Below are positions 1 through 64,000 of a stretch of DNA of 64,000 nt, one piece after another. The stretch comes from a virus. The translations under genes and the position numbers were made by a program. How positions within the stretch are numbered: position 1 is the first letter of the stretch; each line of letters begins with the position of its first letter. Below the pieces are notes generated by a model, which made no database searches, was not told the DNA's origin, and saw only the letters and a list, made by a program, of their open reading frames with translations. The stretch is taken from the IMG/VR virus record IMGVR_UViG_3300002091_000031, positions 973 to 64,972 of that record; one strand, 5' to 3'.

Positions 1-1
1 A

Positions 2-1717
2 TATGGGCACCAAAATCAAAATATTTTTAAAGATATTAAATTAGACCAAGCAGAGTTTAATGAAACTAGTGAATCATTACTTATAACTGATAATATTTCA
101 AACTCATTAGGTAAAAATAATTTATCATATGTTGGACAAAATCTTTATAACGTGTATTCGGTTAGAAGTTATAAGGTTGAAGTTGAAATGATGGGTAATG
201 CAATGATTCAACCGATGATGTATTTTCAACTAGATAATATACTAATGTTTCATGGTGCCTATTTAATAACTAAAGTTAGACATAGTATAGTACCAAATCA
301 TATGTCAACGGTTTTTACAGGTACTAGAATTAAAAATGTTAAAACACCATTGGTAAGTAAAAGTGTAATGTTAAATGATTTATTAACTAATTTTGGTTTT
401 AAACCTAATGAGCCATCAATAAATTTAACTAAGAATTATGTAAATACATATAATATAATTTTAAATAATAATTTACCGAAAAATAAATTTATCACTGGAA
501 ATACAACAGACGCAAATAAGAATAAAATTACCGAGGCTTGTTTAGCTGAATTTAAAGCTTTTGGTGATGGTACTAAAACAATTTATTCTAGTGAAGGACA
601 ATCCAGATTAAAGGAATATGCTAGTGTTTGTAAAGCAACTGTTGATAAAACTTTAGAAGATGCTTGGTCTGCTGTTTTTATTTCTTATATTATGAACAAA
701 GCGGATTCAAGTTTTCCTGTGAGTACATCGCATTATGGGTATGTTCATCAAGCTATGAATGGTGTTAATGGTTATGAAGTATTTCCATTAAAATGTGGTT
801 TAACAATTAAACCAGAAGTAGGCGACATATTAACATTTCCTAGAGATGGTGATTTTCAATCATCACATTCAAATGTTATTTTTAAAATAGAAGGTAATAA
901 AGCATTTTTAATGGGTGGCAACGTACTTGACAAAGATAGGGATGGTACTAGTGTAAATATACGGGAAATAACGCTAGATAGTAATGGTTTTATATCTGAT
1001 AAAGTTCAGTTTCATAGTGGTAATGATTATAAGTTATTAACTAAGAAAACTGGTGGTATATACTATGACCATAGTAAGAATCTATCAGATTATCCAATAG
1101 ATTCATTAGTTAACTCTACGTCAACAAACTATAAATTTATAGATATGCCAAATAATGGTATGCCTAATACTAATATGTTAAAACTAAGAGACTCAATTAA
1201 TAGGGTTGGTATTAAATTAAATATATCAACAGGTATAAAATACTTAATGGAAGCTATTGGTAGAGTAGAGGGTTATTGGGAACCTAGCAATAATAATACA
1301 CCAATTTTATGTAATAATCCTGGTAATATTGGTATGTTTAAAGGTATTAATACTTTAAAACCATGTACTAAAACAAATATTTCTGGTGATTACACTGGTC
1401 TTGTACCACCTAATAGACATACATACATACAATTTGAAACATTAGATGATGGTGTTACTGGATTATATAATTATGTAATCGGCAGAATTTTAAATGGTAA
1501 AACAAGCAATTATCCAAATGGTTCAAATACAACTTTATTTGATTTTATTTACCATTATGCACCACCAAATGATACAACACGTCATGTTACTAATGACGAT
1601 TCGGAGTATACTAATATTGTTATCGGTTATTTGAAACATATACTTAATTTTTCAACTATTAATGGTAAACCAATTACTAATTTAACAACCTTAGGTGAAT
1701 TTAACTCAGTTAAATAA
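2..1717 (+). CDS. Baseplate hub/tail-tip protein, 5'-truncated, with a DUF2272-type peptidoglycan hydrolase domain and an NNPGNI lysozyme-like domain
   Basis: Frame is open from base 2 (YGHQNQNIFKDIKLDQ...), so the true start is upstream of the window. Hub-like motif SYKVEVEMMGNAMIQP; AWSAVFISYIM...GDIL...SHS...GGNV (DUF2272 pattern); EG...NNPGNI...YAPPND (lysozyme-like). Confidence 0.65.
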   Translation, partial: YGHQNQNIFKDIKLDQAEFNETSESLLITDNISNSLGKNNLSYVGQNLYNVYSVRSYKVEVEMMGNAMIQPMMYFQLDNILMFHGAYLITKVRHSIVPNHMSTVFTGTRIKNVKTPLVSKSVMLNDLLTNFGFKPNEPSINLTKNYVNTYNIILNNNLPKNKFITGNTTDANKNKITEACLAEFKAFGDGTKTIYSSEGQSRLKEYASVCKATVDKTLEDAWSAVFISYIMNKADSSFPVSTSHYGYVHQAMNGVNGYEVFPLKCGLTIKPEVGDILTFPRDGDFQSSHSNVIFKIEGNKAFLMGGNVLDKDRDGTSVNIREITLDSNGFISDKVQFHSGNDYKLLTKKTGGIYYDHSKNLSDYPIDSLVNSTSTNYKFIDMPNNGMPNTNMLKLRDSINRVGIKLNISTGIKYLMEAIGRVEGYWEPSNNNTPILCNNPGNIGMFKGINTLKPCTKTNISGDYTGLVPPNRHTYIQFETLDDGVTGLYNYVIGRILNGKTSNYPNGSNTTLFDFIYHYAPPNDTTRHVTNDDSEYTNIVIGYLKHILNFSTINGKPITNLTTLGEFNSVK

Positions 1718-1738
1718 TTTTTTCGTATATTTGCGTGT

Positions 1739-2335
1739 ATGAAGATAGCGAATATAGTTTCAACTATTAATATAACTGTTTCTGACGATTTTAATGTGGT
1801 AATGGTCTTGGATGATATAATTCAAGGCTTACCAACATTAATTATTGGTTGGGACTACATTAAGAAGAATTTTCCTGATTACGATATTATAGATAGAAAT
1901 CTAGGAAATAATATTTTCTGGACATTTAAACCTACTGAGAAGCGAGATTTATATCAACAAGATTTATATAACTTCATTAATAGTACTTATAAAAATTTAC
2001 TAGTTAAAGTAAAATATTATTTTATTGACCCATTTACTCTAACTCGTAAGCAGGTTAGGAAGATAGTACAGAAAATTTTAACATCAAATGATAAAATATC
2101 ATATTTACATGATAAAATGATATATATTTATTTTGATAATATGATTATTGGTATTAATCTTGAGATGTTAGAGTTTATGGGTTTAAACACTGATAAAATA
2201 GTTAGTAAAATAAAGTCATCCGATGGAATCTTTTTGGATAAAGATTTGATATTTATTGAATATAAAGATAAAGTGGAAATGCTTGATGGTAAAGTCAGGT
2301 TTCTTCCATTACTATACTCAATTAAACATGGATAA
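1739..2335 (+). CDS. Hypothetical protein
   Basis: 198-aa ORF directly behind a TATATTTG box at 1726-1733. Confidence 0.75.
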   Translation: MKIANIVSTINITVSDDFNVVMVLDDIIQGLPTLIIGWDYIKKNFPDYDIIDRNLGNNIFWTFKPTEKRDLYQQDLYNFINSTYKNLLVKVKYYFIDPFTLTRKQVRKIVQKILTSNDKISYLHDKMIYIYFDNMIIGINLEMLEFMGLNTDKIVSKIKSSDGIFLDKDLIFIEYKDKVEMLDGKVRFLPLLYSIKHG

Positions 2336-2729
2336 GACAATTTTATTAGCATCGTTTATTTTTCCTGAAAGAAAAGAATGGTTTTTAAGTTATTTGGAGA
2401 ATAAATTTGGTATATCTAACGATAAGGTTTTTGGATATGAAAATTTAGATACGCCAGATAAGGTGATAATGACCTTTAAGTTAGTACTAGAGGAAGGTAA
2501 ACGTCTAAATCTTAAAGATTTATTCCCTAACGCTCTAATTATACATAAAAAGGGTGATGCATTATATACCATAAATGCACTTAATAAGTTAATTGAAAAT
2601 GAAAATCCAGAATCACTTGGTAATATTGACTACAAGAATATTAAGATTGACTGGAGCACATATCAAAACAAAATGATTCTTATTGATAACAAAGAATTGG
2701 TTTTTTTGAACATAAAACGAATTTTTTAG
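2328..2729 (+). CDS. Hypothetical protein (start moved to the in-frame ATG at 2328)
   Basis: ATG overlaps the end of the previous gene; protein begins MDKTILLASF. Confidence 0.7.
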   Translation: MDKTILLASFIFPERKEWFLSYLENKFGISNDKVFGYENLDTPDKVIMTFKLVLEEGKRLNLKDLFPNALIIHKKGDALYTINALNKLIENENPESLGNIDYKNIKIDWSTYQNKMILIDNKELVFLNIKRIF

Positions 2730-2776
2730 TTAATTAAGATATTTATATGTATTATAATAAAACTAAAATTAATGTT

Positions 2777-2971
2777 ATGAATACAAAAACTAACAACAAC
2801 AAAGACGTTAATAAGGCAATTGATTCTTTCTTAGGTGATACACAAGTTAAACCTGAGTCACAAGAAATGGATTGTTCTTCTGGAACATGTGTTATCAAGA
2901 AAGATAAAAGCATGGTTGAAAGAATAAATAAGAAAATTATCGTTGAAGACGGAAGACAATTATTAATCTAA
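2777..2971 (+). CDS. Small hypothetical late protein
   Basis: TATTTATA at 2740-2747 upstream; probable start MNTKTN at 2777 (alternative 2747). Confidence 0.6.
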   Translation: MNTKTNNNKDVNKAIDSFLGDTQVKPESQEMDCSSGTCVIKKDKSMVERINKKIIVEDGRQLLI

Positions 2972-2972
2972 T

Positions 2973-3794
2973 ATGGCTAAGAAAATAAACCAACAGTTAT
3001 TAAACGAGGAGCTTAAAAAATTTAAGCTCATCACAGAATATACCTTTTATACTGAAGAACCTAAAACTGAAGATAATCTTATATTAGGTACTGTAGATGA
3101 AGCAGGTGAAAATGGTGAAGAAGATTTAGACTTTAGCCAACAAGGTGGTCCAGCAGCTGCTGACCCTAATGCTAGTACAATGCCACCAGCAGCACCAACT
3201 GATGACTCAAAATCGTCAAATCCTAATGGACAAGAACAGATGCCACCAGCGGCACCAGCGGCACCAGCACAAGGACCAGAAGCAGGTGCTGATGCAGGTA
3301 CAGATGATGAAAATTTATTTGGTACTGGTGATGACATGGGTGATGACATGGGTGACGATATGGAAACAGCATCTGGTGAGGATGAGGTTGACATTGATGT
3401 TACTGAATTGGTAGATAGTACTGAAGGTGCTAAACATTCAGCGGATAAAGCTAGTCATAAAGCTAGTCGTTTAATGCAACAATTCTCAAAGCTTGCTCAA
3501 AAGGTAGATGCAATGGCTTCTATTAGCCATAAAATTGATTCACTTGAAAAAGAAATCGTTAAAAGAAATCCTACACCAGTTGAAAAGCTGGAAATGAGGT
3601 CATTAGATTCATATCCTTTTAATATCAAATTAAATGATTATTGGAAAGATGTTGAAGGTTATGATACAGGTGCTAATGATAAACCTAAAGAATATGTTCT
3701 TAGGAAAGATGATATAGATAATACGTTCGCCAGCAGTCAGTTAAAAAATTCGTTTAACGTAAAAGGGGACGAATATGAAGAAGAAGACATTTAA
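2973..3794 (+). CDS. Acidic Pro/Ala-rich protein, possible head-internal or scaffold-like protein
   Basis: Low-complexity acidic middle, coiled-coil segment, N-terminal LLNE/LITE motifs; followed by a terminator. Confidence 0.6.
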   Translation: MAKKINQQLLNEELKKFKLITEYTFYTEEPKTEDNLILGTVDEAGENGEEDLDFSQQGGPAAADPNASTMPPAAPTDDSKSSNPNGQEQMPPAAPAAPAQGPEAGADAGTDDENLFGTGDDMGDDMGDDMETASGEDEVDIDVTELVDSTEGAKHSADKASHKASRLMQQFSKLAQKVDAMASISHKIDSLEKEIVKRNPTPVEKLEMRSLDSYPFNIKLNDYWKDVEGYDTGANDKPKEYVLRKDDIDNTFASSQLKNSFNVKGDEYEEEDI

Positions 3795-3799
3795 GAAAG

Positions 3800-3823
3800 G
3801 GAGTACATAAGTACTCCTTTTTT
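3800..3823 (+). terminator. Intrinsic terminator
   Basis: GGAGTAC-ATAA-GTACTCC followed by TTTTTT. Confidence 0.85.
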
Positions 3824-3849
3824 ATTTTAAGGGTTTTTTAAAATATTTG

Positions 3850-3880
3850 TTGCATATCTCATTTTTTGTTCGTATATTTG
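3850..3880 (+). promoter_or_regulatory. Bacteroidota-type -33/-7 promoter for the replication block
   Basis: TTG at 3850, 20-nt spacer, TATATTTG at 3873-3880. Confidence 0.75.
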
Positions 3881-4008
3881 CATCATAATTAACTTACCAA
3901 AAGATGTGTAGTTTAACCAAAAAATACTTGACTTTGAAAAAACTTTTAGTATATTATACATACAAATAAGATAGTTAAAAACTTAAATTAAAATTAAAAA
4001 CAAGAGAG

Positions 4009-4917
4009 ATGAGCGAACAAAACAATGCGTTAATGGCCATGTTAGGTCAGTACGAAAACAACACAAAACCAAAAGCTAAGAAAGCGGTTTCTAAGTACGA
4101 TGAAAAGAATTACTTCGGTACTAAATTAACTGACAAGCAAAATTCAGCGTCTAAGAACGTTAGAATCTTAGCAACTAAAGATGGTACCTCACCATTCGTT
4201 GAGGTTTACGGCCACACAATCCAAGTTGATGGTGATTGGAAGACTTTCATTTGTCTTCAAAAAGAAAAAAACCAACCATGCCCATTCTGTGAAGCGAATG
4301 ATGTGCTTAGAGCTTCTTCTGCTGAAGCTGACAAAGAACTTGCTAAGAAGTACAACGCTAAGTTGATGTACATCGTTAAGGTAATTGACAGAGAAGATGA
4401 AGACCATGGACCTAAGTTCTGGAGATTTAATCACGACTACCGTAAGGAAGGTGTAATTGACAAAATTTATGGTGTTTTACAAGCCATCAAGAAGGACATT
4501 ACCCACGCACAAACTGGTAGGGATTTGGCTATTATGATTGGTAGAAATGCTAATCGTAAATCGGTTGTAACATCCATTACACCACTTGACCCATCACCAT
4601 TGAGTGAAGATGAAGCAAAAGCTGCCGCTTGGTTAGCTGATGAACAAACTTGGGAAGATGTATTCGGTGTTAAGACTTACGAGTATCTTGAAATCATCGT
4701 TAAAGGTGGTGTTCCAGTTTACGACAAGGAAGCTAAAAAGTATGTAGACAGCCGTTTGGTTGGTGTACAAACAGAAACTGCTAAGGCAGACACTGAAATC
4801 AGTCTTGGGGTATCTAACGTAAAGCCAAACGTTACAGTTGCTGCAACTAATTTAGTTGAACCAACACCTGCGGCACCAGCTGATGAAGCAGAAGCTGAAG
4901 ATGACCTTCCCTTCTAA
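4009..4917 (+). CDS. Single-stranded DNA-binding protein, T4 gp32-like
   Basis: Zn motif H...C...CPFC, KVIDRED and GRDL motifs, acidic tail ending DDLPF. Confidence 0.85.
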   Translation: MSEQNNALMAMLGQYENNTKPKAKKAVSKYDEKNYFGTKLTDKQNSASKNVRILATKDGTSPFVEVYGHTIQVDGDWKTFICLQKEKNQPCPFCEANDVLRASSAEADKELAKKYNAKLMYIVKVIDREDEDHGPKFWRFNHDYRKEGVIDKIYGVLQAIKKDITHAQTGRDLAIMIGRNANRKSVVTSITPLDPSPLSEDEAKAAAWLADEQTWEDVFGVKTYEYLEIIVKGGVPVYDKEAKKYVDSRLVGVQTETAKADTEISLGVSNVKPNVTVAATNLVEPTPAAPADEAEAEDDLPF

Positions 4918-4943
4918 GGTGGTAGAACCAAAACATTTTAATA

Positions 4944-4971
4944 TAATGGGTAGTGATTTTGCTACCCATTA
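4944..4971 (+). terminator. 10-bp hairpin after the SSB gene (terminator or processing/stability hairpin; no U-tract)
   Basis: TAATGGGTAG-N8-CTACCCATTA. Confidence 0.5.
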
Positions 4972-5008
4972 CTATTAAGAAAATAACATAGATAAAAACA
5001 AAACCAAA

Positions 5009-6112
5009 ATGGCGAAAAAACCAGAAAAGAAAATTATACCTAAACAAGAATTTGACCTAGATTCATTTACAAGTAGTGAAGGTTTAAATACACAAACTAA
5101 AGATAAAGAGTTAACTTGGGTACCGCTTTCGAAAGCATGGCATGACTCATTAAAATTACCAGGTTTTCCTAGAGGCTTTGTAAGCTTAGTTAGGGGTTAT
5201 TCAAATACGGGTAAATCAACAGCTTTTTATGAAGCTATTGTAGGTGCTCAACAAATAGGTGACTTACCAGTTGTAATTGAAACTGAGGGTAACTGGAACA
5301 CGACACACGCTAAACAAATAGGTGTGAAATTTAAAGAAAAGGTTAACTTAGAAACTGGTGAGGTTGAAGAGGTTCCAGATGGGTTTATTTTAATGAAAAG
5401 TCGTGACTTATATGAAAAATATAAGTGTTACGACCACAAGGATAGTAAGATGACAACAAAACCAACAAGAGGTGAACCTGTTATTGAAGATGTAGCTCTT
5501 TTTATTTCTGAGGTTTTAAAGAAACAAGAAGATGGTTTAATACCAAGAAACATTGTATTCCTTTGGGATTCTATTGGTACACTTAATTGTTATAAATCCG
5601 CTTGTTCAAGTACAAGTAATAACATGTGGAATGCTGGTGCCATGGGTGTGTTTCAAGCCATAGTAAACTTTAAAATTCCTTCTAGTCGTGCCGTTGACAG
5701 TGAGTATACAAATACTTTAATTTGTGTTCAGAAGATATGGTTGGATAGTATGAATGGTACAGTTATTAAACACAAAGGTGGTGAATTTATGTTCTTTAAT
5801 TCACGTATTATAGTACATATCGGTGGTATTCTAACTCACGGTACTAGTAAGTTGACAGCTACAGCGTTAGGGCAGAATTTCCAATATGGTACACAAGCTA
5901 AGATTAGATGTGAAAAGAACCATGTAACAGGTATTGAACGTAACGGTGAGATTGCATCAACACCACATGGTTATGTTAACCCAGATGAGCTAGATGCTTA
6001 CAAGAAAGAAAAGCGACAGTTTATTCATGATTCATTAAATGTTAGTTATGAAGCTGAAGTTGAATTTACTGAAATTGAGGGTACCTTTGAAGGTGAGGAT
6101 ACTAGAGAATAG
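5009..6112 (+). CDS. uvsX: RecA/UvsX-like recombinase
   Basis: Walker A GYSNTGKST, Walker B FLWDSIG, KNH motif near the C-terminus; adjacent to SSB. Confidence 0.85.
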   Translation: MAKKPEKKIIPKQEFDLDSFTSSEGLNTQTKDKELTWVPLSKAWHDSLKLPGFPRGFVSLVRGYSNTGKSTAFYEAIVGAQQIGDLPVVIETEGNWNTTHAKQIGVKFKEKVNLETGEVEEVPDGFILMKSRDLYEKYKCYDHKDSKMTTKPTRGEPVIEDVALFISEVLKKQEDGLIPRNIVFLWDSIGTLNCYKSACSSTSNNMWNAGAMGVFQAIVNFKIPSSRAVDSEYTNTLICVQKIWLDSMNGTVIKHKGGEFMFFNSRIIVHIGGILTHGTSKLTATALGQNFQYGTQAKIRCEKNHVTGIERNGEIASTPHGYVNPDELDAYKKEKRQFIHDSLNVSYEAEVEFTEIEGTFEGEDTRE

Positions 6113-6147
6113 AAACAAGATTTTTTAACCGTTTAATATAACGAAAA

Positions 6148-7206
6148 TTGAACAAAAGACCGCCAAAAGATGGCGAAAAACAACAGATTATTAACACACT
6201 CTTGGTCGATGGGAATGCCTTATTTAAATTTGGCTTCTTTGGGGCCAAGGGTGAATATAATCACAGAGGTGAACATATCGGTGGACTGTATCAGTTCCTT
6301 ACGATTCTACGAAAACTTCTAACCGAAGATTTATACCACAGGATTTATGTATTTTGGGACGGTAATCTAAGCGGAAAATTAAGATTTAATATTTACCCTG
6401 AGTATAAGGGAGATAGGGATAAAGACTATATCAATGGTACACATCCAACAGATGCATCAGAGCTTGAACAAAGAAATAAAATTTGGGAATATCTTGATGA
6501 ATTATGTATTAAGCAATTAATGGATGATGTTGTTGAAAGTGATGACTTTATTGCTTATTATTGTGGTCAGAGGGAACCTAATGAAAAAATAACTATTTGT
6601 ACACTTGACAGGGATTTATCTCAGTTGATAGAGGAAGATGTTAGAATTTATTTTTGTGACCTTAAAGCATATGTTACTCCACATAACTACTCAGAATTCT
6701 TCCCACACTATTATGAAAATATAGGCGTAATTAAAATTATTGCTGGAGATACTTCTGATACTATTAAAGGTATTAAAGGTGTTAAGGAGAAGACATTGCT
6801 TAATCTTTTCCCTGAGCTAACTCAAAATAAGGTCACTCTTGACCAGATAATCGAGCGAGCGAAGGTTCTACAAGAAGAAAGGGTAACTAGTAAAAAACCA
6901 GCCTTAAAATCGCTAGACAACATAGTTAACGGTGTGACTGATGGTAGTCAAGGTGATAAATTCTATGAAATTAATACTAAGATAATTAACCTTAAGGAAC
7001 CGTTAATGACTGATTCCGCAATCGTTAAGATTAACGACTTGATTGATGGTAAACTTGATTCAAGTAACCGAACAATTAAAGAAGTTTATGATAAAATGAA
7101 AAAGGATGGTTTAGAAAGAACCATTGGACCAACACGTTACCCAGAATACTTATTACCCTTTAAAAAATTTAGGGATAGACAATTAAAAAACGAAGAAATC
7201 GTATGA
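6148..7206 (+). CDS. 5'-3' exonuclease / flap endonuclease (T4 RNase H, Pol I N-domain family)
   Basis: LLVDGN, ESDD, DRDL and the H3TH motif GDTSDTIKGIKGVKEKT; TTG start. Confidence 0.9.
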   Translation: MNKRPPKDGEKQQIINTLLVDGNALFKFGFFGAKGEYNHRGEHIGGLYQFLTILRKLLTEDLYHRIYVFWDGNLSGKLRFNIYPEYKGDRDKDYINGTHPTDASELEQRNKIWEYLDELCIKQLMDDVVESDDFIAYYCGQREPNEKITICTLDRDLSQLIEEDVRIYFCDLKAYVTPHNYSEFFPHYYENIGVIKIIAGDTSDTIKGIKGVKEKTLLNLFPELTQNKVTLDQIIERAKVLQEERVTSKKPALKSLDNIVNGVTDGSQGDKFYEINTKIINLKEPLMTDSAIVKINDLIDGKLDSSNRTIKEVYDKMKKDGLERTIGPTRYPEYLLPFKKFRDRQLKNEEIV

Positions 7207-7676
7207 TAACAAACACCACAACCAAAAGAATTGAAGAACAAAGATTTGAGTTTCTTCTTTACATCAACAAGCACATTATTTGTCAGAGATATTTCAATAT
7301 CAAAGACTTTAATGAGAAATCAGTTAAGTCCTTAGAACTTAAGGAATTAATGGACCGAATAGTCGGTATGAATAATGGGACTTTCGGGTCTATGGGTATT
7401 ATTCCACGTAGTCTAAAGCATAAAGCTATTGATTATTTATGGAAGAATTTTAATCCGTATAACATGAAGAACGATGAACCAAAGAATAACTTCGAGAAGG
7501 AAGACGTATTCGAATTTGAGATTCGTGTTGACAAAAATCCAATCGCTAAGAGTGCATTCTCTGGCAATTGGTTTCCACCACAAGTGAGGTATCAAGTGGA
7601 CATAAAAGAAATTATACCTCAAATAATAACCGAAATCAAGGATTCGCTAAGCGAAAAAAAATATACAATAATTTAA
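7203..7676 (+). CDS. Hypothetical protein in the replication operon
   Basis: ATGA overlap with the exonuclease gene; 157 aa. Confidence 0.75.
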   Translation: MITNTTTKRIEEQRFEFLLYINKHIICQRYFNIKDFNEKSVKSLELKELMDRIVGMNNGTFGSMGIIPRSLKHKAIDYLWKNFNPYNMKNDEPKNNFEKEDVFEFEIRVDKNPIAKSAFSGNWFPPQVRYQVDIKEIIPQIITEIKDSLSEKKYTII

Positions 7677-7737
7677 TTGTCCGTAGGGTCAATTCGGGTA
7701 TATTTATTAAAACAAGATTTCAAAACAAGATTAGAAA

Positions 7738-9168
7738 ATGGCAAAAAACAATAGAGATAGTTTCCAAGATTTAGGTGATGACTTCCAAGTAAGACTTATA
7801 GCACAATTATTAATAGATACAAAATTCGCTGAGTCAATAATTGATATATTAGACCCAAACTACTTCTATGACTCAAGTTCAAAACTAATCATAGCATCAA
7901 TTAAAGATGCCTATAGTAAAGACAATATCATTCCTGATATTGGTAGCCTAAGAATTAGATTATCAAATAAAAATCTTAATGAGTTTGACAAAGCCTATAC
8001 AATTACTAAGTTAAAAAAGATTGAAGATGTTAACTTAAATGATTGTCTTGAGGTACAAAGAATAGCAATGACTTTTTGTAAACACCAAGAGTTACAAAAG
8101 GCTATCAGACAAATACAAGCCCTACTTGATAAAGGCGAGACTGACTCATATGACGAGTGTGAAACTATTATAAAGAAAGCACTTGAACATGGGGATAGTA
8201 AGGATAATGGCATCAATGTTTTAGACGACATTGATGCTGTCCTTGTCGATGACTTTAGAAAACCAATACCAACTGGTATTAAGGGTTTAGATGAGGTTAT
8301 GGATGGTGGTTTATCTAGGAGTGAATTAGCAATAATACTAGCACCATTTGGTGTTGGTAAAACAACAATGATGACTAAGATAGGTAATACGGCCAAGAAT
8401 CTCGGTTATAATGTATTACAGATATTTTTTGAAGATATGCCTAAGGTAATTCAGAGAAAGCATCTATCTTGTTGGTCAGGTTACAATTTAAACGATTTAT
8501 CCCTTCATAAAGATGAATTAAAGGAATTAATTAAACGTAAAGGTGAAGAAAAAGGTATCTTACGTCTTAAGAAATTCCCAAGTGATGGTACTACGATACC
8601 AATGATTAAGCAGTACATAAGAAAGTTGATGGCACAAGGGTTTAAACCAGACATCGTTTTATTGGACTACATAGATTGCGTTGTTCCTTCTAGGAGCGTT
8701 GATGATGTTAATGTTGGTGAGGGCCAAGTAATGAGACAATTTGAATCAATGTTGGCTGAGTATGACATTGCTGGATGGACAGCGGTACAAGGTAACAGAA
8801 GTTCAATTGGTTCACCATTAGTACAGTCAGACCAAATGGGTGGTTCAATAAAGAAAGGACAAATAGGACACTTTGTAGTGTCTATAGCTAAGTCGCTTGA
8901 CCAGAAAGAAGCTGGAACTGCTAATATGGCAATTCTTAAATCTAGGTTTGGTAAGGATGGTGTAATCTTTGAAAATATTACATTTAATAATGCTAATATT
9001 CAGATAGATATGTCTACGAATATGGTTGGTAAGAGCCAAGTTGAGTACAAGAAAGACCAAGAAATGTCCGATACTATGAGAGCAGCTAAAGCTCTTGAAG
9101 AAAGACAGAAAATGAAAAAGCTAATGAATGATTTAGGTAGTACAACTCAAGGTGAAGGGACAGTATAA
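7738..9168 (+). CDS. dnaB: Replicative DNA helicase, DnaB/gp41 family
   Basis: Walker A APFGVGKT, Walker B LLDYID, QGNR and KSRFG motifs. Confidence 0.92.
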   Translation: MAKNNRDSFQDLGDDFQVRLIAQLLIDTKFAESIIDILDPNYFYDSSSKLIIASIKDAYSKDNIIPDIGSLRIRLSNKNLNEFDKAYTITKLKKIEDVNLNDCLEVQRIAMTFCKHQELQKAIRQIQALLDKGETDSYDECETIIKKALEHGDSKDNGINVLDDIDAVLVDDFRKPIPTGIKGLDEVMDGGLSRSELAIILAPFGVGKTTMMTKIGNTAKNLGYNVLQIFFEDMPKVIQRKHLSCWSGYNLNDLSLHKDELKELIKRKGEEKGILRLKKFPSDGTTIPMIKQYIRKLMAQGFKPDIVLLDYIDCVVPSRSVDDVNVGEGQVMRQFESMLAEYDIAGWTAVQGNRSSIGSPLVQSDQMGGSIKKGQIGHFVVSIAKSLDQKEAGTANMAILKSRFGKDGVIFENITFNNANIQIDMSTNMVGKSQVEYKKDQEMSDTMRAAKALEERQKMKKLMNDLGSTTQGEGTV

Positions 9169-9189
9169 CAAATAAACAAATTAATTAAA

Positions 9190-11166
9190 ATGGATTTATC
9201 GACAAAAATTTTATCGGATGTCACCGTGCATATGAAATATGCTAAGTATATCCCAGAACTAAACAGACGTGAGACGTGGGAAGAGTTAGTAACTAGAAAT
9301 AAAGAAATGCACCAAAAGAAGTATCCTCAAATTGTTGAGGAAATTGAAAAGGCGTATGAACTAGTTTATAATAAAAAAGTATTACCCTCAATGAGGTCAT
9401 TACAATTCGGTGGTAAACCAATCGAAATTTCACCTAATAGAATATATAACTGTGCCTATCTTCCAATTGATGATTATAGAGCTTTCGGTGAAACAATGTT
9501 TCTTTTATTAGGCGGTACTGGTGTTGGTTTCTCAGTACAAAAACATCATGTTGAAGAATTACCAGAAATCAGAAAACCAAACCCTAATAGAAGTAGACGT
9601 TTTTTAGTAAGTGACTCTATAGAAGGATGGGCAGATGCTATCAAGACGCTTATGAAAGCTTATTTTGAAGGTCTTTCAACACCTGATTTTGATTTCTCTG
9701 ATATTAGACAAAAGGGCGCATTATTGGTTACTAGCGGTGGACGTGCGCCAGGTCCTCAACCATTAAAAGACTGTATTCACAATATTAAAAAAATATTGGA
9801 TGCTAAACAAGACACAACAAAATTAACACCAATTGAAGTACATGATATTATTTGCTTTATTGCTGATGCCGTTTTAACTGGTGGTATCCGTAGGGCAGCA
9901 TTAATTTCTTTATTCTCAATTGATGACGAAGAAATGCTTTCTGCTAAATCTGGTGCTTGGTGGGAACTAAACCCACAAAGAGGTCGTGCAAATAATTCAG
10001 CAGTTATACTTAGACATAAGATAACTCAGGATACGTTTTTAAAGCTTTGGAAAAAGATTGAAGATAGTAATGCTGGTGAACCAGGTGTGTATTTCTCTAA
10101 CGATAAAGATTGGGGTACTAATCCATGTTGCGAAATAGGTCTTAGACCATATCAATTCTGTAATCTTTGTGAAGTCAATGTATCGGATATTGAATCCCAA
10201 GAAGATTTAGATGCTAGATGTAAAGCGGCATCATTAATAGGTACACTTCAAGCTGGTTATACTAACTTCCATTATCTTCGTGACGTATGGAAAAGAACAA
10301 CCGAGAAGGATGCATTAATTGGTGTTGGTATGACAGGTATTGGTTCAGGTGTTGTACTAGATTATGACCTTAAAGCTGCGGCTAAGGTTGTTAAGTTAGA
10401 AAATGCTAGAGTTGCTAAATTAATCGGTATTAATAAAGCTGCTAGAACAACAACAGTTAAACCATCAGGTACGAGTTCATTAGTTTTAGGTACCGCTTCT
10501 GGTATTCACGCATGGCACAATGATTATTATATCAGACGTATCCGTGTCGGTAAAAACGAAGCAATCTATACTTACTTATTAATGTTCCACCCAGAACTTG
10601 TTGAAGATGAATATTTCAAACCAAAGGAACAAGCGGTAATTTCATTACCAGTTAAAGCTCCAGAAGGTTCAATATTTAGATTTGAATCACCAATGCAATT
10701 ATTAGATAGAGTTTCTAAGTTGAATATTGATTGGGTTAGAGAAGGTCACAGAGATGGTCAAAATACACACAACGTATCAGTAACAGTATCAATCAAAAAA
10801 GAAATTGAAAAGGTTAATAAGTTAGATGAAAATGGTGAAGTAATTCTTGACTCAAATTCTATGCCAATCTTAGAAGATAAGAAAGACGAAACTGGTTTAT
10901 TAGTATACAAATTAAATGAGTGGCCAGCAGTTGGTAATTGGATGTGGGAGAATAGAGAAAACTTTAACGGTATTTCAGTATTACCTTATGATGGTGGAAG
11001 TTATATCCAAGCTCCTTTTGAAGATTGTAGTAAAGAGAGATATGAAAATATGATGAAAAGCCTTAATGATATTGATTTAACTAAGGTAGTTGAATTAATT
11101 GATAACACTAATTTAAGTGGCGAGGTCGCATGTGGCGCAGGTGGTTGTGAGATAACAACTGTTTAG
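9190..11166 (+). CDS. nrdJ: Class II (adenosylcobalamin-dependent) ribonucleotide reductase, monomeric type
   Basis: YNCAY, GGIRRAALI, TNPCCEI finger loop, TVKPSGT, C-terminal CGAGGC; no nrdB or nrdG neighbour. Confidence 0.92.
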   Translation: MDLSTKILSDVTVHMKYAKYIPELNRRETWEELVTRNKEMHQKKYPQIVEEIEKAYELVYNKKVLPSMRSLQFGGKPIEISPNRIYNCAYLPIDDYRAFGETMFLLLGGTGVGFSVQKHHVEELPEIRKPNPNRSRRFLVSDSIEGWADAIKTLMKAYFEGLSTPDFDFSDIRQKGALLVTSGGRAPGPQPLKDCIHNIKKILDAKQDTTKLTPIEVHDIICFIADAVLTGGIRRAALISLFSIDDEEMLSAKSGAWWELNPQRGRANNSAVILRHKITQDTFLKLWKKIEDSNAGEPGVYFSNDKDWGTNPCCEIGLRPYQFCNLCEVNVSDIESQEDLDARCKAASLIGTLQAGYTNFHYLRDVWKRTTEKDALIGVGMTGIGSGVVLDYDLKAAAKVVKLENARVAKLIGINKAARTTTVKPSGTSSLVLGTASGIHAWHNDYYIRRIRVGKNEAIYTYLLMFHPELVEDEYFKPKEQAVISLPVKAPEGSIFRFESPMQLLDRVSKLNIDWVREGHRDGQNTHNVSVTVSIKKEIEKVNKLDENGEVILDSNSMPILEDKKDETGLLVYKLNEWPAVGNWMWENRENFNGISVLPYDGGSYIQAPFEDCSKERYENMMKSLNDIDLTKVVELIDNTNLSGEVACGAGGCEITTV

Positions 11167-11242
11167 TATGAAACATGATAATTTAGTTCAGAACATAATA
11201 AATTCAATTTATTATCCTATAAAAACCAATAGATAAATTAAA

Positions 11243-11268
11243 GCACCCCAAGTGGGTGCTTTTTTTTT
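11243..11268 (+). terminator. Intrinsic terminator ending the replication block
   Basis: GCACCC-CAAGT-GGGTGC followed by a T9 run. Confidence 0.85.
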
Positions 11269-11317
11269 GTTTACTTATAAAAAACTATTCTTATCATATT
11301 TATCAAGAAAAGTATTT

Positions 11318-11704
11318 ATGGCAAGTAATAAGTATATAAACATAGATTTCCCCTTTAAAGATAGCCCACAAGGTTTCCTATTAAATCTTAATTCAGATAC
11401 CCAAAGAGCGGTAAAAGCTGACCTTATGCATCTATTATTAACTAGGAAAGGGCAACGTTTATACAATCCTAACTTTGGTACCGATTTAATTAAGTTCATT
11501 TTTGAACCAAACGATAGGATTACATTGGATAATCTTAAAAGTGAGATTAGCGCAAGCGTTAAAAAGTATCTTCCAAATTTACAAATCAATACATTAGATA
11601 TAAATCAATCACCAAATAATCAATATTTGGCGACTGTTACATTAACCTATACGATTACTGAAGGTGTATTCGCTATGGATGACTTAGTTATAATAAACAT
11701 TTAA
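11318..11704 (+). CDS. Baseplate wedge protein, gp25/GPW-like
   Basis: LLLTRKGQRLYNPNFGT...IFEP signature; start moved to ATG 11318 behind TATTTAT boxes. Confidence 0.85.
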   Translation: MASNKYINIDFPFKDSPQGFLLNLNSDTQRAVKADLMHLLLTRKGQRLYNPNFGTDLIKFIFEPNDRITLDNLKSEISASVKKYLPNLQINTLDINQSPNNQYLATVTLTYTITEGVFAMDDLVIINI

Positions 11705-11705
11705 A

Positions 11706-13529
11706 ATGGCACAAAACACACAAAGAGTTAGTTACACAAGTAGAAATTTCGCTGATATAAGGACCGATTTGGTTAACATGGTTAAACAATATTATCCAGA
11801 TATATTCAATGATTTTAATGATGCATCCGTTGGTATGATGTTATTAGAATTGAATGCTGCGGTAGGTGACATGTTGTCATTTAATACTGACAGAATGTTC
11901 CAAGAAGCACAATTAGATTATGCTCAGCAAAGAAGTTCAGTATTATCAATGGCTCGAACATTTGGTTTAAAGGTACCAAACACTAGACCATCAGCAACTA
12001 TTGTTGATTTCTCAGTAACGATACCAGTATACGGAAATACATTTGATATTTCATACACCCCATTGATTCAAGCTGGTGCTCAGGTTAGCGGCGGCGGTAA
12101 AATATTTGAAACTCAATATGATATTGATTTTTCTTCACCATTCAGTGTTGGTGGTATTCCAAATAGAATTATAATACCTAATTTTGATGCAAATGGTAAC
12201 TTACTAAACTATACAGTAACTAAGCGTGAAATCGTTATTAATGGTTATACTAAAATCTATAAGAGGGTAATTTCAACTTCAGATGTTGTGCCATTCTTAG
12301 AAATTATGTTACCAGATAATAACGTATTATCAATTAATTCAGTAATCACTCTTAACGGTACTAATTTTACTAGTGACCCAACACAACAACAATTTGCTAA
12401 TACTAAAAATAAATGGTATGAAGTTGATGCCTTAGCGGAAGATACATTATTTGTTCCAGATTACAATACTATATCGGATAATCCATCAGTTGTAGCTGGT
12501 AAATACATTACTGTTAACCAAAAATTTATTAGAGAGTATACCGATTTAGGATTCACAAAATTAATATTTGGTGGCGGTAATCAAGATACTAGTTCATTAT
12601 ATAACTTCGGTGTTTCTTCAGCATTAATTAATCAAATTGGAGACTTTATTAATAATTTATCTTTAGGTACAACTCTGTCACCAAGTACAACATTATTTGT
12701 TAGTTATAGAGTTGGCGGTGGTGCCGATACAAATATTGGGCAAGGTATCATTAATGGTGTTGGTCAGATGAACTTCATTATAAATGGTAGTAATCAAACA
12801 ATTAATAATGCTGTTAAGTCATCTTTAAGCGTAAATAACCCTATTCCAGCATTAGGTGGCCGTGACGCTCCTTCAATCAATGAGATAAGGAATTTAGTTA
12901 GATATAACTTCTCAGCTCAAAATAGGGCTGTAACGATTAAAGATTATCAATCAATTATATCACTTATGAATAGTAAGTATGGTGTTCCATTTAAAGTTGG
13001 GGTTGTTGAACATCAAAATAAAATTCAAATCTATATAATGGGTTTAAATTCAAATGGTAATTTAGATAATAGTAGTACTAGTACATTAATAAATAATATT
13101 GCAACATACTTATCGGACTATAGAATGATGAATGATTATGTTGAGGTATCAAATGCTAAAATTGTTAATTTACAATTCCAGATTGATGTCTATGCTGATA
13201 AATCATATCCACATTCACAAATTGTTGGTCAGATTGTTAACGATGTTAGAAGCTTTATGGATGTTAATAATTTCGATATGGGTGAAAATATTTATTTAGC
13301 TAATTTGAGTCAAACGGTTAACTCTGTGCCAGGTGTTGTTAACGTAATTGATTTAAGAGTTTATAACTTAGTCGGTGGTAAATATTCAGTTAATCAAATA
13401 TCACAACCTTATTTAGACCCAACAACAGGCCAGATAGATATTAGCCAAGAATATACCTTATTTGGTGAACCAATGACAATGTTTGAGGTTAAATACCCTA
13501 GTATTGATATTATTGTTCGTGTTAAATAA
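11706..13529 (+). CDS. Baseplate wedge protein, T4 gp6/baseplate J-like
   Basis: DF...DL N-terminus, YRVGGGADTN, GGRDAPS...QNRAVTIKDY motifs; follows gp25. Confidence 0.85.
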   Translation: MAQNTQRVSYTSRNFADIRTDLVNMVKQYYPDIFNDFNDASVGMMLLELNAAVGDMLSFNTDRMFQEAQLDYAQQRSSVLSMARTFGLKVPNTRPSATIVDFSVTIPVYGNTFDISYTPLIQAGAQVSGGGKIFETQYDIDFSSPFSVGGIPNRIIIPNFDANGNLLNYTVTKREIVINGYTKIYKRVISTSDVVPFLEIMLPDNNVLSINSVITLNGTNFTSDPTQQQFANTKNKWYEVDALAEDTLFVPDYNTISDNPSVVAGKYITVNQKFIREYTDLGFTKLIFGGGNQDTSSLYNFGVSSALINQIGDFINNLSLGTTLSPSTTLFVSYRVGGGADTNIGQGIINGVGQMNFIINGSNQTINNAVKSSLSVNNPIPALGGRDAPSINEIRNLVRYNFSAQNRAVTIKDYQSIISLMNSKYGVPFKVGVVEHQNKIQIYIMGLNSNGNLDNSSTSTLINNIATYLSDYRMMNDYVEVSNAKIVNLQFQIDVYADKSYPHSQIVGQIVNDVRSFMDVNNFDMGENIYLANLSQTVNSVPGVVNVIDLRVYNLVGGKYSVNQISQPYLDPTTGQIDISQEYTLFGEPMTMFEVKYPSIDIIVRVK

Positions 13530-13575
13530 AGTTTTCTTTTTGGTTTAGATTAGTATATTAAAAGAAAACAGAATT

Positions 13576-13854
13576 ATGGGATGTAATTGTAAAAATAAGG
13601 GTAATTTAGAAACCCAAGTCATTGAAGATAAATCATTAGGTAAGACAATACTTGATTATATAGTTAGGGTTATATTATTTGTTGTAGCTATTCCGTTTAT
13701 AATACCCATCAGTATTGGTGGGCTTTTCTATGTCCTAGTAATCAGTAAGGGTAATTTAGACGGATTCGGATTAATGAAAGTTGTAACAAAAGTTTTAAAG
13801 ACGGCCTTTAAAGATGATATTGATGATGATGAAATGAAGGAAATAATTTATTAA
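13576..13854 (+). CDS. Small membrane protein with N-terminal MGCNCK
   Basis: One long hydrophobic segment; lies inside the structural operon. Confidence 0.65.
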   Translation: MGCNCKNKGNLETQVIEDKSLGKTILDYIVRVILFVVAIPFIIPISIGGLFYVLVISKGNLDGFGLMKVVTKVLKTAFKDDIDDDEMKEIIY

Positions 13855-13855
13855 A

Positions 13856-16800
13856 ATGGGTGAAACAATTAGAATCAGAACCACACCAAATGGTTCAGAT
13901 AAATATCTTAAGGTAAAAATTGAACAGGACTTTGATTTCATCGAGGTCCTTTCTTTAAATATATCACAACAAAATGCTTATCAAAGTTTTTGTTCTGATT
14001 ATGGTGCTATTGTTGGCCGTGTTATTATTAACTCAGGATTTGGAGTACCAAATGTTAAAGTATCGGTATTTGTCCCATTGGATGATATTGATAGTTCAGA
14101 CCCACATATAAGCGGTTTATATCCATATAAAGCTGTTACAGATGTAAATTCAGACGGTGTTAGGTATAATCTCTTACCTAGCATTTCAGATAGTAATGAC
14201 CCATGTTATACGGCAATCGGTACATTTCCAACCAAACGAGAAATATTGGATAATGACGATATGCTTTATGTCTATAAAAAGTATTATCAATTTACCACAA
14301 CGACTAATTATGCTGGTGATTTTATGCTTTTTGGAGTACCATTAGGTAATCATGTTGTGCATGTTGATATGGATATTTCAAATATTGGAATTGCGTCTCA
14401 AAAACCTTATGATTTAATGGCACAAGGTGCGCCAGCTTCAATGTTTTATAGTACAACAAAGTTTAAATCAAATACAAATATAAATTCTTTACCACAAATT
14501 AAGAGCGCAAACGCATCTGTTAATGTTCAACCATTTTGGGGTGATTTAAACAACTGTCAAGTTGGTATTAACCGATTAGACTTCGATATGAACTATAATA
14601 TTACTCCAGCGGCAATGTTTATGGGTAGTATTTTCGGTGATGGTGGTAAGCATAGTATAGATAAACGTTGTATACCAAGAAGAAAGACTGGTGTAATGTG
14701 TGAACAAGAAACTAGTAGTGGCACAATAGAAATGATACGAAAAACCATTGACAATCAGGTTGAGTCCTTTGATGTTAATGGTGGGCAACTAATAGATAAT
14801 GATGGGGTATGGGCGTACCAAATACCGATGAATTTAGATTATATGGTAACTGATGAATTTGGTCAGTTAATACCATCTTCAGATTCAAATATAGGTATTG
14901 CAACTAGAAGTAGGGTTAGATTTAGAATCGGTATGAATCAAACTGGTGATATTGGCCGTTTAAGAACTAGAGCACATTATTTAGTTCCTAATAATCCAGC
15001 AACGCCAAGTAATATTGATTACTCTTTTGATGAAACGACAAATGATGCTAATTTTACTGACTTACATTGGAACAAAATATATACAGTTAAAAATTTTATA
15101 CCTAAATATAACCCAAGTAATGTATTATTTGGTAAAAACAAATATCTAGGTATTAAAGATGTCGATAAATGCAATAATTTTAATAAATTCCCATATAATA
15201 CCGCAAATACTGAAGGTACAACATTTAATCAAGTAATTTTTACGATAGTTTGTTTATTAAATACCTTTATTGCTATTATATCAAGTTTGTTTAATGCATT
15301 ATTATCAGCAATTGCTAATATTGGATTTAGTGCGCTAGGTATTGATTTTCACCCATTTCGTGGGCTTTGTGATAAAATGATTGGTTTAACTTGTAATGTT
15401 GATGATAATCCTAAGAAATATTATCCAGGTGCTTTTGGTGATTGTTCAGCTGGTAATAATTCAATTCAAGATTTTACTGATTGTATTGCAACCTCATTGG
15501 CCGTCAACTTAGAAATCTACCAAATGGACTTTTATAATGATTGGGTTAATGGCTCACTATACGCATATTTGTTAAAATATAAACAAAAACATAATGGTAC
15601 CGCAAAATATTGTGATGCCGATTGTTATGAAGATAATAATTCATGTATTGAAGGTGAAGTTTCATTTTCATCACCTGATTTAATTAATAATTCTGAGCCA
15701 GATATGTCGCCTAAAGCATCAATTAACGAAGGTTTAATTAGAAAGGTTGACGGAATTTTATATTATTCACCAATGACTAATTTTAGTGGTGGTAAAAAAT
15801 TATTTGCTACTGATATTACTAATTTGGGTGCTGTATTTGAGTGCGATTGGCAAGGTTATCCAAAAATAATTGATTTATTATCACCAACTAGTTATAAATT
15901 ACCTCCAATCGTATATGAAAATACAAGTATTGGTCTTCTAAACTATTTAGAAAGTGGTATATTTTCGCTAGATGATAAAACTGGATTATTTTTTAACGCA
16001 ACATGTGGTGGTGTTAGTAAAAATGCAAATAACGACCTAAATATAAAAAGACAGTGTGAGTTAGGTGTTGATATACCTGAAACAAGCGGCTCAACATTAA
16101 TTACCGAAATTAAAATAGGTGAAATTTATGATACTAGCGACTCACTAGAAGTTACTAATAGTATTCATAAGTATATTCGTGATGCCTACACTTTATTAAA
16201 CGTATTTGGCTCAAGTAATAACATATTCCCAACATCATTAATTCCTACATTATCAGCAACAACTAACGGTACATCCTTTGGTGTTAATGGATTTAGAAAT
16301 AATGGTAGTTTATATCATAAATTTTCAAACTATAATAACTTATCGGGTGGTTCTTACTATACTTATTTTGGTTTAATTGCTGGTAAAACAGCCTATGATA
16401 AATTAATAAATAAGTACTTTACTAAATGTTCTTCAAACATTAACGATAATTTCTCAATAGTTGTTAACACATTCCCATCATCATCTTTAACTGCTAGTGA
16501 CGGTAGTTTTGAATTCTACTTCACTAATGGTACCGCACCATTTACGACAATTATTGAGGGTACAAGTATTAATAATATAATAAGTACTAAACCAAGTCAA
16601 AGTCAAATAGTAAGCAGATTAACGGATGGAACATATAAAATTATTGCAACCGATGCGTTAGGGACTGTTGTTACTAGAAGTGTAAACGTTTCTGGACCAC
16701 AAAGGCTTACGTTATTCTTGGACATTATCAGTCAACCAAGCTCATCAACTAATAAAAATGGTCAACTAAAAATTAGTTATTTAAGCGGTGGTACAATACC

Positions 16801-17521
16801 ATATAATCTTTCGTTTAGTAGTAACGGTGTTGTAACAAACCATACTAATGTATTACAAGGTAATTTATTAACTGGATTTGGTGCTGGAGATTATATTGCA
16901 ACTATTACTGATAGTAGTACAGCTAAACAAACAGAACAATTATCATTCACATTAACACCGCCACCGCCATTAACATTAACTATTAATTCATTTGATAATT
17001 TAACAACTAGTGGATGTACTGCGAATGGTAGTGTATTATCAAATATAACTGGTGGTAACCCACCATATACATTAAATTTAATTGGTAAAAATTATAATAC
17101 GACTGGGCTTTATGGTAATATAACATTTGATAATCTTTTCGGTGGAAATTATATCATGAAAGTTACTGATGCCGCAAATACTTTAGTTCAAGCAAATGTT
17201 ACAATTAAGGGACCAGCACCATTAGAATTCATTGGTACTGCACATACACAAACCACTGGTGGTGGTAAGGCAGGTCCAGCTAAGACATTTAGATATATTT
17301 CAGAACTTGGTTTAGTATCTGGTGGTGTACCAACTGGTACATTTAGAGTTGGTGGTGGTAAAGGTGGCGGTAAACTTTATGATACGTATGACTTCTCACC
17401 AGCACCTTATGCGTTAAATAATGTTGATGGAAATCCAGGTTGGGAAAGTTATCCAACCAGTGGTATAACAATTACAGTAACCGATAAGAACGGTTGTTCA
17501 TTAACTAAAACATTTATATAA
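13856..17521 (+). CDS. Large virion/baseplate protein with a Cys-rich middle and C-terminal SprB-like repeats
   Basis: 1221 aa; repeats of the GGTxPY...G.Y...(V/I)TD..(GC) pattern in the last 350 aa. Confidence 0.7.
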   Translation: MGETIRIRTTPNGSDKYLKVKIEQDFDFIEVLSLNISQQNAYQSFCSDYGAIVGRVIINSGFGVPNVKVSVFVPLDDIDSSDPHISGLYPYKAVTDVNSDGVRYNLLPSISDSNDPCYTAIGTFPTKREILDNDDMLYVYKKYYQFTTTTNYAGDFMLFGVPLGNHVVHVDMDISNIGIASQKPYDLMAQGAPASMFYSTTKFKSNTNINSLPQIKSANASVNVQPFWGDLNNCQVGINRLDFDMNYNITPAAMFMGSIFGDGGKHSIDKRCIPRRKTGVMCEQETSSGTIEMIRKTIDNQVESFDVNGGQLIDNDGVWAYQIPMNLDYMVTDEFGQLIPSSDSNIGIATRSRVRFRIGMNQTGDIGRLRTRAHYLVPNNPATPSNIDYSFDETTNDANFTDLHWNKIYTVKNFIPKYNPSNVLFGKNKYLGIKDVDKCNNFNKFPYNTANTEGTTFNQVIFTIVCLLNTFIAIISSLFNALLSAIANIGFSALGIDFHPFRGLCDKMIGLTCNVDDNPKKYYPGAFGDCSAGNNSIQDFTDCIATSLAVNLEIYQMDFYNDWVNGSLYAYLLKYKQKHNGTAKYCDADCYEDNNSCIEGEVSFSSPDLINNSEPDMSPKASINEGLIRKVDGILYYSPMTNFSGGKKLFATDITNLGAVFECDWQGYPKIIDLLSPTSYKLPPIVYENTSIGLLNYLESGIFSLDDKTGLFFNATCGGVSKNANNDLNIKRQCELGVDIPETSGSTLITEIKIGEIYDTSDSLEVTNSIHKYIRDAYTLLNVFGSSNNIFPTSLIPTLSATTNGTSFGVNGFRNNGSLYHKFSNYNNLSGGSYYTYFGLIAGKTAYDKLINKYFTKCSSNINDNFSIVVNTFPSSSLTASDGSFEFYFTNGTAPFTTIIEGTSINNIISTKPSQSQIVSRLTDGTYKIIATDALGTVVTRSVNVSGPQRLTLFLDIISQPSSSTNKNGQLKISYLSGGTIPYNLSFSSNGVVTNHTNVLQGNLLTGFGAGDYIATITDSSTAKQTEQLSFTLTPPPPLTLTINSFDNLTTSGCTANGSVLSNITGGNPPYTLNLIGKNYNTTGLYGNITFDNLFGGNYIMKVTDAANTLVQANVTIKGPAPLEFIGTAHTQTTGGGKAGPAKTFRYISELGLVSGGVPTGTFRVGGGKGGGKLYDTYDFSPAPYALNNVDGNPGWESYPTSGITITVTDKNGCSLTKTFI

Positions 17522-19197
17522 TGGATAAAAAAATAGTGGAATTATTGGGTAGTAGTTTAAGTAAAACGTCTGTTAATACTGACATTTATACAAATGTTGA
17601 ATTTAGCCAGAGTAATAAACTCTTACCTACAAATGATATAAATCATATTTTAGATGTAAATAAGCAGTTTAATACTGAAAGACAAGCATGTACTACTTAT
17701 AGATTACTTGGTAAAATTAATCCATTAATTAGTAATGTTTTATTTAATATTGACGGACCTTACTCATGGGATATTTTTAATCAACCAATTTTCACTAGTT
17801 TAAAAACACTTAGTGTACCGTTAACATATCCAGAATCTTTATCGGCAAATTTAATTGAGATTGATGGGTGGTATGGTTATTTTTCTGGCCTTACCAGTTT
17901 ATCAATAAACTCAGTTTGTAACTTTAATGATATGGAACCTAAAAGAAGTAGATTTACTTTTACACCAGATACTACAAACAATAATATTGATAATTTTTAT
18001 ACTTTAATAACGTATCCATTTGCTACTGATACAACACACAATTTAATAAATGGTGGTCTATTAATTGTAACCTCTTTAAATGTAACTGTTGGTGGTAAAC
18101 CAATGACAGGTATATATGTTCCAGTTAACCACAATTTATCAGCTAATGATACCGTTAAATTAACAGGTACCGATAATGATGGTGTTTATACTGTTACAAG
18201 AATTGGTTTAGATGATGGTTCACTAAAGAACAATTTCTTCTGTATTGATATTGTTGGGTTAAAAGTTTCAGAAACTAGTAGGATGTCAAAAATTTATAAT
18301 AATGTACCATCAACATATTATTTTAGAAAGTTTACTAAGATGATGACAACATTTAAGACACCTATTCTAACAAGCGATTGTGAAATCTCTAATTTAGGGT
18401 TTTCTGAGACTATATTTACCGATACAGTAACTCAATTTATGTTTACTGAGGATTTAGACGTTAATGGGTTAGTCGACAATTTAGGCCGTCCATTAAGTGA
18501 ATTATATCTAACAACAATAAAAACCGATAGTAACGGTATTTTTTCAAAAATATCATCAGGTTTAGAAGTACCATTTATTGATTTTTTTGAGAACCTTTAT
18601 ACTGGCAGTACATTTTACACAATTCCAATAATTCAAGCTATACATAATGTGTCTGGTGGTACCAAATCATTTATACCATTAGAAAGTAACATATTAAGCT
18701 CAAATTCAAATTTTTATGGTGATGTTGTGGAATATAATATAACAACAATCCAAGAGGTTATTTTGAGCACTGTAAATCACAGATTTAATACGATTAATAG
18801 AGAATCATCGACAGGTACTACTATTGCTGGTGGTCCTAGACCAGAGGGTTATTATTATCAAGCGCACTCATTAATAAAAATTAGAGAATTTGGTAGTTTT
18901 ATACAACAAGGTGACTCAAATACGATTGATATACCTAATTATGCTGAAGCTCTACCAGATGGTAGATTCTTATGGCGAGATTTATTGGATATTGGCTATG
19001 TTGACATCAATCAACCAGTTCTTAACTACCCATTTTTAAATGGTAAACATTATATCTATCAAAACTATGATTTTGTTCTTAAAAGACAAGACCCATTTGA
19101 TTATTGGAAGTTATATTATTCCACTTTTCCAGCTGACCCGTCAGGACAGATAATGAAAGATAACCATAAAATTAATTCAGTAGATATAGTATGCTAA
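17521..19197 (+). CDS. Putative baseplate/tail structural protein
   Basis: Translationally coupled within the structural block; beta-rich composition. Confidence 0.6.
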   Translation: MDKKIVELLGSSLSKTSVNTDIYTNVEFSQSNKLLPTNDINHILDVNKQFNTERQACTTYRLLGKINPLISNVLFNIDGPYSWDIFNQPIFTSLKTLSVPLTYPESLSANLIEIDGWYGYFSGLTSLSINSVCNFNDMEPKRSRFTFTPDTTNNNIDNFYTLITYPFATDTTHNLINGGLLIVTSLNVTVGGKPMTGIYVPVNHNLSANDTVKLTGTDNDGVYTVTRIGLDDGSLKNNFFCIDIVGLKVSETSRMSKIYNNVPSTYYFRKFTKMMTTFKTPILTSDCEISNLGFSETIFTDTVTQFMFTEDLDVNGLVDNLGRPLSELYLTTIKTDSNGIFSKISSGLEVPFIDFFENLYTGSTFYTIPIIQAIHNVSGGTKSFIPLESNILSSNSNFYGDVVEYNITTIQEVILSTVNHRFNTINRESSTGTTIAGGPRPEGYYYQAHSLIKIREFGSFIQQGDSNTIDIPNYAEALPDGRFLWRDLLDIGYVDINQPVLNYPFLNGKHYIYQNYDFVLKRQDPFDYWKLYYSTFPADPSGQIMKDNHKINSVDIVC

Positions 19198-20066
19198 CAT
19201 ATAAAATAAATCCTAGATTATTATTGAGCGGTACAACTGCCAGCACAATTAATATACCAATTAACCTTCAATTTCAACCAGTTGATAATGGTGAGGTTAT
19301 TGAAACAGATTTCGTTGATAACCAAGTAGCTAATTCAATTAATCCTATTTTAGATTATGAAAAAGCAAGAATTAAGCCATGTTTTTATAGTGGTTCAACT
19401 AGTGGTTCAACAAATGGTTCGGCGTTTAATCAAGTCAATACGATTACATACCAGTTATCTTTTTTAAGTGGTAATACAATGGTATCGCCATCGTATTATT
19501 CAGATATTGGTTTCGTTGATAATGATATAGTCTTTGAGAAAAATTTCTTTACCCAAAGTTATCTTTATTTAAGATTTTTTGATAGTGATAATACATTGAA
19601 TCAAAATCTAATAACTGATTTAGAAGTCTATTCAGTATTACACAAGGGTGATTATTTATCAACTAGTAATAATGGTAGTAGTGCTGGCTATCCTAAATCA
19701 GCTTCTCAGATTCCAGTAAGAATGATATTATCAAATCCTTTAAGAAATTCTGGATTTTTTGAGGGCTATCATATTTATGATTATAAGGATAACTATGTAG
19801 TTAATGTTCCGAACTATCTATATATGAGGGCTAGTTATATAAATGCTAAGACAGGTTCCGTCACTAATCTTATCACATCAAATCAAGCCTATAAAATAGA
19901 TAACATGGTTAATTATTTGTTTACTCGTTATAAGCTTTACAAAAACCAATATGGTTTTTATTATGAGTTAGATACAACGTATTCAAATAATATAACAGCA
20001 ACAACAGACATAACGACAAGATTACCTAACATAACAGTTAATTTATATCAAATACAAACTTTATAA
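19191..20066 (+). CDS. Putative structural protein
   Basis: Overlap-coupled within the structural block. Confidence 0.6.
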   Translation: MLTYKINPRLLLSGTTASTINIPINLQFQPVDNGEVIETDFVDNQVANSINPILDYEKARIKPCFYSGSTSGSTNGSAFNQVNTITYQLSFLSGNTMVSPSYYSDIGFVDNDIVFEKNFFTQSYLYLRFFDSDNTLNQNLITDLEVYSVLHKGDYLSTSNNGSSAGYPKSASQIPVRMILSNPLRNSGFFEGYHIYDYKDNYVVNVPNYLYMRASYINAKTGSVTNLITSNQAYKIDNMVNYLFTRYKLYKNQYGFYYELDTTYSNNITATTDITTRLPNITVNLYQIQTL

Positions 20067-20809
20067 TGCAAATTATTAAGAGAAAAATATTATTAGAGGA
20101 TAGCATAGATAGGAATTATAATAGCCCAACGTATGGTACGTTAACGGCTACTACATTTTTTATACAAGTAATGTTAACCCAAAATATTGAGAATATTGGT
20201 ATTTTTACTGACGTAGAATTTATCGAAAACACTAATATCAATCCAGATACTATAGATTCAACGCTAAGGCTTACTGGTAAGACAGTTTCAGATTACTTTA
20301 CACAGAATAATAAAGTAATTACAGGTAATACACAGTCGTATTTAGATGATGTTAAGACGTATAATGCACATTCACCTTATCAAGTAGGATTTCATGTTAA
20401 TAGTGAAAACTATATTAATATCAGTGGCGCAACTGTTAATGGTGTAGACGTAGTAACATCCTTAAATAACCCTATTACTTATTCTTTCGGTGTTGATAAA
20501 AATGATAGTAATAGTGGAACAACAAGTCAATCGAATGGGTTACTTTATCAAGATTTTACAGGAACAAATATAACAACAATTTCATATATTGGTCAAGGAC
20601 GAAATATAACCAATACTTCATTATCAGCTATAACAAAAATAAATGATTATTTATTTGGTATTACTTCAATACCAGAAGTAACAAGTGATGTATTTATAAA
20701 TAGAGGTATAACAAATGTCTTTGAAAAACACATGAAATTATCAGAAGTTACTACACTTGGTGAATTATCTAGGTATGGTAATGGATTTTTTAACTTAACA
20801 AAACAGTAA
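20066..20809 (+). CDS. Putative structural protein
   Basis: TAATG coupling within the structural block. Confidence 0.6.
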   Translation: MQIIKRKILLEDSIDRNYNSPTYGTLTATTFFIQVMLTQNIENIGIFTDVEFIENTNINPDTIDSTLRLTGKTVSDYFTQNNKVITGNTQSYLDDVKTYNAHSPYQVGFHVNSENYINISGATVNGVDVVTSLNNPITYSFGVDKNDSNSGTTSQSNGLLYQDFTGTNITTISYIGQGRNITNTSLSAITKINDYLFGITSIPEVTSDVFINRGITNVFEKHMKLSEVTTLGELSRYGNGFFNLTKQ

Positions 20810-20810
20810 T

Positions 20811-21728
20811 ATGGCAACAGGAACATATGGTATAGTCAGACCTGCGGATGTAACCCCAGATGATATTGAAATTTTTTATGATTACACCCCATCTAGGGAT
20901 ACACAAAGTAATGGCTTAACTAAAATTACGAATGCTAGTGATTTATTAATTAAGGTAAACAACCCTAATCGTACACAATCTGGTGTTAGTGGATTTGAAA
21001 TGTTTGGTGGTCTCTATACTTTAAAGCTACCAGTAAGCATTTTTAATGCTAAGGGTTTTTATACAATAATTATTAAACCAATTGAAATTAGAACATCAAT
21101 TGTTGATGTTGGAGTACTATCGGCATATCCTAACGTTAATGGCTTATTATTTGATATTTCTGCTATACCAACAAATTTAGCTAATAGATTTGAAAATAAT
21201 GGCTTAACTGGATATAGAGTAGAATATTTGAATTTAACAGCAACTGATGCTAAGGTTCATAATACATTTACTGTAATTACATCTAACAATAGGGCTGAAG
21301 CGGTTAATCAGAATCTTACAGATTCAAATCAGAAAGCAATTAGGTATCGTTTCAACGATAACTCAACATTGATATTTTGTACTGTAACACCTAATTCAGC
21401 GTCTGTTGTAAATACAAATGCGGTACCATTTATTGGTCAACCAAATCAACAAGTTGTAATTACCAATACATTCTTCAACCCAATCATGATTGAACTTGAA
21501 TTAGTTGATAACGATATTGAAACTCTTGCATATGGTATCTTCGGTAACCAAAGTAAGTCTCTTGAAGATGGTAAATATACAATTTATAATTTCAGTAATC
21601 AAATATTTGCACAATATGACCTTTATGAAATTAAAGATACATATAGCGGTGTTCCATTATTTGAAATTAGGGAACAAAGAAATAACATAGATTTTAGTAA
21701 GAATTTTAGTACAATCACAACAGTTTAA
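20811..21728 (+). CDS. Putative baseplate structural protein
   Basis: 305 aa, operon context. Confidence 0.6.
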   Translation: MATGTYGIVRPADVTPDDIEIFYDYTPSRDTQSNGLTKITNASDLLIKVNNPNRTQSGVSGFEMFGGLYTLKLPVSIFNAKGFYTIIIKPIEIRTSIVDVGVLSAYPNVNGLLFDISAIPTNLANRFENNGLTGYRVEYLNLTATDAKVHNTFTVITSNNRAEAVNQNLTDSNQKAIRYRFNDNSTLIFCTVTPNSASVVNTNAVPFIGQPNQQVVITNTFFNPIMIELELVDNDIETLAYGIFGNQSKSLEDGKYTIYNFSNQIFAQYDLYEIKDTYSGVPLFEIREQRNNIDFSKNFSTITTV

Positions 21729-21730
21729 TA

Positions 21731-23776
21731 ATGAGTAGTAATAGAATAAAAGTACTTGGTTACGCACAGAAAGTGGTATATAATAATTCAATTGAATATA
21801 CCCCATTTACACCTGATTTAGTCGGTTTACAATTGGCTAGTAATGGTGGTACCCCATTGTTTACTATGGGTAACTTTTATGTTACTACAAATCTTGATTC
21901 AAAGGTTGATAAAATCTTTGTAACTAATAATTTTTCACAATATACAACTTTAAATAGTATTAATTCTAGTTTACAATCAAGTATTGATATAATAACAAAT
22001 AATAATGGCGTAATATTGAATCTTGATAAAAGAGAACTTAAAAATTATGTACTATTTAATTCACTATCTGAATATGTTAGAGTTGCACTAGAAAGTATAA
22101 TTACTAACTGGCCAGCATCTTTGTATGTTACACCAATATATTCATTACCACCAGATTATTATACACAAAGCGGTATTACTTTTCAAAATTACGTTTATAA
22201 TCCCATTACACAAGTATCTACGTTTATGGTTAGTACAAACGTAGTCGTTAATAATTTTCAATTAAATTACTTAGCTAAGGGTTCATTACAAAATACATTT
22301 AATGCCGCTAATACGGTTAGAAATGTAGCATTAAACTATAAACAATATTCTATTTCTTATGGCGGTAATGAATACCCTGTAATTGGCTTCACTGGTTCAA
22401 CTTATACTACTAATGATTTCATTAATATTAGTGTAAGCGGTGATTGTTTCTCAGGAATGAGTAATGGATATTTGAGTTATCATATTAAGCCTAATAAAGT
22501 ACAAGAGGATTTCTTCTTTAATTCATTACCAGATTTTCAATATTATCTATTAAATAGGTTTACAGCACCTAAGTTTACCGCTCAATTTAATTTCACAGTT
22601 AAAACAGATAGCGGAGCTGTTGTCTACACTAAAGATAGTGTAACTTGGCCAACAAGTGATGGTTATAATATTGACTTTGATACTGATGCTTATACTTCGT
22701 ATGCTAATAGGTTATTAACAATTTCAACCGATTTTGATGGTACAACAAGTAATCTAATGGTAAGATTCTTAGTTACTGAATCTATTACTGAATTTGACAC
22801 ATCTAGTGTTGTAGTTGACCCATACAATCAAGATTCAACTGACCAAAAGATGAATAAAACGCTTACGGTCTATGGTGTTGAGTTTGATGAAATTAATCGC
22901 TTTATTCAAGGTATAAGATTTGTTAATACGGTATCTTATGACAAAAACGACAATACACCAGACATATATTTAAAAAGTTTAGCTAATATTTTAGGTTGGA
23001 ATTTAGTTTCATCTATTTTAGAAAATGACCTTCTTAAAAATTATCTACATCCGCAACCAACGACATACGCTGGTCAATCTGTTGGTCTTACAATGGTTGA
23101 AGCTGATACTGAACTTTGGAGAAGAATTATATTAAATTCACCTTGGATATGGAAATCTAAAGGTACTAGAAAAGCCATTGAATTTTTATTTAAGTTCATT
23201 GGTACACCACAAGGTTTAATAACATTCAATGAATATGTATATGTGGCTCAGAATGTTATTGATATGGACGTATTTAGAGGCGTTTTAAAGCTTAATAATC
23301 TAAATCCTGATATATCTACTTACCCAGTATCAATTAGCGGAAATCCTAAGCCTTTATACAATACTCCTAGTTTGTATTTTCAATCTAAAGGTCTATGGTA
23401 TAGAGAAACTGGTGGTCAGAACTCTACATTAGATATAACAACAGGTAATAACCCACATATAGGGCCTTATGATGGTGGTTATACCTACATTAATCAATTT
23501 AGAAAGTTGATACCTAACTTTAGTGCTGTAACGATTTCATCATCAACACAAACTACAGATAGTATCAATATATTTACAAATTATAATTCGGGTACCTTTG
23601 ACTTATACAGCGGTGGTACCTATATTAACATAATTGATTCAACAAATACTGATGTTACTAATAATTCTAACATTACTATAATTGATGACCCATATAATCG
23701 CTTAAAGAGTACATGTTTTGGTTGTCCAAAACCTAACCAAGCAAAAGCAGTAAGCATACTAATAAAAGGTAACTAA
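21731..23776 (+). CDS. Baseplate wedge protein with a tail protein I (P2 gpI / T4 gp7-like) domain
   Basis: PDIYLKSLANILGW...LWRRIILN...WKSKGTRKAIEFLFKFIG motif. Confidence 0.65.
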   Translation: MSSNRIKVLGYAQKVVYNNSIEYTPFTPDLVGLQLASNGGTPLFTMGNFYVTTNLDSKVDKIFVTNNFSQYTTLNSINSSLQSSIDIITNNNGVILNLDKRELKNYVLFNSLSEYVRVALESIITNWPASLYVTPIYSLPPDYYTQSGITFQNYVYNPITQVSTFMVSTNVVVNNFQLNYLAKGSLQNTFNAANTVRNVALNYKQYSISYGGNEYPVIGFTGSTYTTNDFINISVSGDCFSGMSNGYLSYHIKPNKVQEDFFFNSLPDFQYYLLNRFTAPKFTAQFNFTVKTDSGAVVYTKDSVTWPTSDGYNIDFDTDAYTSYANRLLTISTDFDGTTSNLMVRFLVTESITEFDTSSVVVDPYNQDSTDQKMNKTLTVYGVEFDEINRFIQGIRFVNTVSYDKNDNTPDIYLKSLANILGWNLVSSILENDLLKNYLHPQPTTYAGQSVGLTMVEADTELWRRIILNSPWIWKSKGTRKAIEFLFKFIGTPQGLITFNEYVYVAQNVIDMDVFRGVLKLNNLNPDISTYPVSISGNPKPLYNTPSLYFQSKGLWYRETGGQNSTLDITTGNNPHIGPYDGGYTYINQFRKLIPNFSAVTISSSTQTTDSINIFTNYNSGTFDLYSGGTYINIIDSTNTDVTNNSNITIIDDPYNRLKSTCFGCPKPNQAKAVSILIKGN

Positions 23777-23781
23777 ATAAC

Positions 23782-26700
23782 ATGGCAAGTTTATACAATA
23801 GCAAGAATTTAACATATAATCCTCCATTTAATATCATTTTAAATCCAAATGGTAATAGTGGTGAAATGTTTATCGTTACACCTGATGAAACATGTACATT
23901 GGACATTAGTTTCGATTATTTATTTAAATTTGATTGTGCTGATTTACTTGCTTACTTAAATACAAATCCAACAAATGCTAATATTCTCAATTTAATTGAA
24001 TCTATTGGTGCCACACTAGATTTGAACATTGTTAATAGCGGTACATTGGTAACTTATACACCAGTTTATAAAGAACAATTTTTTAAACCAATTGGTAGTG
24101 GTAATACATTCAATTATATAACAACATTAAGCGGCGCATCAAGTGGTTTATATTTATGTGGTGAAGTTCCTAATGATACGACTTGTTATCCTGTAACCAA
24201 TAGTAATTTACCATTATCTAATTGTTCAACAGCATTAAGCGCAATATTTAATATTTTAAAATCACAATCGGGTATTTCTGCATTAACGTCAAATTATGAT
24301 GAAATAATCTTATCTGGGTTATCATCAACATGGGCTAATTATAATGCAAAAATAACCGACCAAACTGTAATATCCGCTATAACAAATCAAAATATTAATA
24401 TTAGTATAACAGTTAGCGGAACATCAATAAATACATATGTTTTATTAGATAATATTGAGATAAATAGAAATTGTACTCATATTAGTAAGAATGATATATT
24501 TGTGAGTCAATCACCAGGTTTTGAGTTGAAAAAGATAATTGATAACAAAAAATCTTGGGTTTTAAATACCTCACCAGAGGAACGTAAGTATAGTGTATCA
24601 AATGTTAATAATTTAGTTAGTAAAAGACAAACAGATTACGAATTAGATAATGGACTACAAGTTTTAAATACCAAGGAAATTGATTTAAATCTTGATATAG
24701 CTAAAGCTGTTGAAACTGATGTCTGGAATTATATTATAAATAATCCCCTAATACTAACTGGTACAACTGTTGGTACAACAACCATTGAAATGGGTGATTG
24801 TAACCCACATGTAATTTGCGTTAGTGATAGTTGCGGCGATGCACCTATTGATATTAATGGTTTAATGACTCAATCATTAAGTGCTGTTACAACTGTAGAA
24901 AATTTTGAGAATTATATTGAATCTGAGCTCGTTGATGCTAAGAATAGGAAAATTATTTCATCATATCCGACACTTAGATTATTATATGACAGATATATGA
25001 ATGCGCTAAATTACTCTGGAAAACAATCTAACCAGTTTGATTATATTGCGATGATTAACTTCACTAAATTGATTGGTAATTATTGGGTGGATATTATTGA
25101 ACAAGTTATGCCATCTACGGCTATTTGGGCCTCAAGTAAGGTATATGGTAATCACTTATTCGATTCACAGAAATTTAAATATAGAAACTCAACATTATTA
25201 CTTGGAACCGCAACAACTGTAAACTCAGTTTTAAGCCCATGTTCAGGTATCACTTGTAATGCAGATATAACAACTAAGGTTATTGTTAGCGGCTCAAGTA
25301 ATGTATCACAATTTTTGAATCAACAAAGTAATGATAGTTTTAATAGCGCATATATTGTTCAATTTAATAGTGGTTCAGAATTTATTGGTAAAGTAACTTC
25401 AACAGCTAATTTTGTATGTAATATCGAATTAACAATGTTTGTTGCTAATAATGCATATCCTAATAATACTGGTGGTATGTTAACAACCGTTCTAATTGGT
25501 AATGTTGGTAAATTTACTTACGAACTTAGCGCATCAAGTTCTAATATGGTAATCTATAGTGATGGGTTAGTTTCAAATATTCCTAGTTTTAATAATTTAT
25601 CTGCGGATACCTATACACTAACAGTAACCGATTCAAGAGGTTGTTCTGCTACAGCTGTTGAAACTATTTCATTAGGAAGTTGTAAATTAACGCTATCATC
25701 AATTCTTAACAATAATGCATATCCTAATAATACTGGCGGTTATGTTATAACAACATTGAATGGTGCTAATTATCCAATTAGTTACGTTTTAAGTTCAACA
25801 ACAAGCTCAATCATATCTCAAGGTCAAAATCAAACTGCATTACCAACATTTAATAACTTATCTGCTGATACGTATTCATTAAATGTGATTGATAAGTATA
25901 ACTGTAGTGCCAGCACAATATTTACAGTTGGTAAAACTAATTGTAATATTGATATAAGCGCAACAACAGTTGAATCATCATATTTAGTTGGTGATGGTTC
26001 TATAACATTTACAGTTAAGGATTATGGTGCTGAAAGTGTAAACGGTGGTCCAACTAATGTAATTGCATACTCAGCAATTAGCGGTACATCAATTATACAA
26101 AGTGGTACTGTAAGTGATAACCAATCAATAACAGTATATGGTGTATCTGGTGGAACATATCAAATTAATGTTCAAGATGTTTACGGTTGCACTAAAACAA
26201 AATCAGTTATAGTTCCAACTCAACAATGTAACTTATCTGTAATAATATCACCAATTGATATTTATGCAGTTAATGGTATTACATATTATGACTATTCATC
26301 ATTGATAGCCTTAGTTCCATCATCACCAAGTAATATAACATATACTTGGTCAAATAATGTAAATTCAACTATTGTAACAGGGCAACAAATTAGTCCATTA
26401 CCAGGCGCAACATATACTGTAACAGCAACAACTAACACTGGCGCAGTATGTACTGCAACAGCGACATTTAATGTACCTAGAGTAGTTTATTATTTATTTG
26501 GTAATAACCAAGCTCCATCATTTGATAATAGTAAATATTTAACTATAACAATAAATGAAGTTGGTTCAACAACAACTATATTATTAAATAATATCGGACC
26601 AGACAACGTGTTATCAACACCAGTTTATCCGCATACTATTAATACTAGTTCAGCAACATTCTCAATTGCTAGATTACCATATGTAGTTTTAAATAACAAT

Positions 26701-26940
26701 GCTGATACGATTTCATTAGTTGTGTCTTCAACTACAGCATATAATCATACTAAGGTAATTGATGGTGAAATTGGAGCATATAAAATTAACCATTTCGGTG
26801 GAGTAATTAATAAATACGACCTTAAGGGTGGTTATTATTTTGGTGGTAATTATCAAGATGTAACAAACGTAAACTTTACAACGCCAGTAGTCGAACCAAA
26901 TTCTAATGCTGTCTTATTGGTAACATTAGTAACAATTTAA
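23782..26940 (+). CDS. Tail/baseplate fibre-like protein with SprB-like repeats
   Basis: Repeats such as LSADTYTLTVTDSRGCS, LSADTYSLNVIDKYNCS and GGTYQINVQDVYGCT. Confidence 0.65.
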   Translation: MASLYNSKNLTYNPPFNIILNPNGNSGEMFIVTPDETCTLDISFDYLFKFDCADLLAYLNTNPTNANILNLIESIGATLDLNIVNSGTLVTYTPVYKEQFFKPIGSGNTFNYITTLSGASSGLYLCGEVPNDTTCYPVTNSNLPLSNCSTALSAIFNILKSQSGISALTSNYDEIILSGLSSTWANYNAKITDQTVISAITNQNINISITVSGTSINTYVLLDNIEINRNCTHISKNDIFVSQSPGFELKKIIDNKKSWVLNTSPEERKYSVSNVNNLVSKRQTDYELDNGLQVLNTKEIDLNLDIAKAVETDVWNYIINNPLILTGTTVGTTTIEMGDCNPHVICVSDSCGDAPIDINGLMTQSLSAVTTVENFENYIESELVDAKNRKIISSYPTLRLLYDRYMNALNYSGKQSNQFDYIAMINFTKLIGNYWVDIIEQVMPSTAIWASSKVYGNHLFDSQKFKYRNSTLLLGTATTVNSVLSPCSGITCNADITTKVIVSGSSNVSQFLNQQSNDSFNSAYIVQFNSGSEFIGKVTSTANFVCNIELTMFVANNAYPNNTGGMLTTVLIGNVGKFTYELSASSSNMVIYSDGLVSNIPSFNNLSADTYTLTVTDSRGCSATAVETISLGSCKLTLSSILNNNAYPNNTGGYVITTLNGANYPISYVLSSTTSSIISQGQNQTALPTFNNLSADTYSLNVIDKYNCSASTIFTVGKTNCNIDISATTVESSYLVGDGSITFTVKDYGAESVNGGPTNVIAYSAISGTSIIQSGTVSDNQSITVYGVSGGTYQINVQDVYGCTKTKSVIVPTQQCNLSVIISPIDIYAVNGITYYDYSSLIALVPSSPSNITYTWSNNVNSTIVTGQQISPLPGATYTVTATTNTGAVCTATATFNVPRVVYYLFGNNQAPSFDNSKYLTITINEVGSTTTILLNNIGPDNVLSTPVYPHTINTSSATFSIARLPYVVLNNNADTISLVVSSTTAYNHTKVIDGEIGAYKINHFGGVINKYDLKGGYYFGGNYQDVTNVNFTTPVVEPNSNAVLLVTLVTI

Positions 26941-26951
26941 TATTTATTTAT

Positions 26952-27194
26952 ATGCCATTAATACTAAAACAAATAACAGCAACATTTTTGAGTAATTACT
27001 CAAGTAATTTAACGATTGTTGGCTTAATAAAAGCTAATATTAACCAGTCCGATTACATTAAAGTGAACGGATTTACGGGATATTTACAAAATTTTATTAA
27101 TGTTAATTCATTAACACCAAATAAGATTCAGTTAACATACGGGCTTAATAATCAATATAAATTACCAGTTTCAAACATACAATTATCATACTAA
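26952..27194 (+). CDS. Small structural-block protein
   Basis: TATTTAT immediately upstream; TAATG coupled to the next gene. Confidence 0.55.
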   Translation: MPLILKQITATFLSNYSSNLTIVGLIKANINQSDYIKVNGFTGYLQNFINVNSLTPNKIQLTYGLNNQYKLPVSNIQLSY

Positions 27195-29857
27195 TGAGGT
27201 ACCAAGAAAGGATATATGAACAAATAAACACATTTACCAGAAATAGAAGCGTTAATTTAATTAACACTAGTTCTGATATTTCAGTATTTTATACACCACA
27301 ATTCGATGTTAGTGGTGCAACTAAAGTACAATGTGGTGGTAGTAATTTTACTATTAGTGGTGTTCCATATAATACTTACCTAACAGCGGCCACAGCATCA
27401 TGTATTGGAACTAATTTAGACATTTCATGCTTTACTGGTTCTACGTGGAATACAAATATTTATGCTAATAACAATCTAGCGTATAGTAGTACATTTTTTA
27501 CAAGTAATACAACAACGGGAACACCGACAGATGCTTTATTTATACAATCAATTATTACTGGGTTAACTAGTTTAAATTATACGTATACGTTAAGCGGTAA
27601 TACATTTCACGTTATTAAACCATATGGTATTCAATCACTAGATATTGGGATTGATGTAATTGGTAATTTTGAATATGTACCGCCATTTACATGTCCAAGC
27701 GGTTTTATTAAAACACCAGCAAACGATGGTTGCGAACAAGTTAATACAACACCAAGTGTTTTTAATGGTAGCGGCTCAACGATTACTTCAGGTAATACAT
27801 TACCAGATTATGGTAATTATGGTACTTACTTCTACCCTAATTTAGATAATTTAAGTAATTTTCCATTAACTTATAATGGAACTGGCTTTTTATTAGATAC
27901 TAACAATAATGTTATTTCCCCACTTACAAAGGTAATATCTGGTAATAGATTTTGGGTTAATTCTGGTAATACAACCGATGGCCGATTGAATAAAGTGGGG
28001 TTATATCCTACTAGCGAACCAAATTATGCTGGATTTGCAAAATGTATTAATATTTCATCTGGTGGAACATACTATATTGGTCTTGCAGCAGATAACGATT
28101 GTCAATTTACACTTAATGGTCAGTTATTAGTTAATTTTAGTGGAACATCAGTATTTGACTTTAAAGTATGGAGTGTTTTTCCAGTTACTCTTCAGTCAGG
28201 TAATAATATTATACAAATGTTAGGTTCAAACCAAGGTGGTACCTCAGGTTCATTTGGAGCTGAAATTTATTATCCAAGTAGTTTTTCAGCATTAACAGCC
28301 GCTACATCAACAGCTAGTACGCAAGCTAATACCATATTCACAACAAACCAATTTATCGGTAAGACTTGGGAGTTAGGTACTACTTTTGGATACTCATGTC
28401 CATCGGGTTATTCATTAAATACATGCGGAACAGCATACACTTGTACTAGAATTGTTAAACAAGGTTTCCAACCAATATGTACTGGTAACTGTAATGGTGA
28501 TATTTTTAATGTTGCAGATGTTAATTTTCCAACGATTACTAACGGTAGCAACGGTGTATATGTTATGGACCCAAATACGGGTACTACAATACCATTTACG
28601 TTTAATTTTACTGGTAATACAAATTCATTCATAACTAATAATGCAACATTTAATTATGGTATTTATCAATTTAATCCAGCATTGAATTTATTTACTATAC
28701 CACCAGTATATGCGAGCCCTAATATTTCATATTCAGCTTTTTCTGGAACTAACTCATTAACACAAGCGGTGACATTTAGTGCATCTAGTGATGGTGATTA
28801 TCTAGTTAAAGGTTATGTTATTGGCGATGCTGGAACTAAATACTTAGATGCTCTTGGTGTTAAAATAAATACTATTGGTTATATTAACAATTCATCATCT
28901 AGTTTTTATAATCCAGATACTGATTTTTATTTTGTTGCAATATATGGTGCTGATTCACCAGTATTTTCACAATCACAAGCACAATTATCAAATAATGCGA
29001 TTACAGGAACATTAAGTTTATCGCAACAAGTAATAATTGTGGGAAATACAGATAATACGTACACTTATACTGGTAGTACCTTTACATTAGTTAATACATA
29101 CAATGGTCAACCAATAATAACATTAAATGGTTTAACATTGGCTAATGGTCATGATTATACATTAAATGGTCAGATATTAACATTCTTAGGACCAATTAAT
29201 CTTAAAGATGTTATAACGATTACATCTAATCAATCAAGTTCAATAGTATTAACATCTGAGTCTATTTATGTAAATACAGTGATACCTAGTGGTTCAACAA
29301 ATAATCATGGTAATAGTACTTACTACTATAACACGACAACTGGAAAATACGAAATTTATTTATTAAACACTCCACTTGCTAACACTACTATTGTAGTTAT
29401 GTTAAATGGTATTACATTAGTTAATAATATTGATTATTATCAGTCAACATCAAATCCAAATAGGATTATCTTAAACGGAACATTACTAATTGATGATATA
29501 ATCATGGTTATTTTTAACCCAAAATCAAGTGTAATTAATGGTATTTATTCAAATAATAATCTATTAAATTGGTATATTAAATACCCACCAATGGGTAATT
29601 ATGGTAATTTTGAAATACAATATAGTACAGATAATACATTTACAACATATACGGTTAGTAATGTAGTTCCATACAGTACAAATGTTGTCTCATACAGCGG
29701 TTATTTATCATTAACTGGTGATGCTGGAACCAATCTGTATTATAGAATAAAAAATACTAAGAGTTACCCTTCGAAATGCGGCGACCCGATAGTATCTGTG
29801 GCCTATAGTGAAACTGTACCAATAACAATTTTAAGTAATGCGCTAAACAGTTACTAA
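27194..29857 (+). CDS. Tail fibre/receptor-binding candidate with a PA14-like domain, CPSG(F/Y) Cys motifs and LNG...DY repeats
   Basis: YYIGLAADNDCQFTLNG (PA14-like); TCPSGF and SCPSGY; LNGLTLANGHDY and LNGITLVNNIDY. Confidence 0.6.
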   Translation: MRYQERIYEQINTFTRNRSVNLINTSSDISVFYTPQFDVSGATKVQCGGSNFTISGVPYNTYLTAATASCIGTNLDISCFTGSTWNTNIYANNNLAYSSTFFTSNTTTGTPTDALFIQSIITGLTSLNYTYTLSGNTFHVIKPYGIQSLDIGIDVIGNFEYVPPFTCPSGFIKTPANDGCEQVNTTPSVFNGSGSTITSGNTLPDYGNYGTYFYPNLDNLSNFPLTYNGTGFLLDTNNNVISPLTKVISGNRFWVNSGNTTDGRLNKVGLYPTSEPNYAGFAKCINISSGGTYYIGLAADNDCQFTLNGQLLVNFSGTSVFDFKVWSVFPVTLQSGNNIIQMLGSNQGGTSGSFGAEIYYPSSFSALTAATSTASTQANTIFTTNQFIGKTWELGTTFGYSCPSGYSLNTCGTAYTCTRIVKQGFQPICTGNCNGDIFNVADVNFPTITNGSNGVYVMDPNTGTTIPFTFNFTGNTNSFITNNATFNYGIYQFNPALNLFTIPPVYASPNISYSAFSGTNSLTQAVTFSASSDGDYLVKGYVIGDAGTKYLDALGVKINTIGYINNSSSSFYNPDTDFYFVAIYGADSPVFSQSQAQLSNNAITGTLSLSQQVIIVGNTDNTYTYTGSTFTLVNTYNGQPIITLNGLTLANGHDYTLNGQILTFLGPINLKDVITITSNQSSSIVLTSESIYVNTVIPSGSTNNHGNSTYYYNTTTGKYEIYLLNTPLANTTIVVMLNGITLVNNIDYYQSTSNPNRIILNGTLLIDDIIMVIFNPKSSVINGIYSNNNLLNWYIKYPPMGNYGNFEIQYSTDNTFTTYTVSNVVPYSTNVVSYSGYLSLTGDAGTNLYYRIKNTKSYPSKCGDPIVSVAYSETVPITILSNALNSY

Positions 29858-29905
29858 TATTTACAAATAACCTAAAAGAAATATATTTATAATAAAAAAA
29901 CAAGT

Positions 29906-32050
29906 ATGTCATATATAATTCCAAGTACATCACCATTCGTTTCAATAAAATTGACTGACATTGGTAGAAATAAACTAGCACAAGGACAATTGAATTTTTC
30001 ATATTGGGCTATCGGTGATTCTGAAATTGATTATAATAGGGAGCAATTAGTTAATGCTAATCAAAGTGACCTTACATTATCGGCGACTTCAAAAGTCTTT
30101 AGAACTTTTGATTTACAACCAAATATTAAATCATTTATAACTCCCGTTGGCGGTTCAAATTTGAATGCGTTAACGCCAGCAAATATTAATGTTGTACAAG
30201 CAACTGTTAATAATCAGGCAACTGAACGAGGATTTTTTGTTAATAATGGTACTAATTATACCACTCAAATCAATTCACCATACACATTATCTGTTATCTC
30301 AATACCTAACTCTACAATAACTGGGGGAACGTCAATTGTAATACCTTACGGAAGTATATTAACTGTATCAAGCTTTATTAGGTTAAATTTAAATACTAAT
30401 ATTAGTACTACTGCTTCAGGAATTGATAATACAACACCAAATGTGAACCTTTGGTATAAGATTCAAAATACTGGTTATACTTCAACAGGTTCTGTTTTAG
30501 TTACAGTTGACAGAGCTTTACCTAACTTCTCAGTTTATGGCGGTAATTCATATATGTTTGTTTATCCAAATGGTGAAGTTGCCAATACTTTCGGAAGTAC
30601 TACATCAACAGCATATTGGGATAGCGGTACATTGTCATTTGATTCAGCGACTAATATAACTTGTTCTGATGTTAAGGTTTGGAACATGAATAATGTATTT
30701 ACTGAGAATTTAGCTGGTATTACTGGTCTATCAACGACAAATTTATATGAAAACTTTACTAAATTTGGGTCATATACATACACTGGTACAAAGAATCCTT
30801 ACTTAGAGTATTTAACACAAACAAACTCAACCGAATCACAAGTTAATTGTAATGGTACTGGGTATAGTTATCCAGATGTTATTAGTAAATCAATCTCAAT
30901 TATTCATTACACTAATAATACAATTTCTAATCTTTATGGTGATTTTTTATTCATTGATACAACAAATAATAAATTAGTTAATATTACATTACCTGATTTA
31001 ATGTATCATAGGGCTAATTATAGTACTGCTTCTGGAACAACAATGGGAATGTCATTCATTTCGAGCGGTGCAACGAAGACAATTGGAACTAGTAATATTC
31101 AGTATATACCATTAATCGAAAATCCAGCTTATATTGGAAATTCAATACCATTAGTTGTTGGTAAAGTTCTACCACAATTGAAGATTATTGTTATTGATAA
31201 CGATGAAATTGTTGCCGCTTTATCATATAAATCAAATAGGTCATGGACATTACCAGCATTATCGGCCACACTTACACAACCTGTAGGTACAACTGGTATT
31301 TTAGGTGTGGACCAAACAATGTATCTTACATATGCTCTTGATAATACATCTGGAAGTGGATTTACAGCGACATTACCATGCCAATCTTACATAAAGATAA
31401 CTAATACTACACCTAGCTCAATGGATGTACAATTTGCTATTAATGCGTTGAATCAATTCCCATATATGAGAAAGTTAGAATCAACAAATTATGATGGTTT
31501 AGGTTTTTACACAAATAAGTTCAAATTAGTTTATCAAATAGTAACTGATGTTAATGTTAGACCAGATGCTGGTAGTTGGAAAACCTATGATTATACATCA
31601 ACATTATTAACTAGTATTTCTGGTCAGACAATTGACCCTAAATTGCTTGAAAATCAATTACCAATAGCAAATAATTTTATATTAACAACTGCAATTGGGT
31701 CAGCGTCAACAATTTACGATATAACACAAAGTTTATCAATGGCACCAAATACGAATAATAACATTTTACAATTTGGCGATGAAAGATTTTTCTATGGTAA
31801 TGTTCAAACTTATATTGGGTCTAATATTTATAAGACAATTTTTGATATTAGCGTAAATTCTGCTCAATTTACAACCACAACTAATCCAACTAGAAGTACA
31901 CAATTATCAACTAATCCACCACCAATCGAAGTAACTGAGGTTGGTATATATGACAATAATAATAATTTGGTTGTAATCGGAAAGGTTAGTCAACCAGTAC
32001 AATTAACCTCAAACGATACAATAATGTTTGAGTTGAGCTTAGATTTTTAA
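29906..32050 (+). CDS. Tail-collar/fibre-base protein (DUF3751-like ends around a large insert)
   Basis: N-terminal LTDIGR...AIGDS and C-terminal VTEVGIYDNNNNLVVIGK...P. Confidence 0.55.
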   Translation: MSYIIPSTSPFVSIKLTDIGRNKLAQGQLNFSYWAIGDSEIDYNREQLVNANQSDLTLSATSKVFRTFDLQPNIKSFITPVGGSNLNALTPANINVVQATVNNQATERGFFVNNGTNYTTQINSPYTLSVISIPNSTITGGTSIVIPYGSILTVSSFIRLNLNTNISTTASGIDNTTPNVNLWYKIQNTGYTSTGSVLVTVDRALPNFSVYGGNSYMFVYPNGEVANTFGSTTSTAYWDSGTLSFDSATNITCSDVKVWNMNNVFTENLAGITGLSTTNLYENFTKFGSYTYTGTKNPYLEYLTQTNSTESQVNCNGTGYSYPDVISKSISIIHYTNNTISNLYGDFLFIDTTNNKLVNITLPDLMYHRANYSTASGTTMGMSFISSGATKTIGTSNIQYIPLIENPAYIGNSIPLVVGKVLPQLKIIVIDNDEIVAALSYKSNRSWTLPALSATLTQPVGTTGILGVDQTMYLTYALDNTSGSGFTATLPCQSYIKITNTTPSSMDVQFAINALNQFPYMRKLESTNYDGLGFYTNKFKLVYQIVTDVNVRPDAGSWKTYDYTSTLLTSISGQTIDPKLLENQLPIANNFILTTAIGSASTIYDITQSLSMAPNTNNNILQFGDERFFYGNVQTYIGSNIYKTIFDISVNSAQFTTTTNPTRSTQLSTNPPPIEVTEVGIYDNNNNLVVIGKVSQPVQLTSNDTIMFELSLDF

Positions 32051-32061
32051 TTAATAAAGAC

Positions 32062-33258
32062 ATGGGATACAATACATCATCAGTAAATTTAAACTTAACG
32101 GCAAAATTAACTCCTTTAGGTAGACAAAAAATAATTACAACCGATAATGGTTTAATTACTTATTTTAGCTTGGGTGATTCTGATGCTAACTATAATGCTG
32201 CATTACCGTTATTATCTGGCCAAGTACCAACTAATAGTGGTAATGTTGGTGCTACATCTTCATCTAGTAATAGTGTGGGGTCTAACGCATCAATTAAGAG
32301 TAACCTGATTGTTAATTCAGCAGGTGGCACTAGAAAATTTGTTGAAACACAATCATCAGGTATTACATTAACTTATGTACCACTAGGTTTAAATACTGTT
32401 ACTAATAATAACTTAACACAAAATGTTATTAATAGAAATAATGTTAATACTGACCCATTGGTTAATCTTTACTATAGTTTTAACCTATCTTTAAACTCAA
32501 CTACTGATAATAATTTAACAGGAGTTACATCAACATATGGTGGTTATTCAGATACTGCATTAAGTGGCCTAGCGGTTACTAATATTTTAGCGATAGCTAT
32601 CAATAATTCACAATATGGTGAAATGTTAGATGGTAAGTCTATCAAAGCCGTATTATCAACATCAGCAGGTACATCATATACTATCTATAGTACATTTGAG
32701 AATATAAATCAATCATTAGCTACTCAAGATGCTAATTACGTTGACCCATCAACAGATGCATCATTATTTGGTAACGTTGCATTTTTAGTATCGGATGATA
32801 TTATGAAACCTAACGGTGGTAACCCAACTCTAAGTTGGTCAACAGGATTCAATACGATAAAACCTTTTTCTGTTAATGGAAAGAGTCTTTTAAATAGACA
32901 AACAAATACAAATTTAAATCTTACTGCCGATACTATTGTTGGTATAGCTTATCTTGATAAGGGTATTTTAGTTATTACACACCCAGCAATTGTTAATAAT
33001 TTCAGTGCTGTAACAGCGACTACAGTATCATTTGGTAGCGTTTCAACGGTTGTTCAACAAAATATTACTTGTTTAGCTAATAGAGGTGAATTTGGTACAT
33101 CAACAAATCCAACATTTACCATATCAGATTCACCTAGAATCACTGAAGTTGGCTTATATGATGCATCCAATAATTTAATCGCCATAGCTAAAACAGATAG
33201 GCAACTAGTTAAGAAAATTAATGATTTTTTTGCTTTATCAATCAATTTAACTATATAA
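32062..33258 (+). CDS. Tail-collar/fibre-base protein, paralogue of the preceding gene
   Basis: LTPLGR...SLGDS and ITEVGLYDASNNLIAIAK. Confidence 0.55.
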   Translation: MGYNTSSVNLNLTAKLTPLGRQKIITTDNGLITYFSLGDSDANYNAALPLLSGQVPTNSGNVGATSSSSNSVGSNASIKSNLIVNSAGGTRKFVETQSSGITLTYVPLGLNTVTNNNLTQNVINRNNVNTDPLVNLYYSFNLSLNSTTDNNLTGVTSTYGGYSDTALSGLAVTNILAIAINNSQYGEMLDGKSIKAVLSTSAGTSYTIYSTFENINQSLATQDANYVDPSTDASLFGNVAFLVSDDIMKPNGGNPTLSWSTGFNTIKPFSVNGKSLLNRQTNTNLNLTADTIVGIAYLDKGILVITHPAIVNNFSAVTATTVSFGSVSTVVQQNITCLANRGEFGTSTNPTFTISDSPRITEVGLYDASNNLIAIAKTDRQLVKKINDFFALSINLTI

Positions 33259-33308
33259 GCTTTATTTTTTGATTTAAACAAGTATATTCTCCACAAATTT
33301 GTTATAAA

Positions 33309-33959
33309 ATGGAAAATAATTTAATACTTGGGCTTGATGTGTCAACTAAGACAATCGGTATCGCCTTATTTGAGGATAATGGTAAGAATGGTGATTTAAA
33401 GTTGTTACATCATGTAACACCTAAGGTTAAGCCTACACCAGAATCAAAAATGGAAGAGCTTTTTGAAAAAGCTAGGATTTTTGAAAAAGAATTCTTAAAT
33501 AATTATGCTAATGTGGGAATCACAAAAGTAATAATAGAGGAACCTCTTTTACAGTCTAACAATGTTTACACAATTGCAACACTATTAAGATTTAATGGTA
33601 TGATAGCTAGGTCCGTTTACGAAACGCTAGGTGTTGTACCAGATTTTATTTCTTCCCATGATGCAAGAAAATATGGTTTTCCCGAACTATTAGCAATCAG
33701 AAAAACTAAGAAAGATGGTACTGCAAGAACTGAAAAAGAGATTGCAAAAAGTGAGCCAGTTTTATTTGGTGGTTTTGATTTTGATGCAGATAAAAAAATG
33801 ATTATTTGGGAATTAGTTTCCGATTTAGAACCACAAATTCCTTGGTTATACGACAAAAAAAACAAGTTAAAGATTGAAAACTTTGACATGACAGATGCAT
33901 TTACTGCCGTTCTCGGTTACATGCATAAAGAAAATTTGTGGGAACCAAAGAAAAAATAA
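33309..33959 (+). CDS. ruvC: RuvC-like Holliday junction resolvase
   Basis: ILGLDVST, IIEEP and DMTDA catalytic pattern. Confidence 0.75.
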   Translation: MENNLILGLDVSTKTIGIALFEDNGKNGDLKLLHHVTPKVKPTPESKMEELFEKARIFEKEFLNNYANVGITKVIIEEPLLQSNNVYTIATLLRFNGMIARSVYETLGVVPDFISSHDARKYGFPELLAIRKTKKDGTARTEKEIAKSEPVLFGGFDFDADKKMIIWELVSDLEPQIPWLYDKKNKLKIENFDMTDAFTAVLGYMHKENLWEPKKK

Positions 33960-33991
33960 TTTGCATTCTAGTCTTATTTTTCGTACATTTG
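33960..33991 (+). promoter_or_regulatory. Bacteroidota-type promoter for the primase
   Basis: TTTG-N20-TACATTTG. Confidence 0.75.
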
Positions 33992-33995
33992 CCAT

Positions 33996-34934
33996 GTGCC
34001 TTATATTTCAAGTATATTAGAGAGTTTTTTAGGTGAAGCGAGAAAACATAATGAGGATTCAGGACAGATAAGTTTTGACTGCCCTGCGTGTTCTCGTGAT
34101 AAAGGTATGCCCTTTGGTGATGGTAAGGGTAACCTTGAAATTAACTATGAAAAAGATGTCTTTAAGTGCTGGGTTTGTAAAGATACCCATTACATGTATG
34201 GGTCCATAATTAAGTTAATTAAAAAATATGGTAATGAGCGACATCTTCGTGATTATAAGCTCTTAAAGCCAGAAGCGTTCCTATCTAAAGAGGACCGTAT
34301 ACATATTTCAGTAACATTACCTGAAGGATATAAACCATTAAAAGATTGTACATACCGTGATTTTAAATATACTTCAGCGATGAATTATCTTACTAAGCGT
34401 GGAATCACTAAAGATATTATTGAGAAGTATGAGATAGGTTATACAACTAGGGGCCAATTCTTTAATAGAATTATCATACCGTCATATGATGAAGATAAAG
34501 TTTTAAATTACTTTATTGCTCGATGGTTTGATTGGAAGTATAATAAAATAAAATACTTGAACCCCGAAGTCGAAAAGCAATCAATAATCTTTAATGAGTA
34601 TTTTATTAATTGGGACTCAACGATATATTTGGTTGAAGGCGCAACCGACCATATTGTAGTACCTAATTCAATACCTCTCTTAGGTAAATATATTTCAGAT
34701 GATTTACTCTATAAACTCCATGAAAAATCTAGTGCCAATATTGTAATATTACTTGATGGCGATGCACAAGAAGATGCTAAATTGTTATATAATAAGCTAA
34801 ATTTTGGTAATCTTGTTGGTCGAATTAGAATAATTTCACCTAAAGAAGAATATGACCCTTCATTAATAAATGAAACATTTGGTAGGCGAGGAATAATTGA
34901 ATTATTACGTCACCCATATAAATTAGTTGCATAA
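33996..34934 (+). CDS. DNA primase (zinc finger plus Toprim)
   Basis: CPAC...CWVC, RIIIP, VEGATD and LDGD. Confidence 0.88.
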   Translation: MPYISSILESFLGEARKHNEDSGQISFDCPACSRDKGMPFGDGKGNLEINYEKDVFKCWVCKDTHYMYGSIIKLIKKYGNERHLRDYKLLKPEAFLSKEDRIHISVTLPEGYKPLKDCTYRDFKYTSAMNYLTKRGITKDIIEKYEIGYTTRGQFFNRIIIPSYDEDKVLNYFIARWFDWKYNKIKYLNPEVEKQSIIFNEYFINWDSTIYLVEGATDHIVVPNSIPLLGKYISDDLLYKLHEKSSANIVILLDGDAQEDAKLLYNKLNFGNLVGRIRIISPKEEYDPSLINETFGRRGIIELLRHPYKLVA

Positions 34935-34957
34935 AATTGATTTTTTTAGTATCTTTG
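34927..34957 (+). promoter_or_regulatory. Bacteroidota-type promoter
   Basis: TTG-N20-TATCTTTG. Confidence 0.65.
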
Positions 34958-34975
34958 TAACTAAAAATAAGTTTA

Positions 34976-35761
34976 ATGAGTGTAGCAAAAATGTGGGAAG
35001 GCCCAGTGTTCCTTGAACCAATAGAACATAAATATCACCATAGGGTGACAGGTAAGATATATAAATCAGTAACTACAACACTATCATCAATTGAGCCGCA
35101 TTTCGATGCGCAAGCTGTTTCTTTAGCGATATGTAAACAAATGGATTCAGTTAAGCAAGAAAGGTATATTGGTATGAGCCAACAGGAAATACTTGATTTC
35201 TGGCAAATGTTAAATGATGAGGCTAACATATATGGTACTAGGGTCCATAATATAATGGAAAAGTATTTGTTAGCGAATAAATGGTATTTTCCAGCTGATG
35301 ATGAAGAAGGTCTATTTGAACAGAAGGTAATTGATTCATTTAACGCTTTAAAAATAGATGAAGGGCGAGCTATGTGGCCAGAACGAATATTATTCAGTGA
35401 ACAATATGAGTTAGCTGGTATGAGTGATTTAATTGTTGATATTGATGATGTTTTCTTTGATGTTGGTGACTATAAAACAAATCGGGTGTTTAATTTCTAT
35501 AATCCTTTTGGTTACGAGACTTTATTAAAGCCTTTCGATTACATGCAGAACTGCCAGTGGAGTATTTATACGCTACAGCTTTCAATTTATGCTAGAATGT
35601 ATGAATTAGAATTTGGTGGTAAAAGAAGATGTCGCCAAATTTACGTTATGTATTGGGATAAAGAAAAGATGGAATTTCAGAAAATACAAATCATGTATAT
35701 GAGGTTAGAAGCGCAAAAATTAATCGAAATGCATTATTATAATATTATGAAAGCTGCATAA
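34976..35761 (+). CDS. PD-(D/E)XK exonuclease (RecB/Cas4-like phage nuclease)
   Basis: SVTT, GTRVH, E...AGMSD...GDYKT and LQLSIY. Confidence 0.85.
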   Translation: MSVAKMWEGPVFLEPIEHKYHHRVTGKIYKSVTTTLSSIEPHFDAQAVSLAICKQMDSVKQERYIGMSQQEILDFWQMLNDEANIYGTRVHNIMEKYLLANKWYFPADDEEGLFEQKVIDSFNALKIDEGRAMWPERILFSEQYELAGMSDLIVDIDDVFFDVGDYKTNRVFNFYNPFGYETLLKPFDYMQNCQWSIYTLQLSIYARMYELEFGGKRRCRQIYVMYWDKEKMEFQKIQIMYMRLEAQKLIEMHYYNIMKAA

Positions 35762-36255
35762 TGAAAAAAATAATACATAAATACTTAGACTCTAATTATT
35801 ACATTATTGGAACGTATGTTTATCCAATAGAAATTAAATTTTCATTAGTTGACGGTAAATTTAATAATACAAAATTAGAAGATTTTGTTTACGCTTACTA
35901 TATATTTCCAGAAGTTAACAAGATTTTTAGTATTACAAAAAAACAATTTAAATGGTACCTTAAAAGTTGGTGCCGAAGTAAAAACAAGGGGTTTAATTTT
36001 CGTAAGGTTTGGGTTGTGAATTTAACCGCTGACCATAACCCAATTAAAATAGTTGATTGGAAGTTGTGCCTAAATCGAACAGATAATAGAGATTTTAAAC
36101 CCACTAAAAAAGAAAAAGTAATCTGGAATAATATATGTAAACAATATATTTCAGTTATTAAAGGTGAACTTAAGGAAATTGACGTTGAAGATGTTGAAAC
36201 AATAACTAAAAAAAATGATTTAATAGACTTTTATCGTAAATCAATAGTTAAATAA
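35761..36255 (+). CDS. Hypothetical protein
   Basis: TAATG-coupled 164-aa ORF. Confidence 0.6.
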   Translation: MKKIIHKYLDSNYYIIGTYVYPIEIKFSLVDGKFNNTKLEDFVYAYYIFPEVNKIFSITKKQFKWYLKSWCRSKNKGFNFRKVWVVNLTADHNPIKIVDWKLCLNRTDNRDFKPTKKEKVIWNNICKQYISVIKGELKEIDVEDVETITKKNDLIDFYRKSIVK

Positions 36256-36748
36256 TCTTCTTTAAATTTTCAATATCGGGGTTATCTTTAGTTGCAATTA
36301 GGATACCATTTTTACCCTTAAAGCTTATAAATTCGGGGTCAGTTGATAGTTTACCTAGTATTTTATTTATTACCTCTGTGTTAACAGTTCTACCCTTACC
36401 GCAATAAATGTGACCAAATTCATTGATAAAGCATTTAAAAATCTTATAACCTAAACCTAAGCCTTGTATTGTTTCAGATAGAAACATGTGTGGTTGAAAG
36501 AAGGTATTATGAATTAATTGAATTTGAAATTTAATACCAGCTGAGATATTATTAAGACTTTCGTTAGTAAAGCTAACGTTAATATAAAGTAGGTTCCTAT
36601 TTTGCTCCCCTTTTTCCAATATAATATCGTTATAATTAATACTTTTAATTATTGAAGCTTCATCAGGTGTAATCTGAATGTTAGCTGGTACATTCGCCGA
36701 TGGAATACCTAATGCTTCCCGTAACTTTATTTTTATAAAATCTTGCAT
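36248..36748 (-). CDS. Hypothetical protein with a GNAT motif A-like segment
   Basis: Likely start MQDFIKIKLREAL at 36748; ETIQGLGLGYKIFK; TATTTAT on the minus strand at 36762-36768. Confidence 0.55.
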   Translation of the reverse strand: MQDFIKIKLREALGIPSANVPANIQITPDEASIIKSINYNDIILEKGEQNRNLLYINVSFTNESLNNISAGIKFQIQLIHNTFFQPHMFLSETIQGLGLGYKIFKCFINEFGHIYCGKGRTVNTEVINKILGKLSTDPEFISFKGKNGILIATKDNPDIENLKKII

Positions 36749-36768
36749 ATCTTTATTTACAATAAATA

Positions 36769-36800
36769 TTTGCAAAGATAAATAAAAAAACGTATCTTTG
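36769..36800 (+). promoter_or_regulatory. Bacteroidota-type promoter for sbcD/sbcC
   Basis: TTTG-N20-TATCTTTG. Confidence 0.75.
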
Positions 36801-36814
36801 TACGAAACAAAGCT

Positions 36815-37627
36815 ATGATTAAAAAAATTATACATTTAGCCGACATACACATACGTACATATAGGCTTCACGATGAATATAAGGACGTTTTTAGGACGTT
36901 TATTAGCCAGATAAAGGATTTGGTCAAGGACTATACTAGAGAGGAAATTAGGATAGTTATTGTAGGTGATTTAGTTCATCAGAAGATTGTTATTTCAAAC
37001 GAACAATTGATTCTTGGTACTTGGTTTATAAAACAACTTGAAGAAATTGCACCAGTGATTATTATTGCTGGTAATCACGACTTACTTGAAAATAATAAGG
37101 ATAGGATGGATAGTATCACGCCAATGGTTCAATTTCTTGGAGACTTAAATGTGAACTATTTCAAGGAATCAAAGTGTTATCTGGATGATAATGTTGTTTG
37201 GTGTGTTTATTCAATTTACGAAGAAAATGCGAGGCCAGATATTGAGTCAGCTAGAGCACAATTTGGCGATGATAAATTCTATGTTGGATTATTTCATGCA
37301 CCTATTGTAAATGCTAAGACAGATATAGGTTATGAGTTTGAACATGGTGCATCTTTGGATGTATTCAATAATTGTGATGCGGTAATGCTTGGCGATATAC
37401 ATAAACGTCAGGCATTTGTTCATAAGGGTATTAATATAGCTTATCCTAGTTCATTAATACAACAAAATTTTGGTGAGAACGTTAGCAAACATGGTTATCT
37501 TGTTTGGGATGTACAAACTAAAAATTTTAAAGAATATGATGTTTATAATCCATATTCATTATACAATTTTAAGATTAAGTCTTTAGAGGATTTAACAAAT
37601 AATACTGAGGTGATTACTAATTTGTAA
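36815..37627 (+). CDS. sbcD: SbcD/Mre11/gp47-like metallophosphoesterase nuclease
   Basis: ADIH, GD, GNHD, FH and GDIH motifs. Confidence 0.9.
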   Translation: MIKKIIHLADIHIRTYRLHDEYKDVFRTFISQIKDLVKDYTREEIRIVIVGDLVHQKIVISNEQLILGTWFIKQLEEIAPVIIIAGNHDLLENNKDRMDSITPMVQFLGDLNVNYFKESKCYLDDNVVWCVYSIYEENARPDIESARAQFGDDKFYVGLFHAPIVNAKTDIGYEFEHGASLDVFNNCDAVMLGDIHKRQAFVHKGINIAYPSSLIQQNFGENVSKHGYLVWDVQTKNFKEYDVYNPYSLYNFKIKSLEDLTNNTEVITNL

Positions 37628-37649
37628 TCATTAACTAAAACAAAAAGAA

Positions 37650-37883
37650 ATGACATTTAAAGAATTAAAAGAGTTCGTTAACAGTATCCCAGAAGAATTT
37701 GATTCCTTCGAAGTTATGAACGGTGAAGTTGGGTATTTAGACCCAGAAGATGACGATAGCATGGTATATCGTGTTGATAAACCAATTGTGGCTTTATATG
37801 TGGATGAACACACTAATGAAGTTTGCTTCTTTCATCAGACACAAGAGGACGTTAACCAAACATTCCCCAATGGAAATACCTAA
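37650..37883 (+). CDS. Hypothetical acidic protein
   Basis: 77-aa ORF with an A-rich start. Confidence 0.65.
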   Translation: MTFKELKEFVNSIPEEFDSFEVMNGEVGYLDPEDDDSMVYRVDKPIVALYVDEHTNEVCFFHQTQEDVNQTFPNGNT

Positions 37884-38139
37884 GGATTTACGAACTGACA
37901 TTTACCTTTATTGTAAAGCTAATGACATAACGGATTATGATGCCTTTATGATTAAATGTATGCGTCAGGGATTTACAATTGAAAAATTTGGTGTTGCACC
38001 ACAAATAGGTAATAAGAAGGTTGAAACAATTAGCGTTGAGCCTGTTGTTGAATCTATTTCAGAACCTAAAATTGAAGAGGTTAAGGTACCCGAAAAAAAG
38101 AAAAATCAAAAACCGAATACAAACATTTATGGAGAATAA
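37870..38139 (+). CDS. Hypothetical protein (start moved to MEIPKD at 37870)
   Basis: Overlap-coupled on both sides. Confidence 0.6.
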   Translation: MEIPKDLRTDIYLYCKANDITDYDAFMIKCMRQGFTIEKFGVAPQIGNKKVETISVEPVVESISEPKIEEVKVPEKKKNQKPNTNIYGE

Positions 38140-40480
38140 ATTTAACATGTCGCCCTACTCAAGAATTAAGGTGTATTGGGATGATAAACCAGAGAATTAT
38201 AGTAAAGAAGCTAAGAGTAGAATTAAGACTCATTTTAGTAAAAAGTATGGTGTAAATAAGAATAATGTTGATGTTATCTATCGGCCAGTAAAGTTTACCA
38301 ATACTGGTGATGTTATTGAAATTACTGGTGCTAACATTGATAATATAATGGATACTTCTTATCAGCGTGAGTTGATGAAGGAGTGGATTAAGCGTGAAAA
38401 CAAAAATGTTAATTTTGAAAGATTAATAACGCTTGACGATAAAGTCAATGCCGAACTAAATGTTGAAGATAGTCAATCTAATCATAATAGTTGGTCAATC
38501 AAATGGCTTTCAATTAACAATTTTCTATCATTTGGTGAAAATAACTATGTTCCTTTCAATAAATTAAGAGGACTTACTGTTGTTAATTCAATACCAACTA
38601 ATCAAGGTGGTAAAACAACCCTTACAATTGACGCTATTAAATTTTTACTTCATGGTAGTACTACTAAGACTGAAAAAAACGAACAAATTTTTAATACCTA
38701 TTCTGATAAGAATGAATTATTAGTTCGTGGTATGATTGAATTGGATGGTCAAGATGTTATTATCGAAAGAAAGATGAAACGTACCGCTAAGAAGGGTGGT
38801 GATTGGAATGTAACTAATAAAGTTAATTATTATGAAATATTACCTGATGGTGAGGAAAGTCAAATGAACGAGGAAGATGCCAGTAGGACCACAGCTAAAT
38901 TAAAAGCAACCATTGGTAGTGAAAAGGATTTTGAGATGCTTGTATTAGCAACTGAAAAAAACCTAGAAGACCTTATCGGTTTAACTACTAGTGAGAGTGG
39001 TAAAATATTAACTAGATTAATTGGTTTAGAAGTAATTGAAACTAAGGAAGCTATTGTTAGGAAAATGTATAATGAATTCGATAGAAAGAAGAAATCTAAC
39101 GATTATGATGTCCTTACTCTTACTCAAGAAATCGAAGACCATAACGAAAAAATAACTAACGGAAAAGATATTGAATTAACTCTTCTCAATAGACTAGATG
39201 AGGTTAAAAATGATATTGAAAACTTGAAAATTGAGAATGATAGGTTACTTAATAGTAAGATTTCAATTGATGTTGTTATTAGTGCGTTAAACCCATCTAA
39301 ACTAGAAACTGAGATAAAGGATATTATTACTAATGGTACTGGCTTAAAGGAAAAAATTAAAGAATTAAATGAAACTATTAGTGGAATTGGTGTAATAAAC
39401 TTTGATGAAGACCTTCATCATAGATTAACCGCTGAAAATAACCAAATAATGGTTTCGTTAGGTGGTAAAAGAGCTGAAATTAAGCGTTTAGAGAGTACTA
39501 TTAAGGATTTAGTTGAGGGTGGCATTTGTAAGGCTTGTAATCGTAAATTAGATGACGTTGATAATACTGAACATATTGCAACACATCGTAAAATGATTAC
39601 AATTCTTGAAGCTGATATAGAAAAGATAACACTTCGCCAGACTGATGTACAAGAAGAATTAAGTGGTTTAAATGAAACTAAGCGTTTAGTTGACGTTAAG
39701 AATAGAACTGAGTTGGATAGAGATAGACTTGAAGTTGAGGTTGGGTCATTAAGAAATAAAGTTTTAGCTAAACAAAATGACTTAAATAAGTATAAGCTTA
39801 ATGCCGAAGCTATTGAATTTAATCGGACTGTTGATTCCGAGGTATCAATGGTTAAAACAAAACTTACAGTTGCTGACTACAGTAAGGATGATATTCAACT
39901 TAAAATTCAAAAGATAAAGACTGATATTCAAAATAATAAGACCGCTACTGAAACAAAGACTAAATTAATTGAACAAATTAAGAAGGAAGAAGAAATCGAG
40001 AAAATATTCAAGGTCTATATTGAATTAGTAGGTAAAAAGGGTATTAGTAAGTTAGTTTTAAGGTCAGTACTACCAATTATTAATGCTGAGGTAATTAGAT
40101 TACTTGATGAGTGTTGTGATTTCGAAATCGAGATATTTATAGATGATAAGAATGATGTACAATTTTTAATTAATAAGGATGGTGTATCTAAATTGTTAAA
40201 GTCTGGTAGTGGGTTTGAAAAGACGGCCTCCAGCTTAGCTCTTAGAAGCGTTTTAGGTAAAATTTCTAATTTACCAATGCCTAACTTTATAACATTTGAT
40301 GAAATCTTAGGTAAAGTATCTAATGAAAACATTGAAAAATTGAAACCATTGTTTGATAAAATTAAAGGAATGTATGAGATTGTTTTCTTAATTACCCACA
40401 ATGATATAATAAAAGATTGGGGTGACAATATTGTTACAGTACTTAAACCCGATAACATATCAAGTGTAAGAATTAAATAA
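38129..40480 (+). CDS. sbcC: SbcC/Rad50/gp46-like SMC ATPase with an extra N-terminal domain
   Basis: INNFLSFG, Walker A NQGGKTT, coiled coil with CKAC hook, SGSGFE signature, FDE and ITH; start MENKF at 38129. Confidence 0.9.
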   Translation: MENKFNMSPYSRIKVYWDDKPENYSKEAKSRIKTHFSKKYGVNKNNVDVIYRPVKFTNTGDVIEITGANIDNIMDTSYQRELMKEWIKRENKNVNFERLITLDDKVNAELNVEDSQSNHNSWSIKWLSINNFLSFGENNYVPFNKLRGLTVVNSIPTNQGGKTTLTIDAIKFLLHGSTTKTEKNEQIFNTYSDKNELLVRGMIELDGQDVIIERKMKRTAKKGGDWNVTNKVNYYEILPDGEESQMNEEDASRTTAKLKATIGSEKDFEMLVLATEKNLEDLIGLTTSESGKILTRLIGLEVIETKEAIVRKMYNEFDRKKKSNDYDVLTLTQEIEDHNEKITNGKDIELTLLNRLDEVKNDIENLKIENDRLLNSKISIDVVISALNPSKLETEIKDIITNGTGLKEKIKELNETISGIGVINFDEDLHHRLTAENNQIMVSLGGKRAEIKRLESTIKDLVEGGICKACNRKLDDVDNTEHIATHRKMITILEADIEKITLRQTDVQEELSGLNETKRLVDVKNRTELDRDRLEVEVGSLRNKVLAKQNDLNKYKLNAEAIEFNRTVDSEVSMVKTKLTVADYSKDDIQLKIQKIKTDIQNNKTATETKTKLIEQIKKEEEIEKIFKVYIELVGKKGISKLVLRSVLPIINAEVIRLLDECCDFEIEIFIDDKNDVQFLINKDGVSKLLKSGSGFEKTASSLALRSVLGKISNLPMPNFITFDEILGKVSNENIEKLKPLFDKIKGMYEIVFLITHNDIIKDWGDNIVTVLKPDNISSVRIK

Positions 40481-40525
40481 TTTTTATATTTGGCTAGTAT
40501 ATCGTATATTTGCAAAAAAAATGAG

Positions 40526-41038
40526 ATGAAGTTTACTGATTATTGTTTAGTGTTGATGGGTGAGATTGATAGGTCTAATTTACCCAATATCTTTAAAATG
40601 GCTGAGTCGAAGCCTAATACGTTAGACTCAAAGGGTGTAATTATTTCCACGTTTACATCCGTAATGGAAATTAGTGAAATAACTGAGTATTTAAAGTCGA
40701 TTAACGTCAACTTTATGGTGTTTAAATTAAATAATGAGAACACAGGAGTACATTTCTTAAAAAAAGAGGTTAATGAGGGGTTGTTTGGGTTCTTAGATGG
40801 AAATCGGGAACAGTATTTGCAAGAAAAAAGTAATAACTTTATGTATGAATTAACTGGGCGAACAGCGGATAATTCAGTAATACATAAAGATAAGGAAGAT
40901 ACACTCCAGTTGGACGAAATTGAAACCCTTACTAAAGAAGAAAAGAACGATTGGTTCAATTCTATTATAGATAAAGGGGTTGACAATTTGTCAGAATACG
41001 ATAAGGAGTTATTAAGTAAATTAGCGAATAGTGAGTAA
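40526..41038 (+). CDS. Hypothetical protein
   Basis: TATATTTG at 40505-40512 implies a start at 40526 (MKFTDY). Confidence 0.65.
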   Translation: MKFTDYCLVLMGEIDRSNLPNIFKMAESKPNTLDSKGVIISTFTSVMEISEITEYLKSINVNFMVFKLNNENTGVHFLKKEVNEGLFGFLDGNREQYLQEKSNNFMYELTGRTADNSVIHKDKEDTLQLDEIETLTKEEKNDWFNSIIDKGVDNLSEYDKELLSKLANSE

Positions 41039-41054
41039 AAATGGCAGAAAAAAC

Positions 41055-41084
41055 TTGACTTTTGCCATTTTTTTCGTATATTTG
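41055..41084 (+). promoter_or_regulatory. Bacteroidota-type promoter for the sigma factor
   Basis: TTG-N19-TATATTTG. Confidence 0.75.
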
Positions 41085-41127
41085 TATATCCAATGGATAA
41101 TAACAGCTGCGGTAATATGAAAAATGA

Positions 41128-41958
41128 ATGGTTAACAAATTTGTAAATTTTGAAGAAGAAGAAAGTCTAGTAAAGTATTTTAAAGATGTAAGAAAGACAA
41201 CCCTATTAACACCCGATGAGGAAGTTGATTTGGCGTTAAGAATAAAAACGGGTGATACCGATGCTGTTGAAACCTTAGTACAAGCTAACTTAAAGTTTGT
41301 CGTCTCAATAGCTAAAGATTATCAAAATCAAGGGTTACCATTAGCTGATTTAATTAGTGAAGGTAATTATGGTTTAGTAAAGGCCGCATCAAGATTTGAC
41401 CATACTCGTGGTTTTAGGTTCATCTCTTATGCTGTTTGGTGGATTAAGCAATCAATTATTCAAAGTTTAAATGAAAACGCTAGAATGGTACGTTTACCAG
41501 CAAATGTAATTAATAAGTTACATTCACTAAAGAAAGAAATAGAGAAGTTCGAATTTGAAAATGAACGTGAGCCAATTTATGGTGAAATATTAGACGATAA
41601 TATGGAACCAGTTGACTTAATGAATTATTCAGTTTGTACATCATTAAATGATAAGATAAATGAGGATGGCGATGAACTAATCGACCTAATTTCAGATAAA
41701 TCTGATGATGAGGATAAATTAGTTGTTGATGAACGATTAAAAGCTGAATTGGCTGAAACTTTATCAATATTGGATAATAGAGAGCGAGTAATTATTGAAT
41801 CTTATTTTGGTATTAATACTGAATGTGAACCAATGACTCTTGAAGCTATTGGTGAAAATTTTTCACTTACCAAAGAACGTATTAGACAAATTAAAGAAAA
41901 AGCTTTAAGAAAACTTAGGCATAACGCACACAACTTATACAATTTGATAAATGAATAA
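41128..41958 (+). CDS. Phage-encoded sigma70-family factor resembling the Bacteroidota primary sigma (regions 1.2-4, no 1.1)
   Basis: ANLKFVVSIAKDYQNQGLPLADLISEGN, RFISYAVWWIKQSI, and region 4 TLEAIGENFSLTKERIRQIKEKAL. Confidence 0.93.
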   Translation: MVNKFVNFEEEESLVKYFKDVRKTTLLTPDEEVDLALRIKTGDTDAVETLVQANLKFVVSIAKDYQNQGLPLADLISEGNYGLVKAASRFDHTRGFRFISYAVWWIKQSIIQSLNENARMVRLPANVINKLHSLKKEIEKFEFENEREPIYGEILDDNMEPVDLMNYSVCTSLNDKINEDGDELIDLISDKSDDEDKLVVDERLKAELAETLSILDNRERVIIESYFGINTECEPMTLEAIGENFSLTKERIRQIKEKALRKLRHNAHNLYNLINE

Positions 41959-42155
41959 TATTAATTGGTTTTTAAATAACGTAATTAATTCCGTTAAACG
42001 TGGTAGAATTGATAATAGAGCTTGGAAAAATTTATTTTTAATTATAGATTGTGAAATAATTAAAACAGTTATTAACGATAACATAAACCATCTAAAAGGT
42101 TTAATAAACCTTAAGCATAACGCACACAACTTATATAACTTGATAAACGAATAAT
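41911..42155 (+). repeat. 49-nt direct repeat (41911-41959 and 42107-42155, 44/49 identical)
   Basis: Both copies encode HNAHNLYNLINE followed by a stop codon. Confidence 0.95.
41951..42154 (+). CDS. 67-aa ORF sharing its last 12 residues with the sigma factor
   Basis: Starts inside the sigma 3' end; TAATG-coupled to the next gene. Confidence 0.55.
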   Translation: MNNINWFLNNVINSVKRGRIDNRAWKNLFLIIDCEIIKTVINDNINHLKGLINLKHNAHNLYNLINE

Positions 42156-43443
42156 GAAACTAAAATTTAGCGCATTAGTAGCTCTTGCCGCTACCCTTGT
42201 AGCTGGTTGTGCCGCATATTACTCAGTATTCGGTCTTAGTCAATTATTTGCTGGTGCTAGTGTTGCCGTTGTTATTATGGCCACTAGTTTAGAATTCAGT
42301 AAAGTCATTGCGGTTAGTCTACTTGAAAAATATTGGAACCAATTAGGTAAGTCATTACGACTTTATTTAATTGTTGGCGTTACTATTTTAGTATGCATTA
42401 CATCAGCAGGTATTTATGGTTTTCTTTCAAATGCTTACCAAAAAACGGCTTCTAATCTTGAAGTCAGTGAGGCTGCTATTAATGTCTTAACTAATAAGAA
42501 AAGCTTGTTTGAAAAGGGGATAGCCGATAATCAGAAAATTATTGATTTAAAGACTACTAGACTATCCCAATTATCATCGTTACGTACCCTTCAAGAAGGG
42601 CGAATAGATGCAGCTAAGGGTAACTCAAGCCAAGGTCATGCTAGAGCTGATATTGATGCATCGTCTAAGGAAGTTCAGACCTTAAATAGCGAGATTGATA
42701 AGATAAATAGTAAAAATAGCGTATTAGCTGATTCTGTTAACTATTACGCTAACAAAGCCATTGAAACTAAGGCTAAGGGTAACTCAACAAGTGAAATCGG
42801 TCCATTAAAATACTTAGCTCAATTGACTGGTTATCCAATGGATAAAATAATCAATTGGTTTATTCTTTTACTAATTTTTGTATTTGACCCATTAGCGGTT
42901 GCTCTAGTTATTGCTACTAATAAAGTTCTTGAGATTGAAAGGCGAGAAAAGAATACCGTAATAAGTGACCCTGAGACGGACACTGATGTTAATGATGATT
43001 ATGGTGATGAAGATGTTGAAGCACCTGAATTTGAATGGCATCCAATGCCGCCAACTAAAGGTGCTGAGCTAATAAGAGAAATTGAAGCTCACGAACCAGA
43101 GGTTTCTAGCTCAAATATTGAACTATCTGAGCCAGAACCAATAATATCTGAGCCAGAACCTAGTTTATCTGTTGAAGAACATTTAAGTAAGATTCAAGAC
43201 GAAGAGGTTGAAAATATACGTGAAATTACTAATAATATCTTAGTTGAGGAACCAGTAATTGAACCAGTAATTGAACCAACAATTGAACCAACTCAATCAC
43301 AACAAAGGGGACCAGTTATACCTAATGGTAGAATTGAGTTAGATGATATTAGAGAAAAACGAGGGTTTGTTGGTAGCATTCCAACGAATAATGTTCAAAG
43401 AGTTAACTCTAAGAACAGGTATGGTGGTTACTTTAAACGTTAA
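42154..43443 (+). CDS. Membrane protein (N-terminal TM helices, coiled coil, TM, acidic Pro/Glu tail)
   Basis: Hydropathy pattern; EP(V/T)I repeats. Confidence 0.75.
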   Translation: MKLKFSALVALAATLVAGCAAYYSVFGLSQLFAGASVAVVIMATSLEFSKVIAVSLLEKYWNQLGKSLRLYLIVGVTILVCITSAGIYGFLSNAYQKTASNLEVSEAAINVLTNKKSLFEKGIADNQKIIDLKTTRLSQLSSLRTLQEGRIDAAKGNSSQGHARADIDASSKEVQTLNSEIDKINSKNSVLADSVNYYANKAIETKAKGNSTSEIGPLKYLAQLTGYPMDKIINWFILLLIFVFDPLAVALVIATNKVLEIERREKNTVISDPETDTDVNDDYGDEDVEAPEFEWHPMPPTKGAELIREIEAHEPEVSSSNIELSEPEPIISEPEPSLSVEEHLSKIQDEEVENIREITNNILVEEPVIEPVIEPTIEPTQSQQRGPVIPNGRIELDDIREKRGFVGSIPTNNVQRVNSKNRYGGYFKR

Positions 43444-43445
43444 GT

Positions 43446-44051
43446 ATGGAGATTAATAACACTTACCAATTACCAGATAAAAATTACGTTAACACTGATA
43501 ATATTAAGAAACGAATTATATTAGGTAATTGTGGTAGTCCAGAACAGAATTACATAAAATGGACTACTAGATATAATGGGAAATATAAGAAAACAGCTGC
43601 ATTTACAATAGATGCGGCTGGTTCTATTTATGGCCATTTTGAAGGTAATCACTCATCAAATTATTTCTCAACACAACAATTAAATGACGAGAGTATAATT
43701 ATATTATTAGAGAACGTTGGTTACCTTAATAAAATTGAAGATATTGGGTTTATTGACTGGTTAGGACATATTTATAATAAATCGGAATCCGTTATTACAA
43801 AAAAATGGCGAGGTCGAGCTTATTGGGCACCATATACTGATGAACAATTAGAATCGGCGGTGAAACTGGTTAGTAAGCTTTGTAGTGATTTTAACATACC
43901 AAAAGTTGCGTTATCACACAATACCAAGGTTGAAGACATCTATGATTATGGAGGAATTCTTTATAAGAGTAACGTTGACAAATACTACATAGACTTAACA
44001 CCAGCATGGCCTTTCGAAAATTTTAAAAACAAGTTAGAAGATGCAAAATAA
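43446..44051 (+). CDS. N-acetylmuramoyl-L-alanine amidase-like protein (Amidase_2 fold, degenerate first Zn motif)
   Basis: AFTID..G, SIIILLEN, YTDEQLESA..LV..LC, SH and DLTP motifs. Confidence 0.6.
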   Translation: MEINNTYQLPDKNYVNTDNIKKRIILGNCGSPEQNYIKWTTRYNGKYKKTAAFTIDAAGSIYGHFEGNHSSNYFSTQQLNDESIIILLENVGYLNKIEDIGFIDWLGHIYNKSESVITKKWRGRAYWAPYTDEQLESAVKLVSKLCSDFNIPKVALSHNTKVEDIYDYGGILYKSNVDKYYIDLTPAWPFENFKNKLEDAK

Positions 44052-44475
44052 ACACATACTAAATGAATACGAACAGACCCAAAGAATGATTAAGGTCTTA
44101 AGGGATGGTCTATTAACTGAAAATGATAATGAAAGTAGTGATGAAATCTCACCAAAGCCTAATGATTCAGTTTATAAAGAGGAAGTTAAGAAAGTTAGTG
44201 ATTCTGTTGACCCTAGAGTTCAAATTACTAAGTTTAAGATTTACCCTAGAGATAGAGACGTTCAATTTGAGGGTAGGTTAGATTCAGGCATTAATTTCTT
44301 CATGTCAGTTAAAGCAATGAAATTAATGATTTCTATTACTGATACTGAAGGGCAAGCTTCTCAGATTTATCTTGATGATGAATTGATTGCTACTATACAA
44401 AAATTAAACGGTTATTATCAAAATTGGACCAGAGAATGGGCTCAAAAATTAAATACTGAATATAGGGCTAAATAA
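44041..44475 (+). CDS. Hypothetical protein, possible head-internal protein
   Basis: N-terminal ILNE and LLTE motifs. Confidence 0.65.
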   Translation: MQNKHILNEYEQTQRMIKVLRDGLLTENDNESSDEISPKPNDSVYKEEVKKVSDSVDPRVQITKFKIYPRDRDVQFEGRLDSGINFFMSVKAMKLMISITDTEGQASQIYLDDELIATIQKLNGYYQNWTREWAQKLNTEYRAK

Positions 44476-44660
44476 TGAAAGTAATTATAACTGAATCACA
44501 ATACGAACGCTTAAAAAACGAAATGGCGACTATCACACCAAAAGATGATACAGCCAAGTGGATAAAATGTAAGAATTGTAAAAAGTTTTTTACTCAAACG
44601 ATTCATAAGAAAAAGAAATCCTTACCAATCTGTATTTGGTGCGGTACACATAACAATTAA
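44475..44660 (+). CDS. Small zinc-ribbon protein with an MKVIITESQ N-terminus
   Basis: CKNC and CIWC. Confidence 0.65.
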   Translation: MKVIITESQYERLKNEMATITPKDDTAKWIKCKNCKKFFTQTIHKKKKSLPICIWCGTHNN

Positions 44661-44672
44661 AAAAACAGTTTT

Positions 44673-45083
44673 ATGGAAAAGCTAAAAGCGGCATTTCAAA
44701 CTATTTTAAATTTCTTGAAGGGTATTAATCGCAGGCTATTAGTTGATATAATAGTTGTTGGTGGTATTGCCTTTATAATTTATTTATTCTACATAACTAG
44801 AACCCCTAGTGAAGTTAAAAAGACATTAAAAGATAATGCAACAATTCAAGTAACAATTGACTCATTAACAAAGTATAATCAGTCATTAAATAGCAAGCTC
44901 ACAACACTTGAAGATAATCAATCAAAGTTAAATGATAATGTTGATTACAATAATACATTGATTCAAGAGAACAATTCACAAATAACAAAATTAAATAAAT
45001 CGTATAAAAATGAAATATCTACTATTAACAATTATACTCCTTCTCAACTTGACAGTTTTTTCGCAAAACGTTACGGCAGGTAA
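44673..45083 (+). CDS. Inner-membrane-anchored coiled-coil protein, i-spanin (Rz)-like candidate
   Basis: Single N-terminal TM followed by a coiled coil; near the amidase. Confidence 0.5.
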   Translation: MEKLKAAFQTILNFLKGINRRLLVDIIVVGGIAFIIYLFYITRTPSEVKKTLKDNATIQVTIDSLTKYNQSLNSKLTTLEDNQSKLNDNVDYNNTLIQENNSQITKLNKSYKNEISTINNYTPSQLDSFFAKRYGR

Positions 45084-45438
45084 GGATAGTATTACTATCT
45101 CTAAGAGAGTTGCCAGGCAAATTGCTGATGATATAATCAGAAAAGACTCACTACAATCCGAATTAACAGTTTGTAAACTAGATAATTCCTTATATCAGAA
45201 AAACATAGTGTTGAAGGATAGTATAATATCATCTAAAACAAGTGAGATTCAAATTCTTAAGGTTAAAGATACGCTTAACCAAAGAGTTCAAGTCTTACAG
45301 AATGAACAAAAAACAAATCTCAGTAATACAATGGAAGATTTAAAAAAGCAACTCAATCGGCAGAAGATTAAATCGACATTTATGTTGACTGGTTCTGGAT
45401 TAATTATTGCCGCATTACTTTATGTCATAGTAAAATAA
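45010..45438 (+). CDS. Secreted coiled-coil protein with a C-terminal TM, spanin-partner candidate
   Basis: Signal peptide MKYLLLTIILLLNLTVFS/Q, coiled coil, C-terminal hydrophobic helix; overlaps the previous ORF by 74 nt. Confidence 0.5.
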   Translation: MKYLLLTIILLLNLTVFSQNVTAGKDSITISKRVARQIADDIIRKDSLQSELTVCKLDNSLYQKNIVLKDSIISSKTSEIQILKVKDTLNQRVQVLQNEQKTNLSNTMEDLKKQLNRQKIKSTFMLTGSGLIIAALLYVIVK

Positions 45439-45460
45439 AAATAAATTAAGACGAATATAA

Positions 45461-45487
45461 AAAAGAGACCTAAATAGTCTCTTTTTT
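45461..45487 (+). terminator. Intrinsic terminator (bidirectional-looking)
   Basis: AAAAGAGAC-CTAAATA-GTCTCTTTTTT. Confidence 0.75.
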
Positions 45488-45528
45488 CATTTATATACGT
45501 ATATTTATATAATATCAAATTATATAAC

Positions 45529-45765
45529 ATGAAAATCAACGAAGAATTAAGTAAATCAGATATTGACAGAAGTATTAAGGTCTATATGGATAGTGCTGAC
45601 TTCAAGAATAAGATTGAAAAGATAGTAAAGGATAGAATAAAAAACGAACAAGAACTTGAGACTAAAGTTGTTGAAATAACGAAAAATGTCTTGACTCAAT
45701 TATATAAAACACTTTGGAATAAAAGAGCATTCTGGAGAGGTAGTTTAACAAACAAAGCAAACTAA
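45529..45765 (+). CDS. Small hypothetical late protein
   Basis: TATTTATA at 45502-45509 upstream. Confidence 0.65.
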   Translation: MKINEELSKSDIDRSIKVYMDSADFKNKIEKIVKDRIKNEQELETKVVEITKNVLTQLYKTLWNKRAFWRGSLTNKAN

Positions 45766-45766
45766 T

Positions 45767-47029
45767 ATGAGAAAAATTAGAATCACGAATGAACAATATA
45801 ATAGATTGTTTACTAATAAGCAAAATATTAATGAAAATATTTTATCGCCAGAAGTTCATCAAGCTGTTCATGACCTTATAAAACAAATTTGGTTAAACCC
45901 ATCACAAACTGGTCTAAGTCCATTCTTTAAACAAAATGGTGTAACATGGGGTGATATTGTTAGCTATTTAACATCTGTTGGTATCGTAGCAACTATTGGC
46001 GGTGGTATGGTTAAAATAAAAAACTACTTTAAGAGAAAGTTTAGTCCTGATGCACAAATGGCATCTAAAGAAAAGGAAGAAGAAATTAGTAAGATTACTG
46101 ACTTGATAGTAAAAGACCCTAAAGCACCTTGGAACCAAGCATCCTCATATAATCCAGACAGATTTAAGCCAGCAACATCAACGTCACAAGCTGAAAAGGA
46201 TTCATTAATGCCATATCTTGACCCAGATAACACTGGTACACCATTTAAGGCACAAACAGATGAAGCTAGTAATTATCCAGCTGGTACTGAAAATGACCCT
46301 AATTCACCTTGGAATCAAGATAGTTCAGACGTTGAAGTATCTAACGCTGAACCAATATTTAAGGGTCTTATTATGAATAAAGAAATTGCTATACTTCAAA
46401 GTAAGGATGGACTATTCGTATTCGACTATGATAATATTCCGAGAGAACAATTACCAAACCCACAATATCACCTTAATGTTGATGATATTGCTGATTATGT
46501 TAACCAAAATATTGGTTCAATATCAAGTGGTGTTGGTGCTGATGATTTCCTACACAACCAAAAAGATTTAGTAAAGATTGATGATAGTTTAAAGGCTGCG
46601 CTTATTAAATTATATGGTAAGAGTCGAGAATTAATAAAATATTTAGGTACAGTAACAAATTCAGCTGATACAACTGGCGTTGCTGAAACAACTGGGGCCG
46701 CTAGTTCTGGCGCATTTACAGGTGCTTTAGGTGGTACACCAAATCAAGAAGAACAACCAATAGCTGAGATGACATCAACAGCTGGCTCTCCGCAATCTAG
46801 TCCTAGTGGTCAATACACACAACCAGCAATATGGGCTAAGAACAAAGCTAACTGGCGTGGTGCCGCTAAAACACAACACCCTGATGGTAAAATGGTAAAT
46901 GTTAAAAATTCTGTTGCTTCTGAAGCGATGTATGAAACAATTGCTAAAAAAACAGGTAAAAGTGTTGCCGAAGTTAAAAAAATTATCGAAACAAAATTAC
47001 ATAACACTAAACCTTTATTGAAAAAGTAA
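45767..47029 (+). CDS. Hypothetical protein, possible head-internal protein
   Basis: MRKIRITNEQY N-terminus; INE, VAE and IAE motifs. Confidence 0.65.
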   Translation: MRKIRITNEQYNRLFTNKQNINENILSPEVHQAVHDLIKQIWLNPSQTGLSPFFKQNGVTWGDIVSYLTSVGIVATIGGGMVKIKNYFKRKFSPDAQMASKEKEEEISKITDLIVKDPKAPWNQASSYNPDRFKPATSTSQAEKDSLMPYLDPDNTGTPFKAQTDEASNYPAGTENDPNSPWNQDSSDVEVSNAEPIFKGLIMNKEIAILQSKDGLFVFDYDNIPREQLPNPQYHLNVDDIADYVNQNIGSISSGVGADDFLHNQKDLVKIDDSLKAALIKLYGKSRELIKYLGTVTNSADTTGVAETTGAASSGAFTGALGGTPNQEEQPIAEMTSTAGSPQSSPSGQYTQPAIWAKNKANWRGAAKTQHPDGKMVNVKNSVASEAMYETIAKKTGKSVAEVKKIIETKLHNTKPLLKK

Positions 47030-47051
47030 GATATTTATAATAAAATACGAA

Positions 47052-48476
47052 ATGGATAAAAAGATTATAAAAGACCACTTAACTCAAACCTTCATATCTG
47101 AAGCAAAAGATAGTAAGAAAAAAGTTGATAACGGTAAAGCAAATAAGGATGGTGTAGCTGCAATAGAAAAGGATGTTAAGGCTTTCGAAAAGAATGTTAA
47201 AAAGAAAGACCCTGACGCTAAGACTATGGGACCAAACAAATTTAATTTTAACTCAACCGCCGAAAAGGAGAACCATGATGAAATGGAAACTCTAAATGGT
47301 ATGGAGATGCTTCAGTATGACAGAGAACCAGACGATTTATATAAGAAAAGAGCATTAGAGGGAATTGAAGGTAGTAGTAAAATGGGTAATAACCCAGAAT
47401 GGGCTAATGTTGTAGCTAAAGGCCAAGGCGGTGACCCAGATTTCGGTAAGAATTTAGTTAAGAGAATTAAATCTTCTGCTAAGAAGCGTTCTGAAGAAAC
47501 TCCAACATTCTATATGCATGGTAAGGATAATAGTGTTGAAATGAAAGACACTGGCCATAAACCTTATGCACTTGAAAGCGTTAATAATAATTCAAACTCA
47601 TTACCTACAAAAGATGTGGTAAATGAAAATAAAACACAAAAACAAACTATGAAAAGACTTAAATTTAAAAAAGAGTTTAACGGTGTAGGTAATGCACTTA
47701 AATTAATACCTGAAGCTTATAGAGAAGATAACAAGGTATTCCAAATGACTGACGGTAACGAATCATATACTATTCGTTGGGAAGGTTCACTTACAGAAGG
47801 TAGTGCTGTAGTTCTTTCTGCATCTGATAAAACTCTTATCAATGAAGATGTTCAAAAAATGAAACACTTATTCAATTACAAATCAGAAACAACTCTTGGT
47901 TTGGTTAAAGGTAAGGATAGAGTTAATGAAGATACTTCATTTGCTGATATTTGGGCTAAATCAAAGAAATTGTTGGGTGAATCTGAAGATATTGAAGGTC
48001 AAACAGCTGAAGAAGGCGAATGGGATGACGCTGGTATAACACAATCACCAGATGCTAAGAAACATATCCAAGGTTCAGTATCAACTGAGAAAGGAACAGT
48101 AGCACCAGCACCAAAGAACGGTGAATGGGATAAGATAAAAATCTCTCAATCTTCTGACGCTAAGAAGCATGTACAAGGTTCAGTATCAACTGATAAAGGA
48201 ACAGTAGCACCAGCACCAAAAGAAGGTCATTGGGATAAGATAAAAATTCATGCAGCTGCTAATCCAACAGGTGGATTAGGTGGTAGTACACCAAAGGCTA
48301 CAGCTACAGAAACTAAACCAGATAACAAGAAGTCTCAAGCTCCAGAAGCTAAGAAGCATGTACAAGGTTCAGTATCTAGCGATAAAGGAACAGTAGCTCC
48401 AGCAGCAAAAAATGGTGAATGGGATAAGATAAAGAAGAAAGCTCCAGAGGCAACAAAGGATATAAAAAATAAATAA
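47052..48476 (+). CDS. Charged protein with C-terminal 35-aa repeats, possible head-internal protein
   Basis: TATTTATA at 47032-47039; many (L/I/V)xE motifs. Confidence 0.7.
   Translation: MDKKIIKDHLTQTFISEAKDSKKKVDNGKANKDGVAAIEKDVKAFEKNVKKKDPDAKTMGPNKFNFNSTAEKENHDEMETLNGMEMLQYDREPDDLYKKRALEGIEGSSKMGNNPEWANVVAKGQGGDPDFGKNLVKRIKSSAKKRSEETPTFYMHGKDNSVEMKDTGHKPYALESVNNNSNSLPTKDVVNENKTQKQTMKRLKFKKEFNGVGNALKLIPEAYREDNKVFQMTDGNESYTIRWEGSLTEGSAVVLSASDKTLINEDVQKMKHLFNYKSETTLGLVKGKDRVNEDTSFADIWAKSKKLLGESEDIEGQTAEEGEWDDAGITQSPDAKKHIQGSVSTEKGTVAPAPKNGEWDKIKISQSSDAKKHVQGSVSTDKGTVAPAPKEGHWDKIKIHAAANPTGGLGGSTPKATATETKPDNKKSQAPEAKKHVQGSVSSDKGTVAPAAKNGEWDKIKKKAPEATKDIKNK
48054..48434 (+). repeat. Three coding repeats (units start at 48054, 48159 and 48348)
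   Basis: AKKH(I/V)QGSVS(T/S)(E/D)KGTVAPA(P/A)K(N/E)G(E/H)WDKIK. Confidence 0.9.
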
Positions 48477-48482
48477 TAATTC

Positions 48483-48510
48483 AAAACCTCATAATTTTAT
48501 GAGGTTTTTG
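48483..48510 (+). terminator. Intrinsic terminator
   Basis: AAAACCTCAT-AATTTT-ATGAGGTTTTTG. Confidence 0.75.
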
Positions 48511-48561
48511 TTTTGTAGGTATTTTATCTTTATTTTTGGGATATTGTTTGTATAATAAATT

Positions 48562-49026
48562 ATGATTAATAAAAATAAAACGTTAGAACTCTTGAATTAC
48601 ATTAACAAACCAATGAGTAAGGAAAGTATAGGGATTCTCTATGCTACCAATGGCATTAGGTATGATAAGTGTGAATTATTCAATGACTTCATATTATCAT
48701 TATTAATGCTGATTTTCGATACTTATATGGGCGATGATATTATGACACCATCGGACCAAGAAGCGCACTTTAAATGGTGTTGGAATAAGAATATTGAAAA
48801 CTTTAAATCAGAGGGTATTGATATTGGTAATTATCAAGTCTATAATTATTTTATAGACTTTATGTATGATGTCTATTACCCTATAGCTAAGAAGGATGAA
48901 ATTGAAGCTAAGCTATTAAAGCTATGGTCATTCATTTTCGATTATAATAATATAAAGAGTAAATCCGACATTGATACGATGATTGACGTTTATAAATCAT
49001 TAGATTTTTCATTAGTTTCAAAATAA
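48562..49026 (+). CDS. Hypothetical protein
   Basis: 154-aa ORF. Confidence 0.7.
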   Translation: MINKNKTLELLNYINKPMSKESIGILYATNGIRYDKCELFNDFILSLLMLIFDTYMGDDIMTPSDQEAHFKWCWNKNIENFKSEGIDIGNYQVYNYFIDFMYDVYYPIAKKDEIEAKLLKLWSFIFDYNNIKSKSDIDTMIDVYKSLDFSLVSK

Positions 49027-49074
49027 TTTTTCAATATACTTGATTTTTAGTATTGTTTTAGTACATTATTCATC

Positions 49075-49311
49075 ATGGACACAAATAGAGTAATAAACAT
49101 TGTTATTGCAGAATTAGGAGTTGAAAATCTTAAACTTCAAGAAAGGCTTGAAACAGCTATAAATAGTAATGAAGATATTGATTCAAAAGTACTCAGAATT
49201 ACTAGTGCATTATCAACTTTAGTAACCAACGAACTAATGTTGGAGAAATTTACAACCATGATAAATAAAACAACCCCAGAATTAAAACACAAAGAAAATG
49301 GAGAAATTTAA
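49075..49311 (+). CDS. Hypothetical coiled-coil protein
   Basis: 78-aa ORF. Confidence 0.65.
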   Translation: MDTNRVINIVIAELGVENLKLQERLETAINSNEDIDSKVLRITSALSTLVTNELMLEKFTTMINKTTPELKHKENGEI

Positions 49312-49483
49312 CGAATTAGAAGCATTAGTTGCTTCAATGAAAGAAGATGTTATCAAATTTTACGACAAAGGTAACAGTACTGCTGGTGTAAGAGTAAGAA
49401 AAGCTTTACAAACAGTAAAACAATTATCACAAGATTTAAGAAAAGACGTTTCAGAACAAAAGAAAGAGTCTAAAAAGGTATAA
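49298..49483 (+). CDS. Histone H1-like (Hc1-family, Bacteroidota-type) small basic protein
   Basis: KF..KGN.TAG.RVRK.LQ..K.L.QD.RK.V pattern. Confidence 0.65.
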   Translation: MEKFNELEALVASMKEDVIKFYDKGNSTAGVRVRKALQTVKQLSQDLRKDVSEQKKESKKV

Positions 49484-49485
49484 TA

Positions 49486-49710
49486 ATGCTATTAGAAATA
49501 ATAAATAAACTTTTTACCGTTGTATTCTTCATGGCCGCTCTTAATTCAATAAGACATGGGTATTATTTTGTACAGACCTTGATAATTTCAAGACGTGCAG
49601 ATAATGATGATGAAGTTTTAAAGTATAAATTAAGTGGTAAATCACTACTCCTTTTAGGTGTATCAGTTGCTTACTTATTAACAGTATTATTCACTGGAAT
49701 AAAAATTTAA
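49486..49710 (+). CDS. Small two-TM membrane protein
   Basis: Hydropathy. Confidence 0.65.
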   Translation: MLLEIINKLFTVVFFMAALNSIRHGYYFVQTLIISRRADNDDEVLKYKLSGKSLLLLGVSVAYLLTVLFTGIKI

Positions 49711-49717
49711 ATTACCT

Positions 49718-50464
49718 ATGGCGAATTTACAAAAGGCACTCAACGCATTAAAACCGTATGTCATCAGTATTAGATATGTTGAGGATTTAGTAGTTGTTGA
49801 CACAATATTCAAAACTGGCTGGAACTTAATTGAATCCAGTACGATAAAAAGAATTAAAGGTGAGGATGAAACATTGAATTATTATATGATATTCAGTGAT
49901 AATCCTAATATCGGTTTAGATGAACTATTAGATTATGTATCTAATGTTATCAAGATAAATCTTGACCGTGAAAAGAAACATGATTTATTACGTGCTAAAG
50001 TAAATGAACTTAAAGAGGTGTTTAAAAAACATACTCTTTCTCAATTAAGTAGGTTAAAATTTATAATCGCCGATGAAGAGTTGGTTCCAACATTAAATGA
50101 ATTTGATATTGACGATGAAATTGATGAACCATTGCCGCAACAAATTAACCAACCTGTAGAAGAACAAGTATTCACTTCACCAGGTATACCTGCTGTCGAA
50201 TATGACCAACAAGTCATGCAACATCAGCAGCAACCATTAACTGAAGAGGAACGAGAAATGTTAGAGGAAGAAGCTAGAGCTGAAAATTTCAGACGAAAGC
50301 GAGAAGCTGAAAAATTGAATGGTAAGGTAAAACCTAAAATGAACGTTGAATTACCACCACGAAGAAAAATAAGTGAAGCTATAATAGCCAACACTTTAAT
50401 GCCAGATTGTGAATGTGGCCCAGATGAAGCTTGTGAAAAATGTATTGATTCGAAAGGATTTTAA
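49718..50464 (+). CDS. Hypothetical protein with a C-terminal Cys cluster
   Basis: Ends CECGPDEACEKC. Confidence 0.7.
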   Translation: MANLQKALNALKPYVISIRYVEDLVVVDTIFKTGWNLIESSTIKRIKGEDETLNYYMIFSDNPNIGLDELLDYVSNVIKINLDREKKHDLLRAKVNELKEVFKKHTLSQLSRLKFIIADEELVPTLNEFDIDDEIDEPLPQQINQPVEEQVFTSPGIPAVEYDQQVMQHQQQPLTEEEREMLEEEARAENFRRKREAEKLNGKVKPKMNVELPPRRKISEAIIANTLMPDCECGPDEACEKCIDSKGF

Positions 50465-50466
50465 AT

Positions 50467-50492
50467 AAAAACCCCAATATTGGGGTTTTTTT
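50467..50492. terminator. Bidirectional terminator between convergent genes
   Basis: Perfect palindrome AAAACCCCAATATTGGGGTTTT plus extra Ts. Confidence 0.85.
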
Positions 50493-50494
50493 TA

Positions 50495-50806
50495 TTACTT
50501 TTCTAATGACTCTTGTAATGTATGTGTTAACCAAACACCACCAGTTGATAATAATCCATTAAAGAATATCGTAACGTAAGTATTATCTGATACTATCGGT
50601 GGCGTTATACCAGTGTATAACATTATTGCTGAGATTGCAAAGCCCATCCAAGTGCCTAAACACATAAAACAAGTGAATAATTTGTAGATACTATAGCCAC
50701 CAGTACCAAAGTTAGTTAAAAACGACCTGAATCCTTCAAAGACAGAACCATAAATAAGATTGTTACATGCACCGTAACAAATTAAGATAAAAATAAGTGT
50801 ATTCAT
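50495..50806 (-). CDS. DUF1360-like membrane protein
   Basis: Three hydrophobic segments with LFTCFMCLGTW (CxxCxxxW). Confidence 0.6.
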   Translation of the reverse strand: MNTLIFILICYGACNNLIYGSVFEGFRSFLTNFGTGGYSIYKLFTCFMCLGTWMGFAISAIMLYTGITPPIVSDNTYVTIFFNGLLSTGGVWLTHTLQESLEK

Positions 50807-50878
50807 AATTTTTTTTGGTTAATCTAATCATTTTAATTGAAAAAATCAAGATTATTCGTATATTTACAATAAAAAATC

Positions 50879-51115
50879 ATGGAATTAGAATTAACAGAGA
50901 ATACTTCCCCAATATCGAGGGAATTACATTTAGTTGAACAGGCGAATAAATTAGAAATGACTAAGACTCTAATGAGGAAACATCAATTTATTACACAAGT
51001 TAAATCAGGTTTAGGTGATGAGATTAAAGCTAATCCTAATAAGGTTATATTTATTAAAAAACCATTTAAAGTAAGATTTAAGGAGTTTTTTATAAATTTA
51101 TTTACAAAATTTTAA
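50879..51115 (+). CDS. Hypothetical protein
   Basis: 78-aa ORF. Confidence 0.6.
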   Translation: MELELTENTSPISRELHLVEQANKLEMTKTLMRKHQFITQVKSGLGDEIKANPNKVIFIKKPFKVRFKEFFINLFTKF

Positions 51116-51116
51116 T

Positions 51117-51341
51117 ATGACTTACGATACATTAATTAAATCAATATCCGAAATAATCAATAATCCTGATATAGTTAAAACAGGATTATCATTAACCTAT
51201 GAGCTACCAGAGCATGAACATAAAGAGTTGAACGAGGAGTTATTCTATAAAACGAACTCAGTTGGTATTAACTTCACACCGATGGACGAATACGAAGTTG
51301 AACTAGGTGGAATTCTTATAAAATTTGTTAAGCAAAAATAA
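51117..51341 (+). CDS. Hypothetical protein
   Basis: 74-aa ORF. Confidence 0.6.
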   Translation: MTYDTLIKSISEIINNPDIVKTGLSLTYELPEHEHKELNEELFYKTNSVGINFTPMDEYEVELGGILIKFVKQK

Positions 51342-51354
51342 ATTTTAAAAAATA

Positions 51355-51386
51355 TTTGCAAAACACAAAAATAGTTCGTATATTTG
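51355..51386 (+). promoter_or_regulatory. Bacteroidota-type promoter for the DUF2828 gene
   Basis: TTTG-N20-TATATTTG. Confidence 0.8.
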
Positions 51387-51421
51387 CACTCAATTAAATA
51401 AAACAATTAAAATTTACTTTT

Positions 51422-52858
51422 ATGGCAACAAGTTTATTAAGAGCAATGCAAACTAAAGACACATTTACCGCTAATGGTATGTCTACTAATAGTTCCTCAC
51501 TTAACCACTGTGTTAATTTATTTTTCCAAATAGGTGCAATGAGAGGTAAAGATAAGCAATTACTTATCAATACATTCGTTAAAGCTTTTAACGAAGATGC
51601 CTTAACAGCATTAAGGTTGTTATTTTGGGCTCGTGATATTAGAGGCGGTGCTGGTGAAAGACAAGTATTTAGAGACTTAATCAAATATTTGGCTAATAAT
51701 CATTCAGAAACTCTTGGTAAGAACTTAGTTCATATCCCAGAATTCGGACGTTGGGATGACGTGTTACAATTAATTGGTACTAAGCTTGAAAACCAAGCTC
51801 TTGCGCTTATTAAAACTGGCCTTGATGAAAAGAATGGTCTTTGTGCTAAGTGGATGCCACGTCCAAACGTTGGTAACAGAGAAAGGAAGCGTGAAGCTAA
51901 TGTTCTTAGGAACTACTTACGCCTTTCTCCAAAGGATTACAGAAAGAAACTTGTTGAACTTTCAAATACTGTAGAACAATTAATGTGTTCTAAGAACTGG
52001 ACTGCTATCGAGTACTCTAAGTTGCCATCAAAAGCAATGTCAGATTACATGAAGGCGTTCTCTAAGAATGACTTAGCTCGTTTCCAAGCTTACTTGACTT
52101 CCCTTGAAAAAGGTGAAACTAAGATTAATGCTGGTGCTGTATACCCATATGACATTATCAAGAACTTGAACTATGGTTCTAAGGATGGTGCTGACCAGCA
52201 ATGGAAAGCATTACCAAACTACATGTTAGGTAATAATGAAAGATTGTTACCAGTTGTTGACACATCTGGTTCTATGTCATGTTCTGCTGGTGGAAACGCT
52301 TTAGTTAGATGTATTGACGTTGCTATCTCTTTAGGTATGTATATCTCTGAAAGGAATGTAGGTATCTTTAAGGATGCATTCGTAACATTCTCAACTAATC
52401 CAAAGTTACAGATTTTATCTGGTAAGTTATCTGAAAGATATAATCAATTGGCTCGTGCTGAATGGCATGGTAGTACAAATTTGGAAGCAACATTTAACCT
52501 TATCTTAGGTCAAGCTAAGAGGCATAGTGTTCCTGTTGAAGAAATGCCAACAATGGTATTGATATTATCAGATATGCAATTCAATCCAAGTGTTGTAGGT
52601 GGTTGGAATCCAACTGCTCAAGAAATGATAAGAGCACAATATGCTGCTGCTGGGTACACAATGCCTAAGATAGTATATTGGAACCTTAACGCTAAGAATA
52701 CTGATAGTCCAGTTCATTTTGATGAAAAAGGAACTGCGTTAGTATCTGGTTTCAGCCCTTCATTGTTGAAAAACTTGTTGGCTGGTAAGGACCTTACACC
52801 AATCAGTATGATGAACGAAGTTGTTAATAGCGAACGTTATCAAAAGATTACAATATAA
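51422..52858 (+). CDS. DUF2828-family helical-repeat plus vWA protein (Ro60/TROVE-like architecture)
   Basis: LFWARDIRGGAGERQVFR, EFGRWDD, AKWMPR, INAGAVYPYD, MIDAS VDTSGSM, STN, ILSDMQF, VYWNL and LVSGFSP. Confidence 0.82.
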   Translation: MATSLLRAMQTKDTFTANGMSTNSSSLNHCVNLFFQIGAMRGKDKQLLINTFVKAFNEDALTALRLLFWARDIRGGAGERQVFRDLIKYLANNHSETLGKNLVHIPEFGRWDDVLQLIGTKLENQALALIKTGLDEKNGLCAKWMPRPNVGNRERKREANVLRNYLRLSPKDYRKKLVELSNTVEQLMCSKNWTAIEYSKLPSKAMSDYMKAFSKNDLARFQAYLTSLEKGETKINAGAVYPYDIIKNLNYGSKDGADQQWKALPNYMLGNNERLLPVVDTSGSMSCSAGGNALVRCIDVAISLGMYISERNVGIFKDAFVTFSTNPKLQILSGKLSERYNQLARAEWHGSTNLEATFNLILGQAKRHSVPVEEMPTMVLILSDMQFNPSVVGGWNPTAQEMIRAQYAAAGYTMPKIVYWNLNAKNTDSPVHFDEKGTALVSGFSPSLLKNLLAGKDLTPISMMNEVVNSERYQKITI

Positions 52859-52869
52859 TACCTGCATAA

Positions 52870-53024
52870 AAGATGTATACTGCAATTTACAAATCTAAGA
52901 AAAATGTTCAAAATTGCTAAACCCTTGGGCCTTTTAAAATTGTTTCAGCCCTTTCAAATTGTTTTATTTAATTAATTTGAAACAATCTTCACAACAGAGT
53001 TTGAAGTAAATACTCCCACATCTT
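52870..53024 (+). ncRNA. Candidate structured ncRNA (copy A of the RTWC-N-GCAA closing-stem family)
   Basis: AAGATGT(52870-76)/ACATCTT(53018-24) closing stem, followed on the 5' side by ATACTGCAA; internal hairpin TTTCAAATT/AATTTGAAA; lies between the DUF2828 stop and its terminator. Confidence 0.5.
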
Positions 53025-53041
53025 GGCAAGGTTATAAAAAG

Positions 53042-53068
53042 AAGTCGTAATTTATTACGGCTTTTTTT
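53042..53068 (+). terminator. Intrinsic terminator
   Basis: AAGTCGTAA-TTTA-TTACGGCTT followed by TTTTT. Confidence 0.85.
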
Positions 53069-53117
53069 GTTTATTGTATTTACACTTTAAAAAAATTTGT
53101 CTAATTTTAAATAAAAA

Positions 53118-53303
53118 ATGACAGTAGTAGTAAAACCAATTGATGAGTACAGAAGTAAAGTTTTTAAAGGCCGAACAATTACTCAGTATATCGTTTATTT
53201 AATGATAAACGGTCAACCAATAAAAGCTGAATTAGCGTTAGGTGATTCAGAAAGAGACAGTTTAATAGCTGTTTTTCTAAAAGAAGCAAACAATAAATCA
53301 TGA
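53118..53303 (+). CDS. Hypothetical protein
   Basis: 61 aa, A-rich start, ATGA overlap with the next gene. Confidence 0.6.
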   Translation: MTVVVKPIDEYRSKVFKGRTITQYIVYLMINGQPIKAELALGDSERDSLIAVFLKEANNKS

Positions 53304-53605
53304 GCGGAACAACAGAATCAACGTATCCATTAGTATTAGTATTCTATGTGGATAGACAAGTTATGAGTAACCGTCCATTAATGGACCAGTTCTCACAATC
53401 AGTTAATCATCTAATAGAAGCTAAGAACTTCAAGGTGATGGCATTTTTCCTACCTACGGACGATGTAGAGCGAATAGAATGTATTAACCCTATCATTGCT
53501 CCACCAGAACAAATGGAGCGTGTAAATAAGCTAATAAACGACATTTCCGTTAACTTCGGTATAGATGGTGAAAAATTAACCCCAGATGAAACTATTACTA
53601 CTTAA
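53300..53605 (+). CDS. Hypothetical protein
   Basis: 101-aa ORF. Confidence 0.65.
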   Translation: MSGTTESTYPLVLVFYVDRQVMSNRPLMDQFSQSVNHLIEAKNFKVMAFFLPTDDVERIECINPIIAPPEQMERVNKLINDISVNFGIDGEKLTPDETITT

Positions 53606-53720
53606 AATTCAGCGATTCTTTCTTAAACCATTAAGAAAATGGCAAGGAAAAAAATATGTTGACCCTATAACTGGAATCGTTCATTTTAACTTGCATTATC
53701 AAAAAGATTATTATTTTTAA
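53586..53720 (+). CDS. 44-aa ORF not in the supplied track (MKLLLLKIQRFFLKPLRKWQGKKYVDPITGIVHFNLHYQKDYYF)
   Basis: Fills the gap up to the next promoter; overlaps the upstream stop. Confidence 0.4.
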   Translation: MKLLLLKIQRFFLKPLRKWQGKKYVDPITGIVHFNLHYQKDYYF

Positions 53721-53727
53721 AAATAAA

Positions 53728-53758
53728 TTTGGTGGTATCAAAAAAGGTTGTATATTTG
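53728..53758 (+). promoter_or_regulatory. Bacteroidota-type promoter
   Basis: TTTG-N19-TATATTTG. Confidence 0.75.
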
Positions 53759-53789
53759 CATCATTAAATAACAATAAAAATAAAAAAAA

Positions 53790-54017
53790 ATGAGCGAAAG
53801 AATTGTAATTGAGAATGCCCCAAACATTTATGATGGTTTGGATGCCGCTATTGCGGAAATGGAAAACCGTGGTTTAGGTACTGTAGGTACTGATATTCCT
53901 GTGTGTGTAGTTTTAAAGACTACTGGAGAAATCCGTAATGGTAACCGAGTGTTTAACGTCTTAGCCTATATTGGTGCTACTGACACTGAAATTATCAATG
54001 ATTTAGAGGGCGATTAA
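53790..54017 (+). CDS. Hypothetical protein
   Basis: 75 aa, A-rich start. Confidence 0.65.
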   Translation: MSERIVIENAPNIYDGLDAAIAEMENRGLGTVGTDIPVCVVLKTTGEIRNGNRVFNVLAYIGATDTEIINDLEGD

Positions 54018-54073
54018 ACAAACATTGTAAATCTAGTTAAAAAAAGTATTTTAATCAACAAAAGTAAAAAAAA

Positions 54074-54709
54074 ATGAAAAAAATTTTAAGTTTCTCGTTT
54101 ATTGCAATTATCATAGCATTGGTATCTTGCAACAGTCAACCAGCGGTTGTTTATTCAGCGCAACCCCAAGTAGTAGCACAACAACCAGTTGTTGTATCTC
54201 AGCCAGTAGTGGCTCAACAAAATTATCAGATAATCACTGACCCTTATTCAGGCACTCAAGACGTGGTTTATGTAATGAATGGCATTCAGTATGTAATTGC
54301 CTACAATCAGTTTATGAGTTGGTATAATTATGGCGGTTTTGGGTATGTGAATAGTATGTATGGTTCACATCGTAATTATTTTAGTAGCTATAATTCATCT
54401 AGGTATCGTTCTTGGAAATCATCACCGTTTAGGAATACTTATAATGGCCCTTCTAGGACATCTACAAGTACTTCATCATTTAGTAATAGAACAACAACCC
54501 CAACAGGTTCATCATTTGGTAATAGGACAACTACAAGTACTTCATCATTTGGTAAACCAACAACAATAAGCGGAAGCAGTTCATCCTCATTTGGTAGTAG
54601 AACTTCGACCTCAAGCTTTAGCCGACCTTCAACATCATCTTCTTCCTTCGGTTCTAGTAGAAGTTCCTCTAGTGGTTCTTCGTCATCCTCTTTCGGAAGA
54701 AGGCGTTAA
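54074..54709 (+). CDS. Lipoprotein with a Ser/Thr/Phe/Gly/Arg low-complexity tail
   Basis: MKK-hydrophobic-LVSC lipobox (Cys19); SSFG/SSFS repeats. Confidence 0.75.
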   Translation: MKKILSFSFIAIIIALVSCNSQPAVVYSAQPQVVAQQPVVVSQPVVAQQNYQIITDPYSGTQDVVYVMNGIQYVIAYNQFMSWYNYGGFGYVNSMYGSHRNYFSSYNSSRYRSWKSSPFRNTYNGPSRTSTSTSSFSNRTTTPTGSSFGNRTTTSTSSFGKPTTISGSSSSSFGSRTSTSSFSRPSTSSSSFGSSRSSSSGSSSSSFGRRR

Positions 54710-54715
54710 AAATTA

Positions 54716-54904
54716 ATGACAAATCAAGAAAAGGCTGCTTATTACGATAATTTACTTCGTGAAAGCGATGCTCTACAGAGAGCAAATTCAAAGATGAAAT
54801 CTGAGTATGTTGTAAATATACCTGATAACATTCAAAGACAAATTGACGAGAATAATAAAAAAATCGCCAATCTAGTAGTAAAGTTGGAAAACCTTCTACG
54901 TTAA
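54716..54904 (+). CDS. Small coiled-coil protein
   Basis: 62-aa ORF. Confidence 0.65.
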   Translation: MTNQEKAAYYDNLLRESDALQRANSKMKSEYVVNIPDNIQRQIDENNKKIANLVVKLENLLR

Positions 54905-55560
54905 GGTCTAGTACTGGTGCGCTTAATCTTCTGAATAGGCCAGCCAGTACTTTCCTTTATAAGGTCATACATACGAGTTATGGTAGCTGGCGTAGCCGTT
55001 CCCATAAACATTAGACTTTTAATTTTTTGTTTCCTAGCTATTTTAGCTAAAGAATGATGCAACCTTTGTGCATCATTTTTGTTTTTACATAGTACCATAT
55101 CGAATTGGTCCTCATTATATATTACTAATTTATTATGTACAATAATTATTTGCTTTACCATCTTATCTTTAAAGGCTCCAACCATTAACCTTTTTACAAC
55201 GTCATCAATTGTTGGTCTATTAGCTTTAGGGTCACGTCCAAATATCCAGAATTCTTCTTCAATTTCATAAGGTTCAGATGCTAATATCGTCCAATCACCA
55301 ATAGGCTTTTCAGTATAAGTTCGGCCAAAGTCATCTCTAACAGTTCTAAACACATCGTTAGGCTCAGTCGGTTTTATCAAACATATTTTAAACTCTACAG
55401 GTTTTATTTTACCCGTATTTATAAATCTCTTAGGAAACATTACCTTCTCATTAGCAGCTATTAATGAATGATATGCTTTATAACATGTCTCAACAGTCTT
55501 ACTGCGATGAAATGTTTTTTTATACTCTCCATTACTTACTAAAATAACTCTATATACCAT
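54901..55560 (-). CDS. Hypothetical basic protein
   Basis: 219 aa, convergent with the upstream operon. Confidence 0.75.
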   Translation of the reverse strand: MVYRVILVSNGEYKKTFHRSKTVETCYKAYHSLIAANEKVMFPKRFINTGKIKPVEFKICLIKPTEPNDVFRTVRDDFGRTYTEKPIGDWTILASEPYEIEEEFWIFGRDPKANRPTIDDVVKRLMVGAFKDKMVKQIIIVHNKLVIYNEDQFDMVLCKNKNDAQRLHHSLAKIARKQKIKSLMFMGTATPATITRMYDLIKESTGWPIQKIKRTSTRP

Positions 55561-55561
55561 T

Positions 55562-55593
55562 TTTGGTTTTTAAATAAAAATAACGTATATTTG
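55562..55593 (+). promoter_or_regulatory. Bacteroidota-type promoter for dnaJ
   Basis: TTTG-N20-TATATTTG. Confidence 0.7.
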
Positions 55594-55613
55594 CAAAAAA
55601 TAAAGATATAATT

Positions 55614-56642
55614 ATGGCTAAAAAGGATTTTTACGAGGTTTTAGGTGTTACAAATACCGCCACACCAGATGAAATAAAGAAAGCTTATCGTAAACTTGCT
55701 AAAACAAATCACCCAGATGTTGGTGGTGATGCCGAAGCGTTTAAAGAAATTGCTGAAGCTTATGAAGTTTTATCCGACAAGGATAAAAAGGATAAGTATG
55801 ATAAATTTGGTATGTCAGGCTTTGATAATAGCGTTGATAGCGGTGGGGGGTATGATGCAATGGCTGATTTTTTTAAACGTGCTGGATTTACTCAAAGGGG
55901 ACAACGAATGAATAAGGGTTCAAATTTAACTCTTAATATAAAGTTAACTCTTGAGGAAATTTTCACTGGCGTTACTAAGAAATTCACATATAAGAAAAGG
56001 GGTAATTGTACCGATTGTAACTCAACAGGTGGGCATGGTAGTACTAATTGTTCCCAATGCGGTGGTACAGGTATGAGAGTTGAAGTAGTAAAAACCCCAT
56101 TTGCTGTTATACATAATCAATATACATGCGATATTTGCGATGGTAATGGAACCGTATATCAATCTAAATGTGAAACATGTAAAGGCGAAGGTACTGTTGA
56201 CACTAATGAAACGATTGATGTTAATGTTCCAGCTGGTATTGTTGATTCTATGCAGTTCTTAATGTCTGGTAAGGGTCATTCAACTAGGAACGGTATATCG
56301 GGTGATTTAATCATTAATATAACTGAATTGAAGCATGATAAGTTTGTCAGGGCTGGTAATGATTTGCGTGTAAAACTTAAACTAAACTATCACCAATTAA
56401 TCTTAGGTGATAAAGTTGAAACTACGACTATAGAAGGTACTAAAATAAGAGTTACCGTACCTGAATTTAGTAATGTAAATAATACCCTTAGAATCCCTAA
56501 GAAAGGAATGACTCAATTGAATAATACTAACCGTGGCGATATGATATTCGAACTTGAACTTTCTGTTGATAAAGAAATGTCTGCTGAAGAATTGGAATTA
56601 GTTAAAAAAATTAAGGAACTTAAAGAAAATATTGCATCTTAG
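55614..56642 (+). CDS. dnaJ: DnaJ co-chaperone (J domain, four CxxCxGxG motifs, C-terminal domain)
   Basis: DFYEVLGV...AYRKLA...HPD; CTDC, CSQC, CDIC and CETC. Confidence 0.93.
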   Translation: MAKKDFYEVLGVTNTATPDEIKKAYRKLAKTNHPDVGGDAEAFKEIAEAYEVLSDKDKKDKYDKFGMSGFDNSVDSGGGYDAMADFFKRAGFTQRGQRMNKGSNLTLNIKLTLEEIFTGVTKKFTYKKRGNCTDCNSTGGHGSTNCSQCGGTGMRVEVVKTPFAVIHNQYTCDICDGNGTVYQSKCETCKGEGTVDTNETIDVNVPAGIVDSMQFLMSGKGHSTRNGISGDLIINITELKHDKFVRAGNDLRVKLKLNYHQLILGDKVETTTIEGTKIRVTVPEFSNVNNTLRIPKKGMTQLNNTNRGDMIFELELSVDKEMSAEELELVKKIKELKENIAS

Positions 56643-56662
56643 TGATTTTCTTAGTATATTTG
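56632..56662 (+). promoter_or_regulatory. Bacteroidota-type promoter for the clpP operon
   Basis: TTG-N20-TATATTTG. Confidence 0.7.
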
Positions 56663-56684
56663 CTATAATTAAAACGAAAACAAT

Positions 56685-57092
56685 ATGGCAGAGTATCAAG
56701 AAGTATTTCCAGACCACCAAGAGCTATTCACTAATTTAATAGCTGAAATTGATTCACTTAACAGTGTTAACATTAAGGTGTTAGGTAACAATGAATTAAA
56801 GGAAGTAACTAAAATTATTAAGGCGAATGACCTTTTAAGACACGAAAGTGCAAACGATGTTTACATCATTCTAAATGAAACGATTTTCGAACCGTTAAAT
56901 GAAGAACAAAAAGCTATGGTTGTTGAAGAAACTGTAGCACAAATCTACTTTGATGCTGAAAAGGATAAAATATCCATTATTAAGCCTGACTTTACCACTT
57001 TTAGTGGGTTATTAGTTAAGTATGGACATCAAAAGTGTTTAGACCTTAAAGCTCTTATCAGATTGATGTACGAATCACAAGGAGATAACTAA
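56685..57092 (+). CDS. Hypothetical protein, weakly reminiscent of phage metallopeptidase-like proteins without an HExxH motif
   Basis: 135 aa; EETVAQI sits where HELxH would be expected. Confidence 0.55.
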   Translation: MAEYQEVFPDHQELFTNLIAEIDSLNSVNIKVLGNNELKEVTKIIKANDLLRHESANDVYIILNETIFEPLNEEQKAMVVEETVAQIYFDAEKDKISIIKPDFTTFSGLLVKYGHQKCLDLKALIRLMYESQGDN

Positions 57093-57093
57093 G

Positions 57094-57345
57094 ATGACTA
57101 GAGAAGAAATTGAAGAAATTAATCCTGAGGCATTATTATGTGATGGGTTTGATGAAGCGATAATCGGCATGGCTGAGAGGATAAATCTTGGCCCTGTCGT
57201 AGCTTACTCAGTGGAAAAAATCATTGGTACTCTAATGAGTAGAGATGAAATGTCTTATGAAGATGCGTATGAGTACTACAATTTTAATATTGTCGGTGCT
57301 TGGATGGGTGATAACACACCAGTATTTATAACTACAGAAGCATGA
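57094..57345 (+). CDS. Conserved-looking small phage protein
   Basis: DGFDEAIIG...AYSVEKI...EY..FNI.GAWMG..TP. Confidence 0.7.
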   Translation: MTREEIEEINPEALLCDGFDEAIIGMAERINLGPVVAYSVEKIIGTLMSRDEMSYEDAYEYYNFNIVGAWMGDNTPVFITTEA

Positions 57346-57635
57346 GTAAAAAGAAAATTGAAAGAGAAATAATTAAAATTAACCAAGAAAATTGGGGTGA
57401 TTTTACAGGTCATGGTCCTTGGGAATTAAATGGTGAAATTTATAATTTTATTGAAGATTACCCTAGTCGAGATTGCGATGGTGAATGTCACAACGTAGTT
57501 GTTGAACGTCAGTCAGATAAAAAATTATTTAGATTCACTTGGCAATATTCTCATGGAAGTGGTAATTATTACTTTGATGATGATGAATTAGAAGAGGTTT
57601 TTTTAAAAATAGTAACAACTAGAAAATACGAATAA
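57342..57635 (+). CDS. Hypothetical protein
   Basis: ATGA-coupled 97-aa ORF. Confidence 0.65.
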   Translation: MSKKKIEREIIKINQENWGDFTGHGPWELNGEIYNFIEDYPSRDCDGECHNVVVERQSDKKLFRFTWQYSHGSGNYYFDDDELEEVFLKIVTTRKYE

Positions 57636-58342
57636 TGATAAGAACAGATTTTAACACTTATGCCAAAAAACATTTTGGTGTAACCGATACCCAATTTCGT
57701 GATTGGGAAGTTTTACAGACACAGATATACAATAATGTGATGGTTACTGGGTCTTTAACACCATATGTACTAGAAGAACGTGAATTGAGGGTAACTCAAA
57801 TTGACATCTTCTCAAGAATGATGTTAGATAGAATTCTTTGGTTGGCTGGTCCAGTTAATGATAGAATGTCAACAGTTGTTCAAGCACAATTAATGTTCTT
57901 GGATAACCAAGAGAGTAAAGACATCACGATGTACGTTGACACACCAGGTGGTTCTGTAAAATCAGGTCTATCCATCGTTGATACTATGGAGTATGTATCC
58001 TCAGACATTATAACTATTAATACAGGTATGGCCGCAAGTATGGGTAGTATCTTATTGGGTGCTGGAACAAAAGGTAAGAGGTATTCATTACCCTCAAGTA
58101 GAGTAATGTTACACCAAGTCTCTGCTGGTACCGAAGGTAATATCCAAGATATGAGGGTTTCAATGGTGGAAAGTGAGAAGTATAACGACCACTTATTCAA
58201 AATGCTTGCTAGTTATACTGGAAAAACTGCTGAAGAAGTAATGAAAGATGCTGAGAGAGATTTCTGGTTAACAGCTGATGAAGCTTTAGCGTATGGAATC
58301 ATTGATGGTATAGTTAAAAACAAACCTAAAGGTAAAAAATAA
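57635..58342 (+). CDS. clpP: ATP-dependent Clp protease proteolytic subunit
   Basis: DIFSR...DRI, TPGGSV, catalytic AASMG, MLHQ, ERDFW and YGIID. Confidence 0.93.
   Translation: MIRTDFNTYAKKHFGVTDTQFRDWEVLQTQIYNNVMVTGSLTPYVLEERELRVTQIDIFSRMMLDRILWLAGPVNDRMSTVVQAQLMFLDNQESKDITMYVDTPGGSVKSGLSIVDTMEYVSSDIITINTGMAASMGSILLGAGTKGKRYSLPSSRVMLHQVSAGTEGNIQDMRVSMVESEKYNDHLFKMLASYTGKTAEEVMKDAERDFWLTADEALAYGIIDGIVKNKPKGKK

Positions 58343-64000: not shown

Follow-up and report, generated by a model that had tools for sequence, protein, structure and literature searches.

A small phage gene behind a sigma factor gene that probably carries a sigma tail displaced by insertion, at a junction invaded by homing endonucleases in related phages

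The window analyzed here, a stretch of 64,000 nucleotides of DNA, belongs to a record that represents a fragment of a large phage and is about 18% complete according to the database estimate. Three genes on its plus strand are arranged head to tail: the gene of a phage sigma70-family factor (41128..41958, 276 aa), a small gene that we refer to as ORF67 (41951..42154, 67 aa) and the gene of a membrane protein that matches no family (42154..43443, 429 aa). The genes flanking this group are phage genes coding for an SbcC-like nuclease subunit and an amidase. The ATG of ORF67 overlaps the stop codon of the sigma gene (ATGAATAA), and the stop codon of ORF67 in turn overlaps the ATG of the membrane-protein gene (TAATG). 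A promoter-like element with a Bacteroidota-type -33/-7 motif, CTTGAC ... CGTATATTTG, can be read from the sequence upstream of the sigma gene on the same strand (41054..41085). The motif family recurs in the phage at 59608-62601, and the pattern TTTG-N17-21-TANNTTTG has 14 matches where 4 are expected. From the start of the sigma gene to the end of the membrane-protein gene, neither a promoter motif of this recurrent type nor a terminator was found, and we infer from this that the sigma gene, ORF67 and the membrane-protein gene are co-transcribed; their overlapping starts and stops suggest that they are also translationally coupled.

The assignment of the first gene is straightforward: the Pfam domains Sigma70_r1_2, r2 and r4 are all scored above their cut-offs, and the protein matches phrog_351 'RNA polymerase sigma factor' with an E-value of 9e-58. 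The C-terminal 85 aa can be aligned to region 4 in solved RpoD/SigA structures up to ...KALRKLRHNAHNLY, i.e., through KALRKLRH, and by this alignment the tail appears to be the ordinary end of a group-1-like sigma factor. It is this tail that occurs twice at the locus. The initial annotation had noticed that the sigma factor (...KLRHNAHNLYNLINE) and the 67-aa ORF (...NLKHNAHNLYNLINE) end in the same 12 residues and that the 49-nt DNA copies behind them differ at 5 positions; both observations hold, and the full direct repeat is longer, 62 nt, with 55 of the 62 positions identical, and its copies begin 196 nt apart. Its left edge lies at about ...ATTAAAGAAAAAGCT..., which corresponds to sigma codons 255-259. 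Copy 1 (41898..41959, plus strand) is the working 3' end of the sigma gene and contains its last 20 codons (KALRKLRHNAHNLYNLINE, then the stop). Copy 2 (42094..42155, plus strand) is, in our interpretation, a displaced sigma 3' end: it supplies the C-terminus of ORF67 (codons 49-67) together with its stop codon and forms the context in which the membrane-protein gene starts. The copies are separated by 134 nt of unique DNA (41960..42093, plus strand), which encodes the orphan part of ORF67 (codons 1-48) and contains the near-palindrome AACGTAATTAATTCCGTT (41978-41995, plus strand). Differences between the copies are distributed unevenly. The first 22 nt contain 4 differences, all of them non-synonymous, which turn KALRKLR into KGLINLK in copy 2; the last 40 nt contain 3 differences, all synonymous, and these are the third-position C/T differences inside HNAHNLYNLINE (TAC/TAT, AAT/AAC, AAT/AAC) that had been described before. 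No second repeat of this type was found in the 64-kb window.

To understand how the repeat may have arisen, the sigma/membrane-gene junction was compared across 80 related sigma loci. In the closest relative, L002, whose sigma factor is 95% identical, the site is empty: ORF67 is absent and the ATG of the membrane-protein gene overlaps the sigma stop codon directly (TAATG). With the exception of one base, the L002 junction is the same as copy 2 of the window, from CATAAC on, together with the DNA downstream of it. Most other relatives are also empty, with the membrane-protein gene located -11 to 68 nt from the sigma stop. The comparison with L002 also reveals how the start of ORF67 depends on the gene in front of it. 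The sigma codon at positions 41950-41952, which is AAT in the window, provides the A and the T of the ORF67 ATG; in the sigma gene of L002 this codon is AAC, and thus the ATG of ORF67 depends on a synonymous change in the sigma gene.

Several relatives carry additional DNA at the junction. In L004, a sigma gene with a divergent tail (RNNSHNLYDLTND) is followed by a 315-aa ORF, the last 20 residues of which are EKALRKLRHNAHNLYNLINE, and then by the membrane-protein gene. In the P0092 lineage, a 370-aa endonuclease with a decayed tail at its end (...KGLKDNTHNLYSLLND) is located directly behind a 275-aa sigma factor. L102 and L103 contain an endonuclease of the L004 type with a truncated relic tail, and a second nuclease-domain fragment is nested in this relic. 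L010-L012 represent the mirror case, in which the endonuclease occupies the 5' end of the membrane-protein gene and is preceded by a 25-aa relic of the N-terminus of that gene. Finally, in L104-L109 the order is a sigma gene with a divergent tail, an endonuclease, a 67-aa homologue of ORF67 and the membrane-protein gene, so that the window has the arrangement of L104-L109 minus the endonuclease. In the L104 lineage, the ORF67 homologue does not overlap the membrane-protein gene and is separated from it by a 12-nt spacer.

The 315-aa ORF of L004 would be, by its family, a free-standing homing endonuclease. It matches phrog_559 (E 1e-75) and phrog_9084 'homing endonuclease' (4e-25), contains DUF723 and treble-clef zinc ribbons, and belongs to an endonuclease family with more than 6,600 members. 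The fold of the C-terminal nuclease domain of the endonuclease was predicted with a pLDDT of 93, and the best PDB rows of a Foldseek search with this model include 3r3p (I-Bth0305I) and 1cw0 (Vsr), at E-values of 0.007-0.02 and a probability of 1.00, none of them at E <= 0.001. Residues E12, D44, E55, G58, H61 and D81 of the domain are invariant in 37 sequences; searches of the PDB with the sequence of the domain gave no match. Judging from the structural model, the endonuclease found at the junction in the relatives is predicted to be of the Vsr-like class.

The presence of the endonuclease at the junction is patchy, its insertion point is the same in three lineages and its flanks are mosaic. 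A native downstream tail and a foreign upstream tail are clearly seen in L104, where the relic tail matches L003 at 51 of 60 positions and L104's own sigma tail at 34 of 60, and where arginine is encoded by CGT in the upstream tail versus AGA/AGG in native tails. In general, the downstream tails are each nearest to the sigma tail of their own genomic background. In the window, copy 1 matches the sigma tail of L002 at 56 of 60 positions and copy 2 matches it at 53 of 60. Taken from sequence comparison, the sigma/membrane-gene junction appears to be an insertion hot spot: the incoming DNA brings about a second copy of the target gene's end, and the gene thereby remains complete. Among the origins proposed in the initial annotation, an insertion by which the gene regained its 3' end essentially matches these comparative data: the site is empty in L002, an endonuclease is present at the same point elsewhere, and in relatives a substitute sigma tail lies upstream while the displaced native tail lies downstream. 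A recombinational swap of sigma C-termini, which had been proposed as well, is not supported by them as a programmed process: both tails encode identical last 12 residues and recombination between the tails would merely delete the ORF. No such deleted form was seen: a joint that deletes the DNA between the repeats is absent from the contigs of four runs, with the reservation that contigs drop rare variants.

We propose that the sigma gene received an insertion of about 196 nt in its 3' end, at its junction with the membrane-protein gene, and that this produced a C-terminal duplication. The insertion would have placed a complete tail upstream, leaving the sigma factor intact, and would have stranded the old tail downstream, where it would now provide ORF67 with its last 19 codons, its stop codon and the overlap with the ATG of the membrane-protein gene. 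ORF67 is most likely translated and coupled both to the sigma gene, through ATGAATAA, and to the membrane-protein gene, through a TAATAG-type overlap that is TAATG here. In related freshwater jumbo phages, the same junction would have been invaded repeatedly by free-standing homing endonucleases built of DUF723 zinc-ribbon repeats and a Vsr-like nuclease. The interpretation of the repeat as the footprint of an insertion appears well supported by the comparison of the loci; for the whole explanation, in which the repeat is a C-terminal duplication caused by insertion and ORF67 is kept by selection, we estimate a probability of about 0.72.

Whether an endonuclease-linked event made the window's own insertion is a separate matter. 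Both tails of the window are L002-like, i.e., a foreign upstream tail is missing, and we therefore give an endonuclease-linked origin about even odds. Furthermore, no endonuclease gene or remnant is detectable in the window, so an endonuclease origin of this particular insertion is something that we infer rather than observe. The possibility that the unique 134 nt are a decayed endonuclease was considered and is not supported: a profile of the endonuclease C-terminus scored -0.1 bits against ORF67, the full-length profile in six frames scored below the shuffled mean, and of the local DNA alignments with eight segments of endonuclease loci one gave an uncorrected p of 0.037, the others being non-significant. 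Elsewhere in the window the 134 nt find just AT-rich chance words, no longer proteins share words with the orphan part of ORF67, and no further copies of ORF67 are present in IMG/VR or in JGI metagenome contigs. The only relative of the orphan part is P0124, described below.

Free-standing homing endonucleases are known from phages, the seg and mob genes of T4 being examples. The relatives' gene resembles such endonucleases in having repeated DUF723 zinc-ribbon modules and a Vsr-like domain and in being patchily distributed between conserved genes at a mosaic boundary; its cleavage and homing activities are putative. DUF723 is a DNA-binding module of phage homing endonucleases, and the T5orf172 endonucleases of ICP1 carry CapR/DUF723 zinc-finger modules (PMC10448857); the I-Bth0305I family consists of Vsr-like homing endonucleases (PMC3239194, PMC2677866). 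The closest parallel to the duplication itself comes from fungi, where mobile endonuclease ORFs (mORFs) with a carboxy-terminal duplication have been described in mitochondrial genes, in atp6 of Allomyces macrogynus and in atp6, atp9, cox2 and nad3 of Glomus (Beaudet et al. 2013, PMC3630166; Paquin et al. 1994 is cited there). As at the phage junction, the insertion is in the 3' part of an essential gene, with the complete C-terminus upstream and the native one downstream; the native copy most resembles the gene of a relative that lacks the endonuclease, the differences are largely synonymous, and in some cases the inserted ORF and the relic share a reading frame. L004 and L104 display all of these features, and the window has the duplication itself. 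More specifically, duplicated 3' ends with an upstream copy that completes the gene and relatives with an empty site are both present in the case of the window; an endonuclease between the copies is absent from the window and present in L004, L102/L103, L104-L109 and P0092; and the pattern of a native downstream copy and a foreign upstream copy is clear in L104, whereas both copies of the window are L002-like. The differences from the fungal cases are that the target is a phage sigma gene and not an organelle gene, that the endonuclease is predicted to be Vsr-like and not LAGLIDADG or GIY-YIG, and that in the window there is no endonuclease and a conserved orphan ORF took the stranded tail as its C-terminus. 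In a non-exhaustive literature search, we found no published account of a terminal duplication of a target gene by the Vsr-like/DUF723 family in phages.

The junction presents a natural series. The site may be empty, may hold an endonuclease, either fused to a relic tail or with a small ORF behind it, or may hold a small ORF alone; nested endonuclease fragments and a mirror duplication of the 5' end of the next gene also belong to the series. If read as proposed here, the series illustrates how free-standing homing endonucleases may enter the terminal part of an essential gene and leave it functional, as in fungal mitochondria, and how a new small protein may obtain its C-terminus from a stranded gene end. 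To annotators, it suggests that a short ORF carrying the tail of its upstream neighbor should be read first as the footprint of an insertion.

The synonymous nature of the differences in the last part of the repeat had been taken in the initial annotation as a sign of selection on the peptide in both copies. This argument is not compelling, as just three sites are involved, both copies descend, in our interpretation, from functional sigma tails, and downstream tails match the sigma tail of their own background. Given these matches, both copies of the repeat would descend from functional sigma ends, and with such a descent mostly synonymous differences are expected whether the tail of ORF67 is under selection or not. 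The synonymous-only differences would then reflect descent from working sigma tails and not selection for mimicry. When polarized by L002, copy 2 has 1 change in its last 40 nt and 5 changes in its first 22 nt (Fisher p 0.018), which is compatible with a constraint on the last 12 residues, with conversion by copy 1 or with a constraint on the start of the membrane-protein gene. The tail of ORF67 compared between lineages (pN 0.13, pS 0.90, with 9 of 10 synonymous sites different) is equally ambiguous among these three explanations. Sliding-window identity between the window and L002 has no sharp boundary of a conversion tract.

The case for ORF67 as a gene comes from its conservation. The exact ORF67 protein is present on 29 contigs from many samples and several studies, a one-residue variant is present on 35 further contigs and a second variant on 1. 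Variation of ORF67 in the population comprises 2 non-synonymous changes and 1 synonymous change, three variable sites that carry no statistical power. An exhaustive phmmer search of 1.84 billion representatives returned one relative, P0124, which is also 67 aa long; the gapless full-length alignment has 54% identity (E 2e-14). P0124 was found in another phage lineage, sampled in the same series, and the homologue ends in LLKALRKLRHNAHNLYDLINE. The flanking genes of the two lineages are at saturated synonymous divergence (pS of 0.62 for the sigma gene and 0.66 for the membrane-protein gene). In codons 1-48, comparison of ORF67 with P0124 gives a pN of 0.32 and a pS of 0.63 (Fisher p 0.007), i.e., a pN/pS of 0.5, and identities of 0.67/0.73/0.48 at the three codon positions. 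In both lineages, the other five frames are closed and only that of ORF67 is open; at the local composition, a run of 45 codons free of stops has a probability of about 0.016. AlphaFold2 predicts (pLDDT 88) that residues 2-16 form a helix, which a short loop connects to a second helix of 45 residues that includes the tail. A family search in PHROGs and Pfam at permissive thresholds returned only phrog_28998 (E 0.021), and in fold searches Foldseek found nothing in the PDB at E < 3, the Atlas matches being generic helices. ORF67 is probably a translated gene under moderate constraint, an estimate based on one pair of diverged sequences in which synonymous sites are saturated; most likely, it is a small conserved gene whose helical protein is kept by selection.

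What such a protein would do is a question on which the initial annotation had suggested mimicry of the sigma tail or modulation of the holoenzyme. The ORF is conserved and under purifying selection, and its predicted complex with sigma region 4 is weakly supported. That ORF67 is a working sigma-tail mimic or a region 4 partner, which modulates the host or phage holoenzyme with a borrowed C-terminal helix whose binding partner would be sigma region 4, the flap of RNA polymerase or an activator, seems to us unlikely, though this proposal concerns function and is therefore compatible with an origin by insertion. It agrees with the conservation and constraint of ORF67, with a tail that stayed sigma-like at the protein level between lineages that differ at nearly all of its synonymous sites, with the position of the gene, which is wedged against the sigma gene with overlapping stop and start, and with the confident helical hairpin of the AlphaFold2 model, in which the long helix includes the tail. 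The predicted complex of sigma region 4 with ORF67 scored 0.54 versus 0.00 for the best of 3 controls, its runs agree in at least 94% of contacts and the pLDDT of the partner is at least 81. However, in the calibration of the tool 58 of the 80 solved complexes passed the mark and so did 2 of the 110 mismatches, and the passes at a score of 0.60 or lower comprised just 7 of these complexes and both mismatches; by this calibration, a weak pass is more often wrong than right. In addition, a helix of 19 residues is identical in the two chains, and the pairing may result from this. ORF67 is absent from the closest and most other relatives and so is dispensable, the basic motif KALRKLR is now KGLINLK in the ORF67 of the window, and conservation of the tail is explained equally well by relics that track the sigma tail of their own genome. 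Searches of Pfam, PHROG and folds found no similarity to AsiA or a known anti-sigma factor.

AsiA of phage T4 is a small phage protein that binds sigma region 4, and MotA contacts the far C-terminus of sigma70. ORF67 is likewise small, predicted to be all-helical, located beside a sigma gene and predicted, with weak support, to contact region 4; it differs from proteins of the AsiA type in lacking sequence or fold similarity to them and in that its binding is a prediction. AsiA is not known to carry a copy of the sigma tail. A more specific scenario, in which the scar of a homing endonuclease turned into a gene and the stranded helix together with the orphan hairpin docks on region 4 or on the polymerase contact as a modulator or a decoy, strikes us as distinctly unlikely. 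Should ORF67 really bind region 4 of sigma, the footprint of an insertion would have given rise to a regulator de novo, born from the displaced end of the very protein under its regulation.

It is quite improbable that ORF67 has no function at all, being a scar with a frame that is open as the event was recent or that serves to relay ribosomes from the sigma gene to the membrane-protein gene. The absence of ORF67 from the nearest relative and most others, the orphan nature of its first 48 codons and the population variants (2 non-synonymous, 1 synonymous) would fit such a scar, and the overlaps ATGAATAA and TAATG would recreate, via ORF67, the direct coupling of the sigma and membrane-protein genes seen in L002. 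Yet a homologue of the same length persists at 54% identity where the flanks are saturated (pS 0.62-0.66), and in the orphan part non-synonymous sites have changed significantly less than synonymous ones (p 0.007). Moreover, the other lineage has a 12-nt spacer in place of the overlap with the membrane-protein gene, and thus coupling alone cannot explain the conservation of ORF67.

Extremely improbable is the remaining explanation, according to which the repeat was created by faulty assembly or by a tandem duplication of sigma region 4 with later divergence: assemblers can be misled by short repeats, scaffold L098 has a run of N just upstream, and ORF67 with its 67 aa is roughly the size of region 4, but the same structure recurs in dozens of contigs and studies that are independent, a profile comparison between ORF67 and sigma region 4 yields an alignment of residues 49-67 only, and ungapped DNA 5' of the repeat is at background identity. 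The repeat is not an assembly artefact. Contigs from three independent studies span both of its copies in one piece, contigs with ORF67 reach 385-710 kb, and identical loci are present on contigs of at least 385 kb. Likewise, the 134 nt have no similarity to sigma region 4, and the idea of ORF67 as a diverged duplicate of this region was rejected as hhalign aligned just the tail. Two irregularities among the related loci have simple explanations: the shorter sigma factor of L098 is due to the scaffold gap, an extra 67-aa ORF in L096 is a fragment of the SbcC-like gene, and both are irrelevant to the junction.

The junction between the sigma factor gene and the downstream membrane-protein gene is a variable spot in general. 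Among the related sigma loci that were fetched for comparison, the more distant ones (L047-L077, with sigma factors 45-48% identical) have inserts here that are unrelated and range in size from 175 to about 1005 nt, for example a minus-strand ORF of 125-151 aa that starts MSLLRESIRKHLL, or plus-strand ORFs of 179-190 aa. A sigma-like tail is absent from all of the junction inserts of L047-L077.

At two other loci (L102:1999-3265 and L103:2352-3618), the relic sigma tail that ends the free-standing homing endonuclease of the L004 type, located in the sigma 3' end, is shortened and terminates in ...RHNASKR, and the endonuclease is followed by a 117-aa fragment containing the nuclease domain only of a second endonuclease. 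This arrangement looks like nested invasion and decay at a single site. In L010 (3892-4921), and likewise in L011 and L012, a homing endonuclease from the family seen in the sigma-end insertions is inserted at the start of the membrane-protein gene, within its 5' end. Here the native N-terminus survives as a relic of 25 residues ahead of the endonuclease, and behind it comes the full gene with a divergent N-terminus, an arrangement that mirrors the duplication of the sigma tail.

The membrane-protein gene (window 42154-43443; loci L083-L100) encodes 425, 429, 433 or 441 aa across the population, differences that likely arise from its proline/glutamate-rich repeat region. The product of the SbcC-like gene (window 38021-40480; loci L083-L094) is predicted at 745, 783 or 786 aa by different gene callers; some relatives have a faint Intein_splicing match in it, and in one assembly (L096) its last 67 residues are separated off.

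A promoter-like motif, (T/C)TTG(A/C) followed by a spacer of about 19 nt and CGTATATTTGCA, recurs in the window (14 matches of the pattern vs 4 expected), with sites at 59608-62601, 41054-41085 and about 40493-40516; it fits the Bacteroidota -33/-7 consensus (TTTG ... TAnnTTTG). A short way 3' of the sigma stop codon, within the 67-codon ORF that ends in the displaced sigma tail, lies a near-perfect 18-nt palindrome, AACGTAATTAATTCCGTT (41978-41995), which could be a protein-binding site or a chance occurrence given the AT-rich DNA. A 101-nt unit is present three times at 48042-48436, with 84-87% identity between copies that are spaced 105 and 189 nt apart; it presumably represents a repeated protein module.

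What the first reader, a model, noticed from the sequence alone, without database searches (positions are those of the whole stretch)
51355..53068. Ro60/TROVE-like DUF2828-vWA gene co-transcribed with a structured 155-nt 3' RNA
The unit runs promoter, DUF2828-vWA CDS, a 155-nt element, then a strong terminator at 53042. The element is closed by a 7-bp stem (AAGATGT/ACATCTT), starts with ATACTGCAA and has an internal 9-bp hairpin. Bacterial Ro60 (Rsr) proteins have a helical-repeat ring plus a vWA domain, and their genes typically lie next to their Y RNA partners. Inference: this is a divergent Ro-like RNP whose cognate RNA is encoded immediately downstream.
Basis: partly seen in the sequence, partly recalled or inferred. 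Interest (0 to 1): 0.8.

Follow-up and report, generated by a model that had tools for sequence, protein, structure and literature searches.

The report
Phage Ro60-like protein with handle RNAs
A freshwater phage gene for a ring-shaped protein that folds like the RNA-binding protein Ro60 is followed by a conserved, knotted 165-nt RNA carrying the same short "handle" as small RNAs found beside this gene family in very different phages, so the two probably form a Y-RNA-like particle for which I found no published description.

Summary
CDS 51422-52858 is a DUF2828+DUF7788 protein (phrog_850). Its AlphaFold model matches Ro60 over its full length (Z 22.4). The 3' element is real and conserved. In 30 distinct related loci it keeps a closing helix, the unpaired motif WWCNGCAA, a 3' G and two covarying pseudoknots.

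The element is one of three "handle" RNAs in the window; the others are short forms at 61094-61151 and 61377-61426. This family lies next to DUF2828 genes, on the same strand, in about 76 of 80 metagenomic loci. It also does so in Felix O1-type, Campylobacter, Listeria, Staphylococcus, Bacillus, Synechococcus and mycobacterial phages. A model of the short form hit 6 of 6 independent DUF2828 phages and 0 of 5 phages without the gene.

No Rfam family reaches threshold. The handle resembles Dictyostelium Class I RNA, and a mycobacteriophage member has a YrlA-like tRNA body. Bas63 gp130, a family member, was reported to counter the Ppl defence.

Binding and expression remain untested. This scan has found the same protein-RNA pairing on many other genomes. 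I found no paper that describes the RNAs.

The parts
51355..51386 (+). Promoter-like site TTTG-N20-TATATTTG upstream of the Ro60-like gene
   Evidence: Pattern TTTG-N17-21-TAnnTTTG occurs 14 times in the window vs 4.0 expected. A longer shared form, CGTATATTTG, recurs before the other + strand units, including the tmRNA and tRNA operons. Reading it as a Bacteroidota-type -33/-7 promoter rests on my own knowledge.
51422..52858 (+). CDS, 478 aa: Ro60-like helical ring plus vWA/MIDAS domain (Pfam DUF2828 + DUF7788; phrog_850 'RNA-binding protein')
   Evidence: AF2 pLDDT 94.2. Ro60 is the top match by Foldseek and VIA-align, Z 22.4. MIDAS residues D280, S282, S284, T352 and D384 are invariant in 118 homologs.
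52860..53032 (+). Handle RNA A, long form, whole element including the weak outer stem P1 (ACCTGC 52860-52865 / GCAAGGT 53026-53032)
   Evidence: RNAduplex on the flanks. In 30 distinct relatives the cognate 5'/3' arms pair at -14.5 kcal/mol against -7.9 for non-cognate arms. P1 is weak in this window's clade.
52870..52876 (+). Closing helix P2, 5' strand AAGATGT (pairs with 53018-53024)
   Evidence: Sequence. 95.5% paired, with 4 of 7 pairs showing compensatory changes, on MAFFT alignment A1.
52877..52885 (+). Unpaired handle motif ATACTGCAA (family consensus W-U-W-C-W-G-C-A-A)
   Evidence: C, G, C, A, A are invariant in alignment A1. The same motif occurs in copies B and C and in all isolate phages examined.
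52927..52986 (+). Pseudoknot 1: a GGGC 52927-52930 / a' GCCC 52948-52951; b ATTGTTTCA 52939-52947 / b' TGAAACAAT 52978-52986
   Evidence: Alignment A5, 31 sequences. b/b' has 6 of 6 pairs with changes on both sides (this helix was in the model). a/a' was not in the model: 80.6% paired, and its third pair reads AU 10 / UA 10 / CG 1 / UG 1.
52987..53015 (+). Pseudoknot 2: c CTTC 52987-52990 / c' GAAG 53003-53006; d GAGT 52997-53000 / d' ACTC 53012-53015
   Evidence: d/d' was not in the model: 97.6% paired, pair GC 24 / AU 7 and pair UG 17 / UA 8 / CG 4. The window itself carries the GAGT/ACTC variant of the consensus GGGU/GCCC.
53018..53025 (+). Closing helix P2, 3' strand ACATCTT, plus the conserved following G
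   Evidence: The trailing G is invariant in A1.
53037..53068 (+). Intrinsic terminator closing the unit
   Evidence: 14-pair stem, 4-nt loop, T run.
61094..61152 (+). Handle RNA B, short form: GGAATCA-GTTCAGCAA ... TGATTCC-G. It is the first RNA of a tRNA operon (promoter-like site 61025-61056).
   Evidence: R1 score 52.8 bits, but this copy is a seed of the model. Sub-threshold Rfam match to Dicty_Class_I_RNA, 21.4 bits.
61377..61427 (+). Handle RNA C, short form: AGAATGA-ATACCGCAA ... TCATTCT-G. It is the last RNA of the same operon, just before terminator 61436-61461.

Best explanation
The gene encodes a phage member of the DUF2828/DUF7788 family, which has the Ro60 architecture: an alpha-helical ring plus a vWA domain with a complete MIDAS site. 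The RNA behind it is one of three "handle RNAs" in this phage.

Each handle RNA has the same recognition module. A 7-bp helix joins the 5' and 3' parts, an unpaired W-U-W-C-N-G-C-A-A follows the 5' strand, and a G follows the 3' strand. Each also has a variable body. Here the body is two consecutive H-type pseudoknots. Other phages have nothing, a hairpin, or a permuted tRNA-like fold.

I infer that the protein binds the handle as Ro60 binds the conserved stem of Y RNAs. The resulting ribonucleoprotein would display or tether the body, and would act on RNA metabolism or host defence during infection.

In this window RNA A is most likely made on the same transcript as the protein (promoter 51355, terminator 53037) and released by processing. 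RNAs B and C are made from a tRNA operon 8 kb downstream.

Shown: the fold, the conservation and covariation of the RNA, and the genomic association.

Inferred: binding, processing and function.
For: Protein:
- Full-length structural match to Ro60 (Foldseek E 1e-9 to 1e-6, TM 0.54-0.62; VIA Z 22.4, rmsd 3.9 A, 411 residues).
- Invariant DxSxS...T...D.

RNA:
- Conserved ends behind homologous genes.
- P2 is 95.5% paired with 4 compensatory pairs.
- Cognate arms pair 6.5 kcal/mol better than non-cognate arms.
- The pseudoknot helices covary, including two helices that were not part of the aligning model.

Association:
- The strict handle scan puts nearly all hits on the gene's strand, 6-400 nt downstream.
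- All 29 R1 hits in 80 loci lie on the gene's strand, 0-500 nt downstream.
- In 6 of 6 non-seed isolate phages, whole-record searches hit. In 5 of them the best hits lie within 300 nt of the DUF2828 gene (A511, Kingsolomon, 6ec, PJN02, BUCT-ZZ01).
- 0 of 5 DUF2828-negative phages hit.

Y-RNA likeness:
- The mycobacteriophage member has a T-arm / acceptor / D-arm body that matches Rfam YrlA at 37.9 bits, but closes with the CACAGCAA handle instead of YrlA's stem.

Function in a relative:
- Bas63 gp130 is this family and was reported to counter the Ppl defence (PMC11482910).
- Three handle RNAs lie in unannotated gaps of the tRNA array just downstream of it.
Against: - No binding, structure or expression data exist for any member. 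The only transcript evidence is three low-depth, read-length contigs of a 90-95% relative in one metatranscriptome, which may hold DNA.
- In PMC11482910, gp130 alone, expressed from a plasmid or from T7, restored plaquing on the Ppl strain. The phage's own handle RNAs are therefore not needed for that activity.
- The RNAs also co-localise with tRNA clusters, so the link to the protein could be indirect.
- The handle differs from the Ro-binding helix and CGAA motif of known Y RNAs.
- By sequence the protein is not recognisably TROVE.
- The short-form seeds were picked by a scan that required a perfect stem. Their 100% pairing is therefore circular; only their location and the independent hits count.
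Confidence: 0.65

Rival explanations
1. The handle RNAs are stable RNAs of the phage's tRNA/translation island that work without the Ro60-like protein. They could be decoys or processing modules recognised by a host or phage RNase or by a tRNA-targeting defence nuclease. On this view they lie near DUF2828 genes only because both belong to the same island.
For: - B and C sit inside a tRNA operon.
- In Felix O1-type phages the RNAs alternate with tRNAs.
- In Synechococcus phage BUCT-ZZ01 and Citrobacter phage Ci1 the handle is built into tRNA-like scaffolds.
- tRNAs lie near the gene in CP30A, A511, PJN02 and Kingsolomon.
- gp130 works against Ppl without the RNAs (PMC11482910).
Against: - T4, T5 and SPO1, which I recall as carrying tRNA genes (not checked here), and phage K lack both DUF2828 and any handle hit.
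- In A511, 6ec, CP30A, Kingsolomon and most metagenomic loci the RNAs directly abut the DUF2828 gene rather than the tRNAs.
- The Ro60 fold has a well-known habit of pairing with adjacent stem-closed RNAs (PMC4201824).
Confidence: 0.2
2. Element A is a cis-acting untranslated-region element of the DUF2828 mRNA. It would serve as an autoregulatory binding site or a 3' stabiliser, not as a separate RNA.
For: - It starts 2 nt after the stop codon and ends at the terminator, with no promoter motif between.
- In A511 and CP30A the handle RNAs lie in the 5' leader of the gene.
Against: - Copies lie 8 kb from the gene in this window and between tRNAs in other phages.
- Up to four tandem copies occur.
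- Many relatives place a terminator-like hairpin between the CDS and the RNA.
- One relative (L016) has 1.2 kb inserted between the gene and the RNA, yet keeps the RNA.
Confidence: 0.1
3. The element is a chance fold of AT-rich intergenic DNA next to a terminator.
For: AT-rich sequence gives many 7-bp stems. The loose handle pattern has about 3.7 chance matches per 65 kb.
Against: Sequence conservation, covariation and positional enrichment across dozens of divergent loci.
Confidence: 0.01

Closest known systems
Ro60 (Rsr) with Y RNAs: bacterial Rsr-YrlA/YrlB/Yrn1 and TROVE-type mycobacteriophage Ro (Chen et al. 2014, PMC4201824; Rfam YrlA RF02553)
   Same: - Ring plus vWA/MIDAS protein fold.
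- Partner-like RNAs encoded next to the gene, often several per genome.
- The RNA ends are joined by a conserved stem with a conserved motif at its top.
- The body is modular and variable, and in some members is a permuted tRNA-like domain.
   Different: - No TROVE sequence signature.
- The RNA handle is helix + WWCNGCAA + G, not the Ro-binding bulged helix with the GNCGAA motif.
- No member reaches the YrlA gathering score.
- The body of the window's RNA A is a double pseudoknot, not a tRNA mimic.
- Binding is untested.
Thermus phage phiLo Ro60 with Yrl1/Yrl2 (Hu et al. 2025, PMC12135203; PDB 9kop, 9l5y)
   Same: - A phage-encoded Ro60-fold protein with adjacent small RNAs.
- It is the top Foldseek hit of the model (E 1.5e-9).
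- The authors propose that it acts on a host RNA-decay factor.
   Different: - phiLo Ro60 is a TROVE-domain protein.
- Its RNAs were picked by the CGAA motif.
- Only 16-17% identity, and VIA Z 16.7 against 22.4 for Xenopus Ro60.
Bas63 (Felixounavirus) gp130, reported counter of the Ppl defence (PhageMaP preprint, PMC11482910)
   Same: - Same protein family: bas63_0130 matches PF11443, and Felixounavirus homologs are 40% identical over 96% of the query.
- It lies directly upstream of a tRNA array.
- The authors noted the Ro60-like fold.
   Different: - The authors guessed that some annotated tRNAs might be Y RNAs.
- The handle RNAs found here lie in the unannotated gaps between those tRNAs and are not described in that paper.
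- The window's phage is a freshwater phage, probably of a Bacteroidota host, and has a long pseudoknotted form.
Dictyostelium Class I RNAs (Rfam RF01414; Kjellin et al. 2021, PMC7919456)
   Same: - Same architecture and nearly the same handle: a short stem joining the ends, an 11-nt motif after the 5' strand, a variable remainder, and a 3' ...CUG(U).
- The Rfam consensus is GaUcuC-CUUACAGCAAU...GagAuC-UG.
- Full-length sub-threshold matches: 21.4 bits on copy B, and 23.1 and 19.6 bits on A511 RNAs.
- Size about 50-60 nt, as for B and C.
   Different: - The scores are below the 41.5-bit gathering score.
- Class I RNAs are eukaryotic, were reported as restricted to Dictyostelia, and are known to bind the RRM protein Rnp1A.
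- Whether dictyostelids have a DUF2828 protein was not testable here.
- RNA A is three times longer.

Membership tests
DUF2828/DUF7788 phage proteins (phrog_850) | Pfam PF11443 and PF25043 above their gathering scores; full-length match to phrog_850 | tested here: met
   131.9 and 153 bits against cut-offs of 29 and 27.1. phrog_850 E 4.3e-154 over residues 7-474.
Ro60/TROVE proteins | Helical-repeat ring followed by a vWA domain (whole-protein fold) | tested here: met
   The AF2 model against PDB Ro60 entries gives Z 13-22 over 375-412 residues, and against the phiLo phage Ro60 Z 16-17. Unrelated vWA-only hits score Z 11 or less.
Ro60/TROVE proteins | TROVE domain recognisable by sequence (Pfam PF05731, or a profile match to Ro60) | tested here: not met
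   No TROVE hit at E <= 0.1 in Pfam. phmmer against PDB found nothing. A 118-sequence profile reaches Ro60 only at E 0.1, in the MIDAS region.
Ro60/TROVE proteins | MIDAS motif DxSxS...T...D in the vWA domain | tested here: met
   D280, S282, S284, T352 and D384 are invariant in 118 homologs.
Ro60/TROVE proteins | Binds stem-closed small RNAs encoded nearby | not testable with these tools
   Only the genomic association is shown. No tool here models protein-RNA binding.
Y RNA / YrlA (Rfam RF00019, RF02553) | Match at the family's gathering score | tested here: not met
   No Y_RNA or YrlA match on RNA A at E <= 10. At the B/C locus the only YrlA match (16.4 bits) lies over the tRNAs at 61255-61353, not over B or C. 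The related Kingsolomon RNA scores 37.9 bits against 69, through its tRNA-like body only.
Y RNA / YrlA (Rfam RF00019, RF02553) | 5' and 3' ends joined in a conserved stem that carries the protein-binding motif (GNCGAA type) | tested here: not met
   The stem is present and covaries, but the conserved motif is WWCNGCAA, not CGAA. The motif definitions come from PMC4201824 and PMC12135203.
Dictyostelium Class I RNA (RF01414) | Short terminal stem plus an 11-nt motif next to the 5' strand; about 42-65 nt; gathering score 41.5 bits | tested here: inconclusive
   The architecture and motif are shared, and B and C are 58 and 50 nt long. The scores are 21.4 bits (copy B) and 23.1 and 19.6 bits (A511), all below threshold.

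The most novel reading that the evidence does not exclude
The handle (terminal helix + UUACAGCAA-type motif + 3' UG) is the docking element of an ancient second branch of Ro/Y-RNA particles. Phage DUF2828 proteins would use it to display interchangeable RNA bodies, here a double pseudoknot and elsewhere permuted tRNAs, as decoys or tethers against host RNA-directed or nuclease defences. The enigmatic Class I RNAs of Dictyostelium would be the eukaryotic members of the same RNA family, which predicts a DUF2828-type protein partner for them.
Probability: 0.15. Interest if true: 0.9.

Novelty: new variant of a known kind. Interest (0 to 1): 0.7.

Why it matters
Ro60/Y-RNA particles are a classic but still poorly understood RNA-surveillance system. 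These results would add a second, much larger phage branch. The protein family has about 6,700 detectable relatives among cluster representatives and about 700 isolate phage genomes.

The branch has its own RNA signature, which no Rfam family reaches at its gathering score and which I found in no paper I could search.

It gives a concrete candidate for the missing RNA partner of Bas63 gp130, a reported anti-defence protein.

It assigns a likely role to unannotated gaps in the tRNA arrays of well-studied phages such as Felix O1-type phages, A511 and 6ec.

It also offers a testable lead for the function of Dictyostelium Class I RNAs.

For this window specifically, it shows that the body of such an RNA can be an elaborate double pseudoknot rather than a tRNA mimic.

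Tried and rejected
- Rfam at gathering score on the window and 20 + 10 loci found only tRNA and tmRNA. Permissive scans of RNA A gave only terminator-driven sRNA look-alikes.
- blastn of a long-form RNA against 28 Gb of E. coli genomes, to look for rRNA or tRNA mimicry, found nothing. The database size makes this uninformative.
- What the double-pseudoknot body might mimic was not resolved.
- Model R1 (short form) does not find RNA A because of its 130-nt body. The long form needed its own model, R2.
- My first relaxed scan of isolates, with 6-bp stems and a G required directly after, missed true copies through a design error. Reading the sequences and using R1 corrected this.
- The 100% pairing of the short-form seeds is circular, because they were selected for a perfect stem. 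I do not count it.
- A possible GCAATTT/AAATTGC pairing would hide the handle motif in the minimum-energy fold. It is limited to the window's close relatives.
- Metatranscriptome X19 holds three read-length contigs of a 90-95% relative, one over 52867-53019. The depth is 2-4, DNA carry-over is possible, and no ends are defined.
- X20 covers only part of the CDS.
- The protein atlas search returned only viral DUF2828 clusters and said nothing about eukaryotes.
- The AFDB Swiss-Prot search lists no Dictyostelium DUF2828 protein, which proves nothing.
- The motif TTTACACTTT is not enriched within the window, although it recurs after the terminator in related loci.
- No complex-prediction job was sent, because that tool does not take RNA.
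Full report
**What is in the sequence**

The window is an AT-rich piece of a 65.5-kb viral contig from freshwater metagenomes. It carries a tmRNA, tRNAs, DnaJ and ClpP.

The finding's coordinates hold, in this order:
- a promoter-like site at 51355-51386;
- a 478-aa CDS at 51422-52858;
- a gap of one base;
- a structured element;
- a 14-pair terminator at 53037-53068.

The promoter-like site belongs to a recurrent pattern, TTTG-N17-21-TAnnTTTG. It occurs 14 times against 4.0 +/- 2.0 in shuffles. Mostly it takes the form CGTATATTTG in front of + strand units, including the tmRNA and tRNA operons. Reading this as a Bacteroidota-type promoter is my own knowledge, not a test. No such motif lies between the CDS and the element. 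Co-transcription is therefore plausible but inferred.

**The protein**

- Pfam gives DUF2828 (E 3.7e-38) plus DUF7788, a vWA-like domain (E 9.4e-45).
- PHROGs gives phrog_850 "RNA-binding protein" (E 4e-154).
- The family is large. There are 6,703 cluster representatives at E <= 0.001 and 711 isolate phage records. Some mycobacteriophage records annotate it as "Ro-like RNA binding protein".
- An AlphaFold2 model built from 118 homologs has mean pLDDT 94.2.
- Its 13 best Foldseek PDB matches are all Ro60/TROVE structures over the full length (E 1.5e-9 to 2.5e-6).
- VIA-align gives Z 22.4, rmsd 3.9 A over 411 residues to Xenopus Ro60. It gives Z 16-17 to the Thermus phage phiLo Ro60, and about 11 for proteins that share only the vWA domain.
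- AFDB Swiss-Prot agrees.
- The MIDAS residues DxSxS, T and D are invariant.
- By sequence the link to TROVE is not detectable.

So the protein works like, and is probably a distant homolog of, Ro60. It is not a member of the TROVE family as Pfam defines it.

**The RNA behind the gene**

BLAST of the element against 80 IMG/VR loci that encode homologs of 57-96% identity found both of its ends conserved at the same relative place.

The conserved parts, from 5' to 3', are:
- an outer stem P1, which is variable in sequence and absent in some loci;
- an asymmetric internal loop;
- a 7-bp helix P2;
- the unpaired motif A/U-U-A/U-C-N-G-C-A-A;
- an A-rich linker;
- a 3' domain;
- the P2 return strand, followed by G.

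Support for P2 and P1:
- On a plain MAFFT alignment, P2 is 95.5% paired, with compensatory changes at 4 of 7 pairs. Slid controls reach only 33-55%.
- I defined the arms by sequence anchors only. Cognate 5'/3' arms then pair at -14.5 kcal/mol against -7.9 for non-cognate arms. The cognate partner ranks first in 17 of 30 cases.

The 3' domain folds into two H-type pseudoknots. On a 31-sequence alignment made with model R2:
- helix b/b' has changes on both sides at all 6 pairs;
- helix d/d', which was not in the model, is 97.6% paired, with GC 24 / AU 7 at one pair and UG 17 / UA 8 / CG 4 at another;
- helix a/a', also not in the model, is 80.6% paired, with AU 10 / UA 10 at its variable pair;
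- the window itself carries the GAGT/ACTC variant of the consensus GGGU/GCCC.

I therefore replace it with the pseudoknot.

**A family, not a single element**

I confirmed them:
- GGAATCA-GTTCAGCAA...TGATTCC-G at 61094-61152;
- AGAATGA-ATACCGCAA...TCATTCT-G at 61377-61427.

They are the first and last RNAs of a tRNA operon bounded by a promoter-like site and a terminator.

The same "handle" appears next to DUF2828 genes on the gene's strand in many other genomes:
- Metagenomic loci: a strict scan of the 80 loci puts almost all hits 6-400 nt downstream of the gene.
- Felixounavirus ECML-1: four copies among the tRNAs.
- Campylobacter phage CP30A: two copies upstream.
- Listeria phage A511: three copies upstream.
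- Staphylococcus phage 6ec: three copies downstream.
- Mycobacteriophage Kingsolomon: three copies downstream.
- Synechococcus phage BUCT-ZZ01 and Citrobacter phage Ci1: the handle is a hairpin plus AATTCTGCAA or CTACAGCAA, built into tRNA-like scaffolds.

I built a covariance model of the short form, R1. Its seeds were chosen for a perfect stem, so their pairing statistics are circular and I do not use them. What counts is where independent hits fall:
- All 29 hits in 535 kb of loci are on the gene's strand, 0-500 nt downstream.
- Whole-record searches of six non-seed phages hit all six. In five of them the best hits lie within 300 nt of the gene.
- T4, T5, SPO1, phiKZ and phage K have neither the gene nor a hit.

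Counting R1, R2, the strict scan and inspection together, about 76 of the 80 loci carry at least one handle RNA. Two of the rest are cut off by contig ends.

**Comparison with what is known**

- No Rfam 15 family reaches its gathering score on any copy.
- The middle Kingsolomon RNA matches YrlA at 37.9 bits (threshold 69). The match runs only through a T-arm / acceptor / D-arm body in YrlA's permuted order. Its closing module is GGACCCC-CACAGCAA...GGGGTCC-AG, not YrlA's stem. The tRNA-like body is shared, and the protein-side module is swapped.
- The handle closely resembles Dictyostelium Class I RNA. The Rfam consensus is GaUcuC-CUUACAGCAAU...GagAuC-UG. It gives full-length but sub-threshold matches of 21.4 bits on copy B and 23.1 and 19.6 bits on A511 RNAs. 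The published description is a short stem joining the ends, an 11-nt motif next to the 5' strand, a variable remainder and a 3' CUGU (PMC7919456). That lead came from earlier notes of this scan, and I checked it here.
- Published work closest to the protein is threefold. First, the PhageMaP preprint reports that Bas63 gp130, described there as Ro60-like, counters the Ppl defence, and it guesses that some tRNAs may be Y RNAs (PMC11482910). Second, the phiLo Ro60-Yrl study (PMC12135203). Third, Chen et al. 2014 on YrlA (PMC4201824), which searched only genomes annotated with TROVE proteins.
- I verified that bas63_0130 is a DUF2828 gene. Three R1 hits lie in the unannotated gaps between its downstream tRNAs.
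- Full-text searches for DUF2828, Ro-like, and YrlA with phage found no description of these RNAs. The library does not cover subscription journals.

**Mechanism and its limits**

The best-supported reading is a Ro/Y-like ribonucleoprotein. The protein would dock on the helix plus the unpaired CNGCAA, and the body would be displayed or would tether another factor.

Against a strict dependence on the RNAs, gp130 alone rescued T7 on the Ppl strain (PMC11482910).

The main rival is that the RNAs are autonomous components of the tRNA island. That view explains their frequent tRNA neighbours. It does not explain their tight adjacency to the gene in phages where the tRNAs lie elsewhere, nor their absence from T4, T5 and SPO1, which I recall as carrying tRNA genes (not checked here).

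Expression evidence is weak. One metatranscriptome holds read-length contigs of a relative over the CDS and over 52867-53019.

**Verdict**

The pairing of DUF2828 proteins with handle RNAs has been found repeatedly by this scan on other genomes. The discovery is therefore not unique to this window.

What this window adds is a long form whose body is a covarying double pseudoknot, fused to the 3' end of the gene's own transcription unit.

Noticed in passing
window 33960-62508 (e.g. 53728, 55562, 59630, 60026, 61025, 61467, 62477): A recurrent promoter-like motif, TTTG-N20-(C/T)GTATATTTG, lies on the + strand in front of genes and stable-RNA units, including the tmRNA. There are 14 matches of the loose pattern against 4 expected. 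It suggests a Bacteroidota-type host transcription signal.
   Followed up: partly
window 53079-53091, and the same place in 21 other related loci (22 of 58 distinct flanks, the window's own included): A conserved box, TTTACAC(T/A)(T/A)T, lies 10-20 nt after the RNA's terminator and is followed about 20 nt later by TAnnTTTG-like letters. It is probably the promoter of the next small gene (61-aa ORF at 53118). It is not enriched elsewhere in the window.
   Followed up: partly
L089 2760-3010 (Synechococcus phage BUCT-ZZ01) and L083 3388-3622 (Citrobacter phage Ci1): These are tRNA-like RNAs with acceptor, D and T arms. The anticodon-arm position holds the handle as a hairpin plus AATTCTGCAA or CTACAGCAA. 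This is a circularly permuted way of joining the handle to a tRNA body. One of them is annotated as a tRNA pseudogene.
   Followed up: partly
L086 2740-2880 (Mycobacteriophage Kingsolomon): An unannotated RNA with a YrlA-like permuted tRNA body (37.9 bits to RF02553), closed by the CACAGCAA handle, lies in a 380-nt 'empty' gap after the 'Ro-like RNA binding protein' gene. Two short handle RNAs flank it.
   Followed up: yes
MZ501086 82748-82900 (Bas63; L099 2749-2901): The annotated 50-aa opposite-strand ORF bas63_0137 overlaps a strong handle-RNA hit (82692-82763, + strand). The ORF call may be spurious.
   Followed up: no
L016 4431-5600: In one relative, about 1.2 kb lies between the DUF2828 gene and its long-form RNA, which is retained at 5602-5688. 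I did not annotate the intervening stretch.
   Followed up: no
window 52882-52888 with 52911-52917: In the minimum-energy fold GCAATTT pairs with AAATTGC, which would hide the conserved GCAA of the handle. This pairing is seen only in the window's close relatives (L001-L003). It could be an alternative state or chance.
   Followed up: no
window 55614-59622 and 60116-63649: The phage carries DnaJ (55614-56642), ClpP (57635-58342), a tmRNA (60116-60476) and a tRNA cluster with several irregular members. ARAGORN calls one tRNA with an undetermined anticodon at 63480-63566, and Rfam calls a 101-nt tRNA at 63076-63176.
   Followed up: no
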